Source: an uncultured Ureaplasma sp.
GTDB lineage: Bacteria > Bacillota_I > Bacilli_A > Mycoplasmatales > Mycoplasmoidaceae
Length of the DNA stretch: 64,000 nucleotides
NCBI GenBank assembly: GCA_902766725.1
Contig: CACXEQ010000024.1
Coordinates: forward strand, 13,577 to 77,576
Reading direction: 5' to 3'
Shown here: positions 1 through 64,000 of the stretch, piece after piece
Position numbering within the stretch: position 1 is the first letter of the stretch
Layout of the letters: each line of letters opens with the position of its first letter
Notes under the pieces: generated by a model
Databases searched by the model: none
Told to the model about the DNA's origin: nothing
Seen by the model: the letters and a program-made list of their open reading frames with translations, nothing else
Translations under genes and position numbers: made by a program

Positions 1-1964
1 TCATTATCTTTTAAGCTAAGAGCAATTTTTCCATTACGATTAATATGTTCATATTCTGTCAATTCAGTTCGTTTAACAATTCCATTGCATGAACAAAATA
101 ATAATGATTTATTTTTTTCATATTCATCAATTGGTAGCATTGTAACAATCTTTTCATCTTTTTGAATAGGAATAAAATTTATTGCTGGTACACCTTTTGC
201 TTGTTTAGAACCTACAGGAATCTCATGTCCTCTTAGTCGATAAATTTTTCCATAATTAGTAAAAATTAAAATATCTGTATGAGTGTTAGCAATAATAATT
301 TTAGCTACATTATCATCATTATGAACAGCAGTTCCAGTTACTCCTACTCCACCACGATGTTGTGTTTTATATTCACCAATTGGTAATCGTTTTAGATAAC
401 CACGTGTAGACATGGTAATAACAATATCTTCTATTGGAATTAAGTCTTCATCATCAATACAAGAACTTAAATTGTAGGCAATTTCTGTTTTTCTTTTATC
501 ACCAAAACGTTCAACTAATTTTTGTAAAACAGCAACAATGATAGCAATTTGCTTTTCGTGACTTTCTAAGATAGATTTATATTCATTACAATCTGCTTGT
601 AATTGGTTTATTTCAACAGTTATTTTAGATTGTTCAATATTAGATAAACTTTTTAATTTCATTTCTAAAATTGCTTTAGCTTGAATTTCTGATAATTGAT
701 AATCATTTCTTAATTGTATAAGAAGTTTTTTATCATCATTAGCTTTTCTAATTAGATTAATGATTTGTTCAATATGCTGACTAGCAATATGCAATCCTTC
801 TAAAATATGTAAACGATTATTAGCTTTTTCTAAATCAAATTGGGTTTTTCTAGTTAAGACATTAATTTGATGTTTTAGATAGATTTGTAGACAATCTTTC
901 ATAGATAAGATTTGAGGTTGACCATCTACTAAAGATAGCATGTTAACAGCAAAGTTAGTTTGCAATTGTGACATTTTAAACAATTGGTTAAGAACAACCT
1001 CAGGAACTACATCTCTTCTTAATTCAATTACTATTCTAATTCCTAATCTATTAGATTCATCACGTAGATCTGTAATACCATCAATTTTACCATCTTTTAC
1101 TAATTGTGTTATTTTTTCAATTAACTGTGTCTTATTAACAATATAAGGAATTTCATTGACAATTATTTTTGGTTTGCCATTATCACTATATTCAATATTA
1201 CATTTTGATCTTACTGTAATAGAACCTTTACCTGTTTCAAAATATTGTTTAATATTACTTGCCCCAATAATAGTAGCACCAGTGGGGAAATCTGGTCCTT
1301 TTATTACTTGTAACAAATCATCTGTTGTACATTCTGGTTTTTTAGCTACCAATTCTACTCCAGCAGCTATTTCAGTTAAGTTATGAGGGGGAATATTAGT
1401 AGCCATTCCAACTGCAATACCACTTGATCCATTTGCTAATAAATTAGGAAATATGGATGGTAAAACAACAGGTTCTTTTTCTGAACCATCATAGTTATCA
1501 ATTAAATCAACAGTATTTTTCTCAATATCACTTAGCATAGTGTCAGCTATTTTAGACATTTTTGCTTCTGTATAACGCATAGCAGCAGCACCATCTCCAT
1601 CAATAGATCCAAAGTTTCCATGACCATCGATTAATGGATAACGCATACTAAAATCTTGGGCTAATCTTACCATTGTTTCATAAACAGCTGTGTCACCATG
1701 AGGATGATATTTACCAATTACTTCACCAACTAGTCTAGCAGATTTTTTATATTGACTATTTGAAGTCATACCTAAATTTCATGCTGCATACAAAACACGA
1801 CGATGAACAGGTTTAAATCCATCTCTAGCATCAGGTAAAGCACGAGCGACAATGACACTCATAGCATAATCAAGAAATGAAGTTTTTAATTCATTAGATA
1901 TTTCTTTTTCTTCAACATGTGATTTATTAAGTAAATCACGAATATTATTTGAATTGTTTTCCAT
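1..1964 (-). CDS. gyrA: DNA gyrase subunit A (N-terminal ~654 codons; 3' end lies outside the window)
   Basis: The ATG at 1964 opens MENNSNN...[25 protein letters not shown], the GyrA-type KPVHRR signature. The frame stays open down to base 1 when TGA is read as Trp. The gene lies directly downstream of gyrB. Confidence 0.93.
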
Positions 1965-1975
1965 ATTTAATTCTC

Positions 1976-3925
<1,950 letters not shown>

Positions 3926-4009
3926 TCAATCCACTCTTTCTTAGTTAAATTAAAAAATAAAATAATGTGATAATTATATATAAAATCCGCATTAAAAATT
4001 TATTTTTTT

Positions 4010-4032
4010 ATACCAATATAAAATATTGGTAT
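4010..4032. repeat. Perfect 10-bp inverted repeat (ATACCAATAT-aaa-ATATTGGTAT) between fpg and gyrB
   Basis: Read directly from the sequence. On the + strand it is preceded by a T-run, so on the minus (coding) strand it is followed by an A-run. It is therefore not a canonical intrinsic terminator for fpg and could be an operator or an RNA hairpin. Confidence 0.5.
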
Positions 4033-4056
4033 AAATAATTAACTAAATGAAAAAAA

Positions 4057-4893
4057 TTAGTCTGAAATTTTTTGACAATTAGGACAAAAATATGTTCCTC
4101 GACCATTTATTTTTATTTTTTTAATTTTTCTATGGCAAATAAAACATGTTTTATTTTCTTGACTATGAACTTTTAAGTATTTTTGAAAATTACCTGCATG
4201 GTGGGGAGCAAAAGCATAACTAGAAATAGTTGTCCCGTGATTTTTTATGGCTAGTTGCATAATTTTTTGGCAATATTTAATGATATTTTTACATTGTAAT
4301 AATTTTAGTTTGTGACCTTTTGTTAAAGGGTGAATATGACATGCAAACAAAATTTCATCTGCATATATGTTTCCAATCCCTGCAATAATAGATTGGTCTA
4401 GTAAAATTGTTTTAATAGGACTATGTAATGAATGGATTTTATTGTAGAAGTAAGTAGCAGTCAATTGTTTGTCAAAAGGTTGTAATCCTAGTTTTTTAAT
4501 TTCAGATGAATTAAGTAAATCTTTTTTAGACAAATATAAGTTAAATGTTCCAAATTTACGAAAATCAAGGTAAATTAATTTTTTCTGTCCACAAATTATT
4601 TCCACCATGCAATATTTTGGGTTAGTCAAGTTGGAATCAATATAAAATAATTTACCTTCCATTCTTAGATGAATTGTTAAAAATACATCGTGATTTAATT
4701 GCATAATAATTAATTTTCCAATTTGGTTGATATTGATAATTTTTTTGCCAATTAAATTTTTCTTAAATGTGTTAACAGATGTATTTTTTAAGATTTTGGC
4801 ATCAAAGAAATTAATTTTGTTGATGGTTTTGTTTAATAAACCTTGTTGCATTAAGTTATCAATGAATGTTTTAACTTCTGGAAATTCTGGCAT
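4057..4893 (-). CDS. mutM: Formamidopyrimidine-DNA glycosylase
   Basis: 278-aa ORF with the N-terminus MPEFPEVKT (catalytic Pro2/Glu3). It has a C-terminal zinc finger CFICHRKIKKIKINGRGTYFCPNCQ. Confidence 0.9.
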   Translation of the reverse strand: MPEFPEVKTFIDNLMQQGLLNKTINKINFFDAKILKNTSVNTFKKNLIGKKIININQIGKLIIMQLNHDVFLTIHLRMEGKLFYIDSNLTNPKYCMVEIICGQKKLIYLDFRKFGTFNLYLSKKDLLNSSEIKKLGLQPFDKQLTATYFYNKIHSLHSPIKTILLDQSIIAGIGNIYADEILFACHIHPLTKGHKLKLLQCKNIIKYCQKIMQLAIKNHGTTISSYAFAPHHAGNFQKYLKVHSQENKTCFICHRKIKKIKINGRGTYFCPNCQKISD

Positions 4894-5333
4894 TATTTCA
4901 TCCTTTTAGCATCTTGATAATATTTGATGGCAGTAGAAGAAATGTTAAGCAATTTCTTTCTAGGTAAAATAAACATTGTTTCAATTGACTTATTTAACCT
5001 ATAGTTAGCTTTAGCAATATTAGTTTCATAAATAGTATCTTTTATGTTTCTTATTCCTCTGATAATGACAGAAATACCATTTTTTTTAGCAAAAGTTGTG
5101 GTTAATTTTTTATTGCTTATAACAAGAACATTTTTCAAATGAAGTTTTTGAATGACTTTTTTAGCCTTATCTAATCTTGCTTGAATGGTATTTGAATTAT
5201 TTTTATAGATATTAATTGAAACAACCACATATAACATATCAAATATTTTGCTACATCTTTTAATAACATCTAGATGCCCAGTATGAATTGGATCAAATGA
5301 CCCTGGATACATTGCTTTAATTTGTTTATGCAT
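4893..5333 (-). CDS. coaD: Phosphopantetheine adenylyltransferase
   Basis: 146-aa ORF. MYPGSFDPIHTGHLDVI matches the nucleotidyltransferase H-x-G-H motif of CoaD. It overlaps the fpg start by 1 nt. Confidence 0.9.
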   Translation of the reverse strand: MHKQIKAMYPGSFDPIHTGHLDVIKRCSKIFDMLYVVVSINIYKNNSNTIQARLDKAKKVIQKLHLKNVLVISNKKLTTTFAKKNGISVIIRGIRNIKDTIYETNIAKANYRLNKSIETMFILPRKKLLNISSTAIKYYQDAKRMK

Positions 5334-5389
5334 GATTTAATCATTATATAATCAATGCCATAAAACATATAAAAAATGGAGTAATTTAA

Positions 5390-6364
5390 ATGAGTAAAAC
5401 AATAAATATAATGAAAAATATTATTAAATCTTCAGGCAGAAAACCTAGAATTGTTTTTGCCGAAGGTGATAATGCTTATATTTTGCAAGCTGTGCAAGAA
5501 ATTAAAAATGATATTGAACCAATTTTAATTTTTAAAACAAAAAAAGATATTCCAGCTAATTGTGAATTTAAAACAATTGCTATTGATTCTATTGATTTAT
5601 CAAAATATGCTAATTTATTAGTAGAACTTAGAAAACAAAAAGGAATGACATTAGAGCAAGCTAATAAATTAGTTCGATGCTCTAATTATTTAGCTAGTTT
5701 AATTGTTAAATGTAATGAAGCAGATGGGGAAATATGTGGAATAGATTATACTACTGCTGATACATTGAGACCAGCATTACAAATATTAAAAACTGCCCCA
5801 GGAGCAAAAATTGTTTCTTCTGTGTTTATTTTAGAAAAAAATGATGATATATCAGTTTTTTCTGATTGTGCGATCAATATTAATCCAGATGCACAATCTT
5901 TAGCTAATATGACTGAAATGGCATGTGATTTTGTAAAAAATGTTTTAGGTATTAATAAACCTAAAGCTGCTTTATTAAGTTATTCAACATGTGGTAGTGG
6001 TAAAGGTGAGGATGTAGATAAAGTAAGACATGCATTTGAAATAATCAAACAAAATCCTAAAAATGAGCAATATGACATTTTTGGTGAAATGCAATTTGAT
6101 GCTGCTTATGATGATAGAGTTAGAGCTAAAAAAGCAAAAAGTTGTACTTGAGATCATAAACCAGATATTTTTATGTTTCCTAACATTAATGCTGGCAATA
6201 TAGGTTGTAAGATTGCTCAAAGAATGGGTGGCTATGATGCTTTTGGACCAATTTTAGTTGGTTTAGCTGCTCCAGTTAATGATCTTTCAAGAGGAGCAAC
6301 TGTTCAAGATATTATTGGAGTTTCATACATAACTGCTGTCCAAATAATTAGTAGTAAAAAATAA
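5390..6364 (+). CDS. pta: Phosphate acetyltransferase
   Basis: Track ORFs 5390..6151 and 6173..6364 are in the same frame and are joined through one TGA. The Pta-like C-terminus is FPNINAGNIGCKIAQRMGGYDAFGPILVGLAAPVNDLSRGA. Confidence 0.9.
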
Positions 6365-6412
6365 ATTTTGTTGTATAATAAATATATCTATAATGGATTA
6401 GAATGAGGTTTT

Positions 6413-6673
6413 ATGGAAAATAATATGAAAAAATTGGATGATTTTTGTGACTACTATATTGCTAATTCTCAAAAGAAATGAAAAATATTAAAAATTTCAC
6501 TTATTTATGGTTTAATTTGTTTTGCATTGTATCTTCCTACAGTATTATTTGCAATGCATTACAGTCAAAATAAATCTACTGTTAATCTTACATTTTTATG
6601 TATATGTGCAATTGCTGTTATTTCAGTGATTATTTGTTGGTGTGTTAGTATATTTAGAATTGTTATGGCTAAA
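6413..6673 (+). CDS. Small hypothetical membrane protein (86 aa)
   Basis: The ATG at 6413 gives an ORF open to a TAA at 6671 with one TGA read as Trp. It has two hydrophobic segments (ISLIYGLICFALYLPTVLFAM and LTFLCICAIAVISVIICWCVSIF). No recognisable family. Confidence 0.45.
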
Positions 6674-6751
6674 CCTAAATTAACTAAACCAGCCATTGTT
6701 TAAACATTAATAAATAAATTATATTGTTTATTTTTCAATAAAAAAGGCATA

Positions 6752-6775
6752 ATCAATATTTTATTCAATATTGAT
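6752..6775. terminator. 9-bp stem hairpin (ATCAATATT-ttattc-AATATTGAT), possible bidirectional terminator
   Basis: Perfect inverted repeat seen in the sequence. On the minus strand it is followed a few nt later by a T-rich tail (TTATGCCTTTTTTATTG). There is no clean U-run on the + strand. Confidence 0.3.
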
Positions 6776-7211
6776 GATGTGTATATATTTGAATTATGTT
6801 CTAATGTAATTAACATGCAAACTCCAAAATAATTAATGACAGATGAACCATACTAATTTTTAGTTAATTTATTTGAATTTATTAGCATTCAACTTTTATA
6901 AGTTATTACATAAAATATTTATAATTAATTTGTTTATTGTTCAGAAAATTTTAGCAATATTAATAATAAATTAAAACAATTGATTTAACATCAAGATGAT
7001 TATTGAATTTTCGTCTTAAAATAAAAATATGAATATTAAATGTAATTAGTTAAATCGCATTTACTTAAATAAAGCTAATTTTATTTAAAAAATCAGGTAA
7101 ATATGCGAGATTTAGTATTGTTTTTATGATTTTATTTAAATTCTTGAACCCCATATTTTGAAAAATAATATAGGATACTTCTTTGTGAAATTTGATGCAT
7201 TATTTGTTTCA

Positions 7212-7219
7212 TTTTTTTT
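7212..7219. repeat. Homopolymer T8 (A8 on the coding strand) inside the endonuclease gene, distal tract
   Basis: Counted directly: a7211, t7212-t7219, g7220. The frame change between the catalytic core and the C-terminal EcoRI-like tail maps here. A7 or A10 would restore the frame. Confidence 0.85.
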
Positions 7220-7668
7220 GATTCAAATGGGTGTTTGTTGAAAATAAAAACTTTCTCTTTTTGTAAATTCTGTATTAAACAAATTAATTTTGTTTATTTC
7301 ACCAAATTCAGCAATAATAATTATTCGATCAAGAATTGTTGATTTGTCATTAAAATCTCACCCCCATCCAAAGCAAACATATGGAAATATTGTTTCATCT
7401 TTTAACCATGTTCTAAAACCTATAATATTTTTTCCCAAGCGTTCAATTGCATTACCAGAAGCTTGTTTTTTTCCATTTGTTGCTATTATTTCATCATTAG
7501 TCCCTTGCTTTTTTTGTTCTGCAATTAAAATAGGATATTTATTACATGATTTATCGATAATAAACAATATACCACCATCAGGTTTCATTGATGAATTATC
7601 AAATTTATAATTCCATTGTTCGTTCGGGAACTTTTTTCTTAATTTTTCAACAATATCTTTAAGTGTGA

Positions 7669-7676
7669 TTTTTTTT
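7669..7676. repeat. Homopolymer T8 (A8 on the coding strand) inside the endonuclease gene, proximal tract
   Basis: Counted directly: a7668, t7669-t7676, c7677. With A8 the N-terminal frame ends 30 nt downstream. A9 or A6 would read HEKKITLKDIVEKLRKKF...KPDGG continuously. Confidence 0.9.
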
Positions 7677-7838
7677 CATGATAAATAGTAATATTAAATT
7701 CATTTTGCAATTTTTTTCTTAAATCTGATGTTATATCATAAATTAATTTATCCATACCAGTAGAAATCTTTGTAAGTGCTTTACCACCACCTAATTTTTG
7801 TAAAATTGATGATATTTTTTTACTATTAGACATTTTGT

Positions 7839-8442
7839 TTATGTACCTCTTACTCGACTTTTGTACATTCTGCTAGGAACATAATTATTTTTTGCATTAT
7901 TATTCTTAATATGTACGAAAATTAAATCTCTTGGTAAAAAGTCATTTGAACAAATAAATGAAGAATTAAAACTTGATGGTTTTCCATTAAAAGAGACTCG
8001 TTTATCTACAATTAACAATTGACATTTGTTATCAGCAAAATAATTACCTATACATTGATAATTGAGTGCCATAATATTCATAATCATTGCTCATGGTTTT
8101 TTAAATGAATTTAATCTTTTAAAAACTTCAAGTTTTTTAGAAAATGGTGGGTTACTTAAAGCAATATCTCATAATTTTGGTTGTCATTTAAAAAAATCTT
8201 TTCCATCTCATTTATGAGAACAAATATATTTGAAACCATACTTTCTACAAAAATATGTAAATTCACTATTTTTAGTATCAAAAGGTAATCAAATTATTGG
8301 ATTGCGTTTTAATTGTTTAGAATGTTTTTTGACAAGTCTATCTATATATATATATATATATAGATATAGATTCAACTAAAATTTTTGGAGTAAACAACTC
8401 GTCATTTTTATTTTTAACTGCTTGTTTAATTGAATACACCAT
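7839..8442 (-). pseudogene. EcoRI-methylase-like N6-adenine DNA methyltransferase, out of frame at an internal (TA)10 tract (OFF state or pseudogene)
   Basis: The ATG at 8442 gives MVYSIKQAVKNKNDELFTPKILVESISIYIYIYR and then a TAG at 8338..8340. The next frame is open from 8375 to 7839 and reads ...IDRLVKKHSKQLKRNPIIWLPFDTKNSEFTYFCRKYGF...WDIALSNPPFSKKLEVFKRLNSFKKPWAMIMNIMAL...RVSFNGKPSSFNSSFICSN. Its landmarks parallel M.EcoRI: DELFTP vs DEFYTQ, a D-x3-S-x-F-x2-(Y)F segment, and the NPPF catalytic motif followed by a helper helix. ATG to stop is 604 nt, which is 3n+1. Confidence 0.75.
8343..8362. repeat. (TA)10 dinucleotide microsatellite inside the methyltransferase coding region
   Basis: Read directly: tc-(ta)x10-gatataga. 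Adding one unit (606 nt) or removing two units (600 nt) fuses the two methyltransferase reading frames into a 201- or 199-codon ORF. Confidence 0.95.
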
Positions 8443-8459
8443 AACGATATTAAATTATA

Positions 8460-8864
8460 TTATTTGTTATTATTTTTATGAAAATTATCTGATAAACCAC
8501 CGCATATAAGTTTACTAAATATTTTTTTAACTTTATGTTTTATGGTCTTTCTAGTTTGACTATTATTAATTTTTAATCAACTTTTCTTAATAACATCTGA
8601 ATTATTTACTAAAATTGGTTTATGAATTCAAATATATGTATCATATTTAAAAGAATTATTCAATTTTTTTGAAATTTTGATGCAACATTTTTTATTATAT
8701 TTATCAATTTTTGTTGAACAATAAAAACAAAACATTTTATGTGATAAATATTTAGATTTATTACATCATATTAAAATAGGACGTTTCTTTTTGTTTGAAA
8801 CATTTTCATATGGATTATATTGTCATTCATATACTCATCGTATTTGAAGATGCAAATTTTTCAT
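8460..8864 (-). CDS. Hypothetical Cys-rich protein (134 aa), first gene of the R-M cassette
   Basis: The ATG at 8864 gives an ORF with no TAA/TAG for 135 codons in a very AT-rich context (five TGA read as Trp). The product is MKNLHLQIRWVYEWQYNPYENVSNKKKRPILIWCNKSKYLSHKMFCFYCSTKIDKYNKKCCIKISKK... It is co-oriented with the methyltransferase and ends 17 nt upstream of its ATG. I do not recognise any family. Confidence 0.6.
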
Positions 8865-9004
8865 TTTTATCTATAAATGAGCCACCGTGGGCTCGGGGTG
8901 AAAGGAGTATCTAACGACACAACATTTCGTAAATATTATATATAAAAGTTAAATTAGGTTATTAAAAAATTATTTTTAATATTTAATATTTTTTATTCTT
9001 TATT

Positions 9005-9730
9005 TTAATTGTTTTTATATAGTTTAGATGCAATATCATGAAATATGATACCAGCAGCAGTGGAAGCATTTAAAGATTGAGTTTTTCCAAATTGTTCAAT
9101 ATAAATTTTAAAATCACAATTTTTTACAACCAATGGAGAAATACCTTTATCTTCATTTCCTATAACTATTGCTACTTTTCCTTGAAATTTTATATTACAT
9201 AATTTATGGGCTATTTTATCTATGCAACTTGCATATACTCAATAACCATTTTGTTTCAATTGATTAATAGCATTGACTAAATTTATAGTTTTAATCATGT
9301 AAATATTGTTTATAGCACCAGCTGATGCTTTAATAACACTAGGGGTAATTTGCACTTGGCGATCTTTTCTATAAATTATTCCTTCTGCACCAAATATTTC
9401 TGCTGAACGAATTATGTTACCAAAGTTCATTGGATCAACAATTGAATCAACTAAGACCACATAATTATTTTTTTTATTTTTGATTTTTTGTAAAAAATTA
9501 GTTAAGTCCATATTGTTGTTTTTAGTGACAACATATCCAATAGCAAATTGATGATTACTAATATTAGTCATTTTTTGGTAAAATGATTTGTCATTATTGA
9601 TTGTTATATCATGACAATTTTGTCTAACAATTTTTAAAAAATTCTTATCTTTATCACTAGTTATTACTTTTTGTAATGATTTATTAGCTATTGCATCCAA
9701 TATAGCTTTTTTTCCTATGATAATATTCAT
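9005..9730 (-). CDS. SpoU/TrmH-family RNA 2'-O-methyltransferase (RlmB-like)
   Basis: Track ORF 9239..9730 is extended through one TGA to a TAA at 9005 (242 codons). The C-terminal SPOUT motifs are VAIVIGNEDKGISPLV and EQFGKTQSLNASTAAGIIFHD. Confidence 0.85.
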
Positions 9731-9732
9731 AT

Positions 9733-11037
9733 TTATAAAAGATTTATTTCTTGTAATTTATTTCTTATTGCATCTATTTTTTTATAATCTTTGCTATTAA
9801 TAGTTTTTTTTCATTCATCTATTAAATTTTGATATTTTTGATGATTAAATATATCTCATTTGATCCCTAAGATATTTAGTTCATCTCCTATTGTAAAATA
9901 TAACTTATTAACATTGACTCAGTTATTGTTTCTAAGATTAATATTTAGTTGTTTAATTTCATCAAGAATTAAACTAATAGCAATTGGTAAGTTTAAATCA
10001 TTATCTAGAGCCTTAGCAAATTTAGGATTAAGTTTAGATACATATGTTTGGTATTTATTATTAGCTAATAAGTAAGTTTTAGCAACAGCTAAAGTTTTGA
10101 TTATTTTATTTATCTCAACATTAGATTCATGTAACATTTTAGTGGAGTAATTAATTGGACGTTCATATTTAGTGCGATAAAAAAATCAACGTAGACCATT
10201 AGCATTTTCATTAGTAATAATGTCTTTAACAAGAATGAAATTATTAAGAGATTTAGACATTTTTGCACCATCTACATTAACATGACCAATATGCATTCAT
10301 ATATCAGCTATGTCTTTATTAAACAAAGCAAAATTTTGAGCATTTTCATTTTCATGATGAGGAAATTTTAAATCTATTCCACCACCATGAATAGTTACAT
10401 GATCACCTATAAGCATATTGATTAAGACACAGCATTCTGTATGCCAACCTGGACGCCCTTTTGATCATGGCGAATCTCAATTAATTCCAATATCTGTTTT
10501 CTTTCATAAAGCAAAATCAAGAGGATATTTTTTGTTTTCTTTATTTTCTTTTCTTGCACCATCTAGTAATTCATTAATGTTTTTATGACTTACATGACCA
10601 TAATTGGGAATTTTTTGGATATCAAAATATACATCACCATTAGCCGCATAAGCTGCACCTTTAGCCACTAATTTTTTAATGTATTCGATAATATCATCAA
10701 TATGATCAGATACTTTAGGCATGATTAATTTTTTAATATTTAATAAATCAAATAATTCTAAATATGCATTTAAATATTTTGTTGATAATTCTTTTTCTGT
10801 AATATTAGCCTTACTAGCGGCAGCAATTATTTTGTCATCAACATCAGTGATATTATGAACAAATTTAACATTTTTACCTAATTTTAACAAATACCGATGT
10901 AAAACATCAAAAATAATTAATGGTCGAACATTTCCGATGTGAACATAGTTATAAACTGTAGGACCACAATTATAAATAGTTATGTTTTGATGTTTTAATT
11001 CATATTCTTTTTTAGTACTAGAACTATAAATTTTCAT
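9733..11037 (-). CDS. cysS: Cysteine--tRNA ligase
   Basis: The N-terminus is [39 protein letters not shown], with a class I HIGH-type motif. Track fragments 10504..11037 and 9919..10137 share the frame. The total is 435 codons with TGA = Trp. Confidence 0.93.
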
Positions 11038-11061
11038 ATTATTTACACCTACTATTAATTA

Positions 11062-13074
<2,013 letters not shown>

Positions 13075-13161
13075 TTATTTTTGTTTATATATTCAATTCT
13101 ATTAAAACATTTATATAATCTAATTAATGCTAATTAATGTTAATAACTAAGGAAGATATTT

Positions 13162-14499
13162 ATGTCAAACATTCATTTTGTTCCAAAAAAATTTATTTTA
13201 GAATTAATTAAACAACAAGTTCAACCAGCATTAGGTTGTACTGAGATAGGAATAGTAACCTTAGCAGCTGCTAAAGCTGGTCAATTATTAAGTGGTAAAA
13301 TCACATCTGCTGAAGTAAAAGTATCAACATGTATATACCGAAATGATGAACGTGTAGGTGTTCCAAGATTGGGGATTTGTGGTATTTCAACTATTGCTGC
13401 TGCTGGTTTTATTTTAAAAAACCCTGAAAAGAAGCTTGATTGTATTAGTAGTTTAGATAAAGAAAAAATTAAATTAGCTAAAGCTTTAGGTGCATCCAAC
13501 AAAATTAAAATAAAAATTGATTACAATGCTAAACCTGTTTACACTTTTGTAAAAGCTATAGATAGTAAAAATAATGTTGCAACTGTTTTAATTGAAGATG
13601 CTCATAATAATATTGTTTCTGCTAAATTAAATGGAAAAGAGACATTAAAAATTAATAACAAATCATGTACAGTTGCTTCATGTAGAATAAATTTCGATAA
13701 GCATGCTGAAGATATGACATTAGAAGAAGTTTATAAAACTATTAAAACAATGAAATTGTCTGACTTATTATTTTTAGAAGATGGCATTAAAATGAATGAT
13801 GCTATTTGTAATTTTGGTCTTAAACATCCATATAAGAAATCAATTACTGAAGCTTTATTAAGAGTTAGTAAAAATAGTAAAAATCTTTTTGGTTTTGCAA
13901 ACAATCATTGAACAAGTAAAGCAATTCTTGCTACATGTGCTGGAGTTGAAGCAAGAATGTATGGATCAACATTACCTGTTATGACTTCTGCTAATTCTGG
14001 TGATCATGGATTAACTGTTTTTATCCCATTATCTGTTCATGCTAAAACAATAAAATTATCAAAAATTAAATTGTTACAATCATTGTTATTTGCTCATTAT
14101 ATTACTTGGTATATTAAATCTCATGTTGGGCATTTATGTGGAATGTGTGGTTGCTCAATAGCTGCAGGTCCTGGAGCTATATGCGGTATTGCTTATCAAT
14201 TAGGCTGATCATGAGATAAAATAAATGATGTTTTAAATGCTCATTTATGTAGTCAAATTAACATAATGTGTGACGGAGCTAAACCATCATGTGCTTATAA
14301 GTGTATAAATACTTTAATTAATGGTTTCTTTGCTATGCATCTTGTTGCTGCTAATGGTCAAATCCGATCTAATGATGGAATTGTTTATAAGAAAGTTGAG
14401 CAAACAATTAAAAATTATCAATTTATTTCACAAAATACATTAAAAAACATTTCTGATACATCAGTTCACACACTTGAAAGAATGAAAAAATTAATTTAA
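13162..14499 (+). CDS. UPF0597 / serine-dehydratase-alpha-like protein (YhaM/CyuA-type L-cysteine desulfidase family)
   Basis: Three track fragments (13162, 13957 and 14266) share one frame and are joined by TGA. The N-terminal motif VQPALGCTEIGIVTLAAAKAG is typical of UPF0597. A Cys cluster GHLCGMCGCSIAAGPGA and a further MCDGAKPSCAYKC are present. Confidence 0.78.
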
Positions 14500-14525
14500 T
14501 TTATCATAAGTAATTTCTATTAATC

Positions 14526-14553
14526 TTGATTTAATTAATAATCAATATATAAT
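14526..14553 (+). promoter_or_regulatory. Putative sigma-70-type promoter of the pheST leader
   Basis: TTGATT (14526..14531), a 16-nt spacer, then TATAAT (14548..14553). It lies just upstream of the T-box leader. Confidence 0.4.
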
Positions 14554-14559
14554 AAAAAA

Positions 14560-14760
14560 GAATTAGGGTTTCTAATTCATTGGTTAAGCCGTCACTATTT
14601 AGAAGAACTTCAAAGTGAGTTTACATTGGTGAGAAAGTAAGCAGGTTTGAAATAGTTATTCACTTAACTAAACAATTTTATAGAGAAAAGCGCACATTAT
14701 TGTGAAGCTATGTGGTACCGCCATCATTGGTCATAGCACAACAACAATGTGTTTTTATTT
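14560..14760 (+). promoter_or_regulatory. T-box riboswitch leader (Phe specifier) controlling pheS-pheT
   Basis: This is a locally GC-richer leader. The T-box core UGUGGUACCGCC lies at 14711..14722, against the consensus GGUGGUACCGCG. It is flanked by GCUAUG...CAUAGC antiterminator arms that leave a UGGUACC bulge. A UUC (Phe) codon followed by A lies at 14609..14612 in the upstream stem region. A U-run (14752..14760) comes immediately before the pheS RBS. Confidence 0.8.
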
Positions 14761-14774
14761 TATAGGAGAACAAA

Positions 14775-15797
14775 ATGTATATTAATAATAAAAATGAGAT
14801 AATAAATGAATTTAAAAAACTAATAGCATCACAGTTAACTGTAAGCAAATTAATAGAAAATAAAAATATTTTTTTTAAGAAAAATATTGTTCCACTATAT
14901 GATTTACTAAAATCATTACCTATTAATGAGAAAAAAAATGCAGGATTGGAAATAAATAGTTTAAATGAAGAACTAATGAATTTATTTTTAAATAGAAAAA
15001 CTGAATTAGAAAATTATTTAGATAATAGTTCTAATAAACTTAACTATTGTTTATATGTTGATACATATAAATTGGATAAAGGTTCTAAATCAATTTTATC
15101 CATTGTTATTGATAAAATTATTAATTATTTTAAAAGATTAAATTTTCAAATTATTGAAGGTGATGAAGTCACAACTATTGAAAATAATATGGATCGATTA
15201 AATATTGATAAAAATCATCCTGCTCGCGATGTTAAAGATACATTTTATATTGATGCAAAAAAAATGTTACGAACTCATTGTACTGCTACAACAGCACAAG
15301 TGATTCATAATAATGATAACGAATTAAAAGTTTTATCATATGGTAATGTATATAGAAATGATGATGATGATTTAACCCACAGTCATCAATTTAACCAAGT
15401 TGATATTGTTTGATTAAAAAATAATTTATCTATTAATCATTTAAAGTCATTAATGGACGGCTTATTGCAATATTTATTTGGCAAGGATATTAAAACCCGT
15501 TATAGATTAAGTTATTTTCCATTTACAGAACCAAGTTTTGAAGTTGATATAAATTGTTTTAATTGCCATGGCAATGGTTGTAGCATGTGTAAACATACAG
15601 GTTGAATTGAAATTTTAGGAGCCGGTTTATTAAATCAAAAAGTTTTAGATATAGCCAATATTAAAACAATTAATTCCGGTATTGCAGCAGGATTAGGAAT
15701 TGAAAGAATAGCTATGTTAATGTATGGAATCAAAGATATTAGAGATATTTACAATAATGATTTTAGATTATTACAACAATTAGGAGGACTAAAATAA
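14775..15797 (+). CDS. pheS: Phenylalanine--tRNA ligase alpha subunit
   Basis: Track ORF 14775..15413 continues through TGA codons to a TAA at 15795..15797 (341 codons). Class II motifs are present: [23 protein letters not shown] and [10 protein letters not shown]...[11 protein letters not shown]. Confidence 0.93.
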
Positions 15798-18127
15798 TGA
15801 TATTTACTAGGAATTTAATAACTAATTTTATCCCTCAATTTTCTCAAATAAATGATCATGAATTTATTACTGCTGTTAATGCCCTTGGAATGGAAATTGA
15901 GGCAATTAATAAATATGATATTCCTACTAATTGTGTTGTAGGAAAAATTATTTCTTTAGATCATATTGAACATACACATCTTACATTATGTAATGTTCAA
16001 ATATCAAAAAATAAAATTGTAAAAATTGTATGTGGAGCAAAAAATTTAATAGCAGATAAAAAGGTTGTTGTTGCTTTGCCTGGTGCAAGAGTAAATGGGC
16101 AACTAATAAATATTAGGAATATAAAAGGTATTGATTCACATGGTATGATGTGTTCATATAGTGAATTAGTAGGATCTAATCAGTATCTTCCTGAAGATGA
16201 AAAAGATGAGATTGTGATGTTTGATGATGGTGAAATTGGTTCAGATGATTGAATTAAAATTATTGGTTTAGATGATACAATTTATGATATAGCTGTTCCA
16301 GCCAACAGAAATGATGAAAATAGTTATTTAGTTTTTTGTTTTGAAGTAGCTAATAAATTAGATTTAAAATTTAATTTCGACTTAAAAGATATTAATTTTA
16401 AAAAGTTAGAAGATAATATTGATGATAGTCTAGTAGCAAATAAAAAAATTTGTAATTTTATTAGTTTTTTAGATTATTCTATTGACAAAGCTTACTTACA
16501 AAAATCCATATGACAAGTTAAGTCTATTTTAATTAATCATAGGATTAGACCAATTAATTATCTCTTAGATAAATTAAATTATTTTAGTTTATTAACTAAT
16601 TGTTCTATCCATGTTTATGATGCTGATAAACTTACTAATTCATTAGTTTGTAAACTTGTAGACAAATCCCAAGATTTTATAGCATTAGATAACCAACATT
16701 ATCAAATAAATGAAAATGACATAGCATTATATGATGGACCAAAACCAGTTTGCTTAGCAACTATTATTGGTTCAAATGAAACAAAATTAACTAATTCAAC
16801 TAATAATATAAAAATTGAAGTTGGTAATTTTAATTTTGTTAACATTAGAAATACATCAATTCGATTAAATATTGACAATTTAGCTAGTAAGAGATCATGT
16901 AAACCGATAAGTAATTATCTTAATTTTTTAACAGTTGAATTAATTAAAAAATTTTTTGGAAATCCTAAAAAATTTAAAATATTTATTAAACCTAATTGGA
17001 TTAACAAACTAATAAAATTAAGTAATAAAGCATTAAATACTTTTATTGTTCCTAAAATAAGTTATGTATTTGCAACAATGTCATTAAAAAAATTAGGTTT
17101 TAAACCTCATTATTTAATGCGACTTCATTTTAAAGTTCCCCAATGAAGAATTGATGTAACAACTCAACAGGATTTATTGGAAGAAATTATTAAAATAATG
17201 GATGTTAATATGCTTCAACCAATTGCAATAAATGATAAATTATTACCACTCCAAAATAATGATGAATATGATATTAAACAAAAAATTAAAGATGTTTTAT
17301 TAAATAATTATTTTTATGAAGTCAAAACATACAATTTAATTAACAAAAAGAAAATAGATAAATTTAATATTTTTGGTTTATCAAATCCATTAAAAATTAA
17401 AACTAGTAATTCAAATAGAGAACATTTTAGATTGAGTTTAATTGATAATATGCTTTATGTTTATCAATACAATAATGCTCGTAAATTGGATCTAATACCT
17501 ATTTTTGAAATTCAAAATATTTTTACCAGTGATGTCAAAATAACTAATTTAACATGTTTATCTAATGATAAATTATTCATAGATCATGCAACAAATTGTT
17601 TTATTCCTATTAATTTAAATTATTTTAAAAGTGTTTTGAATAATATTAGAAATATATTAAATATTCAATTTGAATATGCAACTGGACATAAAAAAGATTT
17701 TTATGATAATGAATGTTTAAGTATTATTGCTAACACCAAAGTTGTTGGATATATGGGCAAAATAAAAAATACTTGTCTACATGATTATGATTTAGATAAT
17801 AAAAATATTTATTGTATGACTATTAATATTGGTGAGTTAATAGCAAATTTCAAAAAAAATGACTTTAAAATTACTTTATTTGGTCCATATCAAAGAATGT
17901 ATAAAGATGTTGATGTTGCTCTTGATAATGCCAACTGTGAGCTAATAAGTTATCGTTTAAATAGTATTAAAAAAATAAAAGGTATAGTAAATTGTGAAAT
18001 AATTAGTATTTATCAAAAAAATAACATAACTACTTTCACAATTAGATATTATTTAGATGATTCTAAACAATATACATGCGCAGATCTAGAACAAATTTCT
18101 AGAGAAATAGATTTAGTAATTAAGTAG
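15797..18127 (+). CDS. pheT: Phenylalanine--tRNA ligase beta subunit
   Basis: The ATG overlaps the pheS stop (TAATG). Fragments 15797..16252 and 17177..18127 share the frame, giving 777 codons. The N-terminus has a tRNA-binding (EMAP-like) domain: VVGKIISLDHIEHTHLTLCNVQ...IVCGAKN. Confidence 0.9.
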
Positions 18128-18185
18128 CTGATAAATTAATTGAAAATTGATCATAAAATTTATATTTATTATTATTTGGCAGATT

Positions 18186-18581
18186 TCAAACTAAATCTAC
18201 GATTATTTTTTTACTTGAAATAATTTTGTATTTGCAAGATATATCATAATTTGCATAATCCTTGCTAAAAACTGATATATTTTTTAGTGCATCAATTACC
18301 ATTAACTTTAAATTTAATAAAAATTTATTTTCATTAATAAAATATGTCAATTGATTATTGCTTGTGGAATAATCAACTAAATTATTTAACAATTTATTAT
18401 TAGCAATTTTGTTATAGATAGGATAATAATGATAGAATCTGCCTCTTGTAGGGTTGTTGTAATTAATGTTTTCATGTTTATTAGTTTTAATAGCGAAGTT
18501 AGCTAAAATTGTTGATCCAACTATTATTAAAGTAGTGGTAGCGGTGATTATTGCAATAACTTTTTTGGAAACTTTAATCAT
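18186..18581 (-). CDS. Hypothetical membrane-anchored protein (131 aa)
   Basis: Uninterrupted ORF. It has an N-terminal signal-anchor MIKVSKKVIAIITATTTLIIVGSTILANFAI. It overlaps the stop of the upstream ORF by 8 nt, suggesting translational coupling. No recognisable family. Confidence 0.6.
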   Translation of the reverse strand: MIKVSKKVIAIITATTTLIIVGSTILANFAIKTNKHENINYNNPTRGRFYHYYPIYNKIANNKLLNNLVDYSTSNNQLTYFINENKFLLNLKLMVIDALKNISVFSKDYANYDISCKYKIISSKKIIVDLV

Positions 18582-19605
18582 TTAATTTAACCTCCTTAAA
18601 ATCTTTTAAGTTATCAATTGATATATGTGAGATAAAAATATGAGGTTTTGTGGAAAAATTGTTGAAGTTAAATGGATTTTTAATAGCAATTTTAACAGTG
18701 TTATTTTCTTGTTTTAATTGTAAGTATAGTTCATAATAACCTTCTACATTTATTGGAAGATAAAAACCTTTTATTCCATATGGGTCATATGTTACTTGTT
18801 CATTATCATAATCGTATATTGTTGATGAATTAAATGATATATTTAATTCATTCACATATGTTGAATCAGGTAACAGACTTATTGTATATGTCTTGGAGTT
18901 ATATTCAAGTTTTTTTGCATAAACAAATTTTACTTCAGCAGACAAAATTTGAAATTCATTTGTTGATTTAATATTTGCTAAGTCTATTATTGGTTCAATG
19001 CTATCAGTATAGTTATTACAACTGATGTTGACAATATTAAAATTTTCTATGCATTTTTTACCTTTGGTAAGTTGGTACCCATAAATATTGTTTATTGACC
19101 CTTTATTTTGGATTAAATAACTATTACTATAATACAATTCCATATCACATTTTTGTTCTTGAATTTCAACTATTAATTGATCTATTGCTTGTTGATCAAA
19201 ATTTATTCCTGCATTTTTTAATGGAGCTGTATCCATTTCCAAATTTAATGTGCAATTTAATTTTGTGTTGTTGATATCTTGTTTAAAAAAATCATTTCCA
19301 GCAATATTGATTTGGGTATTAGTTTGATAAATATGACAATATTCATTATATTTATAGTTATCAGCAGATGCTCTTGATTGATTAGAAGCTAAATTGAAGG
19401 TTATTTCATTCACTTCTTGATATGGTAATTTTAAATTTCCTAACAAAACATTAGGTGGCAATAGTGAATTATTGATAGTAAATAAATCTATATGAAAATC
19501 TCAATAATTATCTTTCAAAACTATAATTGATTCAATATGATCTAAATAAAAATATTGACAATAGTTTGTGTTATTAGGAATTTTTTTAATGTAATAATAT
19601 GCCAT
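18574..19605 (-). CDS. Hypothetical Asn/Tyr-rich protein (343 aa from the ATG; probable N-terminal membrane anchor if an upstream alternative start is used)
   Basis: The ATG at 19605 (MAYYYIKKIPNN...) joins track ORF 18574..19461 through one TGA. The frame is open a further 24 codons upstream, to a TAA at 19678..19680. That stretch encodes ...NIILYFSLHFILKVLIIVW, a TM-like segment, with candidate table-4 starts (ATA 19677, ATA 19659, ATT 19656, GTG 19623). Confidence 0.6.
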
Positions 19606-19736
19606 TCATACAATAATTAACACTTTTAAAATAAAATGTAAAGAAAAATATAAAATTATGTTTTGGTTTTTTTGTATTTATTGGGTAATACTTTCAAAAC
19701 AACACTATATTTAAATAGTCTCATTTGATTAAAACA

Positions 19737-20468
19737 TTAATTAAGATTGATTTTTTTCAATGTTTCACCAACCGGTTCATTAATTGTTAATAATGTATTT
19801 ACATTTTTATGAACATCATCTTTGTTTATTAAAATTAAATTTTTACCTCGAAAATAGTCAATTAAACCAGCAGCAGGATAAACAGTTAAACTTGTTCCTG
19901 CTACAATTAATGTATCACAATTAACAATAGCATTTATAGCACCATCTATAGTTATATTATTTAATGCTTCATTATATAGGACTACATCAGGTTTAATTAT
20001 TCCATTACATGAACATATAGGAACTATTTTTTTATTCTTAAATTTAATAATATCATTTATGTTGTAATATTTGTGACATCTTATACAATGGTTGTTATAA
20101 ATTGAACCATGTAATTCATAAACTTTTTTGCTACCTGCTAATTGATGCAAGCCATCTATATTTTGAGTGATAATTGCAGTGATTTTGCTCATTTTTTCTC
20201 ATTTAGCTAATTGGTAGTGGGCAGCATTTGGTTTGATAGATAAATTAATCATTTTATCAAAATAATACTCATAAAATTTGTCTGGATGTTCCATAAAATA
20301 ATTATGTGAAAGAATGATTTCAGGAGAGATATCATATTTTTGATTATATAAACCATCTTTTGAACGAAAATCAGGAATACCACTTTCAGTACTAACTCCA
20401 GCTCCACCGAAAAATACAATGGAATGAGAATTTTGCATTATTTCTTGTAATTGTTCTATTTTATTCAT
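19737..20468 (-). CDS. cobB: NAD-dependent protein deacylase (Sir2 family)
   Basis: Fragments 20199..20468 and 19737..20192 are joined by one TGA (244 codons). Motifs present: GAGVSTESGIPDFRS, TQNIDGLH and the Zn ribbon CIRCHK...CSCNG. Confidence 0.9.
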
Positions 20469-20494
20469 GACTATTAATTATAATAATTATTATC

Positions 20495-20920
20495 ATGCGA
20501 GCAATAGGAATAGATTTTGGTACTAAAGTTATAGGATTAGCTATTACTAATACTGAAAAAACAATTGTTACTCCTCTACAACAATTTATTTATCATAAAA
20601 ATGATTTAGTATCATGTGCAATTAATCTTAAGAAAAAATGTTTGAGATATGGTGACATTGATACTTGTGTCATTGGTTATCCATTATATAAATCTGGTGA
20701 TAAAAGTCCAATGTGTTTAATTATTGATCAATTTAAAACATTATTGCCTAAATATTTTCCTGGAATAGTTATTCATTTGCAGGATGAGAGATATAGCACT
20801 TTAACAGCTTCTGGTTTATTAAAAGACGCAGGTTTAAAATCAAGTCAAATTAAAAAGGTAAAGGATAAAATATCAGCAGCTGTTATTCTAGAAAGTTGAC
20901 TTAAAAATGCAAAAGTTTAA
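20495..20920 (+). CDS. ruvX: Holliday-junction-resolvase-like nuclease RuvX (YqgF)
   Basis: MRAIGIDFGTKVIGLAITN is the YqgF N-terminal motif. The ORF is extended through a TGA at 20897..20899 to a TAA at 20918..20920. Confidence 0.85.
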
Positions 20921-21458
20921 ACAATTTAATTTGTATCACCAAATTCCTATTATGAGAGATAAAACTATTGATAAACTTTATCATTTATTTAATGATTATA
21001 AAAATGCTGAAATTTTAGAAATAGGTACTGGTTTTGGGTATTCGTCTTTATTTTTGTCTAAACATAAAAATATTAAGAAAATAATTTCATTAGAAAAAGA
21101 TGTTAAAAGATTTAATGTTGCTAAAAAATGGTTAGCTGATAATAAAAAAATTGAATTAATTAATATTTCTGCTTTTGATTATTTACCAAATCAATTATTT
21201 GATTGTTTAATTATGGATGGACCAAAAAGAAAGCAAGAAATATTATTTAATAAATTTTCTAAATTTATTTCTGATAATGGTTTTGTTTTTATTGATAATT
21301 TAAATTTATTTCAAAAAACTAATAAAATAATGACAAAAAATAGATTAAATTTAAAAAAATCTGTTGAAAAATTTAAATTATTTATAACAAATATTCCTAA
21401 TTGGAATGTAAAATTATTTAATATAGATGATGGATTTGCTATTGTAAGGAGGAAATAA
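20907..21458 (+). CDS. Class I SAM-dependent O-methyltransferase (YrrM/TrmR-like)
   Basis: 183-aa ORF. The SAM-binding motif ILEIGTGFGYSSLFL and a downstream LIMDGPK are present. Its position between ruvX and two U32-family genes mirrors the B. subtilis order yrrK-(yrrL)-yrrM-yrrN-yrrO. Confidence 0.72.
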   Translation: MQKFKQFNLYHQIPIMRDKTIDKLYHLFNDYKNAEILEIGTGFGYSSLFLSKHKNIKKIISLEKDVKRFNVAKKWLADNKKIELINISAFDYLPNQLFDCLIMDGPKRKQEILFNKFSKFISDNGFVFIDNLNLFQKTNKIMTKNRLNLKKSVEKFKLFITNIPNWNVKLFNIDDGFAIVRRK

Positions 21459-22366
21459 TGAAAATTTGAGTTAATCCAATAGGATTTAACCATGCAAATG
21501 AGTTAATTAAAAATAATAGTGTCGATTATGTTATTGTTGGTGTTAAACATAGAATGTCATGTTACAATACTTGTTTGTTAACACTTGCTCAAATCAAACA
21601 AATTAATTGTCCTAAAATCGTTGTTAGTTTGAATAATTTGTATGTTGAATCACAACTAAAAGAGATTGTTAAAATTTTAAAATTTTTAAAGAACATTAAA
21701 ATTAAAACTATTATTTTTTTGGATTTTGCAATTAAACAAATTTGTGATGAAATCAACTATAAACCAAATTTTGTTTATTATTCAGAAACTTTATTGACTA
21801 ATTATGGTCAATTACCTTTTTTCAAAAAAAATAATATAAATAATGTAGTTTTATCAAATAAATTATTTTTAAATGAAATAAAGCAAATTGCTAATAATTC
21901 ACATGGTATTAAATTGCATATGCAAGCAGAAGGTTATGATTTAGTAATGCGTTCAAAGTGAAAATTATTATCAAATTTTGGTAAACAATTTAAGATAAAT
22001 AAAAAATTTAATAATAATTACTTTTTTTTAAAAGAAGAAACAAGAGATTTAGCAAATATTATTTCCCAAGATGAAACTGGATCATATATTTTCACTGGTT
22101 ATAATTTATCAATTTTGAATTTTTTAGATCAATTAAGTGAATGAGTTGATTCTATCTTTTTTTTGAGTTATTTACATGATAAAAAATGGGTCGATAGAAA
22201 TATAAAAATTTATACAGAGGCTATAAAAAGTATTAAAAATAAATTTTTTGTAAAAAACAAGCAAAATTTTATTAATGAAATTAATAAAATAAACCATATT
22301 TCATCTGGTGGCTTTTTATCATCATCAAAAGGTTTATTACATTTAAAAAGGATTGATAATGAATAA
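21458..22366 (+). CDS. Peptidase-U32-family protein (YrrN-like)
   Basis: The ATG overlaps the preceding stop. The product starts MKIWVNPIGFNHANELIKNNSVDYVIVG. Three track fragments share one frame (303 codons). The assignment rests mainly on its context next to the clearer U32 paralogue. Confidence 0.65.
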
Positions 22367-23573
22367 ACATATAGAATTATTAGCACCTGCTGGGGATTTA
22401 GATAGAGCTAAAATTGCCATTAATTTTAATGCTAATGCCATATATTTTGGTGGTAAAAAATATTCATTGAGAGCCAGAGCAAATAATTTTACTATTAGTG
22501 AAATAAAAAAAGTTATAGTTTATGCTCACAAGAATAAAGTAAAAGTTTACATTGTGATAAACATAATATGTCATAATAGTATGATTCATGGATTCAAAAA
22601 ATATTTAGATAAAATTATGCTATGTAATCCTGATGGACTTATTTGTGCAGATCCATATATTATGGATGTAATTCATAAATATTATCCTAAAATAGCTATT
22701 CATGTATCAACACAGCAATCAATAACAAATTCAAAAGCTGCATTATTTTGAAAAACAACTGTTGGTGCTAAAAGAGTAATTACAGCTCGCGAAGTTGATT
22801 TTCAAAATTTAAAACTAATGATAAAAAATTTAAAAAATAAAATGGATGTAGAATATTTTATTCATGGTGCTTTATGTGTGAGCTATTCAGGTCATTGTAT
22901 GATGTCAAATATTTTTAGTTTGCGTGATCCTAATGTTGGTGGTTGTGCTCAAAGTTGTAGATGATATTGAAAACTATATGATAAAAACAAAAAAATAATT
23001 TCCAATAAATTTATGTTATCTGCTAAAGATTTATGCCATATATCCAATTTAAAAAAGTTAATTAAGATAGGTGTTAATAGTTTGAAAATTGAAGGAAGAA
23101 TGAAGTCATCACATTATATTGCTACAATTTGCAACAATTATGCTCATGCATTAAATGATTATTATCATAATTGTTTAACTCAAAAAAGAATTACAATGTA
23201 TATAAATGACCTAGCCAAAGCAGCGAATCGTCTAACATCTGTTGGTTGATTTAATGGTAATCCTAATAATTATCAAATGATATATAACAAAGATCAAAAA
23301 AATAGTGTTTTACAAAATTTTGTTTTCATTATTAAGAAAAAGATAAGTAAATTTGTTTATGAAATAATTTCTAAAAATTATTTAAATGTCAATAATAAAC
23401 TAGAAGTATTTGGCTCTAGTCATGATCTTATTACCAATATTAAAATTAAAAAAATTTTTGATGTTAATAATCAGCAATATGTTGAAATAATAAATAAACC
23501 AATGAGGTTATATAGAATTGAATTAGATTGTCAAAATTTAAAAGTTGGAGATTTTGGTAGAGTTTTTAAATAA
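22353..23573 (+). CDS. Peptidase-U32-family protein (YrrO-like)
   Basis: MIMNKHIELLAPAGDLDRAKIAINFNANAIYFGGKKYSLRARANNF is the typical U32 N-terminus. Further motifs are HGALCVSYSGHCMMS and KIEGRMKS. Three fragments share one frame (407 codons). Confidence 0.85.
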
Positions 23574-24689
23574 TTTGTCATGCTTTTGAATTAGTTTATC
23601 TTGTAATCTCATTTTTTTAAGTAAGTATGAAGCTTCTTTTTTTTGATCTTTTGTTCATTTTGTGGCTTGAACAATATTTGATGGAACAATGTTATAAATA
23701 AATTTAGCAAAAAATATTCCACTATATTTTGTTTTATGAAATAATTTCAAAATAATAGGAGTGATTTTTCCAATGCAATCATTTTCAATTTCATATGCTT
23801 TTACTTTTCTATAGCATTCTTTGATAATAGTTGATTTTTGTTTTTTAGTAAAGTTATAGTTTTGAGCTAATACTTCCATTATTCAATATAAAAGATAATT
23901 AATAATTTTTTTAGCAGCCATAATTCTTTTTTTAGGTAACTTTTTGATAGGAATAGTTAGTAAATATTCAAAAACATATAAAAAATCAGCAAATTTTTTA
24001 ATAGAATTTTTTATGTAAATTATTTGCTCATCTTTACGAATATGGTATTGATATAAATGAATTTTTTTATTTAAATAAACAATTTTTTTTATTTTTAATA
24101 AAGTTTGATAATATAAAGCAATGTCAGAAAAACTGACATATTCTGGTAATGGCTGAATTTGTTTAAGTAGAGATAAAGAGTAAATAGAATTATGAATAGT
24201 TAAAATTGAATATAATGTCATGTTATTAAAATTAACATATTTTCTTTTTTTTGATGTTAATGAAATTACTGATCGTTTATGTTTAATTTTATTTTTTTTA
24301 TGAAATAACATATCATAATTTAGAATAACCAAATCAGTATTTTTTCTTATTTGTCTTAAATTATTTAAAACTTCTTGAAAATAATTAATGTTGTATTCAT
24401 CATCACTATCAAGTAATGAAAAAAATCTACTTTTAGCTTTTTTTATGGCAAAATTTATACAGCTGCCTTGATTGCCGTTTTGTTTTTTAAAATAATGGAT
24501 TTGTTTAGGGCAAGAATTAAGATAAGGTTTAATAACTTTATACAAATTATCAGTAGAGCCATCATCCACTAATAAGACATCAATATCATCATTGTTTTTA
24601 AAAATAATAGAGTTTAGAGTTTTTTGAATGGTTTTTGTGCAATTATAGCAGCAAATCAATATTGTTCAAGTTTTTAAATTTTTTGACAT
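23538..24689 (-). CDS. Family 2 glycosyltransferase
   Basis: The ATG at 24689 opens MSKNLKTWTILICCYNCTKTIQKTLNSI...VLLVDDGSTD...LLDSDDEY, giving the GT-A fold DxD signatures. It continues through two TGA codons to a TAA at 23538..23540 (384 codons). Confidence 0.8.
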
Positions 24690-24690
24690 A

Positions 24691-25659
24691 TTATTTAATA
24701 TATTTTTTTCTAAAGTTGTAATCAGATATTATCATATCTTCTAAATTGTATTTAATTTTTCAATTTAAAATTCTTCTAATTTTACTATTGCTTGCAATTA
24801 GTTTATCAGGATCACCACTTCTATTTGGTTTAATAGTATATTTAAGTTTTGGATAAAAGCATTTTTTATAAATTTTAACAATATCCATTACTGTGTAACC
24901 TTTATTGGTGCCCAAACAAAAAATATTTGAATTATTTTTGCTTAAATATTTAAGTGCTAACAAAGCTGCATTAGATAAGTCTTCCACATGAATGTAATCA
25001 CGCAAGCATGTTCCATCTTTGGTTTTATATTTATTACCAAATATATTAATTGGATCATTATTAATAATTGCTTTGTTAATACATGGTATTAATAAAGATG
25101 GATGTTTTTTTAACATACCATATTTACCATTATCACTTGTTCCTGCCACATTAAAAAAGCGAAAAATAACATAATTTATTTTATGAATATTACATATAGA
25201 TGTAATAATTTTTTCGCAAATCAATTTGCTTGTTCCATAAGGATTGCATGGATTTGTTTTTGATAATTCATTCAAAGGCATTTTATTATTTTTTCCATAG
25301 ACAGCTGCTGAACTAGCAAAAAGAATATTATTGACTTTATTTTTTTTCATTACTTTTAATACATTAATTAATCCAATAATATTTGTTTCATAATAACTAA
25401 TTGGTTTTTCCATTGATTCAGGAACAATTATTTTTGCAGCATATAAAGTCACAAAATCAATTTTATTATTTTTAAAAATATTATCAAGTAATTTATAGTC
25501 AAGCATTGATCCATGAATAAATTTTGCTCGTGGATGAACAAGTTGTTTAAATCCAGTTGATAAATCATCTAAAACAATTACTTTGTAACCATTTTGGATA
25601 AAATTTTCTGTTGCTACAGAACCAATATAGCCTGCTCCACCTACATTTAATATTGTCAT
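24691..25659 (-). CDS. galE: UDP-glucose 4-epimerase
   Basis: MTILNVGGAGYIGS is the Rossmann GxxGxxG motif. The catalytic YGTSK motif is present. Total is 323 codons including one TGA. Confidence 0.9.
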
Positions 25660-25661
25660 TT

Positions 25662-26540
25662 TTATTTAATTTTATTTATAAATTGTCTTATTTGTTTATT
25701 TATTTCTTGATCTTTTAAAGCAAAATCAATTATAGTTTTTACATAATCTAGTTTATTACCAGTGTCATATCGGCAACCATCAAAATCATAAGCATAAACT
25801 TGCTTTTTATTTTCAATTAATAATTTGATAGAATTTGTAATTTGTATTTCATGTGCTTTATCAAAGCTAGTTTTTTTAATCATATCAAAAATGTCATAAT
25901 TAAAAACATATCTACCTAAAATAGCATATTGACTTGGAGCCTGTTTAATAGTAGGTTTTTCTACTAGATCATTAATTGGAAATAATTTATTTTTGGTAAA
26001 TGATTTATTTATTGGAGAAATAATTCCATATTTATCGACATCATTAATTGGAACTTTTTTAACACCTAGTACAGTTGATCTAACTTTGTAATAAGCATCA
26101 ATACACTGTTGTAAGGCTGGTTTATTTTTATTAATAACAATATCATCCCCTAATAAAACAGCAAAAGGTTCATTTTTTATATATTTTTTTGCACAATATA
26201 TTGCATCAGCTAAACCTAATTGTTCAGGTTGATAAACAAATTTGATATCACATTTTGGTCTAGCTTCAATAACAAGATTATACAAGTAATCTTTATGTTT
26301 TTTAAGCAAGATATTTTCAAGTTTTTTGTTTTGGGAGAAATAGTTTATAATTGTTTCTTTGCCTCTTGAAATTACAATTATTATTTGCTTAATTTTACTA
26401 TTAATAGCTTCATTAACTATATGTTGAATGATTGGGGTATTTATTATTGGTAATAGTTCTTTTGGAATAGATTTAGTAACTGGCAATAATCTTGTTCCTA
26501 ATCCTGCTGCAGGTATGATAGCTTTTGTAATTTTTTTCAT
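25662..26540 (-). CDS. galU: UTP--glucose-1-phosphate uridylyltransferase
   Basis: KAIIPAAGLGTRLLPVTKSIPKELLPI is the canonical GalU N-terminal motif. Uninterrupted 292-aa ORF. Confidence 0.92.
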   Translation of the reverse strand: MKKITKAIIPAAGLGTRLLPVTKSIPKELLPIINTPIIQHIVNEAINSKIKQIIIVISRGKETIINYFSQNKKLENILLKKHKDYLYNLVIEARPKCDIKFVYQPEQLGLADAIYCAKKYIKNEPFAVLLGDDIVINKNKPALQQCIDAYYKVRSTVLGVKKVPINDVDKYGIISPINKSFTKNKLFPINDLVEKPTIKQAPSQYAILGRYVFNYDIFDMIKKTSFDKAHEIQITNSIKLLIENKKQVYAYDFDGCRYDTGNKLDYVKTIIDFALKDQEINKQIRQFINKIK

Positions 26541-26607
26541 GATTAATTATTATTATTTACTTATATTAATATTAGTTATTATAATATATAGCAAATAGAG
26601 TTAAATT

Positions 26608-27525
26608 ATGAAAAAAATACATTTAATTTGCAATCTAACTTCTGGTGCAGGTAGAGCTATTCAACCATTAGAAAAAATTAAGCAATGGGCAAATAAACAA
26701 GAAAATTTAAATTTAAATATTTTTATAACAGAAAAAATCAACCATGCAACGGAAATAACTAAATCATTGACAAATCAAGATCAAGAATGTACTATTATTT
26801 CAATGGGTGGTGATGGAACATTAAATGAGATTGTTAATGGGATTGTTAATTTTTCTAAAACAAATATTGGAATTTTGCCATATGGTTCAGGTAATGATTT
26901 TGCTAGATCAATGCAAGTAAATAAATCTGATCCAGTTGCAACCATTAGTAGTTATATAAATAACCCAACAATAAAAAAAGTTGATTATTTTTTGCTTAAT
27001 AATAAATATAAAGTTATTAATGCAATTAATTTAGGAATTTCAACTGATATAAATATTTGTAAAAGTAAAATGAAAAGGTTCAAACCGGAAACCAAATATA
27101 AATTATCAGCTCTAAAGGCTGCACTTACATGAAAATTACATTCATATGATTTATCAATTAATGGTGGCAAATACACAAGAATTAAGTCTCCATGATTTTC
27201 TATTGCTAATGGTGCTTGTGTTGGTGGTGGAATAATTATTTCTCCTAATGCTAAAGTTGATGATGGTTATATTTCTGTTTCATGACTTAAAAAATTCAAT
27301 CACTTTTTTACATTGTATTACTTTGCCAAAATTTTAAAAGGAAAAATTGGTCAAATCAAGCCAACAGTTCTTTTTAATTGTGAAGAATTATGTCTTAAAT
27401 TTCTTGAAAAAGAAACAATTGAATTTGATGGGGTTTTAGTGGATAATCAGAGTGAATGTAGTGTTAAGATTGTTCATAAAGGCTTAAATGTACTTTTAGA
27501 TACAAGTTACAAGAAAGGTATTTAA
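26608..27525 (+). CDS. Diacylglycerol-kinase-family lipid kinase (YegS/BmrU type)
   Basis: ISMGGDGTLNEIVNGI is the DAGK catalytic-domain motif. Fragments 26608..27132 and 27313..27525 share the frame (306 codons). Confidence 0.8.
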
Positions 27526-27526
27526 T

Positions 27527-28285
27527 ATGGGAAATAACAGAATTTATTTATCTACAAAAAACACTCCAACTCCTCACAATCAAGCTAAATATGGACAAAT
27601 TGCTAAAAAAGTAATAATGCCAGGTGATCCTAAAAGAGCTTCATGGATAGCTAAAACATTTTTAAAAAATGTTAAGTGTGTATCAAATGTTAGAGGCATA
27701 CGATGTTATTCTGGTAAGTATAAAAATGTTGATATTTCTGTCATGGCTCATGGTATGGGAATACCATCTATTTGTATTTATACTTATGAACTTTTTGCTT
27801 ATTATGGTGTCAAAATTATTTATAGAGTTGGTAGTTGTGGTGTTGCTAAAAAGAGTAATTGTAAAATTGGAGATGTTATTTTAGCAAAATATGGTTGAAG
27901 TGATACACCTATTACTAACTGGTTTAATATCAAACCAGATAAAAAGAATGTTTTCTACCCTACAGCATCATCATTAAAGCTACTTACAAAAACAGCTAAA
28001 CAATTGAATATTTCTGTTAAATGTATACCAGTTGTATCAAATAATTTTTTCTATAATAAATTAGATTCTACACAATTGAATCGATTAACTAAGTGTCATG
28101 TAAGTGAAATGGAATCTTTTGGTTTATTTATGATGGCTAAAATGTTTAATAAACATGCTGCTTGTTTATTAACAGTTAGTGATATATTAGAAACAAAATT
28201 AGCAATGTCAAGTTATGATAGAGAAACAAAATTTAAAAATATGATTCATTTAGCTTTAGAAGCAATAATAAAGGAGAAAGAATAG
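27527..28285 (+). CDS. deoD: Purine nucleoside phosphorylase, DeoD type
   Basis: VIMPGDPKRASWIAKTFLKNVKCVSNVRGIRCYSGKYKNVDISVMAHGMGIPSICIY parallels E. coli DeoD LMPGDPLRAKYIAETFLED...VMGHGMGIPSCSIY. There are two same-frame fragments. Confidence 0.9.
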
Positions 28286-28289
28286 AAAT

Positions 28290-28943
28290 ATGAGTATAAC
28301 AATAAATAAATATATTGATCACACATTATTAAAACCAGATGCAACAAGAGATGAAATTAAAAAAATATGTGACGAGGCTAAAAAATATAATTTTGCCTCT
28401 GTATGCATTAATCCATGTAATATTTCTTTTTGTAAAAAGGAACTATTAAATTCTAATGTTAAAGTTTGCACTGTAATTGGTTTTCCGCTTGGTCAAATGA
28501 CGGTCGAAGGAAAAATTGCTGAAGCTAAGGATGCTATAGCCAAAGGTGCTAATGAAGTAGATATGGTTTTGAATATTGCTGCATTAAAACAAAACAATTT
28601 AGAATATGTGACTAACGAAATTAAATTAATTGTTGATGTTTGTCATAAATCTAAAGTTTTATTAAAAGTAATTATTGAAACATGTTTATTGAACCAAGAA
28701 CAAAAAATTAATGCTTGTAAATGTGTTTCTGATGCTAAAGCGGATTTTATTAAAACATCAACTGGTTTTTCTACATATGGGGCAACTGTGGAAGATGTAG
28801 CATTACTAAGAAAATATTCTAGTCCTGATGTAAAGGTTAAAGCTTCTGGAGGAATTAGATCATTAAAAGATGCAATTGATATGATTAATGCTGGTGCTGA
28901 TCGATTAGGAACTAGTAAAGGTGTAATGCTTATTAAAGGCTAA
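28290..28943 (+). CDS. deoC: Deoxyribose-phosphate aldolase
   Basis: IDHTLLKPDAT, FIKTSTGF (Schiff-base Lys) and VKASGGIR motifs are present. Uninterrupted 217-aa ORF. Confidence 0.95.
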   Translation: MSITINKYIDHTLLKPDATRDEIKKICDEAKKYNFASVCINPCNISFCKKELLNSNVKVCTVIGFPLGQMTVEGKIAEAKDAIAKGANEVDMVLNIAALKQNNLEYVTNEIKLIVDVCHKSKVLLKVIIETCLLNQEQKINACKCVSDAKADFIKTSTGFSTYGATVEDVALLRKYSSPDVKVKASGGIRSLKDAIDMINAGADRLGTSKGVMLIKG

Positions 28944-28948
28944 TCGAT

Positions 28949-30256
28949 ATGAAGATTGTTGATATTATTCACAAAAAAGCAATTAAAAAACAATTAACTG
29001 AACAAGAAATTGATCAATTAATTAAAGCAGTTGTTGATAAATCTTTACCTGATTATCTTGTATCTACATGACTAATGGCAGTATATATCAATGGTTTATC
29101 AGTTGATGAATCTTTCTATTTAACAAAAGCTATGTGAAAATATTCATTACATATTGATTTAAGAAAAAATAGTATTGATATTGTAGATAAACATTCAACA
29201 GGTGGGGTTGGGGACAAAGTAAGTTTAATTTTGTTACCAATTATTGCATCTTATGGTTTGCCAGTAGCTAAAATTTCTGGTAGAGGTTTAGGATTTACAG
29301 GTGGTACTATTGATAAACTTGAATCTGTTGGTGTGAATACAAATCTAACTAAAAAACAAATGTTAAATATGTTGACCAAACATAAAATATTTTTATCTGG
29401 TCAAACTGAAGACTTAGTTCCTGCTGATAAAGTTTTATACAATCTTCGTAATGCTACTGGAACAGTTAATAATTATGGTTTAATTGCAAGTTCAATTCTT
29501 TCAAAAAAGTTTTCTATTTTAGGCACTCATGTTTTTTTGGATGTTAAATATGGTTCAGGTGCTTTTTGTGATACTTATGCTAAAGCGTTAAAACTTGTTA
29601 AATATTTAGTTGCAATTGCTAAAAAAATGAAAAGAAAATTAACAATTTTTCTTACTGATATGGATCAACCACTTGGTAAAACTGTTGGCAATGCTATTGA
29701 AGTTTTAGAGGCTCAAAAATTTTTAGCTGGTGATAAAGATTATGATCAAGATCTTATGAAACTTATTTATAAAATTGCATCGACAATTATTATGTCATAT
29801 GACAAGAAAATATCTTATCAATCAGCTTATAACAAAGTTGATTATGTTATCAAATCTAAAATGGCATTGAATAAATTTTATGAATGACTTGCTTCCCAAG
29901 GAGCAAATATTAATATTATTAAAGCAAAAAAATATTGACACCCAAAATATAAATATGATTTTATTGCGTGTCGGAATGGTTATTTAACTTTTAAATCTAA
30001 TGCATCAATAGGCTTAATTTGTTCAAGATTAGGTGCTGGAAGAATTCTAAAAACAGATAAAATTGATTTCCAAGCTGGTATGATTTGACACCGTAAATGA
30101 GGAGCAAAATTACGCAAAGGTGAATGTGTAATGACTTGTTATAGTTCCAAACCTATTAATAATGATGAAATATATCATAACGTTTTGCAATGCTTGGATA
30201 TACGCAAAGCAAAACCTAAGCTTTTACCTGTAATAAAAAGGATAATTTATGTCTAA
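28949..30256 (+). CDS. Pyrimidine-nucleoside (thymidine) phosphorylase
   Basis: The ATG at 28949 starts a product containing DKHSTGGVGDKVSLILLPIIASYGLPVAKISGRGLGFTGGTIDKLES. Fragments share one frame and run to a TAA at 30254..30256 (436 codons). Confidence 0.9.
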
Positions 30257-30659
30257 GAAAATTAAGAATAATTTTTATAATGATCTTATTCATTTATTAA
30301 AAAAATCTGTTGCTCCTTTTTCTAAAATAAATGTAGCAGCTATTATTGTTACTGATAAAGGTATTTTTAAAGGGGTTAATTATGAGGATCCTGTTTTTCC
30401 AGAAGGCATTTGCGCTGAACGCAATGCCATTTTTAATGGTATAACAAACGGAATGAAAAAAATATATGAAATACATGTTATTTCTAATATAGTAAATATT
30501 TCTATGTGTGGAGCATGTCGTCAAGTTGCTTCTAGTTTTTCAATACCTTCAACAAAAGTTTTTGTTTATACAAAAAATAAACTTAATTCTTGTAATGTAA
30601 CTTTTTTTAGTAAATTGTTCCCTGATAAACCTATTTTAACTTTTGGAGGGAAAAAATAA
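30249..30659 (+). CDS. cdd: Cytidine deaminase
   Basis: CAERNAIF and CGACRQV zinc-binding motifs are present. The 136-aa ORF overlaps the pdp stop. Confidence 0.87.
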   Translation: MSKKIKNNFYNDLIHLLKKSVAPFSKINVAAIIVTDKGIFKGVNYEDPVFPEGICAERNAIFNGITNGMKKIYEIHVISNIVNISMCGACRQVASSFSIPSTKVFVYTKNKLNSCNVTFFSKLFPDKPILTFGGKK

Positions 30660-32368
30660 TGTTAATGAAAAAAACAAAAAAAATTCAATACAATGCTTTA
30701 GATTTTAATGATTGATTAAAATGCCCATATGTTGATGCTGATTTAAAAACTAAAATAAACAATATGTCTAAAATTGAAAAATCTATTGCCTTTAATTCTT
30801 CTAATTTGGAATTTGGTACAGCTGGAGTTAGAGCCAAAATGGGACCAGGTGTTCATTATTTGAACAAATTTGTTTATCAACAAATGATGATTGGTTATTG
30901 TAAGCATTTACGTAAAAAAAATGATGATAACCAATATATAGTAATTGGTCATGATAATAGATTGCATTCTGCTGATTTTGCTATTGAATGTGCCAAAGTG
31001 GCTTGTGCTATAGGACTAAATGTTTATTTATTTGAGCAAAATAAACTTATGCCTACCCCAATTATTTCTTATACAATTAAAAAATTAGGTTGTGTTGGCG
31101 GTGTGAATATAACTGCTAGTCATAATCCAAAAGAAGACAATGGTTTTAAAGTATACAATAAATCTGGAGCTCAAGTTTTACCTAACGAAGCGATGCACAT
31201 TGTTAAATGTATGCCAAGTTCGAAAAATATTTTGAATTTAAATGACATTTATAAACTTTCGATTAAAAAAGGTTTAATTAAATTTATTAATTATGACCAA
31301 ATAACTAATGATTTTTTTAAAGAAGTAATCAATGCTACAGTTATTAATAAAGATTTTTTAGATAAGAAAAACTTGTTAAAAAAATTTCCAATTGTTTTTA
31401 CTGGGTTTCATGGGACTACTACTGAATTGATGCCTAAATTTTTAAAATTATTAGGTTTTAAAAAAATTTATTTATATCCTAAACATGCTACTATTTCTGG
31501 CCACTTTGAAGATTGTCCTATATCTAATCCAGAAAATATAAATGCATTTAATGATGTTATAAAATTTGCTAATGCTAAAAAAGCAACTGTAGTTTTTGGT
31601 TGTGATCCTGATGGCGATAGAATGACTATTGGATTTAAGAAAACTAATCGATGAAGATTTTTAAATGGTAATGAACTTGGAATAATTTTTTGTCATTATA
31701 TTTTAAATTGTAAAAAGTTTGAAAATAGTCCATATATTCTATCTACTTATGTTTCAACTAATTACATTGATAAAATAGCTCAAAAATATAATGCTAAAGT
31801 GATTAGAACAAAAACAGGATTCAAGTGAATGTGCAACTTAATTGATAAGTTAGAAAAGAATAGTAAAATGGTTGTTGCTTTTGAAGAAGCTATTGGATCA
31901 TTAACACATGCTGTTTGTCGTGATAAAGATTGCTTTGGTGCTATTTGTTTAGCTTTGGAAATTTTATCTTTTGTTTCTACATGATTTGTTGATTTACATG
32001 ACTATATTCAAATTAGGATATTTAGTTTATATGGAGCAACATATTCTCAAACAATAAGTTATCTTATTAAATCTGATAACTGATTGAAACAAGGTAAGTC
32101 AGTAATGAATAAAGCTCTAAAATTTAAAGAAAAAGATATATGTGGTTACAAAATAATAGCTATTTCATTTGAAAAGGAATCTGATTCTGTTAAATGACAA
32201 TTAAGTAATGATTCATGAATTAAATTTCGATTATCAGGTACAGAACCCAAATTTAAAATATATTTAAATATAAATGGTAAAATCTTAGGTCAATTGAAAT
32301 CAATAGCAAAAGATGCTATTTCACTTATTGAGAATAAATTAATTAGTAATTTAAATTGGATTAAATAA
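30659..32368 (+). CDS. Alpha-D-phosphohexomutase family enzyme (phosphogluco/phosphomanno/phosphopentomutase)
   Basis: GTAGVRAKMG, the active-site loop ITASHNPKEDNGFKVY and the metal loop GCDPDGDR are present. Total is 570 codons with several TGA. Its position inside the deo cluster suggests a pentomutase role. It would also supply Glc-1-P to galU. Confidence 0.85.
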
Positions 32369-33156
32369 TGTCATTATCTAACTATAAATATATTTTTGGC
32401 AATTGAAAACTTAATAAAGTAAATAAAGATATTGTTGACTATTTTAATTATTTTAATAATCATTTGAAAAAACACAAAAATTTGACTTTTGCTAAATCAA
32501 TTATTTACGGAATTGCTCCAACATTTTTAGGTTTATCAATTGCAACCTCATTAAAACATCCTACAATAAATATTTTAGCTCAGGATGTTTCATATGCTGA
32601 AACAGGTAGTTATACTGGTCAAATTAGTTGTCAACAATTAAAAGAATTAGGGATAAAATATGTAATTATTGGTCATAGTGAAACAAGAAAATATCTTAAT
32701 GTCAATGATGAGATAGTTAACAAAAAATTAATTAGTTGTTGGAAAAACAAAATTATTCCTATCATTTGTATCGGTGAATCATTAGATCAATACAAGAAAA
32801 AACAAACAAAAAATTTTTTGGCTAAACAATTAAAAACCATTTTTTCCAATATTAATCATGTTCATAAACAAAAATGCATAATAGCATATGAACCATTGTG
32901 ATCTATTGGAACAGGTAAAATTCCTAGTCTTTTAGAAATAGAAAATATTTGTAGTTTTATTAAAGCAATACTAAAAAAAATATTTAATAATTCAATGTCA
33001 TGCCCAACCCCTGTTTTGTATGGTGGTTCTGTTGATGAAAATAATGCTATCAATATAATAATGCAAAAAAATGTTGATGGATTATTGATTGGTAAAGCAA
33101 GTTTATATGTTCATAAATTCATTAAAATATTAGAAAGTGTATTTAATGCTAAATAA
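32368..33156 (+). CDS. tpiA: Triosephosphate isomerase
   Basis: The ATG overlaps the preceding stop. Motifs present: NWKLN (W = TGA), IIGHSETR, AYEPLWSIGTG and YGGSV. Confidence 0.92.
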
Positions 33157-34648
33157 AAAAATTTGTTTAATTATTTTGGATGGTCTTGGTTTTAGCAAAA
33201 CTGAATATGGTAATGCATTTTTAGCTGCTAAACACCCCAATATAGAAGATTTGTTATCCAATTTTCCTTCTTCAATATTGCAAGCATCTGGTAGTGCTGT
33301 TGGTTTGCCTGATGGACAAATGGGGAATTCAGAGATTGGTCATATGAATATTGGATCAGGAAGAGTCATCAAATCAGAATTAGTTAGAATAAATGATGAT
33401 ATAAAAGATAAAAATTTTGTTATTAATCCTAATTTATTGTCAGCAATTAATCATGCCAAACAACTTAATACAAATTTTCATATTATTGGTCTGACTTCTA
33501 ATGGTGGTGTTCATAGCAAATTAACTCATATTCTCGAAACAATAAAATTATGTGGTGAAAAAAAAGTAAGAACAATTGTCCATTGCTTATCTGATGGTCG
33601 TGATACATCTGTTAATTCATTTATTAATGATTTGTCTATTATTATGAAACAAATTCAACAATATCCTAATATTCATTTAGGAACAATTGGTGGTAGATAT
33701 TATGGAATGGACAGAAATAAAAATTGAGACAGAGTCCAATTAGCTATTGATGCCATGTGTCATAAAGGACAATGCTTTATAGATCCTATTTCATATGTTA
33801 ATAATTCATATAGCAATAATGTGACTGATGAATTTATTGTTCCTGCATTTAATAAATCACTTCCTCAAACAAAATTAGCTAAAAATGATGTTGTTTTTTT
33901 AGCTAATTTTAGACCAGATAGAGTTAGACAAATGTGTCATCTTTTTAAAAAAACATCATTGTATGATTGTTCATCTGTATATTGACAATTACAATTATTT
34001 TTAGTAACAATGGTAAAATATGATGGAATAACTTCTGATATTATTGTTTATCCACCATTACAATATGAAAATACATTAGGGAAAGTATTAGAAATTAATA
34101 ATTTAAAGCAACTAAGAATAGCTGAAACAGAAAAATATGCTCATGTAACTTTCTTTTTTGATGGTGGTAAAGAAATTAATTATAAAAACGAACAAAAAAT
34201 TCTTATCCAGAGTCCTAATGTTGTTACATATGATTTACAACCAGAAATGTCAGCTAATTTAATTTGTGATAAATTAATTGCCAATTTTTCTAAGTATGAT
34301 TTTACAGTATGTAATTTTGCAAATTGTGATATGGTTGGTCATACTGGTAATTGGAATGCAACAATTAAAGCAATAGAAACGGTTGATAAATGTCTTGGTA
34401 AAATTATGTCAATAGCCAAAAAGCATGGCATTACATTATTTATTACAGCCGATCACGGTAACTGTGATTATATGTTGGATGAGAATCATAATAAAGTTAC
34501 TACTCATAGTTTAGCTCCTGTTTTTTTCATTTGTACAGATAAAAATATAAAATTAAAAAATGGTTGTTTAGCTAATATTGCCCCAACTATTTTGAAATAT
34601 TTAAAAATTAAAAAACCATTTGAAATGACTGCTGAACCATTATTTTAA
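33146..34648 (+). CDS. gpmI: 2,3-bisphosphoglycerate-independent phosphoglycerate mutase
   Basis: ILDGLGFS, NSEIGHMNIG, GLTSNGGVHS and TADHGN motifs are present. Three same-frame fragments are joined. I chose the ATG at 33146 over the GTG at 33137 (501 codons). Confidence 0.94.
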
Positions 34649-34686
34649 CATTAGTGTTTAATCATTTTTTTAGTATAAATATTAAT

Positions 34687-35505
34687 ATGATAAAAATAGT
34701 ATATTCATGCAATGATAAATATTTTGTTGGTTTGTTTTTGTCAATCCTATCTATTGCTAAAAGATGTAAACAACAAATATATTTTTATATATTAACAGGT
34801 AATTTTTTAGATCTGAACAAATCATATTCTGCATTAAGTAATAGACATTACTTGCTTTTAAATAAACTTGTAAAAAAATATAACAAAAATAGTTATTGTC
34901 AAATTATTAATTGTGAAAAAAATGCATTAAAGTATTTAACAAATAAAAAAAATCTATTTAATAAAAAATTCTCTCCATATGCTTCATTACGTCTATTGCT
35001 TGATTTATATCCAATATTAGATAAAAAAATAATTTATTTAGACATAGACACCATGGCTTGCGGGAACATTGAAGAATTATTTAATATAGATATCACCAAT
35101 TATGAATTTGCTGCAGCAAATAATTGATGATTAAGACGAATATTAAGTAAAAATACTATTAATACAGGAGTATTATTAATAAATATGCTTCAAGCAAGGA
35201 CAACTAATTTATTTAGTGAAGCTAGAAATGTTTTTAATTCTAAAAGATTATTTTGACCAGATCAAACATCTATAAATAAAGCAAAAACAAAATTCTTACT
35301 TTTTCCAGATGATCAATATCGTTTTAATCGTCAATCTAAGAGATTATATCCTAATGATATTATTAAACATTTTTGTGCTGGTCCATGAGGTTGACCTATT
35401 TCCAACAATATTAAACAATGGGAAACAGACAAAGTTCACAAATATTTAAAAATCTTTTGTTTTGATGAAGATTTTGCTATATATAGGAAATTTATTTGTA
35501 ATTAA
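34687..35505 (+). CDS. Family 8 glycosyltransferase (LPS glycosyltransferase-like)
   Basis: The product starts MIKIVYSCNDKYFVGLFLSILS. YLDIDTMACGNIEELF is the DxD motif. INTGVLLINM and a conserved HF...GPWGW region follow. Total is 273 codons with TGA = Trp. Confidence 0.75.
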
Positions 35506-36418
35506 ATATTTTTTTACATTTAATAAATTTTTTAATCATTATTAAATATAACAATCTAAAAATTGGTCTTGTAATTATTGGCAAATATTTTAAATGTAGT
35601 TTACCTTTAAAGTTAAATGTAAGATTATTTTTTTTCAAATAATCACGAAGTCTTTTCGATCCCATTAAATTTACTACGAAAGGATCAATTCAGTTTTTTT
35701 GTTCAAAATATCTAAGATTTTGAACAATCATCAATAAATATTTAATTTGTTTTTTAAAATTTTTCATTGTATTATTTTCTCTTGTAACTCAATATAAGCA
35801 AATTGGTTTTTTTGTTACCATAATAATGTTAGATAGTTTAATGATATTGTAATAAAGAATGGTATCTTGATAGGCAAGTTTTTCCTTTAAATTAGGTAAT
35901 TTATAAAAAATTTCTTTTTTAAAAATACAAGATTGGGGACACATAAATGGAGTGTAATATTTAGTTGTTTGATTATTAACTAATCTTGTGTAGAACGGTC
36001 AAATTGTTATGTATGGGGTAATGTATACTTTCCTACCTGTATGTTTATTTCAGCGATAGAATGATGCTGCTAAAACATCTGCATCTTTAATTTTTTTATT
36101 AATTATTTTAAATGCATTAGGTAATAACACATCATCAGAATCACAAACTATAACATAGTCATTTTTTACTAATTTTTTGTTTTTAACATAATTAATAACA
36201 CTACCTCAGTTACCGTTTGTCTTAGAAAAAAATTTAATATGGGGGTATTTTCTAGCATATTGCTTACATATTTTAATTGAATCATCAGTTGAACCATCAT
36301 CAATTATGATATGCTCGATTTTATCTAATGGATAGTTATTTTTAATAATTGATTGGATGCAATCACCTATATATTCTTTACTATTGTAACATGCAGTAAT
36401 TATAGAGAAAGTTTTCAT
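35492..36418 (-). CDS. Family 2 glycosyltransferase
   Basis: The product starts MKTFSIITACYNSKEYIGDCIQSI...IIIDDGSTDDS...VCDSDD. It is extended through TGA codons to a TAA at 35492..35494 (309 codons). It converges on the GT8 gene with a 14-nt overlap. Confidence 0.8.
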
Positions 36419-36423
36419 AATAT

Positions 36424-37299
36424 TTAGTTGTTTCGTTCTATATAGTTATTTATTATTTTATACAATAAATTTGCTTCATATGGTTCTAATGATAAAATAT
36501 GGTAACCGGTTGGAATAAATGCAAAATTATTCCTATTTAACTTTATTTTTAATAAATTGATTGTATTAGTTTTAGCCATTATATCTTGTCCTGATTGAAT
36601 ATACAAAAATTTATATTTTAATTTATTACATTTTAAAATTAATTTTTTAAATATTCTAATATATCTTCAACATGCTAAAACAGAAAAACTATGATTTTTA
36701 CTTGCTATTGACATTTGTTTAATTTTAATAAGTAATTCATTTCTAGTTATCTTAATAAAATCTGATTGCAAATTTGGTAAAATAAATGGAATTTTAAAAA
36801 AAAACGATAAAAGCATTTTGCAGACTGTTTGGACCACTATTTTGAAACTATATTTTTCTGGTGAGTTTCATTTTGTTGGCATGTTTCAAATTATCACATT
36901 TTTTATTTTATTGAAACCCTTTTTTTTATAATACAATAAGTTTATTCCTGCTCCTCATGATTCACCAAATAAATATATTTTTTTGTTAGGGAATAAATTC
37001 TTAATATAATTGACAATATCATCTAACTCAATTAGGTATTTGTTTTTATATTGTGATGGATTATTTTTGTTGTTCCCATGAAACATTTTATCATAACAAA
37101 CAAAATAGTAATTGTCATAAAACTTATGATTTAACAATATTGATCCCGAAATAGTGCCAAGCAAACCACTATTATAAATTATGATATTAGCATTATTGAT
37201 ATTTTTTAATGGTGATATAATCGCAATAGGAATAGGATGTTTGAAATGTTTAGTTAAGATTTCAATGTATTTAATTCTAGTTTCTTCAAATTTTTTCAT
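36424..37299 (-). CDS. Alpha/beta-hydrolase-fold protein (esterase/lysophospholipase-like)
   Basis: The nucleophile-elbow motif GESWG has its W encoded by TGA at the junction of track ORF 36955..37299. The frame continues to 36424 (292 codons). The gene sits inside the glycosyltransferase locus. Confidence 0.62.
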
Positions 37300-38455
37300 G
37301 TGTAATTTTCTTTGCTAATTTGATTGCATTTAAAATAGCATCGTCCATGTCAATATATGTATATTTGCCTAAACGACCTAGTGTGTAGAAATTATAATAT
37401 TTTTTAAAATAATCATAATATTTTTTATACATTGCTTTATTAACACTATTTTGTAATGGATAAAATCTATTTTGAAATAGTTTAGAATGAATATCAAATG
37501 AACCAGGAGTTTCCATAGAAATTGTTGTGTTATTAATTTTTTGTTTTGTCATTTGTTTATATTCAACTATTCTTGTTATTTTAGGGTGGTTGGGATAATT
37601 AATAACTGCAGTAGACTGGAATTTATTAATTGGAAGTGTTTTAAAATGTATATTAAGACTTCGATAACCCAAAATTCCATATTTGTATTTAAGTAGTTCA
37701 TCAAGTGAGCCACAATAAATGATTGGAAATTTTATCTCGTGATCATTTAATAATATGTTTTTGTTATTAAATTTTAATATCCTATTAGCATTAGTTTTAT
37801 ATTTAATGGTAATGTTTTTATGACTAATCATTTTTTTTATTAAAGAAGTATATCCACCAATGGGCAATCCTTGGTATTTGTCCAATGGAAAATAATTATG
37901 TTGATAACCAAGGATAATTTTGACCCTATTTATAATATCGTGATCAACATTATTGAATTTCATTCCTCACATTTTGGTTGTGTAACTAATATAAACATTT
38001 TTTTTAACATATGCAACAAATTCTTTGATATATTGATCATTGATTGCCAGAGCATCAAATAAACTAATTGTTTCCTGTTTTGGAAAGTGTTGTTTTAATT
38101 TGTTAATTATATATTTTCCATGGACATTATCAATTGTCATGATAGACTGGAAATTTATTGGTAGTGGGTATAATGGTTTGTTACCATCATTAACTAAAAC
38201 TTTATTGATAAAATTATTTAATTTACAAAATCTTGTCAAAAAATTGTAAACAATTTTATTTGAAGTGTGGAAAATATGAGGGCCAAATTTATGAATTAAG
38301 ATTCCATTTTTGTTCTTATAGTCATAGCATTTTCCCCCTACATAATTATTTTTTTCATAAATCTCAACAAGTCAATTTTTGTTAGCAAAAATATTGGCAA
38401 TAGTTGCACCTGATATACCACAACCAAAAATAATAATTTTATTTTTATTTAACAT
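37286..38455 (-). CDS. glf: UDP-galactopyranose mutase
   Basis: The ATG at 38455 opens MLNKNKIIIFGCGISGATIANIFANKNWLVEIYEKNNYVGGKCYD...GPHIFHT (FAD-binding GxGxxG). The C-terminus carries FYTLGRLGKYTYIDMDDAI. Three same-frame fragments give 390 codons. Confidence 0.9.
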
Positions 38456-39692
38456 TTTTGCGAAGTTTTTTCTTATTTTTATATTGAATCAATTGGATCG
38501 TTATTAGAGGAATGGCCCCTATTGTTCCTGTTAATGTTGGCAAATAAGTATAGAATCATCGTCATAAAAAAATACTATTGATAGTGATTCTTTCTTTTTC
38601 TCATTCATTAACATTGCTATTTTTTCAACAGTTTGTTAATGTTAATAAATCTTTTAAAAATTTATCAAGAGTTAATATCCCGCCAGGGATAAAAAAGAAA
38701 ATAGTATTTGCTGTAACAGCAACATTAGCACAATTAAAAGCCATATAGAAATTTATATTTGTATTCTCTTGAGTAAATATCATTCCAAAGCATATACACA
38801 AATATAAATAAATCTCAAAACCAACATATAAAACAAAACATATTAAAGATATTTTTCAATCTTTAATAAGATTTATAAAATTATTTCGCATTGTTGCTCT
38901 TATTTGGTATTTTTGTTCAATTTGTTCTTTTGTATGATATTTCATCCCAAATTTTTTTTTAATTCAATTACCAACACGAGAAAGAATGAAATGAATTTTT
39001 TTAGATCAACATAAAATAAATCAACCAAAAAAACATAAAAAATTAAATCCCATCCCTAAAATAACAGTTATCAGTGTGAATCAACCGTCTCTGTTTTGCA
39101 CTAATTTTATAAATCCATCATTAATAGTTCATAAATAAATAAAGGATGGTAAAGTAACAGTTAATGCTGCTGCTTGTCACGTAAGGGAGTTAGTAATTAC
39201 AATGCTTGTTGCTTTATCTGTTGATAAACCTTTGGTTTTTAGTCAAAACATTGTATATGGATCGATGAAAATTGATGGTGGTGTTATTCCTTTAAAAAAT
39301 GCAATCGTTAAAGAAAAAATAATATATTCCCATGTGGGAATATTAATATTGATTTTTGATAAACGTGGATAAAAACCAAGAAATGCATATGCAATACTTC
39401 ATAGATATTCAAGACAAAAACAAACAAATAAAACATAGCCAATTTTTCTATTAAATCCATTATTTATTGCACCAAAAAATTGTTTTACATCTATTTTAAG
39501 AACCAAACTAAATGCTAAGGCAATCAAGACAAGTGAAAGAACAAAGAAAAAAAACAAAAAAAAGATATTTTTCTTTGAATAAATTTTTTTACCTTCAATA
39601 GATTCAATAAGTGTCTCATTGGACTGTTTTATTCTGGTGGTAAAAAAATTATGTTTGTGTTCATTCTTGCAATCAATGTTTGATTTCATCAT
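38445..39692 (-). CDS. Polytopic membrane protein, possibly flippase-like (LPG-synthase TM-region/UPF0104-like)
   Basis: Track ORF 39399..39692 is extended through many TGA codons to a TAA at 38445..38447 (416 codons). There are multiple hydrophobic spans. The family call is only an impression from the architecture. It overlaps the glf start by 11 nt. Confidence 0.5.
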
Positions 39693-39730
39693 GATTAGAT
39701 ATTAATTATATATTTTTATCTATTATAGAA

Positions 39731-40432
39731 TTAATTAGTTAATTTTACATTAGAATAGTATTTTAATATTTTAATAGAAATTTGACAAATATGATTAGCA
39801 AAAACATGAAAATTATTTCGATATTGATTTAAATGATTAGTTTGTGGTGTGCATAAATTATCAGATATTATTTTTAAGCAAATGAAATTAACATTAGTTT
39901 TGTTGCATATTTGTGCAATTGCTGTTGCTTCCATATCAAATCCTAATATTTTTCCTTGAACAATTGCTGGGAATTGTTCAATATTTTTAGCGTTTATAAA
40001 TGAATCAGAAGTAGCTAATGCACCAATTTTAGCATTGTTAAACAATCTTTTTAATAATAAAATATTTGATTGATTAATTGGATATATTTTTTTTTCATTT
40101 GGTAACTGGTTGGCAGGATAATTAAGTGTTGTTAGATCAACATCACAATACATTAATGAATCAACAATTAATAAATCATCAACTGATATATTAGGCTTAT
40201 GGCTACCACACATACCAATATTTATTATTATTGTTGGTTGAAAATTGATAATCATATTCATGGTTGCAGCAGCAGCATTAGCTTTGCCCACCCCTGAAAA
40301 ACAAATTACTATTTGTTTATCATTTAATGATCCAATGTAAAAACAAAAATTATTAAATTCAATAATTTTTGCATTTATTTCTTTTAGAAGATTACCAACT
40401 TCTTCCTTTTCTGCAGCAATTAGACCAATCAT
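39731..40432 (-). CDS. mtnN: 5'-methylthioadenosine/S-adenosylhomocysteine nucleosidase
   Basis: The product starts MIGLIAAEKEEV...ICFSGVGKANAAAATMNMI, with GFDMEATAIAQ further on. Uninterrupted 233-aa ORF. Confidence 0.85.
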   Translation of the reverse strand: MIGLIAAEKEEVGNLLKEINAKIIEFNNFCFYIGSLNDKQIVICFSGVGKANAAAATMNMIINFQPTIIINIGMCGSHKPNISVDDLLIVDSLMYCDVDLTTLNYPANQLPNEKKIYPINQSNILLLKRLFNNAKIGALATSDSFINAKNIEQFPAIVQGKILGFDMEATAIAQICNKTNVNFICLKIISDNLCTPQTNHLNQYRNNFHVFANHICQISIKILKYYSNVKLTN

Positions 40433-41469
40433 TAGTATTTTTTCTCATTTAATTTTAAAATCTTCAAAAATGTTTTTGATAAATTTTGGAGACATTCATT
40501 AAATAGTATACATCTATTTTTGATGTCTTTTTCAGATCTTGCTGGTTCTAATTTATCAGCACAAAATAGAGCTTTAGCAATCTTGTTTTTAAAACTTGTT
40601 TTTTTAAAAATGACATGGCTATTTATTGCATCTAAAATTTTTGGATCATTTATTTTAAATTTCTGTTTAGCAATTTTTGCCCCAGCTAAGCCGTGAGCAC
40701 AATGAAGACTAGGAAAGCTGGCAAGTTCATTAGCAGATATAAGGTGTTGCAGTTTATGTATAGGTAATTCTTTAGCTATATCATGTAAGATTGCAGCAAT
40801 CTGACATCTTCATATGTCTTTATCATTAAAATTATTATAAATAGCTATTTTTGATATAGTATCTAACACACGCAAGGTATGACAATATCTATATTCACTC
40901 ATGTATTTTTTTATTTGGTATTGTAAATATAATTTATTGTTTTTAATGAATTGATAATTTGATTTTCCTAGTTGATTTATATTAGGTTTAGATCGTAATT
41001 TTGTACTACAATAAGCGAAAATTCTATCATCAATAATTAGATGTTTTTTTGCTATTTGAATTATTTTTTTGTTTGATCGTTTATAACAAATAATTGTTGT
41101 TAACTTATTTAGTGAATCATATTTGTTTCACTTTTTAATTAATAAATATTGATCTTGCCCAATTAGAAAAAAGAGTTTTGAATTTGGAAAATTATTTTTT
41201 ATATCTTCAATGATATTGTAGGTATATATATATTTTTTTTTGTTATGATAAAAACTAAATTTAAGTTGATTTTTAAAAAGATTTTCGACCATTTGTTTTC
41301 TATATGAAAAAGGAACAAGTTCACCAATATTTTTTCAAGGTGGAATTTTATCAATGCAAATAATTATTTTATTTGGTTTGATTTTATTAGCAACACATAG
41401 TACAATTTTTAAATGACCAATGTGAGGAGGATTGAAAGCACCAGCAAAGATTAATATTTTATTATTCAT
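40432..41469 (-). CDS. nadD: Fusion of nicotinate-nucleotide adenylyltransferase (NadD) with a YqeK-type HD-domain hydrolase
   Basis: The ATG at 41469 opens MNNKILIFAGAFNPPHIGHLKIV (the NadD H-x-G-H motif). The C-terminal half carries RYCHTLRVLD...AAILHDIAKE...HCAHGLAGA...FCADKLEP, the HD-domain signature. The reading frame is continuous for 346 codons with TGA = Trp. Confidence 0.8.
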
Positions 41470-41485
41470 ATGTTTTTTATTTATA

Positions 41486-43894
41486 TTACATTTTACTTTT
41501 TATATCAAAAGAAACATTAGCATTAGTTATATGATTAGTAGTTCTATTAATTTTCGATTTATATTCAATATAATTTATATTTGATGAATCAATATATTCT
41601 TTTTGATTATTTGAATTTGTAACAACAATTATTGTTCCTTTGGAAATTGGTAATATTTTAATAACATTAATTCCTGGATTAGTAGCAATGAAATCACTTA
41701 CAGATTTGCCAATATTTGATCTGTTTCCAAAAGGAATAGAATTTAAATCAATTTTTTTAAGTTGATAATTTGTTACTATAGCAACATGGGTTATTGATGG
41801 TTTTACTAAAAAACATGATGATATTTTATCATTTTGCTTTAATCCCATAGCTTTAACACCTTTAGCTGTTTTACTAACATGTGGTATTTGATCAACTAAG
41901 TAAGAGTTTATGTATCCATTGATTGAACAAATAACAATTTTTTGCTGATCATTATCAATTTTAAAAACAGCTACAATTTTATCGCCATCATCTAATTTTG
42001 CATATTTATTAATGGTATTTTTTTTAGTAATAAATTCTGATAATTCACATCGACGAATGTATCCAAACATTGAACATATAACAATTTGAGTTTTATTAAT
42101 AGCAATTTGGTACTTGGAATTAATAACTTGAATTATTTCACCTTGTAATGATGAATTTATGATGCTATTTATATGAGTTCCTATATCTTTAAATTTACAT
42201 TCAGGAATTTTATTATTTGTTATAGAAATATATTTGCCATTGCTTGTAAATATTAATGATTTATCACGCATATTAGCCTTATATTGATTAACAATTAGAT
42301 CATTAGATTTTAAAAAAATATCATTTTGCTCATTTGCTAAAAAAGTTTTATTACTAAATGACTTGATATAACCACTATTAGTAAATGTATAAATTTGATC
42401 TTTATCATCAATTAAATCTAGTTCATCAATTTTAATTTCGCTATTTCTATGCGAAAATTTGCATTTTCTAGATAAAGGATAATTTTTTTTAAATTCTCTT
42501 AATTTGTTTTTCAATTCTAATAAGCGAGCATTTTTAGAATCAACTAAATTTTTTAAAATAATCATTTGACTATTTAAATTAGTTAACTCTTCTTTCAATA
42601 TAGCAACATCAGTATTAGTTAATCTATAAAGTTTTAATTGAATAATTGCTTCTGCTTGTTTATTAGTAAAATTAAATTTTTGAATCAAATTATTAATGGC
42701 ACTTTCCTTATCATTTGCTTTTCTAATATTTGAAACAATATCATCAATAATTAATATAGCTTTAATTAAACCAGTTACAATTTCTTTTCTAGTATTTACT
42801 TTATCTAAATCAAATTTAGCTGATTTTAGAATAATTTGTTCTGCATGGTCAATAAATGTTTGAATAAAAGTAAGAATATCAAGTAAAATAGGTTTTCTGT
42901 TTTTAATAGCAACCATATTAAAGCTAAAACTAGTTTGAAGTTTAGTATTTTTATAAAGATAATTTCTAATAAAGTCAAAATCTGAATTTTGTTTAGTCTC
43001 AATAAGAATGTTTACACCATTAGCATCAGATTCATCTCTAACTTCTACAATTTTCAATGCATCAATTTTATCTTTTACTTGATCAATTTGCTTGATAATG
43101 TCTGATTTATTTGTTTCAAAAGGAATAGATGTTATATTAATTTCATTGTCATTTATTTTTGTTATTTCACCCGCAATTAAGATTTTTCCTTTTCCTGTTT
43201 TATAGGCAGATTTTATTCCATCTAAATTTGAAATAATTCCACCAGTTGGAAAATCTGGTCCGGGCATAATGGTTAAAATTTTATCTAATTGACAATTAGG
43301 TGAATCTATTTTGCAGATAATAGCATCAACAAGTTCACAAGGATTGAATGGTGGAATATTTGTGGCATATCCAGCTGCAATACCATTAGCTCCATTAATA
43401 AGTAAATTAGGATAAATTGTTGGTAGAACTATTGGCTCCTGTTCCGACCCATCAAAATTAGGAATAAAATCGACAGTATTTTTTTTAAGATCAATTACCA
43501 TCATTTCACCAAATGTAGATAAACGACATTCTGTATATCGCATAGCTGCAGGTCCATCTCCATCAATTGATCCTTTGTTACCATGCATATCTAAAAGACA
43601 AATGTTATTTTTTCATTCCTGTGATAATCTGACCATTGCCTCATAAATAGAGCTATCACCATGAGGATGATATTTACCAATTACTTCACCTACAGTTCTA
43701 GCAGATTTTTTATGTGGTAAAGTATGAAGCAAATTTAGTTCACTCATAGCATAAATAATTCTTCTTTGTACTGGTTTTAATCCATCTCTTACATCTGGTA
43801 ATGCTCTATCTTGGATAATATATTTAGCATATTGATTAAAACTATTTGCCACAATATTTTCTATTGGAATATTTTTATTGTTTTGATTATTCAT
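41486..43894 (-). CDS. parC: DNA topoisomerase IV subunit A
   Basis: The N-terminus reads ...[25 protein letters not shown], with the ParC-type KPVQRR signature. [11 protein letters not shown] contains the active-site Tyr. Two same-frame fragments give 803 codons. It lies downstream of parE. Confidence 0.9.
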
Positions 43895-43897
43895 ATG

Positions 43898-45835
<1,938 letters not shown>

Positions 45836-45896
45836 TTATAATATTTAAATTTTTTATTTTAGAATTCAATGCAAAATTATAGAAGACAAACAAATT

Positions 45897-46493
45897 ATGA
45901 ATTTGAAAGAATATAAAAAAGTTAGTAAATTTAGTTATTTAAAATATTGCAAATATTTAAAGAATAAGTATGGCCGTTCAAAAGGCAATTTTTTCAATGT
46001 ATATTGAAGTCAAAATCAAAAAATTAAAAGAACAGATGAGGGTATAGTCATCCATCACATAATGGAAAATAAAGCAATTATGCTTGCAAGGAAAGATTAT
46101 GCTATGCAATTACCATATAAATGACAACATGCTAATAAATTAGTATATTGTGATTTATTAGAACATTTATTTCTTCATATTTTAATTTGTGAAAATTCTT
46201 TAAATGATAAAAATAAAAACACATTATTTGGTTTAGGTGGAATAATAAATTTTCTTGTTCCTGAACTAAATGATGTTTATTCTGGTTGAATTACAAAACA
46301 ATCTTGAAGATTAAATACACACAGAAATATTTGTAATGATTTAGATGTGTATTTAATGTTAATAAAAAGATTTAAAAATAATTTTCCAAAATATGAAAAT
46401 TATCTATATAAAAGTTTCTCAGAAATATATCCAATTGATAATTGAGTCAAAGAAAAAGATAAAAGATTATTTACAAAAATTAAGAATTTATAA
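45897..46493 (+). CDS. Hypothetical protein (198 aa) with a possible degenerate HNH-like motif
   Basis: The ATG at 45897 starts an ORF of 199 codons, open with five TGA read as Trp. The segment DEGIVIHHIMENKAIML...HANKLVYCDLLEHLFLH has an HH...N...H spacing reminiscent of HNH/His-Me nucleases. No flanking Cys pairs are present. Confidence 0.5.
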
Positions 46494-46522
46494 TATGTTT
46501 TTAATATTTTTTCTTAATATTC

Positions 46523-46542
46523 ATAGTGAATCACTATTTTTT
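46523..46542 (+). terminator. Rho-independent terminator after the 198-aa ORF
   Basis: ATAGTG-aat-CACTAT hairpin followed directly by a T6 run. It lies 30 nt after the stop at 46493. Confidence 0.5.
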
Positions 46543-46594
46543 AATATAAGTTATAATTTATTAGGATTTAAATATATATTTAGATAATAAAATC

Positions 46595-47632
46595 ATGAAA
46601 AAAATATTTAATATTGAAAAAATTAAAAAGGCATTTTATACTGCAATTTATTTGACTAAAACTAAAAAAATAATTACTTCTAATAATTTACATAACCATA
46701 CTATTTTAAGATATACCCACTTAAATAAAAATGATATTTTTGTATGTGGAATTAGTCATTGTGTTGAAATATTAAAGCAATATAAAGGTAATTTTAATGT
46801 TTATGGAATAAAAGATGGTAGTTTAGTTAGATCTGGTCAACCGATTTTAGTAATTTCTGGTGATTATTCAAGTGTTGCTGAAACAGAATCAGTTTTAGAT
46901 GGTATTTTATCTAGAGAATCATCTATATGCAATAAAGTAAAAAAGATTTTAAATTTAATTAAACCCGATCAATTAATTTATATGGGTGATAGATCTGATG
47001 TTTATGTTACTCAACCGTTTGATGGTTATGCTGCTTATATAGCAGGAATGCGAATATTTACAACTAATGCTCAAGTTAGTTTACTATGTGATAAGAATGT
47101 TAAAGTTGTGGGGACAATGCCACATGCTTTAATCCAACAGTTTAATGGTAATTTATCAAAAGCATTATGAGCTTACCACAAAACTTATCCTAATGAAAAA
47201 CTTTCTGCTTTAGTTGATTATCATAATGATGTAGTTACTGAAATTAAAAAAATAGACAAAAAATTATATCAATTAATTGATTCAATTAGAATCGATACAT
47301 CTAGTTCAATATGTGATAAATCACTATCTAAAAATAAAAATAATTTTGGAGTTAGTTCTAAGTTGGTTTTAAAAGCAAGACAAGCATTAAATAATTGTGG
47401 TTTAGAAAATGTAAAAATTATTGTTTCTTCAGGTTTTAATTTTCAAAAAATTAAACATTTTATAGACAATAAAATTCCTGTCGATAAATATGGAATTGGT
47501 GCATGAATAAATAAAGTTGATGTGAATGTGACCTGTGATTTAGTTTATTTGAATCAAAAAAAGCAGGCAAAATTTAATAGAAAATTGGGTATAAAAACAG
47601 TTCAATTAAAACAATTAATTAAATATAAATAG
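46595..47632 (+). CDS. Nicotinate phosphoribosyltransferase-like (type II PRTase fold)
   Basis: Track ORF 46595..47170 is extended through TGA codons to a TAG at 47630..47632 (346 codons). VVGTMPHALIQ and IRIDTSS...VSSGF...GIGAW segments resemble the NAPRTase/QPRTase family. Confidence 0.7.
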
Positions 47633-47750
47633 TCTAGTTGATTAAGTGCTAATAATCTTTTTTTTGAAAATTTATATATTAATAAATATATATTTTTTTT
47701 GTTAAATTTTTAGTTTACAAACAAGATATAAATATTATAAGAGGTGTGAT

Positions 47751-48689
47751 ATGATGCATGATGATTCATTAAAAACAAGTATTGAAAATTTTGATAATGC
47801 TATTTATTTAAACAAAACAAGTCAAATAAATACTGCCGGACAATCCCTTGATATTAAAACTAATGTAGACAATTCAGTTATTTTGCTTAAACAACAAAAG
47901 AAAGATAAATTTAAATCATTTCTAAAAAGAAATAAAAATTTTAGTTTTATTCCTAAATTTTATATACATGAATATAAAAGATTTATGGCATTATTTATTT
48001 TATGGTTGATAATTAATGTTATTGTGGTAAGTTTATCATCATGAGCTAGTATAGTAATTATCAATAGTGCTCATATTAGCAATTGAGTAATGTTAACATT
48101 GTTACCATGCATAATATTAACATTAAGTTTTTTAGTTATTTATACTAATAATTTTATAGATTTTAGAAACGAAGCAAAAAATGTAGATTTTCAAAAAGAA
48201 AAAGTCATAACAATCAATATTAAAAAATTGTATATGCGTTTAAAAACTGCTTATATAAATATTAATTGATTTTGTGCATTGTCATATATATTAAGTTGTT
48301 TTGTAATTTTAATTGTTTATTTAGTAGCATGATCAATGACATTTAGATGAGATAGCGGACCTAAATGGGGCATTCTTAATGATGGAAGATTTCAATATAA
48401 TCCTATATTCTTGATAATTGTAATCTCTGCAGTCACATGAATATTTCTTACTTTTATTTTTCATGTATCATCATTAGTTAGCTGTTATGTAAGATCTAAC
48501 AAAATTGATCATTTCTATTCGATTCAAATTATTCCATCTGATGAAATAAATATGTTGAAAAAGAAAAAAAATCATAGAGATGCCATTATTTTTATGGCAT
48601 TTATTGCAATTATTGTTTTAATTGGTTTATATATTTATAGAACTATTAAAACAAAAAAAACAAATAATATCAGTGTTTATACAAAATAA
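47751..48689 (+). CDS. Hypothetical polytopic membrane protein (312 aa)
   Basis: Track ORF 47751..48044 continues in frame through TGA codons to a TAA at 48687..48689. It has a soluble N-terminal ~75 aa followed by about 5 hydrophobic spans. No recognisable family. Confidence 0.6.
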
Positions 48690-48690
48690 A

Positions 48691-49344
48691 TTATTTTTGA
48701 AATAATTTTGTTTTTAAATTTATTTGATCAATATTATTAAAAAATCAACTTCCTGAAATTACACAATCAACATAGTTTTTAACTAGTGGAATAGTCTTAT
48801 CATTAATACCACCATCGATTTGTATAATAAGATTTGAGAATTTTTTTTTCAATTTTTTAGATATTGATAAGTTATTGTAACAATTATGAGAAAATGTTTG
48901 ACCGGCTTTACCAGGTTCAACAGACATGATAAGTAAAATATTAACATAAGGCATTAATTTTATATATTTTTTTAAATCAGTTTCCATTTTAATAGCAATC
49001 ATTGTTTTGAAACCCATTTTTTCTATTTTTTTTAAAATTAAAATCGCTTTTAATGTATTTTGGGATTCTACATGAAAACCAAGTGAATTTAATTTAAAAT
49101 ATCTATATTTTTCTATTCATTTGTTTGGATCATTGACCATTAAATGGACATCTGCTTTTAGGTTACAATCTTGAATATCTTTTAAATATTGTGAAATAAA
49201 TGATGTATTATTACAAAAACTTTTTTCCATGACATCATAATGAATATAATTAATCCCCATAGCTTTAATTTTTTTTAATTGAGGAATAATTTTCTTTGAT
49301 GCGTTTATTGATAATAGTGATGGTTCAAGTATTATTCTATTCAT
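48691..49344 (-). CDS. rpe: Ribulose-phosphate 3-epimerase
   Basis: The product starts MNRIILEPSLLSI...IHYDVME...DVHLMV...MSVEPGKAGQ...IQIDGGIN. Same-frame fragments are joined by TGA. I preferred the ATG at 49344 over the upstream TTG at 49377. Confidence 0.9.
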
Positions 49345-49360
49345 TGCATTTACTCCGTAA

Positions 49361-51349
49361 TCAATATTCAAGAGCAATCATTGATTTAACATCATTTTCG
49401 CAATATTTTTTTAAATCAATTTCTATTTTTTCCCATTCATCATCTGCAATTTTGCCATAAAATCTTAATGTTGTAATATTCTGAGCATCAACTCCATTAT
49501 GGACATTTAAATCTTCTTTGTAATTTAAACAACCAACATATTTATAAATAGCAAAATCATTATTCATAATAAAATTTAGAACATATTTAATGGAATAAAA
49601 TCCTTTTAATTGTCATATAAAACATCCTGTCTGTGATTTGGTTGTTATATTAAAGCAGTCAGCTAAGTCAAAAACATTATTAATAATTAAATCAATTTTT
49701 TCACTATAACTTTTTTTATTAATTATTTCTTTCATCTCTTTAAGTCTGGGAATTTCAAAATTTTTATTATAAACAACAAATGAGTAATCATTTATTTTAT
49801 CAATATTTATTCCATCTAATAAAGCATCAACAATTTGTTCCATATTTTTTGGTGTTAAACCATATTTAGAACCTGGGTCAAAAACCAAATTGGTTTTTGA
49901 CATTTTTTTTGGATCTTTAATAGTGCCTAAATCTCTAATAATTGATACTTGAGTACATATCTGTTGAAAAGCATCAATATTATCCATTGGTCTTTTTGCT
50001 AAACAAATTGATTCAAAATCAAAATATATTTTTTTATTTTTTAATTTTTTAAAATGTATTTTACATTGATTGGGAATAAAATATGGTAATTTTTCATTTG
50101 CTTGATTTATAGCATTAAGTATATATGTTCATTTTTCAGATTGTAAATTGAAAATATTTTTTTTCTTTTTGTCAGATTGACATTCTAAAATATTGTAATG
50201 ATTTGATTGAATAAACTTTAAATGTGCTATTACATTTTTTAAATCCAATTTAATTTTTGTAGCGAAAAAATTATTAAAAATTTTTTCTAACATCAATGCT
50301 TTTTTCATATTTCATAAATTACCACTATAACCAATAAAATGCCAATTATTACTACAAGATCATAATTGCTTTAATTGAGATTTATAAGTTTGATTAGTCT
50401 TCATACCATATATAAAGCATTCAGATGGATTTAAATCAATTGTATTGGTAATTTGTGTTTGATAAATTTCATCAATTTTTTGTCAAAATTTATTTTCATC
50501 AAAATAATCAATAAAATTTTCTGTTAATTTGTTTTTATTTTTTCTTACCAAATCATTTAAATAAAAATGATTTGTATCTTTAATTTCACTGATATGTAAT
50601 GGGGATTTTCTTCAACATAAACAGTCACATTGGATTAATGGCAATGTATTTTTTTTAGCCTGTTTTGTTGATTCGACAAGAAAAATTTTGTAATCATTTA
50701 TTTTTGGTAAATTGTGGCTAATTAGACAATCATTAATTACATGATAGTCATAAATCAATGATAATGTTTGTGTACCATTAATTTTTTTAGAAGCAAACGC
50801 TTCGCAAATGATAATGTTATCACCATTTTTGATAATAGCATGAGGAACTGCTTTGGCTTTATTTTTAGAAATAAATAAAGGTTTAAAGATAATTATTTTG
50901 CTTTGTGATAAATAATATTTAAAAATATATTCAGTTTTTTGTTCAATTGAATGAAATTTGAATTCTTTAAAATAATCAATAATTTTATAATCGTAAAATT
51001 GGTGATTATTCTTGAAATAATTGATAAAATTATCATAAATTCATTGCCCTTCTAATAATTTGGCATCGGTTATATTATCAAGATTATTTAGATCAAGTTC
51101 TAAAATTTGATCTAAATCAATATTAATATCATGATCATCATCTATTTCATTATCTTCGTTTTGATCAATAATTAAATCACTATCAGCTCTAACACCAGAA
51201 ATTTCAGCCTGTTTTTGATAAATTATTCTAATTTGATTATATATTTCATCTTGGATTTTTGTTTCATCAATAAATCAAAGACTTTTAGGTAAACTAAAAC
51301 TATTAATGTAATTAGTTTTAGATACATATGGATGAATTTGTTTATCCAT
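49361..51349 (-). CDS. DUF2779-domain protein (662 aa)
   Basis: The ATG at 51349 overlaps the lysS 3' end by 8 nt. The N-terminus is MDKQIHPYVSKTNYINSFSLPKSLWF. A later segment KIYFDFESICLAKRPMDNIDAFQQICTQVSII fits the DUF2779 hallmark as I recall it (YF-DFE-T...P...PYQQIPFQ-S). The C-terminus carries KKYCENDVKSM. Total is 663 codons with TGA = Trp. Confidence 0.7.
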
Positions 51350-52829
51350 TATTTTTCTCATCTTTCATGTGAGGAAACAATAAAACATCTCTTATTGATT
51401 CATTTTGGGTTAAAAGCATTACTAACCTATCAATACCTATACCAATTCCACCTGTAGGAACCAAACCATATTCTAATGCATCTATGTATTCCATATCAAT
51501 TTCATTAGCTTCAGTGTTTCCAAGTTTTTTTTCTTTTATTTGAGCTTCAAATCTAGCTAATTGATCAATTGGATCATTTAATTCACTAAAAGCATTTGCA
51601 TATTCTTTTTGACAAATAAATAGTTCAAATCTTCTTGTCATTTGATTGTTTTTAGGATCTTTCTTGGCTAATGGCGATATATCAATTGGATGGTCAGTTA
51701 TGAAAATAGGTTTAGTGCATTTTTCTTCACAGTATTTTTCAAAAAACAAAGAAATTATATGACCTTTAGTTTTTTGATGTGGCTTAATTTCAATATTATG
51801 TTGTTTAGCAAGAATAATAGCTTCATTATCAGTTGTAATTTTATTAAAATCAATAGATGTTACTTTTTTTATAAAATCAATCATACTAATTTTTGCAAAT
51901 GGTTGATTAAAATCAATTACTGTGTTTTTATAAGTTATTACCTCTTTATTAATTTTTTTGGCAACAAAACGAATCATTTGTTCTGCTAGATTCATCATAT
52001 CATCAAGATTAGCATAAGCTTGGTAAGCCTCAATTGAAGTAAATTCAGGATTATGGGTTGTATCCATTCCTTCATTTCGGAAAATTCTACCTATTTCATA
52101 AACCTTTTCAAATCCACCAACAATTAGTTTTTTTAATGGCAATTCAGTAGCGATTCTTAAATAATAATCTCGGTTTAGGGTATTGTGATGTGTAATAAAT
52201 GGTTTTGCTGCTGCTCCACCTAAAATAGGAGAAAGAATAGGTGTTTCTACTTCAATGAAATTAGAGTTATTCATAAATTCTCTTATATATTGAATAATTT
52301 TTGATCTCAAAACAAATGTATTTAATGATTCGCGATTAATGATTAAATCTAGATATCTTTTCCGTGCCCGTAATTCTTCATTTGCTAAACCATGAAATTT
52401 TTCTGGCAATGGATTTAAGGATTTTGTTAAAATAACTAAATCATTTACGCGAATAGTTATTTGACCAGTCATTGTTTTCATTGGTGATCCAGTTATTCCT
52501 ATAACATCACCAATATCTAATAATTGTTTAAATATTTTAAATTTTTGAGGATCAAATGTCTTTTTATTAATATAAAATTGCAACTGACCACTAAAATCAT
52601 GAATTACCCCAAATGTTTGTCTAATTAGCATTACTCTTCCAGCAATTTTTACTTCATCATTATTTTGCTGAAGATGTTCATGACTAAATTGATTATATTT
52701 CTTGATAAATTCATTACAATTTGTTGTTCGATTAAATTTTTCTATTAAATATGGATTTTGACCCATATCAATTAATTTTTGTAATTTTGCTCGTCTTGTT
52801 AATTGCTGATCATTAAATTTTCGTTCCAT
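51342..52829 (-). CDS. lysS: Lysine--tRNA ligase (class II)
   Basis: Uninterrupted 495-aa ORF. Class II motifs are present: FRNEGMDTTHNPEFT and GGIGIGIDRLVMLL. Confidence 0.95.
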   Translation of the reverse strand: MERKFNDQQLTRRAKLQKLIDMGQNPYLIEKFNRTTNCNEFIKKYNQFSHEHLQQNNDEVKIAGRVMLIRQTFGVIHDFSGQLQFYINKKTFDPQKFKIFKQLLDIGDVIGITGSPMKTMTGQITIRVNDLVILTKSLNPLPEKFHGLANEELRARKRYLDLIINRESLNTFVLRSKIIQYIREFMNNSNFIEVETPILSPILGGAAAKPFITHHNTLNRDYYLRIATELPLKKLIVGGFEKVYEIGRIFRNEGMDTTHNPEFTSIEAYQAYANLDDMMNLAEQMIRFVAKKINKEVITYKNTVIDFNQPFAKISMIDFIKKVTSIDFNKITTDNEAIILAKQHNIEIKPHQKTKGHIISLFFEKYCEEKCTKPIFITDHPIDISPLAKKDPKNNQMTRRFELFICQKEYANAFSELNDPIDQLARFEAQIKEKKLGNTEANEIDMEYIDALEYGLVPTGGIGIGIDRLVMLLTQNESIRDVLLFPHMKDEKNNG

Positions 52830-52891
52830 TTAACACCTCATTTTGTTTACTTGATTAAAATAAAACATAATCAACAAACAATTATAAATCA

Positions 52892-53455
52892 TTAACTTTT
52901 AAAATATCGATAGCAAATTTGTTTAGCAATTTCTTTAGCCTTAGTAGGTGAAATTAATTTTTTAATTACTGTTAGGGCAAAATCAATTGTAGTTCCTGCT
53001 GCTTTACTTGTGATAAAATTCTTACAAATAACAACATCTTTGTTATCAAAATGTGGTAAACCTAATTCATATCCAGGATAACATGTTACACTAATATTAT
53101 CTATTAAACCTAATTTGTTTAAGACAGTTGGGGCAGCACAATTGGCCATAATTAATAGTTTACCATGGACATTTTTCTTTAAATGATTAATAAGTTTTGC
53201 ACAAATAGTTTGATCAACAAAATCTACACATCCATTACCGCCCGGCAAATAAATAGCTGAATATTTTGCTAAATTTTCTTTTAATAAAATATCATCACAA
53301 GTAATATGTACACCATTTTGTAAAATTAAACTTTTCTTTTTTTCAACAGAAATTAATTGAACTACAAGTCCTGCTCTACGTCATATATCTGCAGGGATAA
53401 TAACTTCCATTTCTTCACATTTATTAGAAACAATGATAGCAATTGATGATTTCAT
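52892..53455 (-). CDS. DJ-1/PfpI-family protein
   Basis: The ATG at 53455 opens MKSSIAIIVSNKCEEMEVIIPADIWRRAG...AIYLPGGNG...IMANCAAPTVL, with the nucleophile-elbow Cys. Total is 188 codons with one TGA. Confidence 0.8.
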
Positions 53456-53544
53456 ATTGAAGTAATTATACAAAATTAATATATTAATTTTTTGATAATT
53501 TTTCTATTTGTATATATTTATTTTTATTCTATAATATTCTTTAT

Positions 53545-53621
53545 GCGCCAATAGCTCAGTTGGATAGAGTACGCGCCTTCTAAGCGCGTGGTCGGAGGTT
53601 CGAATCCTCTTTGGCGCGCCA
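53545..53621 (+). tRNA. tRNA-Arg (anticodon UCU), CCA encoded
   Basis: A cloverleaf was read by eye. Acceptor stem GCGCCAA/TTGGCGC, D arm GCTC-AGTTGGATA-GAGT, anticodon stem CGCGC/GCGCG with loop CT-TCT-AA, T arm GGAGG-TTCGAAT-CCTCT, then G-CCA. Confidence 0.95.
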
Positions 53622-53645
53622 AAGAAATTTTAATTACAAAAATAT

Positions 53646-56495
53646 ATGTTCAAGCAAGACTTACATAATTATATCTATGTTAAGGGAGCAAGACAAAACA
53701 ATTTAAAAAATGTTGATGTTGTAATCCCAAAAAATAAATTTGTTGTAATTACTGGTTTATCTGGTTGTGGTAAATCATCATTAGCATTTAATACGATTTA
53801 TGCTGAAGGTCAAAGACGTTATTTAGAAAGTTTATCTAGTTATGCTAGACAATTTTTAGGTAATAATGATAAACCAGATGTTGATTCTATTGAAGGTTTA
53901 TTACCATCTATTTCTATTGATCAAAAAACAACAAGCAATAATCCCCGATCTACAGTTGGAACTGTTACAGAAATTTATGATTATTTGCGTTTACTTTGAG
54001 CAAGAATTGGTGTTCCATATTGTCCTAATGGTCATGGTCCTATTAAAACATTGACAACAAAGCAAATAGTAGAAAAAATTTATTTAGACTTTGAATTAGA
54101 AAGTCATTTGCAAATTTTATCACCTGTTGTCTATAAACAAAAAGGATCATTTGCTAAAGAATTAAACAAATTAAAAATGGAAGGTTTCTTAAGAATCAAA
54201 ATTGATGGTCATATTTATAATTTGGATGAGCAGATAAATCTGGATAAAAATAAATTTCATTATATCGATATTATTGTTGATAGAATTGTTTTAAATCGTG
54301 ATAATCAAACTTTTAGTAGATTAACTGAAGCTGTAGAAATGTGTTTAAAGCATAGCAATGGGAAAGTAGTTGTTTGAGATAGTGAGAATAAATCTATTTT
54401 ATATTCTAAGAATCATTCTTGTCCTATTTGTGGATTTAGTATTCCAGAAATGGAACCAAGATTATTTTCGTTTAATTCTCCAACAGGATATTGTGAAGAA
54501 TGTAAAGGATTAGGTTTTACATATGAACCAAATGAAGATCGAATGTTGCCTAACAAAAACCTATCTATTAATGAAGGTGGAATCAGATGATTTAAAAATA
54601 CAATGAACACAAAAAATTTGGAATGGCAAAAATTTAATGCTATGTTGGAACATTATCATATTGATAAAGATAAACCAATAATAAAATTATCAAAACGAGA
54701 AATTCATTTAATGATGTGAGGTTCAGATGAGCCAATAAAAGTTGTTGCAAAATCTGAGAGTCATAAAACCTATGTTTTTAATGATTATATTGAAGGTGTT
54801 TTAGCAACTATTAAACGTCGACATTTAGAAACTAATTCAGAAATGTCTAGAGAATTTTATGGATTTTATATGGTAGAAAAGCCATGTCCAAAATGTCATG
54901 GCCATCGTTTAAGTCCCAAAGCACTATCTGTCAAGATAAATAATAAAAGTATTATGGATGTTTGTGATATGTCTATAATAGAAATGCAAGATTGGTTTTT
55001 AGGGTTAACATTAAACAAAACAGAACAAACTATTGCTAAACAAGTTCTAAAAGAAATTATTGACCGTTTAACATTTTTAATTAATGTAGGATTAGACTAT
55101 TTAACTTTATCAAGATCTGCTGGAACATTATCAGGTGGGGAAAACCAACGAATTAGATTAGCAGCCCAAATAGGCAGCTCTTTGACTGGTGTATTATATG
55201 TATTAGATGAACCATCAATAGGTCTTCATCAAAAAGATAATATAAAATTAATTAATACTATGAAAGCAATGCGTGATTTAGGGAATTCATTAATTGTTGT
55301 CGAACACGATCCAGAAACAATGTTAGCAGCTGATTATTTAATTGACATGGGTCCCAAAGCTGGGAATAATGGTGGCAAAATAGTTGCCGTTGGTAGTGTG
55401 CAAGACATAATTAATGCTAAAAATTCCATCACAGGTAAATATTTATCTAATGAATATAATATACCAATTCCTAAAAAAAGAAGAAGTGGAAATGGTCAAA
55501 AAATAATTATAAAAGGTTGCAAAGCTAATAATTTAAAAAATATTACAGTTACATTTCCGCTCGGGAAATTTATTTGTATCACAGGGGTTTCTGGATCTGG
55601 GAAATCAACACTTGTTAATGAAACATTTGTTAAGAATATACGTAAATTATTGTTTAATCCATTTGAATTAGCTCCTAAAATCGATAATTTAACTGGTATT
55701 AATAATATTTATAATTTAGTTGTTGTTACTCAAGATCCAATTGGTAGAACCCCAAGAAGTAATCCAGCAACATATGTTGGTTTATTTGATGATATAAGAG
55801 ATGTTTTTGCTAAAACACCAGAAGCTAAAGCAAGAGGATTTAGTAAATCAAGATTTAGTTTTAATTGTGATGAAGGTCGTTGTGAAAAATGTTATGGCGA
55901 TGGCTATATCAGGATTGCTATGCATTTTTTACCAGATGTTTATGTAAAGTGTGATGAATGTAATGGAAAAAGATACAATGATGAAACTCTTAGTGTCTTA
56001 TATAAAAACAAATCTATTTATGATGTTTTGGAAATGTCAGTTGATGAAGCATATGATTTTTTTAATAATATTCCTAATATTAAACGTAAATTAGAATTAA
56101 TGAAAGATGTAGGTTTAGGTTATTTAAAACTTGGTGAATTGTCTACAGATTTATCTGGTGGTGAAGCCCAAAGAATCAAACTTGCTAAATTTTTACAAAA
56201 AAAAGCTAATGATAAAACAATTATTGTATTAGATGAACCCACAACTGGATTACATCAACATGATGTTGCAAAATTAATTGAAGTATTGAGTAGAATTGTT
56301 GATAATGATTCAACTGTCATAGTTATTGAACATAATTTAGATGTTATAAAATGTGCTGATTACATTATTGATTTAGGTCCTGATGGTGGTGATCGTGGTG
56401 GAAATATAGTAACAACAGGTACACCTGAGCAAATTATAAAATCTGCTAGTAAATCTTACACAGCTCAATTTTTAATGAAAATTCTTAAAAAATAA
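53646..56495 (+). CDS. uvrA: Excinuclease ABC subunit A
   Basis: There are two ABC ATPase modules ([12 protein letters not shown] and [15 protein letters not shown] signatures) and zinc modules (CPICG...CEEC and CEKCYGDG...CDECNG). Fragments 53646, 54051 and 54843 share one frame (950 codons). Confidence 0.95.
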
Positions 56496-56547
56496 GCGAC
56501 TCAGTTTAATGACTGTGTTGCTTTTATCATATTATTTATTATATTTC

Positions 56548-58611
56548 TTAGCTTATTTGCAAATCATGCGATTGTTGAATTATGTCCATCACATCATCAA
56601 GTTGGTCTAATTTATCCAGGAACAATTCACAATCACCATTCCCTCATCTTCCAACTCTAGTAATATCTTTACATATGCCTTTTGGATCTTTTACATCAGC
56701 AAATTTCATGTTAACTGATATACGAAGTCTTTTTTTTTGGAATACGATATCCACAAAATTTGTATCTAACTTATATGCCACATATTTTTTTTTAAATTCC
56801 TTTTTCACTCCAGATGACAAGTTCATTATTCTCGTATCAATCTTTTCAAAAAGATTTTTTGTAAATGAATTAGTTTCGTATGTATCAATAGAATACTTAG
56901 GAGCATCATCAAGACAAGTAGTTTTGTAAGGAGTCATCTCCTTGTCTGATAATTGTGGGTATGCTCATATTTTAAGGGCCTTTTTAAACAAGATATTTGC
57001 TCTTTCTTTAATTTTTTCTTCATTTCATGTTTTTTGAAGAATAACATATTCGTTCAAACGAAGTGCGCTTAGCTTAAATCCACCATCCATATTCATCTTT
57101 TCCATAAATGACTTATTACTCATTTCAGAGTTATATCCCGTAAGAGTCAAATTACCTATGGTATGTAGATATGTATCATGCACTCTCTTCCAATCATTTC
57201 CAAGATCTTCTTTCCATTCATCACAAAGATTGTCATTTTGAGGCATTATATGTTCAATAGTTAGATTTTCAATATTAACTGGAGATTTATTATCGTAATT
57301 CTCAAGTCTATCAAGAATATAATTCCTATTTCACATACTATATATTTTTTTAGATATAAAAGCTTCACGAAATTTTTCATCAGTAGGAAATTCTTTATAA
57401 TTATCTTTTTTAATAAAGAATGCTTTTACTGAATTCAAATAATCAGATTTTTTTATTTCCTTTTCAAAAGTAGCAAATGTTTTATTAAGTGAGTTAGTTG
57501 GGATTTCACAAATACTTCTTCTAACGACATAGCTAATACAAAGTTTAATAATCTCAATTAAACTTTCAAACGGAGCAAGAGTTCCAGCTTGATAATCATG
57601 AATAACAGTCATTAAAAATGGATTGGCTACACTCATTTTCAAAGCTTTTATTTCCTTAAATAATGAAGTTAGCTGTGGATTGCTATTCTTAGCAAATACT
57701 ATATCAGTATATATTTTTGCAAAATCATACAAATCTTTACACAAATTATTGTTATTATTGAACTTACAATTAGCCATCCATGCTTTAAATTCATCATAGA
57801 CGTTTCCAATCTTTGGAATTCTATGCATATTCATAGTTAAATAATCTCTAAAGAAATTATCCATAAGTTCATCTTGATCCATGTGACCAAACAACTGTTC
57901 AAAAGGTCGCCAATGATTATCATATAGACTTTTTTGCATATCTTTGTCCATTCCCATAAGAACATAATTTCTAATTAAATCTGATTGAGATAATTTCTTA
58001 CCTGTTGAATTAAGACTTTCAAATATAGCTTGTGGATCATCATGTTCTCTCTCTAGTTTGATAATTACTATTTGAAGTTTTTCTGTTGCATTGAATAATA
58101 ATTGCGGATCTATTTCTTGCTTAGATATTTCATTCTTAAAGTAATTATAAGCATTTAAGAGTTTTGATTGTGTTCCATCAGGTATTGGCTTTTTCTCAAT
58201 TAACGAAATAATGATATCTTTATCTTCTTTAGTTAATAAGAGTTTGTATTTTTCATCTCCTGTTTCAAATTGATTAATTAAAAATGACAGATTAAGTTTT
58301 TCAGGTTTAATCTTAGAATCAGCTGAAATGCTATCTCTTAGCGCTATTAAAATAAGAGTTAATGTAGATAATCTTTGTTGTCCATCAATGACCATGTATT
58401 TTTGTACACCAGTTGGAGAAACCCTTTCTGCTATACAAACAATACAACCAAGAAAATGCCCCTCTTTATTTTCTTTTTGCATTGCAACAATATCTAGCCA
58501 TAGTCTACTACACTGAGATTGATCCCAACTATAAAGACGTTGATAAACTGGAATTAAATATTGTTTATCACCATTTAGTAATTTGTATATATTTTCTTTA
58601 TAGGTATCCAT
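56548..58611 (-). CDS. GmrSD-like DUF262/DUF1524 nuclease (type IV restriction / anti-phage family) with an extra C-terminal domain
   Basis: The N-terminal DUF262 region has YLIPVYQRLYSWDQ and VIDGQQRLSTL. The central DUF1524 His-Me finger has LTIEHIMPQN...HTIGNLTL...N. A further ~150-aa C-terminal domain follows. Track ORFs 57331..58611, 57025..57246 and 56644..56937 share one frame and are joined by four TGA at Trp-like positions (688 codons). A GGAGGA Shine-Dalgarno sequence lies at 58619..58624, 7 nt from the ATG. Confidence 0.85.
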
Positions 58612-58714
58612 AATGAAATCCTCCTACATCAATTATATGTCCAGTTCACGCTATACTAAAACTGTTTGAATTGCTTTTTCTCTTTCTTCACCGTCGGTGG
58701 GTACTTGTATTTTT

Positions 58715-60160
58715 TTAAAAGCCTCTTAACTCTGTTTTTTTAAGTAATGATCTTAAAATATTGATTGATTTAATAGGATTAGCTTGTCCTTTGGTTTGTT
58801 TCATTAATAATCCAATAAACATTTTTTCTACACGCTCTGGTCTTTGTTGATATTGTTTAGTAACATTAGGATTAGCAGCAATTATTTCTTTTAACATTTT
58901 AGATAAAACACTTTCACTAGTTATTTGTTTAAAATGGAATTTTTCAATTATTTCATCAAGATTCATGTCAGTAGCATAGATCTGGGCAATTATTGTCTTA
59001 CATTGTTTGGAATTTATATCACCTTTTTTTTGCAAATTAATCATATTAATAATTTGAGTAATTTTTTTATTACTAATTTGAGTAATTTTTTTATTATCTT
59101 TTTTAATTAGACCAACAAGTTCAACAATGATCCATGTTAATGATAATTTTATATCATTTGTTTTTTCATTGACATAATTGAAAATTTTATATAAATCATA
59201 ATCATCAAGCAGAAGGTCAATAATTTTTTTATCTAGTTTATAACTTTGTAATTGTTTTTTAACTTCATCAGGATTTAGTTTACTTTTTGTTAAAGCTATA
59301 TTGATAAAATTTTGATCAATTGGAATAGTTGGAATATTAGGTTCTGGAATGTAATGATAATTAGCAACAGTTTCTTTGCTTCGCATATGTATAGTTTTAC
59401 CGGTTGTTTCATCGAAACGACGCGTTTCATGTAATATTTGTTGTCCCAACAATAACAAATTTAGCTGTCTTTTCTCTTCATATTTAATTGCTTTTGCCAC
59501 ATTAGCAATGGAATTAAGATTTTTTATTTCAACCCGTTGTCCTAAGATTTTCGATCCATATGGTGCAATAGATATGTTTATATCAGCCCGTAGACTTCCT
59601 TCTTCAAGTCTAGCATCAGATATTTCTTGGAAATTTAGAATTCTTTTTAATTGTATTAAATAATCTGTAGCTTCATTAGATGAATTAATATCTGCACATG
59701 AAACAATCTCAATTAATGGCATACCACATCTGTTGTAATCTAATAATATCTTATCTCCGATATTAAATTGTTTAGCTGTGTCTTCTTCCATGTGCATTTC
59801 TTTAATATTAATCTTTTTACACTTTTCATTAGTATTGATGGTGATATATCCATTTTGTCCAATAGGATTAAAAAATTGTGTTATTTGATATCCTTTTGGC
59901 AAATCTTTATAAAAATAATGTTTTCTATCAAAACTAATTGTTTTAGAAATATTCATGTGCAATGCATTAGCTAAAATCAAAGATTTATTAATTACTTCAA
60001 TATTTACTGTTGGCAATGTTCCTAATATTCCTAAATCAATTTCATTAATGTTGGTATTTGGAGTATCAATATGACTACTTTTTGAACCCGAAAACATTTT
60101 AGAATTTGAATTAACTACAGCATGCACTTCAATACCAATAGTTGTCTTAAAATTATTCAT
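58715..60160 (-). CDS. gatB: Asp/Glu-tRNA(Asn/Gln) amidotransferase subunit B
   Basis: Uninterrupted 481-aa ORF. The product reads MNNFKTTIGIEVHAVVNSNSKMFSG...CGMPLIEIV...RADINISI. Confidence 0.95.
   Translation of the reverse strand: MNNFKTTIGIEVHAVVNSNSKMFSGSKSSHIDTPNTNINEIDLGILGTLPTVNIEVINKSLILANALHMNISKTISFDRKHYFYKDLPKGYQITQFFNPIGQNGYITINTNEKCKKINIKEMHMEEDTAKQFNIGDKILLDYNRCGMPLIEIVSCADINSSNEATDYLIQLKRILNFQEISDARLEEGSLRADINISIAPYGSKILGQRVEIKNLNSIANVAKAIKYEEKRQLNLLLLGQQILHETRRFDETTGKTIHMRSKETVANYHYIPEPNIPTIPIDQNFINIALTKSKLNPDEVKKQLQSYKLDKKIIDLLLDDYDLYKIFNYVNEKTNDIKLSLTWIIVELVGLIKKDNKKITQISNKKITQIINMINLQKKGDINSKQCKTIIAQIYATDMNLDEIIEKFHFKQITSESVLSKMLKEIIAANPNVTKQYQQRPERVEKMFIGLLMKQTKGQANPIKSINILRSLLKKTELRGF
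59051..59098. repeat. Near-perfect 24-bp tandem duplication inside gatB
   Basis: AATTTGAGTAATTTTTTTATTACT is followed by AATTTGAGTAATTTTTTTATTATC. The repeat is in frame and encodes the duplicated peptide NKKITQI-SNKKITQI in the GatB C-terminal region. Confidence 0.9.
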
Positions 60161-61550
60161 TTTTTTGCCTCTGTAATAATTCTTCTACTGTATATGCATA
60201 ATTAAGACATTGCATATCATTGTATTTCAATGTATTAATGGTAATACCATAAGGCATTTTGTTAATATTAGCAAATGGTATTGTTATAGATGGACTACCT
60301 GTAAAGTTAGCTATAGTCAACCAATCATCATAATTATTTTTAGCAAATGGTTGTTGATGACTAGGTGTTGGTCCTTGTACAGTCGGCATTAAAATGCAAT
60401 CTCCATTATTCATATACAATGTTTTTTCTCATTCAATAATTTTATTTTTAATTGCATATGACCCATGAACATTATTAATAAATTTTTCTGGTCTTGATAA
60501 ATATGTTCCAATAATAAATCTTTTTTTTGCTTCATTCCCAAAGCCGGCAGATCTATTTTTTAAAATTGTTTGCTCATAATTATCATTTTTATTTGCTACA
60601 TTTAAACCATAGTTTAAACCTGTTAAGCAACAATAACAACTATAAGCTTCCATATATGAAATAACTTTGTATATTTTGTTAACTTCATTAATAGGAACAG
60701 AACCTTTATATAAACAAATTTCATGTCCTGCTTTTTTTAATAAAATAAGAAGTTTATTAAATTCTTTTAGATACTGTGGATCAAGTAATGATAAAAGATT
60801 TTCAAGAACTATGAATTTGATTTTATTTTTTATTTGCAATTTTTTTAAACTAATAGGATCAGATAATTCTATTGATGTCATATCTTTAGGATCTTTTTTA
60901 TTTAAATAACTAGCTACGATGCAGCAATCAGTTACATAGTTAGCTAATATTCCAACATGATCTAAACTTGGAGCATATGGGTATACACCATATCTTGAAA
61001 TAACTCCATAAGATGGTTTATATCCTACTATACCAACAAGAGATGCTGGTTTTCTGATTGAATCACCTGTATCAGTTGCTAAAGAAAATGATGATATTTT
61101 TAATTTAACATTAACAGCTGAACCCGATGAACTCCCCCCTGTTATTTTAGTTGAATCATTTGGGTTGCTAACAATTCCACTAAAGCAATAATGTCCTGTT
61201 CCACCTAAACCAAATTCATCAAGACTATCTTTAGATAATAATATTGCTCCAGCATGTTGCAATAATTCATAACATGTAGCATTATATGGTGGAGCATATG
61301 TTGATAAAAACTTGCTGCCACCTGTTGTTAGAATATTTTTAGTACATATATTATCCTTTAAACTATAAGGAATACATGATAAAAGATTGTTTTCATCAAA
61401 ATGAGATAATTTCGAAGAAAAAATTGGAGTAATAATTGAATTAAGATTTTTATTTTTAATTCAAATTTTTTTAGCATTATTAATTAAATCAATAGGTAAA
61501 ATTTTATTTGTTTTAAGTTTATTGTGAAGATCAATGATGATAGAATTCAT
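60153..61550 (-). CDS. gatA: Glu-tRNA(Gln) amidotransferase subunit A
   Basis: The ATG at 61550 starts a product with the amidase signature GGSSSGSAVNV...DTGDSIRKPAS. Fragments 60429..61262 and 60153..60419 share the frame (466 codons). It overlaps the gatB start by 8 nt. Confidence 0.95.
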
Positions 61551-61552
61551 AT

Positions 61553-61798
61553 TTATTTGCTTACAACGTATTTATTTACAAATGTTGTATTCTTTAAAAC
61601 ATCTAAATTTGTATGGTTTGGGATATCATTTCTCATTATGATATTTTTATTATTAACTTTATTTTGATATGGACTTTCAAAAAAATTAATGTCATTGATA
61701 GTATTGATGATTGACAATATCTTGCAACATTGTTCATCATCAATTGTAAAATATAAATTTTTAGATAGATTTTTTATGTAATTTTTATCAATTTGCAT
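61553..61798 (-). CDS. gatC: Glu-tRNA(Gln) amidotransferase subunit C
   Basis: The 81-aa ORF ends 2 nt before the gatA ATG. The N-terminus MQIDKNYIKNLSKNLYFTIDDEQ follows the GatC pattern. The call rests mostly on position and size. Confidence 0.7.
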   Translation of the reverse strand: MQIDKNYIKNLSKNLYFTIDDEQCCKILSIINTINDINFFESPYQNKVNNKNIIMRNDIPNHTNLDVLKNTTFVNKYVVSK

Positions 61799-61932
61799 TG
61801 TTATGTTAATTATATACTATGCATTAAAATAGATTAATACAATATCTAATGTTTTTAGTAACCAACATTAATATTATTTGTTATTATCTATTTAATGAAA
61901 ATTGTTATTAAATTATTTTATGATTATAGAAT

Positions 61933-62295
61933 CTATTTAATTTCAATTTGTGCACCAACATCAGTGAATTTTTTACCAAGTTCTTTAGCTTCTTCTGGTT
62001 TAATCCCTTCTTTTATGATGCATGGTGCTTTATCTACAGCTTCTTTAGCTTTCAATAAATCTAGACCAGTTATTTCACGATATATTTTAATAACATTAAT
62101 TTTACTAGTTCCAGCAGATTTAAGAGTTAGGGTTACTAAGCTTGGTGCTGCATCTGCAGTTACTGCTGTTGCAGCAACTGGAGCTGCTGCAGATACCCCA
62201 AATTGTTTTTCTATTTCTTTTACTAAATCATTAATCTCTGTTAATGACATTTCTTTTATTGCATCAATAATTTCTTGGTTTGTTAATTTAGCCAT
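61933..62295 (-). CDS. rplL: 50S ribosomal protein L7/L12
   Basis: The product is MAKLTNQEIIDAIKEMSLTEINDLVKEIEKQFGVSAAAP...KEAKELGKKFTDVGAQIEIK. The Ala-rich hinge and the C-terminal domain are typical of the family. Confidence 0.96.
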   Translation of the reverse strand: MAKLTNQEIIDAIKEMSLTEINDLVKEIEKQFGVSAAAPVAATAVTADAAPSLVTLTLKSAGTSKINVIKIYREITGLDLLKAKEAVDKAPCIIKEGIKPEEAKELGKKFTDVGAQIEIK

Positions 62296-62316
62296 AATAT
62301 TTTCCTTTCATTTTTA

Positions 62317-62823
62317 TTAATAAATTGTTGTTTTGTTTTTTGCATTAATAATAGCATTTAAAACATATAAATATTTTCTTATTCCTGCTGTTAAACAAGA
62401 AAGAAACATAGAATATAGTTCCTTTCTACCAGGAATAGCAGCAATCTCAGGTAATTGTTTTGGTTCAATTAATTTGTTATCTAAATAACCAAATTTGAAT
62501 TTCACAGAGTTTTTCTTAGCAGTAGAATCAGCTACAGCTTTAAAACCACATATTTCATCATCATTATGAATGATAATGGCATTAGGTCCTACACATTCAT
62601 TAGTAGGATTTAAGTTATTAGTTTTTAATGCTCTATTTAAAATATTGTTTTTAACTATTTTAATATATGCACCACAAGTATGTAATTTTTTTCGCATACT
62701 AGTTAGTTCTTTAACTGTTAAACCTGAGTATTCAAAAACTAAAAAAGATTTAGCTTTTTTAATTTTATCAACAAATTCATTAGTTAATTTAGCCTTTTGT
62801 TCAATAATGTTTTGTTTTGGCAT
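62317..62823 (-). CDS. rplJ: 50S ribosomal protein L10
   Basis: The 168-aa ORF lies immediately upstream of rplL. The product reads KAKLTNEFVDKIKKAKSFLVFEYSGLTVKELTSMRKKL. Confidence 0.93.
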   Translation of the reverse strand: MPKQNIIEQKAKLTNEFVDKIKKAKSFLVFEYSGLTVKELTSMRKKLHTCGAYIKIVKNNILNRALKTNNLNPTNECVGPNAIIIHNDDEICGFKAVADSTAKKNSVKFKFGYLDNKLIEPKQLPEIAAIPGRKELYSMFLSCLTAGIRKYLYVLNAIINAKNKTTIY

Positions 62824-62990
62824 AATTTACCTCATAATTTGACAATATACTAAATTTACTAATTAACCAATTGTATATATAACAAAGATTAATAAGATGA
62901 AGAATTTCTATATCCTCAGTAACAAATTAAGACATATGTCAGTTACTATCTTTGGTATATTGCATAGTTATTATATTGAAATTTATATAT
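62824..62990 (-). promoter_or_regulatory. Possible L10 (rplJL) autoregulatory leader
   Basis: There is a ~170-nt untranslated region upstream of rplJ. It contains a hairpin AGTAAC...GTTACT (around 62918..62952). The call is by analogy with Firmicute L10 leaders only. No covariance model was run. Confidence 0.25.
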
Positions 62991-63083
62991 GATGTTACAA
63001 AAAATGAGAAAATTTAATTTAAGCTAAAAAAAACCATCTTTTTTTGTATATTGTTTTAAAAATTATTTATTATTATCGATATT

Positions 63084-63350
63084 ATGGATGAAGAACAAGA
63101 AAAAAAAGATGAATTTAAAATAAAATGTTTTTTTATAAATATTGATATTATTTTTTCTCATCTTAAAATAGTTAAAAATCATTTTTTTAAATTTGAGGAA
63201 GATATAGAAAAAAATGAAATTGATATATCTAATGATAATACACAATTTGCATATGTAAGTGCATTTTCAACACATTTTTATGCATTTTATGATGTTCTAA
63301 AAGATTTAAATAAAAATTTAGAAAATATATTATGCTTATCGTTTAAATAA
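63084..63350 (+). CDS. Hypothetical protein (88 aa), possibly the 5' part of a frame-split gene
   Basis: Track ORF starting MDEEQEKKDEFKIK... It ends at a TAA at 63348..63350, where another frame is already open from 63322. Confidence 0.4.
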   Translation: MDEEQEKKDEFKIKCFFINIDIIFSHLKIVKNHFFKFEEDIEKNEIDISNDNTQFAYVSAFSTHFYAFYDVLKDLNKNLENILCLSFK

Positions 63351-63441
63351 TACACAATCTCTTTTGGATCAATTAAATTTTCCAGTAGAAATTAATAATT
63401 ATTTAAAACATCGATATGATTATCAACAATATATAAATGAA

Positions 63442-64000
63442 ATGAATAATTATTTATATGAAAAAACAAAAAAAACATTATTTTTGTTTTTAACTAAAAA
63501 TGGTAATTTTGATGAAGAAAATTTTAATTATGGAAAAAAATTTCTTTTTCAAGATCCATCAAATAAATTAAAGCATTTTACCAAACTTAAAAATATTTAT
63601 GATATATCTCCTTATATTTTATTAAATAACACAAAATATGTTGTTCATAAATTTAAAGAAGTTTTTAATTTGTGTCATTCGTTTATAGAAAGATTACGAA
63701 ATCAAAATTTTTTTATTGAAATGTATAAAAGAAATTACATCCATACTTTTATAAATAGTACAAATGAAGGTTATGAATTTTTTAACAAAATGAATGCCTA
63801 TTTATTTAACAATGAAAAAATTTTAAAACAAATACAAATGATGTTAGAAATAAAAGACATTGGTAATATGAAAAAAATTGATTTGTTAATTTGGGTTGAT
63901 TTAAACAAAATTTTAATGAAAATGAAAATATACTTTCAATTGCCTACCAGCAAAATACCAGAAATAAAACTTAGTCCAAAATTAATACTTTGTAGTTCTG
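63442..64000 (+). CDS. Hypothetical protein, partial (continues beyond the window)
   Basis: This frame has no stop from 63322 to base 64000. That is more than 220 codons in very AT-rich sequence, which is unlikely by chance. The first ATG is at 63442. The product reads ...MNNYLYEKTKKTLFLFLTKNGNFDEENFNYGKKFLFQDPSNKL... Confidence 0.45.
   Translation, partial: MNNYLYEKTKKTLFLFLTKNGNFDEENFNYGKKFLFQDPSNKLKHFTKLKNIYDISPYILLNNTKYVVHKFKEVFNLCHSFIERLRNQNFFIEMYKRNYIHTFINSTNEGYEFFNKMNAYLFNNEKILKQIQMMLEIKDIGNMKKIDLLIWVDLNKILMKMKIYFQLPTSKIPEIKLSPKLILCSS

What the first reader, a model, noticed from the sequence alone, without database searches (positions are those of the whole stretch)
7132..8864. Three-gene EcoRI-like R-M cassette in which both enzymes are switched off at simple-sequence repeats
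A co-oriented minus-strand cassette lies between the pta operon and the cysS-rlmB operon. It reads unknown Cys-rich ORF, then a small NPPF N6-adenine methyltransferase, then an EcoRI-family endonuclease. The methyltransferase is out of frame exactly at an internal (TA)10 tract. The endonuclease is out of frame at two A8 tracts. Conserved motifs are intact on both sides of every break: DELFTP and NPPF in the methyltransferase, and KPDGG, AEQK and GNAIER in the endonuclease. This suggests recent or reversible inactivation rather than long decay. Type II R-M systems are usually described as constitutive, so one with repeat-mediated switches in both genes would be an unusual phase-variable (phasevarion-like) arrangement.
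Basis: partly seen in the sequence, partly recalled or inferred. Interest (0 to 1): 0.8.

Follow-up and report, generated by a model that had tools for sequence, protein, structure and literature searches.

The report
Repeat-switched EcoRI-like restriction-modification cassette, endonuclease dead
A small mycoplasma-type restriction-modification gene pair has a methylase gene that a (TA) repeat can switch on and off, as in many related mycoplasmas, whereas its EcoRI-like cutting enzyme looks like a recently broken gene, not a second switch.

Summary
On the minus strand lie a 134-aa unknown ORF, a ~200-aa NPPF adenine methylase split at (TA)10, and a 233-aa EcoRI-family endonuclease split at two A8 runs.

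- **Methylase switch: supported.** All 14 mollicute lineages recovered carry a simple repeat in the 5' part of this gene: (TA)8-12, (AG)11-16 or C10. None of about 150 non-mollicute homologues shows this pattern. The tract is 10 or 9 units in near-identical genomes. dN/dS is 0.09-0.15, so the gene is in use.
- **Endonuclease switch: not supported.** A8 runs are ordinary here (47 in 64 kb). They are absent at these sites in relatives and invariant in all five copies. Two simultaneous slips would be needed, so this is most likely a recent pseudogene.
- **Third gene: not part of the system.** The upstream ORF is absent from most related cassettes.

Repeat-switched Type II methylases in mycoplasmas are already published (M. 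hominis MhoVII, M. agalactiae CpG methylase), so this is a new member of a known kind. One puzzle remains: most relatives have the methylase OFF next to an intact endonuclease.

The parts
7839..8442 (-). Methylase gene (M). It encodes a ~200-aa gamma-type N6-adenine DNA methylase and is currently out of frame (OFF).
   Evidence: The frame-corrected 201-aa protein carries DELFTP (motif X-like) and SNPPFS (motif IV). It has 98 homologues of about 190-200 aa, and 35 of 47 hit PF13651 EcoRI_methylase. A model of homologue P0123 has pLDDT 91, and its best structural matches are M.TaqI and the BsaXI methylase domain.
8343..8362 (-). (TA)10 tract inside M, between motif X and the first beta strand. 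This is the putative phase switch.
   Evidence: It is the only long microsatellite in the window. M is ON at 8 or 11 units and OFF at 9, 10 or 12. The tract is 10 units in the window, L001 and L002, and 9 in L003. Equivalent TA, AG or C tracts occur in all mollicute relatives.
8338..8340 (-). Premature stop codon reached in the current (TA)10 phase.
   Evidence: The N-terminal frame reads ...ISIYIYIYR*.
7132..7833 (-). EcoRI-family Type II endonuclease gene (R), broken by two frameshifts.
   Evidence: Pfam PF02963 at 54.2 bits, PADLOC REase_II at 6e-21, and EcoRI structure chains at 2e-12. The corrected 233-aa protein keeps the invariant P85-D86, E106 and K108 and the motif G127-N-A-I-E-R132.
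7669..7676 (-). A8 run at the first frameshift in R; one more base is needed to restore the frame.
   Evidence: A9 restores HEKKITLKDIV. The run is A8 in all five copies. The closest relative has A7-T-A-TC here, so the lesion may be a lost T and not a slip.
7212..7219 (-). A8 run at the second frameshift in R; one base fewer is needed to restore the frame.
   Evidence: A7 restores the conserved C-terminus ...RSILYYFSKYG. The run is A8 in all five copies. Relatives have no tract at this site.
8460..8864 (-). Upstream 134-aa Cys-rich ORF. It is a neighbour and probably not part of the R-M system.
   Evidence: It has no Pfam, NCBIfam or PADLOC match and only 9 homologues. It lies next to M-R only in the window clade and in L084-86. 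It is absent from the other related cassettes and occurs without M-R in L090, L093 and L095.

Best explanation
The locus is a two-gene Type II restriction-modification cassette. A minimal gamma-type N6-adenine methylase gene comes first, and an EcoRI-family endonuclease gene starts 5 nt after its stop codon. It belongs to a mollicute-specific lineage in which the methylase gene carries a hypermutable simple repeat between its N-terminal DELYTP motif and its first beta strand.

Slipped-strand mispairing changes the repeat number and moves the catalytic part of the protein in or out of frame (an inferred mechanism, as in other contingency genes). In this genome the methylase is in an OFF phase: (TA)10, with ON at 8 or 11 units. 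The endonuclease has separately been knocked out by two single-base frameshifts that are fixed in every available copy. The cassette therefore neither cuts nor methylates at present.

What selection still maintains is the switchable methylase, which may act as a phase-variable orphan methylase. That role is not shown. The endonuclease is a recent pseudogene and not a second switch. The upstream Cys-rich ORF is an unrelated neighbour.
For: Identity of the two proteins.

The repeat is a selected feature:
- All 14 mollicute lineages recovered have a repeat in the same 30-codon stretch. The repeat is of three kinds at three positions: (TA)8-12, (AG)11-16 and C10.
- Mollicute-type relatives without a repeat also exist (P0123, P0129, P0135). 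A remnant copy with only (TA)3, in frame, is present in L102.
- None of the 72 genome loci and 79 metagenome loci from other phyla has a dinucleotide or G/C repeat in the 5' part of the gene. Only stray homopolymers were seen: G8 mid-gene in L046, and A9/T9 in or near the gene in L118, L120 and L121. None has an adjacent EcoRI-type R.

The repeat is hypermutable:
- The window and L003 differ over 3 kb only by one TA unit, one SNP and an N-gap.
- L087 and L088 encode the same C-terminal protein but carry (AG)11 and (AG)>=14.

The methylase gene is in use: pairwise dN/dS for M is 0.09-0.15 at dS 0.5-1.3, including pairs in which both copies are OFF. The 24-aa N-terminal piece is conserved in every OFF copy.

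The endonuclease is a pseudogene:
- Both tracts are A8 in all five copies.
- A8 runs are common in this genome.
- Relatives have no tract at these sites.
- The window R has a unique G194E change at a >=90% conserved position.
- dN/dS for R is 0.22-0.28 in pairs that include the window, against 0.11 between its two closest relatives.
- R is also broken independently in L006 (in-frame stop) and L101 (frameshift).
Against: - No ON copy of a TA-type methylase was seen anywhere: 0 of 10 assessable states, and none among the 98 database hits. Switching to ON is therefore inferred and not observed for this repeat type.
- Only four copies of the window's own tract are available, and both observed lengths (10 and 9) are OFF.
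- ON/OFF calls rest on assembly consensus. Repeat lengths in long-read genomes or metagenome-assembled genomes can be wrong.
- The five copies of the window locus are nearly clonal, so 'A8 invariant' covers little evolutionary depth.
- The window R shows no excess amino-acid divergence from outgroups, so its inactivation is recent and, in principle, reversible.
- Methylase activity, target sequence and any regulatory role are untested. The window protein itself scores below the Pfam cut-off for PF13651 (20.5 against 26.4).
Confidence: 0.7

Rival explanations
1. One reading: both genes are reversible repeat switches. The methylase toggles at (TA)n and the endonuclease toggles at its two A8 tracts, giving a fully phase-variable Type II system.
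For: - All three breaks lie at repeats, and the motifs on both sides are intact.
- R shows no excess divergence from outgroups.
- From my own knowledge, short poly(A) runs inside ORFs can phase-vary in mycoplasmas, which lack mismatch repair. I did not check this in the literature here.
Against: - Two independent slips (+1 and -1) are needed at the same time.
- The tracts are invariant in five copies while the TA tract varies.
- A8 runs occur 47 times in 64 kb.
- Relatives have no long tract at either site, so nothing suggests selection for mutability there. The first lesion may be a lost T and not a slip.
- There are signs of relaxed constraint: G194E, and dN/dS of 0.22-0.28.
Confidence: 0.1
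2. The whole cassette is dead and decaying. The TA tract is a neutral microsatellite that expanded after the methylase was first inactivated, with no switching function.
For: - Every TA-type copy seen is OFF, and both OFF phases are equally used (5:5:0).
- R decays repeatedly: in the window, L006, L101 and a second copy in L009.
- In the subset of loci found without regard to reading frame, 1 of 7 is ON. This does not differ significantly from the 1 in 3 expected by chance (my binomial, p about 0.26).
Against: - dN/dS of M is about 0.1 across TA-bearing OFF/OFF pairs separated by dS 0.5-1.1, which is incompatible with long neutral evolution.
- M has no lesion other than the repeat phase in any of 14 lineages.
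- The short N-terminal ORF stays conserved.
- Three different repeat types arose in the same gene segment, and only in mollicutes.
- Neutral drift predicts the ON phase one third of the time. It was seen 0 times in 10, a nominal p of 0.017.
Confidence: 0.13
3. The frameshifts are homopolymer or dinucleotide sequencing or assembly errors, and both genes are really intact.
For: All three breaks are at error-prone repeats.
Against: Four independent assemblies from different samples (ERZ913634, ERZ27279956, ERZ28614627, ERR3211443) reproduce A8/A8, and TA10 or TA9. Relatives assembled independently are also out of frame at their own repeats.
Confidence: 0.02

Closest known systems
MhoVII Type II R-M of Mycoplasma (Metamycoplasma) hominis, M2/DAM3 part (PMC10305163, PMC12898733)
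   Same: A mollicute Type II system with a separate endonuclease gene. A (TA)n tract inside the adenine methylase coding region is translated as IY repeats. The tract length varies within strains and splits the protein, and the authors proposed it as a Type II 'phase-varion'.
   Different: MhoVII is a Type IIS-like system (GATG/CATC) with a fused two-domain methylase of the YhdJ and D12 classes. Its repeat lies in the target-recognition domain, so slippage truncates only one half. Here the methylase is a single 200-aa gamma-type domain, the repeat is near the 5' end so the switch is all or nothing, and the endonuclease is EcoRI-family.
Phase-variable Type III mod genes (phasevarions), e.g. MmyCI of M. 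mycoides subsp. capri with (AG)12 (PMC3498834) and the mod surveys (PMC5909438)
   Same: A dinucleotide repeat in the 5' part of an N6-adenine methylase ORF gives ON/OFF frames. The res/R partner is often degraded, and the systems are common in mollicutes.
   Different: In Type III systems Res needs Mod for activity, so Mod-OFF is harmless. Here R is a stand-alone EcoRI-type enzyme, for which methylase loss is expected to be toxic.
Orphan CpG methylase of M. agalactiae, M. pulmonis and M. crocodyli with poly(G) or poly(GA) (PMC9465063)
   Same: A Type II-class methylase in mycoplasmas is switched by an intragenic repeat. Different repeat types are used in different species at the same gene position.
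   Different: It is a C5-cytosine methylase with no endonuclease partner.
EcoRI R-M system of E. coli plasmids (structures 1ckq and 1eri; Pfam PF02963 and PF13651)
   Same: R shares the PD...E-x-K catalytic core and the GNAIER segment. M shares the N-terminal DE(F/L)(Y/F)T motif and NPPFS with M.EcoRI; the M.EcoRI sequence is recalled from memory, and the Pfam hit is weak.
   Different: R is 233 aa against 277 aa, with about 30% identity over 140 residues. M is 200 aa against 326 aa and lacks most of the C-terminal part. The gene order is M then R, with a repeat switch. The target sequence is unknown.
Short EcoRI-family endonucleases of other phyla, e.g. Paracoccus marcusii plasmid pCP157_17
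   Same: The same 232-240-aa R subfamily (50% identity), with the methylase gene directly upstream and touching R.
   Different: The partner there is a 384-aa protein annotated 'DNA adenine methylase', which is not the small gamma-type methylase, and there is no repeat. Outside mollicutes the small methylase occurs alone, in phages and in what look like mobile elements.

Membership tests
EcoRI-family Type II restriction endonuclease (Pfam PF02963) | Profile score above the curated cut-off | tested here: met
   54.2 bits against a cut-off of 22. EcoRI chains in the PDB match at E = 2e-12 over residues 28-166.
EcoRI-family Type II restriction endonuclease (Pfam PF02963) | Catalytic PD...(D/E)-x-K residues and the GNAIER segment | tested here: met
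   P85, D86, E106, K108 and G127-N-A-I-E-R132 are invariant in 23 aligned sequences, including the corrected window protein.
EcoRI-family Type II restriction endonuclease (Pfam PF02963) | Uninterrupted reading frame, i.e. a functional gene | tested here: not met
   There are two frameshifts, at 7669-7676 and 7212-7219, present in all five copies.
EcoRI-family Type II restriction endonuclease (Pfam PF02963) | Sequence-specific cleavage, and the recognition site | not testable with these tools
   GAATTC, CAATTG and AATT are not avoided in the window, which tells us nothing because R is dead here.
Gamma-class N6-adenine DNA methylase, EcoRI_methylase type (Pfam PF13651) | Profile score above the curated cut-off | tested here: inconclusive
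   The window protein scores 20.5 bits against a cut-off of 26.4. Of 47 family members, 35 match at E <= 0.01, the best at 2.4e-7. PADLOC MTase_II matches at 1e-4.
Gamma-class N6-adenine DNA methylase, EcoRI_methylase type (Pfam PF13651) | Motif IV (N/D)PP(F/Y) and an N-terminal x-x-Y-T-P motif | tested here: met
   SNPPFS and T18-P19 are invariant across 47 sequences. A family profile aligns them with EFYTP and NPPFS of adenine methylase 7vru.
Gamma-class N6-adenine DNA methylase, EcoRI_methylase type (Pfam PF13651) | Class I SAM-methyltransferase fold resembling DNA adenine methylases | tested here: met
   Tested on homologue P0123 (64% identity), not on the window protein. The model has pLDDT 91 and pTM 0.87. 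The top matches are BsaXI, M.TaqI and DrdV, with E from 2e-4 to 6e-3, but TM-scores are only about 0.45-0.5.
Gamma-class N6-adenine DNA methylase, EcoRI_methylase type (Pfam PF13651) | DNA methylation activity and target motif | not testable with these tools
   This needs expression of a frame-locked gene followed by methylome sequencing.
Repeat-mediated phase-variable (contingency) gene | A repeat inside the ORF whose unit changes shift the frame, placed near the 5' end | tested here: met
   (TA)10 starts at codon 27 of 201. M is ON at 8 or 11 units and OFF at 9, 10 or 12.
Repeat-mediated phase-variable (contingency) gene | Tract-length polymorphism among otherwise near-identical genomes | tested here: met
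   The tract is TA10 three times and TA9 once among copies that are at least 99.6% identical. AG11 and AG>=14 occur with an identical downstream protein. The sample is small.
Repeat-mediated phase-variable (contingency) gene | The gene is otherwise under purifying selection | tested here: met
   dN/dS is 0.09-0.15 for M in 8 pairs.
Repeat-mediated phase-variable (contingency) gene | Both ON and OFF states are observed | tested here: inconclusive
   AG type: L089 is ON; L007, L009 and L087 are OFF. C type: L015 is ON. TA type, which includes the window: 0 ON of 10 states.
Phasevarion (methylase-controlled phase-variable regulon) | Methylation-dependent change in expression of other genes | not testable with these tools
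   No expression or methylome data are available.
Three-gene R-M operon with a controller or accessory protein | The third gene is conserved with M and R and resembles a controller (helix-turn-helix) protein | tested here: not met
   The 134-aa ORF has no family match. It is absent from cassettes L005-L009, L015, L096-L102 and occurs without M-R in L090, L093 and L095.

The most novel reading that the evidence does not exclude
Mollicutes run a classical two-protein, EcoRI-type Type IIP restriction-modification system as a contingency locus. A repeat has been invented at least three separate times (TA, AG, C) in the methylase gene, and it keeps the methylase OFF in most natural populations. Meanwhile an intact, selectively maintained endonuclease gene with its own ribosome-binding site sits immediately downstream. 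This would mean that the endonuclease is harmless without its methylase. Possible reasons are that its expression or activity depends on translation of the methylase, or that a back-up methylase protects the genome. Either way it would contradict the textbook expectation that losing a Type II methylase kills the cell.
Probability: 0.3. Interest if true: 0.7.

Novelty: new member of a known kind. Interest (0 to 1): 0.5.

Why it matters
Phase-variable methylases are well documented for Type I and Type III systems, and reviews still describe them mainly in those terms (PMC12707154). For Type II systems with a separate endonuclease there are only a few proposals.

This family adds comparative evidence for such a switch:
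- three repeat types arose in one gene segment;
- dN/dS is about 0.1;
- tract lengths vary between near-identical genomes.

It also exists in two cultured species with complete genomes, Mycoplasmopsis lipophila MaBy and M. hyopharyngis H3-6B F. These could be used to test how a stand-alone endonuclease tolerates a methylase that is OFF.

For the window itself the practical message is modest. The endonuclease should be annotated as a pseudogene and the methylase as a frameshifted, possibly phase-variable gene. Neither should be annotated as a set of hypothetical fragments.

Tried and rejected
- **Table 11 ORF list.** It fragments every gene at TGA, so I re-did the analysis with table 4.
- **NCBIfam.** No match for any of the three proteins.
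- **Rfam.** Only one tRNA in the whole window at the gathering threshold, and nothing in 8400-9100 at E <= 1.
- **The search of protein representatives.** I used the last word-indexed search instead.
- **Restriction-site avoidance.** Counts of GAATTC, CAATTG, AATT and all other 4- and 6-base palindromes gave no signal.
- **Translational coupling through a hairpin that hides the ribosome-binding site of R.** The GGAGG pairs with an upstream CCUUC in 3 of 11 lineages. The fold energies equal those of shuffled sequences and the feature is not conserved, so I did not adopt it. R has its own Shine-Dalgarno-like sequence in several lineages.
- **Relative-rate test on R by amino-acid identity to outgroups.** No acceleration in the window lineage: 49.4% against 49.8% and 49.7%. 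The dN/dS comparison was more sensitive.
- **Organism name.** The window's own genome was not among the GTDB representatives, and the cluster look-up gave no name. The closest named relative is a Mycoplasma sp. metagenome-assembled genome, GCA_017959425.1.
- **Upstream ORF as a controller protein or second methylase subunit.** Rejected for lack of homology and lack of conserved linkage.
Full report
**1. What is in the sequence**

The window has 25% G+C, and conserved genes are interrupted by TGA under table 11. It therefore has to be read with genetic code 4, as in Mollicutes. With that code the minus strand between pta (5390-6364, plus strand) and an rlmB-like SpoU methylase plus cysS (9005-11037) contains three features (Pfam checks).

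- **An upstream ORF** of 134 aa at 8460-8864.
- **A methylase gene.** It starts at 8442 and runs into (TA)10 at 8343-8362. It stops at 8338-8340 in the current phase, but continues in another frame to 7839.
- **An endonuclease gene.** It starts at 7833, 5 nt after the methylase stop. It is broken at A8 runs at 7669-7676 and 7212-7219 and ends at 7132.

(TA)8 or (TA)11 restores a methylase of 199 or 201 aa. A9 at the first run plus A7 at the second restores a 233-aa endonuclease.

**2. Are the breaks real, and are the repeats special?**

Four independent metagenome contigs (L001-L004) are 99.6-100% identical to the window and show the same lesions. Both A runs are A8 in all five copies. The TA tract is 10 units in three copies and 9 in L003. 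Over 3 kb, L003 differs from the window only by that TA unit, one SNP and a scaffold gap. Sequencing error is therefore excluded, and the TA tract is the one hypermutable site.

(TA)10 is the only true microsatellite in the 64 kb. A8 is ordinary here: the window has 47 A8/T8 runs and 129 A7/T7 runs.

**3. What the proteins are**

*Endonuclease.* The corrected protein passes the Pfam EcoRI model (54 bits against a cut-off of 22). It matches EcoRI crystal-structure sequences at 2e-12 across the first frameshift junction. It belongs to a large family of 232-240-aa relatives, with 948 hits. It aligns with them end to end and keeps the invariant PD...E-x-K and GNAIER residues.

*Methylase.* The corrected protein has 98 homologues of about 190-200 aa.
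- Its own Pfam hit to EcoRI_methylase is below the cut-off (20.5 against 26.4).
- However, 35 of 47 family members hit that model.
- A family profile aligns DELYTP and NPPFS with the corresponding motifs of a solved adenine methylase.
- A confident model of a 64%-identical homologue (pLDDT 91) resembles M.TaqI, BsaXI and DrdV methylase domains most closely, although with modest TM-scores.

I treat it as a minimal gamma-type N6-adenine DNA methylase. Its activity and target are untested.

*Upstream ORF.* It has no family match and only nine homologues.

**4. Comparative evidence on the methylase repeat**

A scan of one genome per species returned 79 loci with a homologue of the methylase. Only the seven mollicute loci have an EcoRI-family gene directly downstream, and all seven have a simple repeat in the 5' part of the methylase gene. 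The 72 loci from other phyla have neither; the only repeat seen in them is a G8 run in mid-gene in L046. A metagenome scan gave the same picture: one mollicute locus with TA9 and R, and 79 others with no dinucleotide or G/C repeat and no R. Three low-GC contigs there have an A9 or T9 run in or near the gene. Contigs found through individual proteins added further lineages.

State of each lineage:

| Lineage | Repeat | M state | R state |
|---|---|---|---|
| Window clade | TA10 / TA9 | OFF | broken (two frameshifts) |
| L084-86 | TA8 | OFF | intact |
| L102 | TA9 | OFF | intact |
| L005, M. lipophila | TA11 | OFF | intact |
| L008, M. hyopharyngis | TA11 | OFF | intact |
| L006 | TA10 | OFF | broken (in-frame stop) |
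| L096/97 | TA8 | OFF | intact |
| L099/100 | TA9 | OFF | intact (L100 cut by contig end) |
| L101 | TA11 | OFF | broken (frameshift) |
| L098 | TA12 | 5' end cut | intact |
| L007 | AG14 | OFF | intact |
| L009 | AG16 | OFF | intact (plus a decayed second copy) |
| L087 | AG11 | OFF | cut by contig end |
| L089 | AG15 | ON | intact |
| L015 | C10 | ON | intact |

(States.)

The three repeat types sit at three different places within about 30 codons, between the DELYTP motif and the first beta strand. In the model this stretch is a helix. Related mollicute-type proteins without any repeat exist (P0123, P0129, P0135). L102 carries a remnant copy with only (TA)3, in frame. The repeats were therefore gained more than once, in one gene segment, and in one group of organisms.

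Pairwise dN/dS for the methylase is 0.09-0.15 at dS 0.5-1.3, including pairs in which both copies are OFF. The short N-terminal ORF is conserved in every OFF copy. Together these points make a selected, reversible switch much more likely than a dead gene with a neutral microsatellite.

**5. The endonuclease**

In relatives the endonuclease ORF is usually intact, with dN/dS of 0.11-0.30 and all catalytic residues present. At the two sites broken in the window, relatives have no long A run. The closest relative reads A7-T-A-TC at the first site, so the lesion may be a lost T that created the A8 and not a slip within it. It has no tract at the second site.

The window protein also has a unique G194E change at a position conserved in at least 90% of the family. 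Pairs that include the window show a higher dN/dS (0.22-0.28) than the pair formed by its two closest relatives (0.11). Against long decay, amino-acid distances to outgroups are not inflated.

My reading is a recent pseudogene. It is reversible in principle, but only by two simultaneous events, and nothing suggests that these runs are maintained as switches. R has also been lost independently in L006 and L101, and in a second copy in L009.

**6. The third gene**

The 134-aa ORF lies next to the cassette only in the window clade and in L084-86. The other cassettes sit in different genomic contexts without it. Its homologues also occur without any M or R nearby. The functional unit is M plus R.

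**7. What remains unexplained**

At least eight lineages show the methylase OFF next to an intact endonuclease that is under purifying selection. For an EcoRI-type pair this should be lethal. The genes touch or overlap (-11 to +5 nt), which would allow translational coupling. However, R has its own Shine-Dalgarno-like sequence in several lineages, and I found no conserved structure that hides it.

The ON phase was never seen for TA-type genes. The count is 0 of 10, with the two OFF phases used 5:5, and no full-length IY-containing protein appears among the 98 database hits. The nominal p is 0.017. This figure needs caution because the lineages are not fully independent, some were found through truncated protein calls, and in the frame-blind subset (1 ON of 7) the deficit is not significant.

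Possible explanations are that R is silent or inactive without M, that another methylase protects the genome, or that OFF-to-ON switching is itself lethal. None of these can be tested here.

**8. Comparison with what is known**

Repeat-driven switching of methylases is established for Type III and Type I systems (PMC5909438, PMC7383803, PMC3498834) and for Type IIG enzymes (PMC3936762). In mycoplasmas it has been shown or proposed for an orphan CpG methylase with poly(G) or poly(GA) (PMC9465063). It has also been proposed for the M2 part of M. hominis MhoVII, where a (TA)n tract is likewise read as IY repeats and was put forward as the first Type II 'phase-varion' (PMC10305163, PMC12898733).

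I found no description of the present family in the searchable literature, but that library is incomplete and REBASE could not be consulted.

Outside mollicutes the small methylase occurs alone, in phages and in what look like mobile elements. The short EcoRI-type endonuclease pairs with a different methylase there, annotated 'DNA adenine methylase'.

**9. Verdict**

This is a new member of a known kind of system. The window's own copy is currently inert, with M OFF and R dead. The family-level pattern is of moderate interest, mainly because of the convergent repeats and the unexplained coexistence of an OFF methylase with an intact endonuclease.

Noticed in passing
window ~8866-8950, minus strand (just upstream of the 134-aa ORF): A conserved 5' leader. 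A TATAAT-like box is followed by CCUCCUUUC (as I recall, identical to the anti-Shine-Dalgarno end of 16S rRNA), then a GAGCC-N6-GGCUC hairpin, then AUUUAUA and the ATG. It is unusually G+C-rich for this genome and is conserved in L084 and L090-L093. It has no Rfam match.
   Followed up: partly
window 8460-8864, minus strand: The 134-aa Cys-rich ORF (MKNLHLQIRWVYEW...) belongs to a tiny family: 9 homologues, all from metagenomes and mollicute-like, with no known domain. In L095 a frameshifted copy sits just upstream of the ribosomal protein L33 gene.
   Followed up: partly
L009 7687-8090: A second, heavily decayed copy of the EcoRI-family endonuclease, in fragments in three frames, lies about 2.3 kb downstream of the intact cassette.
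   Followed up: no
L102 3193-3290 and 1-1400: Downstream of R lies a remnant of the methylase 5' end. It has only (TA)3, is in frame (ESIYKLVKKL) and is fused to unrelated sequence, so it may be a pre-expansion state of the repeat. Upstream is a 460-aa ORF with a GNGFDL motif that reminded me of AbiH-type abortive-infection proteins (not tested). A similar ORF neighbours the Cys-rich ORF in L093.
   Followed up: no
L005, L008, L015 (about 30 nt upstream of the R start): The GGAGG ribosome-binding site of R can pair with the CCUUC that encodes the conserved Pro-Ser of the methylase C-terminus. This occurs in only 3 of 11 lineages, and the fold is no more stable than shuffled controls.
   Followed up: yes
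L016, L025, L035 and phage records H1-H12: Outside mollicutes the small methylase stands alone, in what look like mobile elements and in Campylobacter, Listeria, Thermus and Prochlorococcus phages. I read SSB- and ParB-like neighbours from sequence only, without testing. The gene is often mis-annotated as 'sugar-phosphate nucleotidyltransferase'.
   Followed up: partly
L118 ~1617, L120 ~634, L121 ~67: Three low-GC non-mollicute metagenome contigs have an A9 or T9 run in or just before their homologue of the small methylase gene.
   Followed up: no
window 1-5333: The context upstream of pta reads as gyrA, gyrB, a formamidopyrimidine-DNA glycosylase and coaD. gyrA and gyrB are my reading of the sequences and were not tested.
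   Followed up: no

What the first reader, a model, noticed from the sequence alone, without database searches (positions are those of the whole stretch)
8338..8378. (TA)10 microsatellite inside the methyltransferase ORF acts as a frame switch, currently OFF
The N-terminal frame (ATG at 8442, 34 codons, carrying the DELFTP motif) runs through the (TA)10 tract and hits a TAG at 8338..8340. The frame carrying the rest of the enzyme opens at 8375 and runs to 7839. ATG to stop is 604 nt. (TA)11 gives 606 nt and (TA)8 gives 600 nt, and either makes one continuous ORF reading ...VESISIYIYIYIYIDRLVKKH... Dinucleotide repeats change frame with every unit gained or lost, which is the classic slipped-strand phase-variation design. 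A TA repeat placed inside an N6A-methyltransferase coding region is uncommon compared with the poly-G or tetra/pentanucleotide tracts of known phasevarions.
Basis: seen in the sequence. Interest (0 to 1): 0.75.

Follow-up and report, generated by a model that had tools for sequence, protein, structure and literature searches.

The report
TA-repeat on/off switch in methylase
A run of ten TA units near the start of a mycoplasma DNA-methylase gene is a real, length-variable frame switch, currently off; the same gene family carries three different repeat types in relatives, and the methylase is often off beside an apparently intact restriction enzyme, which is unexpected.

Summary
An exact (TA)10 lies at 8343-8362 on the minus strand. 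It is the only long dinucleotide repeat in the 64-kb window (about 2e-5 expected by chance). It splits a roughly 200-aa N6-adenine methyltransferase gene (ATG 8442, stop 7839; TGA = Trp). Lengths of 8, 11 or 14 units give one continuous ORF.

In this lineage the endonuclease (7833-7132) is dead, with two frameshifts.

Comparative DNA supports a true contingency switch:
- The same allele carries (TA)10 in five assemblies and (TA)9 in a sixth.
- Two close alleles each occur in an OFF and an ON form that differ by one TA unit.
- The tract sits at the same codons throughout a clade that includes M. lipophila and M. hyopharyngis.
- A sister clade carries (AG)14-16 and another relative carries C10 in the same N-terminal region. 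Nineteen distant homologues carry none.

No ON form of the window's own allele was found, so recent decay here cannot be excluded.

Unexplained: in at least 8 lineages M is OFF while the endonuclease ORF is intact.

Verdict: a new variant of a known kind (SSR phase-variable methyltransferase); interest is moderate.

The parts
8343..8362 (-). Exact (TA)10 microsatellite, the frame switch. It spans codons 27-34 of the methyltransferase, between motif X (DELFTP) and the first beta-strand (IIWLPFD).
   Evidence: Length polymorphism in the same allele: (TA)9 in L015.
8337..8368 (-). Extended imperfect repeat: TATATC-(TA)10-GATAGA. The 3' flank TAGATAGAC puts a TAG stop directly after the tract in both wrong frames. 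In the correct frame it reads I-D-R.
   Evidence: Read directly from the sequence and from translations for n = 6-14. The sister allele has (TA)9-10 followed directly by AGCTTG.
8338..8442 (-). N-terminal reading frame of the methyltransferase (34 codons plus TAG). It carries the conserved motif-X-like NDELFTP.
   Evidence: This exact peptide is present in the protein collection (P0136).
7839..8375 (-). Reading frame carrying the rest of the methyltransferase (178 codons under code 4). It contains IIWLPFD, SNPPFS (motif IV) and VDKRVSFNG, and has no other disruption.
   Evidence: PF13651, weak; PADLOC MTase_II, phrog_799. On the window branch there are 10 synonymous and 4 non-synonymous changes.
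7132..7833 (-). EcoRI-family Type II restriction endonuclease gene, a pseudogene here. It falls into three frame segments: 7833..7639, 7693..7136 and 7293..7132. Its ATG lies 5 nt after the M stop.
   Evidence: PF02963 E = 1e-14. PDB EcoRI E = 2e-12, with the alignment running through the repaired first frameshift. tblastn against intact homologues shows the frame order 2-1-2.
7669..7676 (-). A8 tract in the endonuclease gene, the first frameshift (-1). A9 would restore HEKKITLKD. The sister allele encodes the same peptide without a homopolymer.
   Evidence: A8 is fixed in all 7 assemblies of this allele.
7234..7236 (-). Second frameshift in the endonuclease gene: CAACAAACAC here versus CAACAACAC in the sister allele (+1 A). 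It is not in a long repeat.
8454..8482 (-). Best promoter-like match (TTCATA-17-TATAAT). Its -10 element ends 11 nt before the M ATG, which would give a very short leader.
   Evidence: This is a consensus match only. Promoter-like sites are not enriched over shuffles, so it is a hint and not evidence.
8460..8864 (-). Conserved 134-aa ORF of unknown function, ending 17 nt before the M ATG. It accompanies M-R in two different genomic contexts.
   Evidence: No Pfam, PHROG or PADLOC match.

Best explanation
The (TA)10 tract is a hypermutable dinucleotide microsatellite in the 5' part of the M gene of a Type II restriction-modification operon. The M gene encodes a small (about 200 aa) gamma-class-like N6-adenine DNA methyltransferase. 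The R gene encodes an EcoRI-family endonuclease. The host is an uncultured Mycoplasmataceae bacterium that reads TGA as Trp; several of the assemblies carrying this cassette are labelled as rumen samples.

Inferred mechanism: slipped-strand mispairing during replication adds or removes TA units.

Shown by translation: only lengths of 8, 11 or 14 units join the N-terminal cofactor-binding motif (DELFTP) to the catalytic core (IIWLPFD...NPPFS). Every other length runs into a TAG placed directly after the tract. With 10 units the gene is OFF.

Shown by comparison: the tract changes by single units between otherwise identical alleles. ON and OFF forms coexist in nature. The tract has been kept at the same codons through a clade with about 30% protein divergence. 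Sister lineages have independently placed (AG)n or poly-C in the same N-terminal region.

Inferred consequence: stochastic, heritable and reversible presence or absence of m6A at the enzyme's target, probably an AATT-core palindrome. In lineages with an intact R gene, the restriction barrier would also come and go.

In the window's own lineage the R gene is dead (two frameshifts). The M gene is therefore at best an orphan phase-variable methylase and at worst the last intact piece of a decaying cassette.
For: 1. Anatomy and frame arithmetic.

2. Not chance and not artefact: 2.2e-5 expected; maximum 7 units in 300 simulations; same tract in 4 other assemblies.

3. Unit-step polymorphism:
- Window allele: (TA)10 in five assemblies and (TA)9 in L015.
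- Sister allele: (TA)9 OFF in L021 and (TA)10 ON in L022.
- P0001 lineage: 17-nt tract OFF in L016-18 and 19-nt tract ON in L019-20, giving the 202-aa protein P0140.

4. Conservation and convergence:
- The TA tract sits at the same codons in M. lipophila MaBy, M. hyopharyngis H3-6B F and several MAGs.
- (AG)14, (AG)15 and (AG)16 occur in L003, L043 and L005, and C10 in L008.
- The TA bearers form one clade and the AG bearers another.
- 19 of 20 homologues at 39-55% identity from other metagenomes have no SSR.

5. Enzyme identity:
- Invariant NPPFS and conserved DELYTP motifs.
- PF13651, PADLOC MTase_II and phrog_799 hits.
- AlphaFold model with pLDDT 89.8 places the SSR-encoded residues in the helix before beta-1.
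- Nearest solved folds are the gamma-class enzymes M.BseCI, M.TaqI and BsaXI.

6. M is otherwise intact, with 10 synonymous and 4 non-synonymous changes on the window branch.

7. Precedent: (AG)n in Mycoplasma Type III mod (PMC3498834), and poly(G)/poly(GA) in Mycoplasma CpG methylases (PMC9465063).
Against: - In the window's own allele only OFF lengths were seen (six assemblies). No (TA)8, (TA)11 or (TA)14 product, under either genetic code, exists in the 15-billion-protein collection.
- The cognate R gene is a pseudogene here. The cassette may therefore be decaying rather than switching.
- The tract is flanked by mutated TA units (TATATC, GATAGA), which could be read as erosion.
- The share of ON states among distinct alleles (4 of about 14) is what random tract lengths would give. 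There is thus no sign of selection for ON.
- No read-level (within-population) heterogeneity, methylation data or switching rate is available.
Confidence: 0.8

Rival explanations
1. Decaying remnant. In this lineage the whole R-M cassette is being lost. The out-of-frame tract is simply one of three disabling frameshifts and no longer serves as a switch.
For: - R has two frameshifts, fixed in 7 assemblies.
- M is OFF in 6 of 6 assemblies, and no ON product was found by exact look-up.
- The tract has degenerate flanks.
Against: - M has no lesion other than the tract.
- Substitutions on the window branch are 10 synonymous to 4 non-synonymous, like the sister branch at 11:3. For R on the window branch they are 10:16.
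- The tract is still changing length, (TA)9 versus (TA)10.
- This rival concerns only the current status of this lineage. It does not dispute the nature of the tract in the family.
Confidence: 0.3
2. Graded rather than binary switch. 'OFF' lengths are leaky through frameshift suppression at or near the repeat, or through an N-truncated product starting at the TTG in gTTGAATC. Some methylase would then always be made.
For: - At least 8 lineages have M out of frame next to a full-length EcoRI-family ORF. That is hard to reconcile with a truly silent M.
- A 2026 preprint reports frame-dependent leaky expression from frameshifted (AG)n constructs of an M. bovis mod gene in E. coli, with an upstream A5T motif involved.
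- The window has CCAAAAATTTTAG 20 nt upstream of the tract.
Against: - There is no direct evidence for TA repeats or for this gene.
- Both wrong frames hit a stop directly after the tract.
- A truncated product would lack the conserved DELYTP motif.
Confidence: 0.2
3. Chance low-complexity run in an AT-rich genome, or an assembly or sequencing artefact, with no biological meaning.
For: The genome is 75% A+T, and short TA runs are common: 104 runs of 3 units in the window.
Against: - 2.2e-5 expected per window, and the next longest run is 5 units.
- The tract is identical in 4 other independent assemblies.
- It is conserved at the same codons in many relatives.
Confidence: 0.02

Closest known systems
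MmyCI Type III mod gene of Mycoplasma mycoides subsp. capri, and the (AG)n-bearing mod genes of other mycoplasmas (PMC3498834; survey in PMC5909438)
   Same: - A Mollicute N6-adenine methyltransferase with a dinucleotide repeat inside the coding region.
- Repeat number sets the frame.
- Stop codons lie directly after the repeat in the wrong frames.
- The genome sequences often show the OFF length.
- The M gene lies upstream of, and overlaps, the R gene.
   Different: - Here the system is Type II. It has a 200-aa methylase and a separate EcoRI-family endonuclease that should not need the methylase for DNA recognition. Switching M off is therefore not automatically safe.
- The repeat unit is TA, not AG, in the window's clade.
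Phase-variable orphan CpG (m5C) methyltransferases of M. agalactiae, M. pulmonis and M. crocodyli, with poly(G) or poly(GA) tracts (PMC9465063)
   Same: - A Type II-class methylase in mycoplasmas, switched by an SSR frameshift located just upstream of the catalytic domain.
- Length variation was shown there by fragment analysis.
   Different: - Those are m5C enzymes without a cognate endonuclease, and their tracts are G or GA.
- Here the enzyme is an m6A-type (NPPF) methylase in an operon with an endonuclease, and the tract is TA.
hpyAVIBM of Helicobacter pylori, a Type II m5C methylase with AG repeats in its ORF (PMC3411764)
   Same: A dinucleotide repeat inside the coding region of a Type II methyltransferase, proposed to be phase variable.
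   Different: Different phylum, different methylation chemistry and different repeat unit. No three-fold convergence of repeat types within one gene family has been reported for it.
EcoRI / RsrI / MunI restriction-modification systems
   Same: - The endonuclease belongs to the EcoRI family (PF02963). The PD...E-x-K region and the GNAIER recognition stretch are conserved.
- Two separate genes encode R and M.
   Different: - The methylase is not a close M.EcoRI relative. The PF13651 hit is below threshold and covers about 50 residues, and the protein is about 120 aa shorter.
- The gene order is M then R, with overlapping stop and start.
- The classical systems carry no SSR.
- The specificity is undetermined.

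Membership tests
SSR-driven phase-variable (contingency) gene | A simple sequence repeat, long enough to slip, lies inside the ORF or promoter | tested here: met
   Exact (TA)10. It is the only dinucleotide run longer than 5 units in 64 kb.
SSR-driven phase-variable (contingency) gene | Unit changes in repeat number toggle between a full-length and a truncated product | tested here: met
   Lengths of 8, 11 and 14 units give 199-203 aa. All other lengths from 6 to 13 stop within 30-36 codons.
SSR-driven phase-variable (contingency) gene | Repeat-length polymorphism among closely related strains or populations, with both ON and OFF forms present | tested here: met
   (TA)10 versus (TA)9 in the same allele. 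ON/OFF pairs occur in two close alleles. An ON form of the window's own allele was not seen.
SSR-driven phase-variable (contingency) gene | High-frequency reversible switching within a clonal population | not testable with these tools
   This needs reads or cultures. The only hint is that several contigs break at the repeat (L006, L014, L046).
Phasevarion (phase-variable regulon) | Switching of the methyltransferase changes genome-wide methylation and the expression of multiple genes | not testable with these tools
   No methylome or expression data are available. This is inference only.
Type II R-M system, EcoRI family | A separate endonuclease with the EcoRI-type PD-(D/E)XK core | tested here: met
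   PF02963 at 1e-14, PDB EcoRI at 2e-12 and PADLOC REase_II at 4e-22.
Type II R-M system, EcoRI family | The endonuclease gene is intact, so the system is functional | tested here: not met
   The window's R gene has two frameshifts. It is intact in most related loci.
Type II R-M system, EcoRI family | M and R share a defined palindromic target (GAATTC or a related AATT-core site) | tested here: inconclusive
   The GNAIER motif is conserved. There is no under-representation of GAATTC, CAATTG or AATT in the window. There is no biochemical evidence.
Gamma-class N6-adenine DNA methyltransferase | Motif order X - I - IV with an (N/D)PP(F/Y) catalytic motif on a Rossmann fold | tested here: met
   The order is DELYTP, then IIWLPFD, then SNPPFS, with the last invariant in 19 sequences. 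The model is confident. The best PDB folds are M.BseCI, M.TaqI and BsaXI, but the matches are weak (E about 1e-3, TM 0.42-0.50).
Type III mod gene | A large Mod protein with a central target-recognition domain, paired with a helicase-type Res | tested here: not met
   M is about 200 aa and has no separate TRD. The neighbouring gene is EcoRI-like, not Res.

The most novel reading that the evidence does not exclude
A classical two-gene Type II (EcoRI-family) restriction-modification operon is run as a phase-variable unit by a repeat in the methylase gene. Cells tolerate methylase-OFF genotypes next to an intact endonuclease gene, as seen in at least 8 lineages. This would imply an undescribed safeguard. 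Candidates are endonuclease expression or activity that depends on translation of M, leaky frameshift suppression at the repeat, a back-up methylase, or a genome free of target sites. Three different repeat types (TA, AG, poly-C) were recruited independently to the same N-terminal region of one gene family, which would point to selection for switchability itself.
Probability: 0.35. Interest if true: 0.7.

Novelty: new variant of a known kind. Interest (0 to 1): 0.55.

Why it matters
Phase-variable methyltransferases are known mainly from Type III and Type I systems. In those systems, loss of the methylase also disarms restriction. In mycoplasmas the known repeats are AG or G.

This gene family adds a TA-repeat switch in a small Type II m6A methylase paired with a free-standing EcoRI-like endonuclease. 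It also shows convergent recruitment of three repeat types to the same region of one gene. That is unusually clean evidence that mutability itself is the selected trait.

The family raises a testable question: how is a methylase-OFF, endonuclease-intact genotype survived? Two of the carriers, M. lipophila MaBy and M. hyopharyngis H3-6B F, are named strains with complete genomes, so the question is open to experiment if cultures are available.

For the window's own lineage the practical message is more modest. The endonuclease is dead and the methylase is off. Any epigenetic role there is unproven.

Tried and rejected
- NCBIfam gave no hit for M or R.
- Pfam, PHROGs and PADLOC gave nothing for the upstream 134-aa ORF.
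- Rfam at gathering threshold found only one tRNA in the window and nothing near the tract.
- Target-site inference by palindrome avoidance failed. GAATTC (11 observed / 14 expected), CAATTG (52/48) and AATT (1486/1534) are not depleted. This rejects a genome free of 4- or 6-bp sites of those three kinds for this window, and leaves the specificity unknown.
- Translational coupling through a sequestered ribosome-binding site is not supported. Most R genes have their own GGAGG-like SD. The predicted accessibility of the SD..AUG region (0.21-0.87) is not lower than in control windows (about 0.45).
- Exact look-ups of ten hypothetical products of the window allele with other tract lengths found none.
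- An attempt to name the source assembly through the cysS product failed.
An in-frame homologue, P0002, was modelled instead.
- The genome-contig scan did not return the window's own species.
- Literature searches for TA repeats in mycoplasma methylases, or for EcoRI-like mycoplasma systems, returned nothing specific.

Full report
**1. The observation**

On the minus strand the sequence reads ...gaa tct ata tc(TA)10 gat aga ctt.... The exact (TA)10 lies at 8343..8362. The ATG at 8442 opens a 34-codon frame carrying NDELFTP, which ends at TAG 8340..8338.

A second frame is open from 8375 to TAA 7841..7839, but only if TGA is read as tryptophan. The window is 25% G+C and its genes are continuous only under code 4. 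ATG to stop is 604 nt.

A script that replaced the tract with 6-14 units showed single ORFs of 199, 201 and 203 aa for 8, 11 and 14 units. Every other length stopped within 30-36 codons.

The tract is far beyond chance. The next longest TA run in the window is 5 units. The Markov expectation is 2.2e-5, and the maximum in 300 simulated windows was 7 units.

**2. What the gene is**

The repaired protein has the invariant motifs DELYTP, IIWLPFD and SNPPFS. Its database hits are:
- a sub-threshold hit to EcoRI_methylase PF13651;
- PADLOC Type II MTase;
- PHROG 799, DNA methyltransferase.

An AlphaFold model of an in-frame homologue is confident (pLDDT 89.8). Its nearest solved folds are the gamma-class adenine methylases M.BseCI, M.TaqI and BsaXI, though the matches are weak (E about 1e-3, TM 0.42-0.50).

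The repeat-encoded residues lie in the helix between the N-terminal motif and the first beta-strand. That segment varies in length and sequence across the family. From general knowledge of gamma-class enzymes, the N-terminal xxTP motif (motif X) contributes to the AdoMet pocket. A product lacking it should therefore be inactive; this is inference.

**3.

Five nucleotides after the M stop an ORF begins (ATG 7833). It belongs to the EcoRI endonuclease family: PF02963 at 1e-14, PDB EcoRI at 2e-12, and PADLOC REase_II at 4e-22.

In the window this gene is broken twice:
- A -1 shift at an A8 tract (7669..7676). A9 restores HEKKITLKD, and the EcoRI alignment runs through the repaired junction.
- A +1 A at 7234..7236 (CAACAAACAC versus CAACAACAC in the sister allele).

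The A8 state is fixed in all seven assemblies of this allele. The endonuclease is therefore a genuine pseudogene here.

**4. Comparative evidence that the tract is a switch**

*Protein search.* Many close homologues had been called as N-truncated proteins starting M.YIYIY..., and one had RIERERERERES at nearly the same place. I fetched the DNA of 30 or so related loci.

*Window allele.* It carries (TA)10 in the window and in four other independent assemblies, and (TA)9 with identical flanks in L015. Both lengths are OFF.

*Sister allele in the same genomic background.* It carries (TA)9 OFF in L021 and (TA)10 ON in L022.

*Next lineage (MAG GCA_017959425, Mycoplasma sp.).* It has a 17-nt tract that is OFF in three assemblies and a 19-nt tract that is ON in two. 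The ON form gives the 202-aa protein P0140.

*Other TA bearers.* The tract occupies the same codons in:

| Locus | Source | Tract | State |
|---|---|---|---|
| L001 | M. lipophila MaBy | (TA)11 | OFF |
| L004 | M. hyopharyngis H3-6B F | (TA)11 | OFF |
| L002 | MAG | 21 nt | OFF |
| L023 | metagenome contig | (TA)9 | OFF |
| L044, L045 | ENA scaffold and Logan contig | (TA)8 | OFF |
| L046 | contig ends at the tract | (TA)12 | undetermined |

*Other repeat types.* A sister clade carries (AG)14 OFF, (AG)16 OFF and (AG)15 ON, located 12 codons downstream. One relative (L008) has C10 encoding TPPPL inside the N-terminal motif, and it is ON.

*Tree and outgroups.* A neighbour-joining tree puts the TA bearers in one clade and the AG bearers in another. 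Repeat-free Mycoplasma homologues lie around them. Of 20 loci returned by the metagenome scan, the 19 distant homologues (39-55% identity) carry no repeat.

*Conclusions from this section.*
- There were three independent recruitments of a repeat into one region of one gene family.
- The TA tract has been retained through about 30% protein divergence.
- These two points argue for selection of mutability, not for accident.
- Several contigs end exactly at the repeat (L006, L014, L046). This is what within-sample length heterogeneity would do to an assembler, but it is only a hint.

**5. Status in the window's own lineage**

M has no lesion other than the tract. With L016 as outgroup, the window branch has 10 synonymous and 4 non-synonymous changes in M, against 11:3 on the sister branch. 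For R the window branch has 10:16. The numbers are small. They suggest M was under purifying selection for most of that branch.

On the other hand, only OFF lengths were seen. Exact look-ups of ten hypothetical products for other tract lengths found nothing in about 15 billion proteins. I therefore cannot exclude that the cassette has recently died here as a whole.

**6. An unexplained point that goes beyond the finding**

In at least eight lineages M is out of frame while the endonuclease ORF is full length (233-246 aa), with its catalytic and GNAIER motifs intact. These lineages are L001, L003, L004, L005, L016-18, L021 (whose ORF runs off the contig end at 229 aa), L023 and L044/45. For a free-standing Type II endonuclease this genotype should be lethal.

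Evidence that bears on it:
- The M stop and the R start lie within -5 to +11 nt of each other in all lineages examined. That looks like translational coupling.
- Against simple coupling, most R genes have their own GGAGG-like site. The predicted accessibility of that site is not reduced.
- No depletion of GAATTC, CAATTG or AATT is seen in the window.

Options that remain open:
- mRNA destabilisation after the early stop;
- leaky frameshift suppression, as a 2026 preprint reports for (AG)n in an M. bovis mod gene;
- a second protecting methylase;
- endonucleases inactivated by missense changes.

The share of ON states among distinct alleles (4 of about 14) is close to the one third expected for random lengths. 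This also says that OFF is well tolerated.

**7. Comparison with what is known**

Repeat-driven ON/OFF switching of methyltransferases is well established. In mycoplasmas the known cases are:
- (AG)n in Type III mod genes, such as MmyCI (PMC3498834; survey PMC5909438);
- (AG)n in Type I hsdS genes (PMC7383803);
- poly(G)/poly(GA) in orphan CpG methylases (PMC9465063).

H. pylori hpyAVIBM has AG repeats in a Type II m5C methylase (PMC3411764). A 2026 review notes that ON/OFF switching has only 'limited representation' in Type II systems. My searches found no report of a TA repeat in a mycoplasma methylase, nor of this EcoRI-like family.

The mechanism is therefore of a known kind. The new elements are:
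- the TA unit;
- the Type II two-gene setting;
- the three-fold convergence of repeat types;
- the toleration of M-OFF next to an intact R gene.

**8. Verdict**

- Novelty: a new variant of a known kind.
- Interest is moderate (0.55). It would be higher if the M-OFF / R-intact paradox turns out to reflect a new safeguard.

Noticed in passing
window 7150-8440 versus L021: The window and contig L021 are 98-100% identical in DNA from 9501 down to about 8402 (the SpoU methylase gene, orf134 and the start of M). Identity then drops to 78-97% across the rest of M and all of R. It returns to 96-100% at the 3' end of R (about 7300-7147). This looks like an allelic replacement or recombination island, with its 5' boundary at or near the TA tract.
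   Followed up: partly
window 8460-8864 (-); L016 2511-2915; L021 638-1042: A 134-aa ORF with a CxxC...CC pattern has no family match. It sits 17-18 nt upstream of M in two different genomic contexts: SpoU...pta in the window, and HU...NadE in L016. It may therefore belong to the mobile R-M cassette. It is absent upstream of M in M. lipophila and M. hyopharyngis.
   Followed up: partly
window 56548-58611 (-): An intact 687-aa GmrSD-family Type IV (modification-dependent) restriction enzyme, with domains GmrSD_N, GmrSD_C and DUF5655. It contains two in-frame A9 tracts on the coding strand (T9 at 56730-56738 and 56785-56793 on the plus strand). These could be additional slippage sites.
   Followed up: partly
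L006 1-18; L014 1-21; L046 start: Three independent metagenome contigs begin or end exactly in the (AG)n or (TA)n tract of this gene. This is consistent with assembly-graph breaks caused by within-sample length heterogeneity.
   Followed up: no
L001 4580-4600; L004 4585-4604; L016 3510-3532; L046 about 525-545: The poorly conserved C-terminal tail of M repeatedly encodes a GGAGG-like Shine-Dalgarno sequence for the overlapping R gene. Overlaps are 1, 8 or 11 nt. The tail sequence seems constrained by R initiation rather than by M function.
   Followed up: partly
window 8382-8394 (-): CCAAAAATTTTAG, which encodes the conserved residues TPKIL, lies 20 nt upstream of the tract. It resembles the A5T slippery motif implicated in frameshift rescue in the M. 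bovis mod preprint (10.64898/2026.04.01.715767).
   Followed up: no
window 36796-36804, 38952-38960, 40087-40095, 41233-41241, 48841-48849: Five further 9-nt A or T homopolymers lie inside otherwise intact ORFs of 239-418 codons, and all are in frame. Their functions were not examined.
   Followed up: no
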